This document shows, piece after piece, positions 1 through 12,371 of a DNA stretch of 12,371 nt. The DNA is taken from contig JAHHIK010000165.1 of NCBI GenBank assembly GCA_019358935.1, positions 1-12,371 of the forward strand, in the 5' to 3' direction. Under the pieces are notes generated by a model that was given only the letters and a program-made list of their open reading frames with translations, ran no database searches and was not told the origin of the DNA. The DNA is from Tolypothrix carrinoi HA7290-LM1 (GTDB lineage Bacteria; Cyanobacteriota; Cyanobacteriia; Cyanobacteriales; Nostocaceae). The translations under genes were made by a program, and so were the position numbers. Position 1 is the first letter of the stretch, and the number at the start of each line of letters is the position of its first letter.

Positions 1-105
1 TTGCTTTCTAATTATTTAATTCAGCAACTAAAACGCCCAAGTATTCTTATGCGCTTGGTTTGATTTAGATTGTCGCGAGGTAGAGCGCAGCCCTGCCCGC
101 TATTT

Positions 106-126
106 GTGCCAGTTGCGTAAGTCCTA
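106..126. mobile_element. Probable terminus of a cyanobacterial MITE-like dispersed repeat (GTGCCAGTTGCGTAAGTCCTA)
   Basis: Resembles the recurrent cyanobacterial intergenic end motif TAGGACTTACGCA (reverse complement), recalled from memory. It ends in TA. The partner end is not in the window. Confidence 0.4.
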
Positions 127-162
127 AGTTAATTACTGATTTGAAATTAGTGGTTTCTGGCA

Positions 163-768
163 ATGTTCAATTATAAAACCAAAAAACAATGGCTGGCGAT
201 GATTTTGCTAAGTTTGATATCTGCGCTAATATTAGCGATCGCCTCCATATCTTTCTCAATATATTCTTACGGTAACAATAACAATCTTATCAAAGCTGAT
301 GCGGCAATTGTCCTCGGTGCAGCAGTTTGGGGAGAAGAACCATCTCCGGTTTTCCGCGAACGAATAAATCACAGCATTAATCTTTATAAAAATGGCGATG
401 TTCTAATGATTATTTTTACTGGGGGAATTGGCGAGAAAGGTGAATCTGCGGAAGCGATCGTTGGTAAACGCTATGCTATAACCCAAGGAGTCAAATCAGC
501 GGATATTCTGATTGAAACTGAATCTCGAACTACTAACCAGAATCTCAAAAACGCTCAAAAGGTAGCTGATGAATATCAATTAACTAAGTTTCTTATTGTT
601 AGCGATCCTTTGCATCTTAAGCGTTCCGTGTTGATGGCGCAAGATTTGGGAATGGATGCGTATCCATCACCAACACCGACTACTCGTTATCGCAGTTTGA
701 ATAGTCAGTTGGAGTTTCTCATGCGAGAAACGTATTTTTATTTTGTTTATCTTGTGTTTAAAATTTAA
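163..768 (+). CDS. YdcF/SanA/ElyC family (DUF218) membrane-anchored protein
   Basis: N-terminal TM helix; DAAIVLGAA, IIFTGG, ILIETESRTTNQN and IVSDPLHLKR motifs typical of DUF218. Confidence 0.88.
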   Translation: MFNYKTKKQWLAMILLSLISALILAIASISFSIYSYGNNNNLIKADAAIVLGAAVWGEEPSPVFRERINHSINLYKNGDVLMIIFTGGIGEKGESAEAIVGKRYAITQGVKSADILIETESRTTNQNLKNAQKVADEYQLTKFLIVSDPLHLKRSVLMAQDLGMDAYPSPTPTTRYRSLNSQLEFLMRETYFYFVYLVFKI

Positions 769-774
769 AATAAT

Positions 775-921
775 GTAGTGGGCACGAAGAGTGCCCATTT
801 TGAGCGATAAATCGCTCACCCTCCGGGTTCTGAAGTCGCTCATGGGGGAGACCACGGCAGGTGCTTTATGCCGGGGAACCCGTCCACCGCACTGCCTCCC
901 CAAGACCGCGCTGGCTCACTA
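775..921. repeat. Composite nested palindromic repeat cluster between convergent genes; possible terminator function
   Basis: Hairpin TGGGCAC/GTGCCCA (779-797); hairpin TGAGCGAT/ATCGCTCA (801-818); GCTCAC direct repeat at 814-819 and 914-919; inner GGCAGGTGC...GCACTGCC element (856-896). GC-rich patch in AT-rich flanks. Confidence 0.7.
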
Positions 922-933
922 TTTAATTTTTTA

Positions 934-1428
934 TTAACCTTCGATGAACTTCAGAGAAACACCGTTCATGCAGTAGCGCTTACCGGTGGGTTTAGGACCA
1001 TCGTCAAATACATGACCCAAATGTCCGCCACAACGATGACAATGAACTTCAGTTCTAGTCATAAATAATGACTTGTCTACGGTTGTAGCGATCGCACCTT
1101 CGATTGGTTGGAAAAAACTGGGCCAGCCTGTGCCACTATTAAATTTTGTATCAGATTTAAAAAGTGGCAAATCACATGCTGCACACACATAAGTACCCTT
1201 ATCATACTCTTTATCCAGCGGGCTAGTGTGAGCGCGTTCAGTTCCATGTTGACGCAGCACTTTATATTGTTCTGGTGTTAAAATAGTACGCCACTCTTGT
1301 TCAGTTTTCTGAACTTCAAACTCGTTATTTGAGATTGCCATAACTTCTGACCTGCCAAGTAAATAATGTGATAACCATGCTGTGCCAAGTACTGTTGCAC
1401 CAGCCTGCAAAAAATGCCGTTTATTCAT
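934..1428 (-). CDS. msrB: Peptide-methionine (R)-S-oxide reductase MsrB, Zn-binding type, with Tat-like N-terminal leader
   Basis: [42 protein letters not shown] and RYCMNG motifs; leader [15 protein letters not shown]. Confidence 0.96.
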
Positions 1429-1668
1429 AATTTAACGTATGTTCGTTCTTATTTGATTTGGCTTTCCTTTTTGTCTAAGATTGTTGGCTAATTGAGAATA
1501 GGTAATTATTTTTATTATCCATTACTCATTACCGACCTCACGGTTAATATCAGCGGAACTAACGAACCTGATATTACTTACTTTTATTTATTTAGTGCAA
1601 GCAATTACTTGCGTATATACTTAATTATACTCGTTCTGCTGAAAAAACGACTTAGAGAAGCGATCGCA

Positions 1669-1773
1669 ATGATAGATAACTTTAGTAGCGCTCAAGAATG
1701 GATCGTTGTATTTGGCTATGTAGGTTTTACACTCTTTGTCGCGTGGTGCGTGTTCGCTACAAAGAAAAAATAA
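1669..1773 (+). CDS. Putative 34-aa single-pass membrane protein (MIDNFSSAQEWIVVFGYVGFTLFVAWCVFATKKK)
   Basis: ATG at 1669 inside the 1492..1773 ORF; purine-rich AGAGAAG upstream; about 19 hydrophobic residues followed by a KKK tail. Confidence 0.5.
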   Translation: MIDNFSSAQEWIVVFGYVGFTLFVAWCVFATKKK

Positions 1774-1803
1774 ACCAAGATTTACCGGCTTATAGCTGAC
1801 AAC

Positions 1804-2103
1804 TTATGACGACTTCGGAAAAAAACTGCATATCAGCTTGCCCGCATCGTTATGCTTAAATGGTAAAACAGTTTTATCTTGTTGAATTTTAACTCTAGAG
1901 CGGCAGTTGTAGACCTCGATAGGTGTTTTAATTCCATCAAAACTAATGGCTGCTCTGTATTCCCAATAATTTTTCGCGCTTCGTTTTATACTGAGAATAC
2001 AAATCCGGTGATTGTCGTAATTGCGGCATACAGCGGCTTTAGCCGGAAGCGCCACTGAGAAAGAAAGTATTAATAGCAGCACAAAGATAACATGTTTGAT
2101 CAT
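1804..2103 (-). CDS. Small secreted hypothetical protein with 4 Cys
   Basis: Signal peptide (MIKHVIFVLLLILSFSVALPAKA, AxA cleavage site); mature part has 4 Cys and an SAKNYWEYRA motif. Confidence 0.75.
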   Translation of the reverse strand: MIKHVIFVLLLILSFSVALPAKAAVCRNYDNHRICILSIKRSAKNYWEYRAAISFDGIKTPIEVYNCRSRVKIQQDKTVLPFKHNDAGKLICSFFPKSS

Positions 2104-2147
2104 TTGTGATATTCGATGCTTTTGGGTTCTGGGAAATTGCCTATATT

Positions 2148-2176
2148 GTAGAGACGTTCCAATGGAACGTCTCTAC
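2148..2176. repeat. GTAG-capped REP-like palindrome
   Basis: GTAGAGACGTTCCA-A-TGGAACGTCTCTAC, a perfect 14-bp inverted repeat 11 bp past the kinase stop. Confidence 0.85.
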
Positions 2177-2187
2177 GACGGTTGCTG

Positions 2188-4203
2188 TTAATTCAGACGC
2201 CAAATTTTGATAATATTGTCAGCACTACCGCCACTAGCAATAGTTCGTCCATCCGGACTGATGGCGATCGCATAAACATAGCCAGAATCTTTCTTTAATG
2301 TGCGAATTTCTCGCCCGGTTGCTGTATCCCACAATTTGATTGTGTTGTCATTACTACCACTTGCCACAATTACACTATCTGGGTTTTTACTGTATCCTCC
2401 TTTAGGGATATAAGCAACAGAAGTAACTTTGTCATCATGTCCAGTTAGGGTGTGGATTTCCTTTCCTGTATTTAGATTCCATAATTTGATTGTCTTGTCT
2501 TTACTACCGCTAGCAAGTTGCTGTCCATCGGGACTAAAAGCAATGGAGGAAACAAAATCCAAATGTCCCGTTAAAGTGCGGATTTCTTTACCTGTGTTTA
2601 GATTCCACAGTTTGATTGTTTTGTCATAACTACCGCTAGCAAGAGTTAAACCATCAGGACTAAAGGCAATAGAAGCAACGCCACCAGAATGTCCCGTCAA
2701 AGTGCGGATTTCCTTGTTTGTTTCTAGATTCCACAGTTTAATCGTCTTATCCAAACTGCTACTAGCTAGCAGCTTACCATCTGGGCTGAAAGCCACAGAA
2801 GCAACGCTGTTAGAATGTCCTTTCAGGGTACGGATTTCTTCTCCTGTGTTTAAGTTCCACAATTTGATAGTTTTGTCAACACTACCACTGGCTATAGTTT
2901 GTCCATCCGGACTGATAGCGATCGCGTAAATGTATGACGAATGTCCTTTAAAGGTGCGGATTTCCTGTTTAGTTGTTAGATTCCATAATTTGATCGTCAG
3001 ATCGTCACTTCCAGTCACAAGCATCTGTCCATCGGGACTGAAGGTGACAGAATTAACATCGCTGGAATGTCCTTTTAGGGTATCTGGTTGATCGGAATTT
3101 TCCGAAGCTGTCTTTACAGGCTGGCTGGGAGAAGACTTAGTGATTGCAAGCGGGCGAAATTGTGAATACCAAACTCCTGCTATTGCCAACACTAGGATAC
3201 CAGCACTTACAATCAGTTGATTTTTTAGGCGATCGCCTAATTGTGGCGATCGCGCTTCGGTATAAATTAAAGTTGAAAGTGCTGTTGACGGTGGTGATAC
3301 AGACATCAAGTCACTGAGGACTTCATCCGCTGATTGATAACGCTTTTCGATATCTGTTTTCAACAGCTTGTCCAAAACCTTACCCAATTTTAAGCGTGAG
3401 GTTATTCCACTACTAGAATTATGCAAATATTTTCGCCAAGACGTAACCCAACTAAAACCCTGTTCCATCCAAAGTTGAGATGGACGAATTCCCGTCAGCA
3501 GGTGAAAGCAAGTCGCACCCAAACCGAATAAATCACTAGCGGGATAAGCTTTTCCATCTTGCATTTGTTCAATTGGGGTATAGCCATGCGAACCGATAGC
3601 TGTCCCCGTTTTCATCATGACTGTTGCCGAGAGTTGCTTTGAGGCACCAAAATCAATTAAGACTAATTGTCCGTCATTTTGACGGCGAATAATATTCTGT
3701 GGCTTGATATCTCGATGAATTACGCCGCGATCGTGAATAAACTTGAGAACGGGTAATAATGAGAGCAAAACTTCTCGAATTTTACTTTCGCTAAATGTTC
3801 CCTGTTGTTGCAATTCTTTAAGTAAATTTTGCCCATCAATAAACTGCTGGACTAAATATAAATAATTATCTTGTTCAAAGTAAGCCAAAAGCGTGGGAAT
3901 TTGGTTATGTTCTCCCAATTGTTGCAGCCGCTTCGCTTCTTCTCTAAATAGCTCAACTGCTTTACGCAATGCCGAAGCTTCCTGAATTTTCGGTGCTAAT
4001 TGTTTGACAACGCACTGTTCGTTCAGCTTATCTACATCTTCCGCTAGATAGGTTCTGCCAAATCCACCTTCATCAGATAATAATTTGATAACTCGATAAT
4101 GACCCCTTAAAAGGGAAATTAATGGAGTATCGCAATACTGGCAATATTTGCTACCATCTGGATTTAGGGGGTCTTGGCAATCGGGATTCAGGCAGCAGAG
4201 CAT
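2188..4203 (-). CDS. Membrane Ser/Thr protein kinase: N-terminal 4-Cys zinc ribbon, Hanks-type kinase, TM helix, 7 WD40 repeats
   Basis: CLNPDC...CQYC; EGGFGRTY, VVKQL, HRDIKPQN, DFG, GYTPIEQ, SDLFGLG; TM LIVSAGILVLAIAGVWY; 7 GH..W repeats. Confidence 0.95.
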   Translation of the reverse strand: MLCCLNPDCQDPLNPDGSKYCQYCDTPLISLLRGHYRVIKLLSDEGGFGRTYLAEDVDKLNEQCVVKQLAPKIQEASALRKAVELFREEAKRLQQLGEHNQIPTLLAYFEQDNYLYLVQQFIDGQNLLKELQQQGTFSESKIREVLLSLLPVLKFIHDRGVIHRDIKPQNIIRRQNDGQLVLIDFGASKQLSATVMMKTGTAIGSHGYTPIEQMQDGKAYPASDLFGLGATCFHLLTGIRPSQLWMEQGFSWVTSWRKYLHNSSSGITSRLKLGKVLDKLLKTDIEKRYQSADEVLSDLMSVSPPSTALSTLIYTEARSPQLGDRLKNQLIVSAGILVLAIAGVWYSQFRPLAITKSSPSQPVKTASENSDQPDTLKGHSSDVNSVTFSPDGQMLVTGSDDLTIKLWNLTTKQEIRTFKGHSSYIYAIAISPDGQTIASGSVDKTIKLWNLNTGEEIRTLKGHSNSVASVAFSPDGKLLASSSLDKTIKLWNLETNKEIRTLTGHSGGVASIAFSPDGLTLASGSYDKTIKLWNLNTGKEIRTLTGHLDFVSSIAFSPDGQQLASGSKDKTIKLWNLNTGKEIHTLTGHDDKVTSVAYIPKGGYSKNPDSVIVASGSNDNTIKLWDTATGREIRTLKKDSGYVYAIAISPDGRTIASGGSADNIIKIWRLN

Positions 4204-4634
4204 ACTGGGAATCCATTTGCACTTTGGGTATATGTTAATTTATGACGTATAATCTTGCTATCTGCTATCAGGTGGACATCAAATAGCCATATGTATGACA
4301 TCACCGAAGAGCGATCGCTCTTAATAATTGCATCAAATAAACCACTTTTATAATGGGAGTTACCCCTCATCACCTTTGTCACTCAGTATTCCTTGGTATA
4401 TATAATAATATAGAAGTATATATTTATTCTAGTGTTTAAATCAGTTATTGACTAACTTTATAACTCAGTAAATTTATTCAAAGCAAATGAATATAAGTAT
4501 TCTTAGTAATTTAAAATTTTAGTTTGGCATGGGAACGAAATAAACTTATCTCGTTCTAATAAATCAGCATAAAGTAGATGAAATTAACACGTCAATAATA
4601 AAATATTGTCGGGTATAACCTACCTTTAAACTCA
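4204..4634. promoter_or_regulatory. AT-rich divergent intergenic region, expected to hold the promoters of kinase 1 and the Pro/Thr-rich gene
   Basis: Head-to-head gene geometry and very AT-rich sequence; no specific operator identified. Confidence 0.5.
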
Positions 4635-6449
4635 ATGTTTTCATCAACAATGAGGAACGCAATTATGGCAATAAAAAGCAAATATAACTATCGAGACAAA
4701 TTAGACTTTATTTTGATTTGTTTCATGAGCAGTAGTTTTTTGATAAGCAGTTACGCCCTACCTCTAAGTGCTTTAGCAAGCCTTCAACCAGGTGGAAATT
4801 TCATCATAGCTAAACCACCAGATGAAAGACAACCAGAAGCAGTACAACAAGGAATCGAGCAAATTCCTGCTACTCAACCGTCCGCATCTCCAAAACCTAA
4901 CCCACCTATTGATTCACCCATACCCCCTGCGACACCTGGTACAACCACCCCAACACCACCAGCACCTACATCTACACCTCAACCCGTCAATACCCAACCA
5001 ACACCGACACCACCAGCACCTACATCTACACCTCAACCCGTCAATACCCAACCAACACCGACACCACCAGCACCTACATCTACACCTAGACCCGTCAATA
5101 CCCAACCAACACCGACACCACCAGCACCTACATCTACACCTAGACGAACCAATCCTGTAAATACCGAGCCAACAGCACCTACATCTACACCTAGACGAAC
5201 CAACCCTGTAAATACCAAGCCAACAGCACCTACATCTACACCTAGACGAACTAACCCTGTAAATACCGAGCCAACAGCACCTACATCTACACCTAGACGA
5301 ACTAACCCTGTAAATACCGAACCGACACCACCTACATCTACACCTAGACGAACTAACCCTGTAAATACCGAACCGACACCACCTACATCTACACCTAGAC
5401 GAACCAACCCTGTAAATACCGAACCAACAACGCCAGCACGTACATCTACACCTAGACGAACTAATCCTGTAAATACCGAACCGACACCACCAGCACGTAC
5501 ATCTACACCGAGACGAACCAACCCTGTAAATACCGAGCCAACACCACCAGCACGTACATCTACACCGAGACGAACCAACCCTGTAAATACCGAGCCAACA
5601 CCACCAGCACGTACATATACGCCTAGACCATCGACACCGACATATTCCAACCCGACACCGGAGCCTTCACAACCTCGTGTTCCTTCAAGACGGGGCGATC
5701 GCAAGCCAGCTACTAATCGAAGTATAGAAAGTTCGCCTGTTTCTCCATCTAGACCGCTTAATTACAAGCAAATTAACTTTGTAGATATCGCCTTTGGTGT
5801 TTTGGCTCCGGGTGACTTTAAGTCTCAAGGTAGATATTTTCATTTCTACCAGTTTCAAGGCAGAGCAAACCAACTGATCCAAATTAGACTAGGTGGCAGT
5901 GTCGATCAACGCCGCTCAAGCAACCTAAGTTTAGATCCGTTCATGTTTTTGCTTGACCCCAACAACAACGTTCTGTTAAAAAGAGGCAGTGGGGGAGCAA
6001 ACAGTGAAGTTAAAGATGCTTTCGTATTTGTCCGACTGCCTGCAAACGGTACTTATACGATCGCAGTCACTAGCCAAAATCCTGGCGATAAAGGTCGCTA
6101 CAGTCTCGCACTCAGAAATGACCGAGCCAGCTACAGTCTAGATTCGGAAAGCGAACTGACACCTCAAAGCCTAAGAAGGCAAGATGGCAGCGTTTACGAT
6201 ATTTCCAAGTTTCAAGGCAAAAAAGACCAACTTGTTAGTATTCGTGTAGATAGTGTCTATGAAGAATTTTCTCCTTATATAGTGTTGCTAGATTCTCAAG
6301 GCAAAATTGTCGCCGCTGATAATGCCAAAGATGGCAAGTACAGTGCTTTAATTGACCGAGCTAGGTTGCCTAAAGATGAAACTTACTACGTAGTGGTGAT
6401 TTCTGGTAATTCACTCCAACGCGGTAAATACCGATTGACTGTTTTCTAA
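4635..6449 (+). CDS. Exported protein with a Pro/Thr-rich tandem-repeat stalk and two C-terminal PPC-like beta-sandwich domains; start may be 4665
   Basis: Hydrophobic leader; repeat stalk; two domains with YQFQG..QLIQIRL..LDPFMFLLDP..LPANGTYTIAV..GRYSL and FQGKKDQLVSIRV..FSPYIVLLDSQG..YYVVV..GKYRL. GAGG at 4652-4655 precedes ATG 4665. Confidence 0.85.
   Translation: MFSSTMRNAIMAIKSKYNYRDKLDFILICFMSSSFLISSYALPLSALASLQPGGNFIIAKPPDERQPEAVQQGIEQIPATQPSASPKPNPPIDSPIPPATPGTTTPTPPAPTSTPQPVNTQPTPTPPAPTSTPQPVNTQPTPTPPAPTSTPRPVNTQPTPTPPAPTSTPRRTNPVNTEPTAPTSTPRRTNPVNTKPTAPTSTPRRTNPVNTEPTAPTSTPRRTNPVNTEPTPPTSTPRRTNPVNTEPTPPTSTPRRTNPVNTEPTTPARTSTPRRTNPVNTEPTPPARTSTPRRTNPVNTEPTPPARTSTPRRTNPVNTEPTPPARTYTPRPSTPTYSNPTPEPSQPRVPSRRGDRKPATNRSIESSPVSPSRPLNYKQINFVDIAFGVLAPGDFKSQGRYFHFYQFQGRANQLIQIRLGGSVDQRRSSNLSLDPFMFLLDPNNNVLLKRGSGGANSEVKDAFVFVRLPANGTYTIAVTSQNPGDKGRYSLALRNDRASYSLDSESELTPQSLRRQDGSVYDISKFQGKKDQLVSIRVDSVYEEFSPYIVLLDSQGKIVAADNAKDGKYSALIDRARLPKDETYYVVVISGNSLQRGKYRLTVF
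4945..5625 (+). repeat. Coding minisatellite: about 3 x 54 bp, 5 x 51 bp and 4 x 57 bp units
   Basis: TPTPPAPTSTPQPVNTQP x3; RRTNPVNTEPT(A/P)PTSTP x5; RRTNPVNTEPT(T/P)PART(S/Y)TP x4; shared DNA core ACATCTACACC. Confidence 0.92.
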
Positions 6450-6451
6450 TT

Positions 6452-7483
6452 TTAATGAGACATCCGCCAAATCTTGATAGTTTTGTCCTTACTACCACTG
6501 GCGATCTGCTGTCCATCGGGACTGAAAACGACAGACCAAACTCTGTTGACATGTCCTTTGAGGGTGCTGATTTCCTCTCCTGTAGACATATTCCACAATT
6601 TGATAGTGTCGTCCCAACTAGCACTAGCTAAAGTTTTGCTATCGGGGCTAAAGGCAACAGACCAAACTTTATCGCTATGACCTGTTAGGGTGCGAATTTC
6701 TTCTCCGGTAGGTAAATTCCACAATTTAATTGTGTCGTCCCAACTGCCACTGGCAAGAGTCTGTCCATCTGGACTGAAGGCGACAGAATTAACAGCGGCA
6801 TCATGACCTTTTAATGAGCGGATTTCTTTTCCTGTTGCCAAATCCCACAGTTTTATGGTACTGTCAAAATTATTACCACTGGCAAGAGTTTTGCCGTCAG
6901 GACTGATAGCGACAGATGTAACTACATCACAATTCGCTTTCAGCGTGCGGATAACCACTCCGGTAGTAACATTCCACAGTTTGATTGTCTGATCCCAACT
7001 GCCACTAACTAAACTTTGCCCATCTGGGCTAAAAGCGATCGCCTGAACTGAAACTGAATGTCCCCTTAAAGTGCGGATTTCTTGTCCGGTTGCCAAGTCC
7101 CACAGTTTGACAGTCTTGTCACTGCTGCCACTGGCAAGAGTTTTGCCATCGGGACTGAAAGCGACGGAATTAACCCAGTCAGAATGCCCTTTTAGGGTAC
7201 GGAGTTCCTGTCCCGTCGCCAGATTCCACAGTTTGATAGTCTTGTCAGTACTAACACTAGCAAGCGTCCGCCCATCCTTGCTCATAGCGACAGCCCAAAC
7301 TGAATCGGAATGTCCTTTCAAAGTCAAGTTGTTTGAAAAGGTTTCCCTAAGTGTCTTTACAGGCTGATTGGAACCAGAGGCAGCACCAGATGCAGCTAAG
7401 GGAAACTCCCAATAGAAAATTGCGCCAAATCCCAAAAGCGCGATCGCTGCACCAGTGAAAAGTTTAATTTTGAAGTAAGTCAT
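6452..7483 (-). CDS. WD40-repeat protein (7 blades) with N-terminal signal or TM anchor and no kinase domain
   Basis: Hydrophobic LFTGAAIALLGFGAIFYW, then 7 WD40 repeats. In-frame TAA stops immediately upstream of the ATG. Confidence 0.93.
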   Translation of the reverse strand: MTYFKIKLFTGAAIALLGFGAIFYWEFPLAASGAASGSNQPVKTLRETFSNNLTLKGHSDSVWAVAMSKDGRTLASVSTDKTIKLWNLATGQELRTLKGHSDWVNSVAFSPDGKTLASGSSDKTVKLWDLATGQEIRTLRGHSVSVQAIAFSPDGQSLVSGSWDQTIKLWNVTTGVVIRTLKANCDVVTSVAISPDGKTLASGNNFDSTIKLWDLATGKEIRSLKGHDAAVNSVAFSPDGQTLASGSWDDTIKLWNLPTGEEIRTLTGHSDKVWSVAFSPDSKTLASASWDDTIKLWNMSTGEEISTLKGHVNRVWSVVFSPDGQQIASGSKDKTIKIWRMSH

Positions 7484-7518
7484 GGTTTACAGACCTTACA
7501 GATTCCGCAGTTAAACAA

Positions 7519-7560
7519 CTTCAATGCTGTGCCCCGACAGTAGCGAACTCAGCATTGGAG
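7519..7560. repeat. Hairpin upstream of the WD40-only gene, possibly a decayed REP-like element
   Basis: CAATGCTG (7522-7529) pairs with CAGCATTG (7550-7557). Confidence 0.45.
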
Positions 7561-7657
7561 GTGTTATGGAAATACCTTTATCTACTCATTAAAGCGATCG
7601 GATTCCTAATTTTCTGCCACATTTTGTTATCTTTTTTCTCCTAACTGCAAAAAATTA

Positions 7658-7942
7658 GGCATTGACATTGGGCATTGGGCATTGGGCAATGGGCAATGGG
7701 CAATGGGCAATGGGTAATAGGTAATGGGTAATGGGTAATGGGCAATGGGCAATGGGCAATGGGCAATGGGCAATGGGCAATGGGCAATGGGCAATGGGAA
7801 TAAAAAGAAGCGATCGCGTATTTCCATGCCCGATGCCCCATGCCCGATGCCCGATGCCCGATGCCCGATGCCCGATGCCCGATGCCCAATGCCCGATGCC
7901 CGATGCCCGATGCCCGATGCCCGATGCCCAATGCCCCATTCC
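7658..7942. repeat. Two oppositely oriented STRR-like heptamer arrays: about 20 x GGGCA(A/T)T, then about 17 x GATGCCC, separated by a HIP1-containing spacer
   Basis: Directly visible at 7658-7801 and 7826-7942; GCGATCGC at 7810-7817. Confidence 0.95.
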
Positions 7943-9982
7943 CTAATTAGACACTCGCCAAATCTTGATAGTATTGTCCTCACTACCGCTGACGAGGGTT
8001 TTGCCATCGGGACTCAGGGCAAGGGATGTCACAGTTTGGGAATGCCCCAAAAGGGTGCGGATTTGCTTTCCGGTATCGAGATTCCACAATTTGATCGTTT
8101 GGTCGCGACTGCCAGTAGCAAGAATTTTGCCATCGGCACTAAAAGCAAGGGATGTGACTGTTTTGGAATGCCCAGAGAGTGTACGAAGTTGCTGACCGGT
8201 GGTAAGATTCCACAATTTGATAGTTTGGTCGCGACTGCCACTGGCAAGCATCTTACCATCAGGGCTGATGGCGACGGATGTTACGGTTTGGGAATGCCCC
8301 ATGAGGGTGCGAATTTCCTCACCGGTTGCCAGATGCCAGAGTTTGATGGTATTGTCAAAACTACCACTGGCAAGAATTTTTCCATTTGGGCTGATAGCGA
8401 CAGACCGAACCCAGAATGAATGTCCTTTGAGTGTGCGAATTTTTCTGCCGGTATCGAGATTCCACACTTTGATAGTATTGTCATCACTACCATCAACAAG
8501 AGTCTTGCCGTCGGCGGTGATGGCAAGGGCATGAACTGAGTCAGAATGCCCTACAAGAGTGCGAATTTGTCGTCCTGTATCGAGATTCCATACTTTAATT
8601 GTTTTGTCCTCACTACCACTAACCAGTTTTTGTCCGTCTGGGCTGATAGCGAGGACATTAACCCTGTTGGAGTGTCCTTTCAGGGTATAAATTTCCTCTC
8701 CGGTTGCCAGATTCCATACTTTGATAGCGCGATCGCTATTACTGGCAATAGTGTTACCATCTGGACTGATGGCGACAGACAAAACCGAGTTATGAAAATT
8801 ATTGAGTGTTTCGGAATTAGAAAAGTTCCCGAAGCTAATTGGTGAAGGATGTCTTAAAATCGCTTCTATCCTATCAGGATTAATGTTTGGTTGATTCAAA
8901 CTAGAGGATAAGCTGGTTTCTAAACGGCGAGATTGCTTATACCAAACATCTCCTAATCCCAACAACATAACCACACTACCTATCAAAAATAAATTTCTCA
9001 GTACTGCATACTGTTTTGGTAAAGATGGTGCTTGAGTTGGTGGCGGTTTTACAGCCGAGTATCGAGTTGCTGCTGGTACTTGCAGTAACTGTTTTTGAGT
9101 TAAATCTCTGAGAACTTCATCAACTGATTGATAGCGCTGGTGAATCTCTTTTTTTAACAGCTTGTCGAGAATCCAATCCAATTCATTATTAATCGGACTT
9201 TTTAAATATTGCCGCCAATCTGTAACCCAGCCATACCCATATTCCATCCACAACTGAAAAGGAGAAATTCCCGTTAGCAGATGAAAGCAAGTTGCACCCA
9301 AACCAAACAAATCACTAGATGGATAAGCCTTTCCGTCCCTAATTTGTTCAATCGGGGAATAGCCATGTGAACCAATTGAAGTACCAATTTTATTTTGTAC
9401 TCTTGCTGTTAACTGTTTTGAAGAGCCAAAATCTATCAAATTTAATCGCCCGTCACTTTGAGATCGGATAATATTTTCCGGTTTGATATCTCGGTGAATG
9501 ACTCCGCGTTCGTGGATAAACTTCAAAGTCGGTAATAAGTCTATCAAAATTTGTTTAATTTCCTGATAGTTATAACCTTTCCGTAACTGCAACTCTTTTA
9601 ATAAATTGTGTCCGTCGATAAACTGCTGCACCAAATATAGACAGCCGTCTTGCTCAAAATAAGCTAATAGAGTTGGAATTTGCGGATGTTGTCCGAGTTC
9701 TTGCAGTCGTTTCGCTTCTGCTTGAAACAACTCCATTGCTTTTTTTTGCGCCCAACTGCCTTGGAATTTTGGCGCTAATTGCTTGATGACGCAGCGATCG
9801 TTAAGTTTATCGATATCTTCTGATAGATAGGTTCTGCCGAATCCACCCTCATCTGAAAGTACTCGAATTACACGGAAACGATTTCGCAACAGTGGCACGA
9901 GAGGAGTGCTGCATGTTTGACAAAACTTCTTTCCTTCAAGATTTAGGGGATTTGGGCAATCGGGATTTATGCAGCAGATCAT
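7943..9982 (-). CDS. Second membrane Ser/Thr kinase (zinc ribbon, kinase, TM, 7 WD40); start placed at ATG 9982 rather than TTG 10009
   Basis: MICCINPDC aligns with MLCCLNPDC of the paralog; HRDIKPEN, DFG, GYSPIEQ; TM LFLIGSVVMLLGLGDVWY; 7 WD40 repeats. Confidence 0.94.
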   Translation of the reverse strand: MICCINPDCPNPLNLEGKKFCQTCSTPLVPLLRNRFRVIRVLSDEGGFGRTYLSEDIDKLNDRCVIKQLAPKFQGSWAQKKAMELFQAEAKRLQELGQHPQIPTLLAYFEQDGCLYLVQQFIDGHNLLKELQLRKGYNYQEIKQILIDLLPTLKFIHERGVIHRDIKPENIIRSQSDGRLNLIDFGSSKQLTARVQNKIGTSIGSHGYSPIEQIRDGKAYPSSDLFGLGATCFHLLTGISPFQLWMEYGYGWVTDWRQYLKSPINNELDWILDKLLKKEIHQRYQSVDEVLRDLTQKQLLQVPAATRYSAVKPPPTQAPSLPKQYAVLRNLFLIGSVVMLLGLGDVWYKQSRRLETSLSSSLNQPNINPDRIEAILRHPSPISFGNFSNSETLNNFHNSVLSVAISPDGNTIASNSDRAIKVWNLATGEEIYTLKGHSNRVNVLAISPDGQKLVSGSEDKTIKVWNLDTGRQIRTLVGHSDSVHALAITADGKTLVDGSDDNTIKVWNLDTGRKIRTLKGHSFWVRSVAISPNGKILASGSFDNTIKLWHLATGEEIRTLMGHSQTVTSVAISPDGKMLASGSRDQTIKLWNLTTGQQLRTLSGHSKTVTSLAFSADGKILATGSRDQTIKLWNLDTGKQIRTLLGHSQTVTSLALSPDGKTLVSGSEDNTIKIWRVSN

Positions 9983-10238
9983 GATCTGATGGGCGCGACT
10001 GCGTGACAAATGATGCTAAGTTTGCCCCAAATTTTCCCTTAATAAAATTGGCTCTCGTGTACTTTTGGTAGACAACCCAGGTTTTGGGGAGTGGGGAATT
10101 ACTTATTAGTATACGTTTGCAATTAATAGTCAGTTTTCCTAAACTCCGGAAAACCAAGAGAGCCGTATGATTTATTATTCTCCCGATTATACAATAATCT
10201 GAACAAAAAATTTTTTTCTGATTCTTAATTTTCTCAAA

Positions 10239-10805
10239 TTAGTTTATACATTGGCAATTCACAATTTGTTTAGTGTTAATTGAAACTTTTTTATAAGTTT
10301 CCATTACTGACACTGAATTGAGTAAAAATGTTTGTTTGTTAATACATGAATAGCGCAGTCGTGTAAGTTTTGCCACTTCTGCAACTAGCTTATCGGGGTC
10401 AAAAGGCTTAAAAATAAGTTCTTGAAAGCCAGCTTCAAAAGCTTTCGCACGCACTTGCGGATGTGCATAACCCGTCAAAGCAAGCGCAGGAAGAAATCCT
10501 CCGATCTTAGCTTCTTTGCGTCTGATAGAGCGAATCAGCGAATAACCATCTTTGCCTTGCATACAGATGTCGCTGATTAAAACATCTGGCTTTGATTCTT
10601 CTATCGCTTCAATGGCTTGATCCACCGATGTTACGGTCTTCACCTGTGCCTGATAATCTTCAAAAATAACTTTAACCAGATACAGGCAATCGATATTGTC
10701 ATCTACTACAAGTATTCGCAAGTTACCAAGAGATGAAAAGTCAACTTGTGGTGTTTTTAGCGATGTGCTTTCTTGAGTATGTGAATCGCAAAAGTTGTTT
10801 GACAC
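10239..10805 (-). CDS. Stand-alone response regulator (receiver domain with short N- and C-terminal extensions)
   Basis: ILVVDDN, LISDICM (phosphoacceptor Asp), ALTG, KPFD; GTG start preceded by AAGGCGG. Confidence 0.88.
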   Translation of the reverse strand: MSNNFCDSHTQESTSLKTPQVDFSSLGNLRILVVDDNIDCLYLVKVIFEDYQAQVKTVTSVDQAIEAIEESKPDVLISDICMQGKDGYSLIRSIRRKEAKIGGFLPALALTGYAHPQVRAKAFEAGFQELIFKPFDPDKLVAEVAKLTRLRYSCINKQTFLLNSVSVMETYKKVSINTKQIVNCQCIN

Positions 10806-10849
10806 ATTAATTACCGCCTTTAGTTGGTGAAAGCGATTAGGAAGTCGAA

Positions 10850-10879
10850 ATAGGCAGATAGTTAACGCTATCTGCCTAT
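10850..10879 (-). promoter_or_regulatory. Perfect 12-bp hairpin 45 nt upstream of the response regulator
   Basis: ATAGGCAGATAG-TTAACG-CTATCTGCCTAT; a short U run at the stem base on the minus strand. Confidence 0.5.
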
Positions 10880-11131
10880 AGAGATATTTATGAGAGAGAA
10901 GTTAAGTTTTTCTAAACTAGAATTATTTTCGTGTAAAAATAGTCTAAAAACTTTTAATTTAATATTTATCTAATGATTGTGTAATATAATTTTATATTTG
11001 CTACAAGTGACGACCATTACAGGTGGCGATCGCCTGAATCAGTTAGGAGCAGCATTGGTTTTACTTTTCTTTACATATAGCAGTTTTATTTATCCAAAAA
11101 ATTGGGCTGATGACAAATATAAAGTTTCATA

Positions 11132-11159
11132 TCCCCGACTTCGCATAAGTTGTCGGGGA
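11132..11159. repeat. TCCCCGAC...GTCGGGGA palindromic dispersed repeat
   Basis: 8-bp inverted repeat at 11132-11139 and 11152-11159; resembles a common cyanobacterial intergenic palindrome. Confidence 0.6.
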
Positions 11160-11313
11160 AAGGCGAAAATGCTTTTTTCTCCAAATCCGAATCCTAACTC
11201 TACCCATTTTGGCATCTTCTTGTTCAATTATTTGTTGTGGGTTGTACCAGGTACTGGCATCGCCATCGTTTAAACTTATCTTTGTGTACTCTTGGTTTCC
11301 CCTTGCCTGAATT
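11157..11313 (-). pseudogene. Frameshifted internal fragment of a cyanobacterial DDE transposase (NF041680-like)
   Basis: Minus strand reads NSGKGKPRVHKDKFKR, then after one extra base GDASTWYNPQQIIEQEDAKMGRVRIRIWRKKHFRLS. This resembles the GRPR.HG.KFKL.D..TW...W..LH segment as I recall it. Confidence 0.6.
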
Positions 11314-11331
11314 CGCTCTTTTTTAGTCTAA

Positions 11332-11374
11332 AGTCCAGTCTGTCGGGAAACCCTCCAAAGGGCGCTGGACTCAC
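11332..11374 (+). repeat. Small dispersed repeat with GGGAAACCC core, same type as the element at 820-919
   Basis: AGTCCAG (11332-11338) pairs with CTGGACT (11365-11371); GGGAAACCC at 11345-11353; ends GCGCTGGACTCAC versus GCGCTGGCTCAC at 908-919. Confidence 0.7.
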
Positions 11375-11428
11375 CGCCTGCGCGGGCTTAATTTTTAGAT
11401 ATTTGTGAATAAATATGAAAAATATTAG

Positions 11429-12214
11429 TCACTCAGCTTTTAACTCTCCAACTAAAGGCTCCTGGGCAATCTTAGCTAAGTCTACTGATTCTAAAAGACT
11501 TTGCCAATCATTTTTTAATTGCTAATCATCAGGACGCTTTTGACGTGCGAGCGCCAAGGTGGTAAGGCTATCGGACCAAATGCCAGAGGCAGCGTAAATA
11601 GCAGCGCGATCGCGCGGTGAAGCTTTGTTTAACTCAGTCGTCAAGTTTTCGTTACTGACGATTTGTTTGAGCCATCCTGTCGTAACTATTATGTCACTAT
11701 ACCGACGTGAAAGGTTACAAATTGCCGCAAAATACCATTGATACTCTTCACCAATTTTGAGCAATGGCTTTTTTGAATTAACAGGTAAGCTGAGGCTAAA
11801 AATACCAGGCTTATTATTTACTTTAAAGGTTTGTTTGTAAAGGTTTTGTCCAGTTGCATCCATCAAAACAAATTCCAATGCTTGTACAGAGGTTTTAGGT
11901 GTTTTAGGAATATAGAAAAATAATTTTGTCCTTTCGGAGGAGGTAAGTGCAAGATTATTGGCAGGCATTAGAGCTATTAATCTATGTTCGGCACCGAACA
12001 AACAATCAGTACCGGTTGTTGGTGCTATCCGCCTACCATCCTTCCTGTCGCTAGTACCTTGATATTTGATCGGCATTAAACGTGATACTGGTGTAACGGG
12101 TGTCTTTTGCTCTAAAGGTATAGATTGTGTTTGAGCCGTTGTTATACCAACAGATAACAATGAACTTGCAACTACAATTGCAACTACAGATTTCATCCCA
12201 AGTACTCGTTGCAT
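11429..12214 (-). pseudogene. DUF928 family exported protein interrupted by an in-frame TAG at 11522-11524
   Basis: Signal peptide; LMP, T.SER..LFFYIP, LEFVL, L.IGEEYQWYF..IC, IYA..GIW.D.L motifs. Past the TAG the frame continues QLKNDWQSLLESVDLAKIAQEPLVGELKAE to TGA at 11429-11431. Confidence 0.8.
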
Positions 12215-12249
12215 GATTTTTCCTCACAACGCTATTGTTGTAGCTATAT

Positions 12250-12371
12250 TTGACATCCTCCCCGGTCTGAAGACACGGGGATTCCAAGAATCACTTCTTG
12301 GGTTTCCTCTTTCCGCGACTCGGCTTATTTAAAGGAGTTTCCCCACCCAAACAGAGGTCGATGTCTCCAGA
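12250..12371 (-). mobile_element. Right end of an IS200/IS605-family element, including the omega/reRNA scaffold region; continues beyond the window
   Basis: Minus strand ends ...GGAATCCCCGTGTCTTCAGACCGGGGAGGATGTCAA, with a subterminal hairpin at 12260-12280 and terminal TCAA; second hairpin CCAAGAA-TCAC-TTCTTGG at 12284-12301. Confidence 0.85.
12291..12371 (-). CDS. tnpB: 3' end of RNA-guided endonuclease TnpB (partial; 5' part outside the window)
   Basis: Reads SGDIDLCLGGETPLNKPSRGKRKPKK*, resembling cyanobacterial TnpB C-termini, directly before the right-end hairpin. No catalytic motif is visible in the window. Confidence 0.7.
   Translation of the reverse strand, partial: SGDIDLCLGGETPLNKPSRGKRKPKK

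Follow-up and report, generated by a model that had tools for sequence, protein, structure and literature searches.

The four genes analysed here, which lie in a 12,371-nucleotide stretch of DNA from Tolypothrix carrinoi HA7290-LM1 (the window), form two adjacent modules and not one four-gene system (Table 1). Module A holds the WD40 kinase K1 and a predicted exported stalk protein with two PPC domains (the PPC protein); module B holds a second WD40 kinase, K2, and the kinase-less propeller protein W. The receptor class of K1 is known already, and the 21-residue motif of the PPC protein is new here. The PPC protein may be the ligand of K1, and our model as a whole, in which these two are a cognate receptor-ligand pair and K2 and W are separate, is put forward tentatively, at a little short of an even chance.

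Table 1 Coordinates of genes and features in the window.
Feature	Position	Strand	Length	Description
K1	2188-4203	-	671 aa	4Cys prefix, Hanks-type Ser/Thr kinase, predicted TM helix, 7-bladed WD40 propeller
K1 WD40 propeller	2191..3090	-		Predicted top-face residues: blades 1, 6, 7 invariant in genus, blades 2-5 variable
K1 predicted transmembrane helix	3160..3216	-		aa 330-348; from hydropathy and charge bias
Conserved ~60-nt leader	4204..4270	-		Directly upstream of K1 start codon; alignment of 55 intergenic regions; promoter or leader candidate
PPC protein (All3118 orthologue)	4635-6449	+	604 aa	Predicted signal peptide, conserved motif, Pro/Thr linker, two PPC domains
Predicted Sec signal peptide or signal anchor	4635..4778	+		Basic n-region, Ser-rich h-region, Ala-Leu-Ala site at aa 46-48
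Conserved 21-residue motif	4806..4868	+		Consensus IAKxPDERQPEAVxQGIEQIP; candidate ligand of K1 propeller
Pro/Thr/Ser-rich repeat linker	4869..5744	+		80-338 aa in orthologues, sequence not conserved
Two tandem PPC domains	5745..6446	+		Fold of collagenase collagen-binding domains
W	6452-7483	-	343 aa	N-terminal hydrophobic segment resembling K1 TM, 7 WD40, no kinase
K2 (All0438 orthologue)	7943-9982	-	679 aa	ATG start; 4Cys prefix, kinase, hydrophobic segment at aa 326-344, 7 WD40

All four open reading frames are real and intact, and the two kinases bracket W and the PPC gene as an earlier, sequence-only reading of this DNA had described. The PPC gene lies on the strand opposite to the other three, divergent from K1 and convergent with W (the two stop codons are 2 bp apart), so the four genes cannot form one operon. 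By Kyte-Doolittle analysis, one hydrophobic segment separates kinase from propeller in K1 (1.83) and K2 (1.92), and W and the PPC protein each have a single N-terminal segment (1.76 and 1.77).

The two kinases share one architecture, which upholds a further point of that reading. Profile searches find in both the NCBIfam 4Cys prefix above its cut-off, a Pkinase domain and seven WD40 repeats, and the catalytic motifs are intact and in register (EGGFG at 45, K67, HRDIKPxN at 163, DFG at 184, PIE, and SDLFGLG at 223). DFG is present in 56/56 K1 and 50/50 K2 orthologues, and the strict HRD pattern in 52/56 and 50/50, respectively. Judged by these signatures, K1 and K2 classify as Hanks-type kinases (Gly loop, β3 Lys, HRD and DFG) and as members of cbSTKII (N-terminal kinase plus seven WD40 repeats). 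K1 is the orthologue of the kinase that lies head-to-head with all3118 in Nostoc PCC 7120 (alr3119 by locus tag and position).

A hydrophobic segment between kinase and propeller is present in all 56 K1 orthologues, with a Kyte-Doolittle score of at least 1.5 in 51, and its flanks display a positive-inside bias (K/R 3.2 vs 1.3). Hydropathy and charge together give good support to a predicted N-in topology for K1, in which the kinase lies inside and the propeller faces the periplasm. The topology of K2 is ambiguous on the same measures: its segment (median score 1.92) is short, is followed by Asp/Glu and basic residues, and lacks a charge bias (K/R 2.7 vs 2.5). The proposal that a single transmembrane helix places kinase and propeller on opposite sides of the membrane is thus supported for K1 and ambiguous for K2.

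The expected link between a WD40 kinase and an exported stalk protein is conserved. Of the 82 loci in which the DNA upstream is visible, 78 have K1 and the PPC gene head-to-head, a pairing found almost always in nitrogen-fixing filamentous cyanobacteria. Across a sample of 151 Nostocaceae genomes, all 67 PPC-positive genomes have K1, and K1 occurs alone in one. A canonical K1 propeller is present in 63 genomes and the PPC protein in 67, with both in 62; the other five PPC-positive genomes carry a divergent K1 adjoining the PPC gene. Two genomes (G455, G463) retain both genes although they lie apart, and two others (G103, G046) hold the PPC gene twice, in each case head-to-head with a separate WD40 kinase. 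K1 is kept beside a mere 112-aa PPC remnant in G138, and has neither a PPC nor a motif match in G136, an assembly of 410 contigs. Co-absence of the pair partly reflects physical linkage, since head-to-head genes can be lost in one deletion (as in G002).

According to the supplement of PMC10287535, the start sites of all3118 and alr3119 in PCC 7120 are back-to-back, 22 nt apart. This 22-nt core showed no conservation across genera in a crude ungapped test; no conserved bidirectional promoter core was found across genera, and a scan for consensus promoters did no better than chance (2 vs 3.1). The supplement of PMC13156569 lists alr3119 as up in biofilm and desiccation, and all3118 is not among the biofilm genes given there. 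A plasmid search (2 records) yielded no mobile copy of the module, and matches in a metagenome scan were mostly generic WD40.

The PPC protein probably starts at Met6 or Met11. An A-x-A-like cleavage site occurs in 35 of 52 orthologues. The N-terminal segment resembles a cleavable signal peptide and need not be a membrane anchor. All3118 does not appear in the supplements of two exoproteome papers. The conserved motif sits behind the signal peptide and has low pLDDT in the monomer model, which folds only aa 371-604. Its sequence model matches 64 of the 151 genomes, every one PPC-positive. Within the linker, Pro/Thr tandem repeats with a unit of 51-54 bp span positions 4942-5605. PF04151 matches two stretches (51.7 bits vs a cut-off of 25.9), and the best structural match is a collagenase collagen-binding domain (Z 12.9, rmsd 2.0, 103 aligned). 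The PPC pair has the same fold as the collagen-binding or PPC domains of ColG, ColH and B. anthracis collagenase and as PliG (Z 11.7-12.9, rmsd 2.0-2.4, ~100 aligned), a likeness of fold at 13-19% identity; a point of difference is that the PPC protein is without a catalytic domain. Profile searches for a catalytic peptidase domain returned PPC only, and database names such as ‘peptidase’ are mislabels. An ESM Atlas search returned PPC clusters only. In G037 the PPC pair appears fused to a two-partner-secretion exoprotein; we considered this as Rosetta-stone evidence and rejected it, as the last 2.8 kb of the contig, from the Pro-Thr repeat on, are 96% DNA-identical to a Nostocaceae locus and the genome lacks a K1-level kinase match (best 58% identity), so the fusion is probably an assembly chimera.

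The motif and the predicted top face of the K1 propeller appear to change together. All 11 pairs with a rewritten top face also have an altered motif, and in 62 of the other 63 pairs it is intact; the partial correlation is 0.45-0.73 for top face and motif vs 0.26-0.55 for top face and PPC domain. Ten of the 11 rewritten pairs form one deep clade, and the co-change amounts to only one or two phylogenetically independent contrasts, which is not significant in an underpowered test. The divergent clade holds four distinct face/motif types, and canonical lineages on long branches retain both face and motif. The canonical type accounts for 63 of 74 pairs across the family, and one genus includes species of the canonical and of the rewritten type. 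Within the window's genus, K1 face blades 2-5 vary fast (pN/pS 0.83, not above 1) while the motif is unchanged; pN is 0.149 at the top-face codons against 0.056 in randomly drawn 21-codon sets, 0.1% of which (5000 draws) reach this value.

W is a separate and old lineage that travels with K2. It contains only seven WD40 repeats and a K1-like N-terminal segment that stands behind basic residues, like a signal sequence. All 31 W rows fall into one clade (support 0.945), and we therefore rejected the idea that W arose in this genome by recent truncation of K1. Of 16 assessable loci away from the PPC gene, 14 have W immediately after K2, and W stays with K2 where the cluster is broken up, which bears out the suggested pairing of a kinase with a kinase-less propeller. 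K2 is widespread without the PPC protein, and a K2-type kinase is the best match in 17 of the 20 PPC-negative genomes fetched. At the thresholds used, W was not found in 29 of 67 PPC-positive genomes, nor the PPC protein in 12 of 50 W-positive genomes. The four genes are all adjacent in 25 of 78 loci, and these counts do not support the earlier proposal that they act as one unit. In PCC 7120, the K1 and K2 orthologues lie 3.2 Mb apart and are differently regulated: all0438 is nitrogen-induced, with lower levels in sigC and sigE mutants, and the nitrogen-regulated units listed include neither all3118 nor alr3119.

The linkage and co-occurrence data fit equally well a reading in which K1 and the PPC protein share a pathway and a promoter region without binding, the PPC protein being an adhesin or scaffold of the envelope or matrix whose motif has another target (such as a secretin, porin or chaperone) and K1 sensing another ligand. 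A constant motif beside a varying K1 face in the window's genus agrees with this, as do the distant homologues, trypsin-type proteases with the same PPC pair and no evident need for a kinase partner. It has to contend with the alteration of the motif in every pair with a rewritten face, with the several types in the divergent clade and with the long-branch lineages that keep both elements, and we rate it as rather unlikely. That all four proteins form one system, a K1/K2 heterodimer with W as receptor-like protein and the stalk protein as envelope-spanning partner, we regard as improbable. Four-gene adjacency spans many genera, which suggests an old arrangement, and K2 adjoins the PPC gene without W in nine loci; tandem duplication of the three paralogues that share a strand would, however, also leave them in old adjacency, and the K2-type matches in PPC-negative genomes, the missing W genes and the differing nitrogen regulation all count against a single system.

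Kin or non-self recognition, in which filaments would distinguish relatives by matched specificity types of receptor and exported ligand, would explain canonical and rewritten types within one genus and the excess of top-face changes in K1. We judge it highly improbable: a single type dominates the family, the K2 and W propellers show stronger conservation in the face than in the frame, and a pN/pS below 1 is also compatible with relaxed selection. The sequence-only reading had raised this function, but within each clade the predicted binding faces are conserved, and this largely contradicts it; an exception is the fast variation of part of the K1 face in the window's genus. A very slim chance is left to cytoplasmic propellers, with the hydrophobic segments as peripheral or re-entrant anchors and the propellers as scaffolds, as in soluble kinase-WD40 proteins. 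The K2 segment would suit such an arrangement, and no segment of this kind is present in three other kinase-WD40 proteins of this genome, but K1 and K2 are among 21 of 45 examined kinases of the genome that score at least 1.65, the remainder reaching at most 1.43, and the charge bias of K1 and the N-terminal segment of W also oppose it.

Gene content, linkage, co-occurrence and residue conservation are established by the data; from these we infer each molecular step of the two-module model. K1 would span the inner membrane in the orientation predicted above, and the PPC protein would be exported by Sec. Its two PPC domains, by analogy of fold, may attach to an envelope or matrix polymer, while conservation and co-change suggest the top face of the K1 propeller as the binding site of the N-terminal motif, which would be held out on a Pro/Thr tether of variable length. 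On binding, K1 could be clustered and its kinase activated through dimerisation, as in mycobacterial receptor kinases, and K1 activation would then report the state of the envelope or of surface attachment. In module B, K2 would be a separate nitrogen-regulated kinase and W an accessory co-receptor or decoy. Possible but doubtful is the wider notion that docking of a tethered motif on a periplasmic WD40 propeller forms an envelope-distance or attachment sensor whose matched specificity types change in concert, which would be the bacterial equivalent of wall sensing by plant peptides and receptor kinases.

The genomes of filamentous nitrogen-fixing cyanobacteria code for some 50 Ser/Thr kinases, and 55 kinase ORFs are present in this one. 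To our knowledge, the extracellular ligands of these kinases are essentially unknown; the locus offers K1 a specific candidate, a 21-residue peptide together with a predicted binding face. If correct, this would be the first protein to be named as a ligand for any Ser/Thr receptor kinase of cyanobacteria, as far as our literature search reaches. That search, whose coverage stops short of most subscription journals and bioRxiv supplements, returned no description of a K1/PPC cognate pair and no main text naming all3118. Our results also suggest that these WD40 kinases, whose annotations call them intracellular scaffolds or predicted cytoskeleton proteins, are receptors that face the periplasm. 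The K1/PPC pair is present in Nostoc PCC 7120, which makes a direct test possible, and natural specificity variants allow a swap.

Alr3119 and All0438, the PCC 7120 orthologues of K1 and K2, share the kinase and seven WD40 repeats and are assigned to the cbSTKII class of WD40 Ser/Thr kinases (PMC2176072); the accessible portions of the literature catalogue them by domain and expression and give no membrane topology, partner or ligand. M. tuberculosis PknD, from which the dimerisation model is borrowed, resembles K1 in its succession of kinase, transmembrane helix and β-propeller sensor; its extracellular propeller is six-bladed, in contrast to the seven-bladed WD40 propeller of K1, and the available part of a 2012 review names no ligand and mentions no cognate exported partner gene (PMC3601408). 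A C-terminal WD40-type propeller on a kinase also occurs in Thermomonospora curvata PkwA (PDB 5YZV; match at E 1e-80) and, in the part of the record available, in Deinococcus RqkA. The PkwA paper describes no membrane placement (0 occurrences of ‘membrane’) and no PPC partner.

Plant receptor kinases, receptor-like proteins and secreted peptides offer an analogy of function. On this analogy, the features shared with them would be a transmembrane kinase, a kinase-less ectodomain paralogue, a secreted proteinaceous ligand and a neighbouring soluble kinase (K3). Their LRR or malectin ectodomains are not homologous to the WD40 propellers here. The parallel to receptor-kinase/receptor-like-protein pairs drawn earlier finds support in W, a kinase-less paralogue with the same class of ectodomain and an export or anchor segment, linked to K2.

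The window is one entire 12,371-bp contig of a 7.96-Mb host genome, with the genes ordered K1 (-), PPC protein (+), W (-) and K2 (-). The sequence-only reading had reported two kinases, a transmembrane (TM) WD40 gene (W) and an exported stalk protein (the PPC protein), and this observation is borne out by the ORFs, domains, intact catalytic motifs and hydrophobic segments. K1 and K2 share 59% identity overall and 68% over the kinase domain, and the propeller of each is ~60% identical to W. The host genome contains 55 kinase ORFs, 35 WD40 ORFs and 6 with both; the two PPC domains of the stalk protein (the PPC pair) have a single match there. The closest named loci, which reach 94-98% over the PPC domains, belong to Tolypothrix, Hassallia and Spirirestis, and the flanking genes differ from one relative to another.

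Features of the window, the K3 kinase and compared loci
Feature	Position or locus	Remark
DUF218 (ElyC/SanA-like)	window 163-768	flanking gene
MsrB	window 934-1428	flanking gene; N-terminal leader twin-arginine-like
Exported 99-aa protein without family	window 1804-2103	flanking gene
K1 leader	window 4204-4270	5' of K1 start codon
7-bp repeat arrays	window 7654-7936	between W and K2
Receiver, stand-alone	window 10239-10805	flanking gene
DUF928	window 11522-12214	flanking gene
K3	L046:3423-4583; G000 C120:23160-24320	soluble kinase
Loci compared within the two-type genus	L069, L070, L120, L168-L170 vs L152, L154-L158	

Among 151 evenly drawn Nostocaceae genomes, 67 contain the PPC pair and 63 the canonical K1 propeller, with both in 62. 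A divergent K1 adjoins the PPC gene in the remaining five PPC-positive genomes (G020, G051, G071, G148 and G168), and G136, which has no PPC match, carries K1 close to the end of a 2.8-kb contig. Neither is found in 83 genomes at the thresholds used, which a divergent K1 could escape. All3118, the PCC 7120 orthologue of the PPC protein, matches 193 of 360 family genomes; outside the family, 237 genomes of the same order yield one orthologue-level PPC match, in G037. The two-partner-secretion exoprotein fused to the PPC pair in that genome (L061:6728-10546) probably arose by chimeric assembly at Pro-Thr repeats.

Arrangement was surveyed in a non-random set of 88 distinct PPC copies, with upstream DNA visible in 82. 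A K1-type kinase stands head-to-head with the PPC gene in 78 of these. In two of the exceptions, G455 and G463, K1 is kept at another place; the others are G037 and a paralogous G138 copy. Two PPC copies occur in each of G103 and G046, every copy with its own kinase. The proposal that the four genes form a unit is not supported by neighbourhood conservation: all four lie together in 25 of the 78 loci that were assessable on both sides. The conserved unit is the pair of K1 and the PPC protein. Functional coupling of these two is likely, and a single machine built from all four genes is decidedly improbable. One limit on the candidate-ligand signal is G138, which retains K1 beside a remnant of its PPC partner (L074; PPC gene alone reduced). 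Other remnants include a deletion in G002 (L065) that reduced both genes to about 80 aa, and a PPC remnant without K1 in G139 (L193). Immediately downstream of K1 there is often a fourth TM-WD40 kinase paralogue, about 660-670 aa long (L085, L108, L111, L093, L095, L071, L072); in G103 and G046 this paralogue is accompanied by a PPC partner of its own, bearing a different motif. Most of the 55 intergenic regions aligned conserve the ~60-nt leader of K1, and many orthologues carry a TATACT-like hexamer within it on the K1 strand; the leader is a candidate promoter or regulatory leader.

K1/K2-type kinases occur in 149 of the 151 genomes, and among the 20 PPC-negative genomes fetched, 17 have a K2-type kinase as best match. 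W is present in 50 of the 151, including 12 without the PPC protein; at 17 fetched W loci away from a PPC gene, it sits directly behind K2 in 14, does not in 2, and is cut off in 1. In the tree, the 31 W rows make up one clade and the 50 K2 rows another; 54 of 56 K1 propellers fall in their own clade and the other two in the fourth paralogue group. At 42 of 64 loci K3 sits directly upstream of K2 (on a different contig in the host genome), and it is a candidate cytoplasmic partner. The 7-bp short tandem repeats between W and K2, of a kind known as STRR and typical for heterocystous cyanobacteria, form two arrays in roughly inverted orientation; a K2-W transcript could fold into a long hairpin there.

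The kinase-propeller segment has a median Kyte-Doolittle hydropathy of 1.74 in 56 K1 orthologues (at least 1.5 in 51) and 1.92 in 50 K2 orthologues (at least 1.5 in 43), with K/R flanks of 3.2 before and 1.3 after in K1 and of 2.7 and 2.5 in K2. Of 45 kinases examined in the host genome, 21 score at least 1.65 and the rest at most 1.43; K1 and K2 belong to the higher-scoring group, three further kinase-WD40 proteins to the other. Hydropathy and flank counts make an N-in/C-out orientation probable for K1 and less certain for K2. The suggestion that propeller and kinase lie across the membrane from each other gains support for K1 on both measures and is ambiguous for K2, with its high hydropathy but flanks that show no charge bias.

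The PPC protein, modelled with AlphaFold2 from 42 sequences, is folded only at residues 371-604, as two beta-sandwiches, with nearly all else at pLDDT <50. In structural comparison it comes closest to collagenase PPC/collagen-binding domains (Z 12.9, 12.7 and 12.2), with PliG a further match (Z 11.7). Because more distant homologues outside the family (32-39%) carry the same PPC pair on exported trypsin-type proteases, in both of two scanned, the protein resembles a derivative that lacks the protease part.

Behind its signal peptide, a 21-residue motif is conserved and the following 80-338-residue linker is not; the motif model matches 64 of 151 genomes, every one PPC-positive. At the top-face hotspots given by the R1-2/R1/D-1 rule (excerpt of PMC3419727), a conserved code distinguishes every propeller clade, which points to fixed ligands. 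Of 77 pairs, the 74 whose motif could be read were compared for face and motif, using a face-change threshold and motif test picked after data inspection: more than 10 of the 21 K1 face residues are changed in 11 pairs, all 11 with a changed motif, and the motif is kept in 62 of the other 63. The independent-pair test of this co-change cannot reach significance because the trees need only 1-2 changes; partial correlations covered 54 pairs, ignoring relatedness. Within the window's genus, nine genomes show no change in blades 1, 6 and 7 of the K1 face and variation in blades 2-5 (pN/pS 0.83, vs 0.23 elsewhere), and the motif is unchanged in all six pairs compared. Three readings fit this pattern: a ligand that uses half the face, selection that has relaxed, or a second ligand that is itself variable. 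In one genus some species have the canonical pair and others a completely rewritten face/motif type, with a single type in each genome searched.

K1 is most likely a periplasm-facing receptor. The exported PPC protein would be its tethered ligand, anchored via the PPC domains, and K1 would be activated by dimerisation, as are mycobacterial receptor kinases (PMC3601408, in part). Direct binding of the motif to the K1 propeller is a possibility we put forward tentatively. The receptor class is not new, PknD being a known receptor kinase with a propeller, and the earlier remark that individual kinase-WD40 proteins are known in cyanobacteria agrees with the catalogued examples in the accessible parts of PMC2176072, PMC1262709 and PMC5587647. 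No published account of the head-to-head pair, motif or K2-W module was found in a search that most subscription journals lay beyond.

In PCC 7120, alr3119 is catalogued as a WD40(7) kinase (PMC2176072, in part). G587 contains a gene 100% identical to All3118 head-to-head with a canonical K1, and a K2-type kinase at the published all0438 coordinates. The accessible PMC10287535 supplement places the start sites of all3118 and alr3119 on opposite strands, 22 nt apart; its nitrogen sheet gives all0438 a value of 3.69 (9 h vs 0 h, read as log2) and contains no all3118 or alr3119 units. all0438 is reduced in sigC and sigE mutants (PMC4390870, in part). In the accessible PMC13156569 supplement, alr3119 is 2.37-fold up in biofilm and also up in desiccation, with all3118 not listed alongside. 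All3118 was not found in the supplements of PMC10936207 and PMC10957091, and has a GO term only in PMC7797909. Within alr3119 lies a nitrogen-induced antisense RNA, TU02017, with values close to 2 at both 9 h and 24 h (PMC10287535 supplement, in part).
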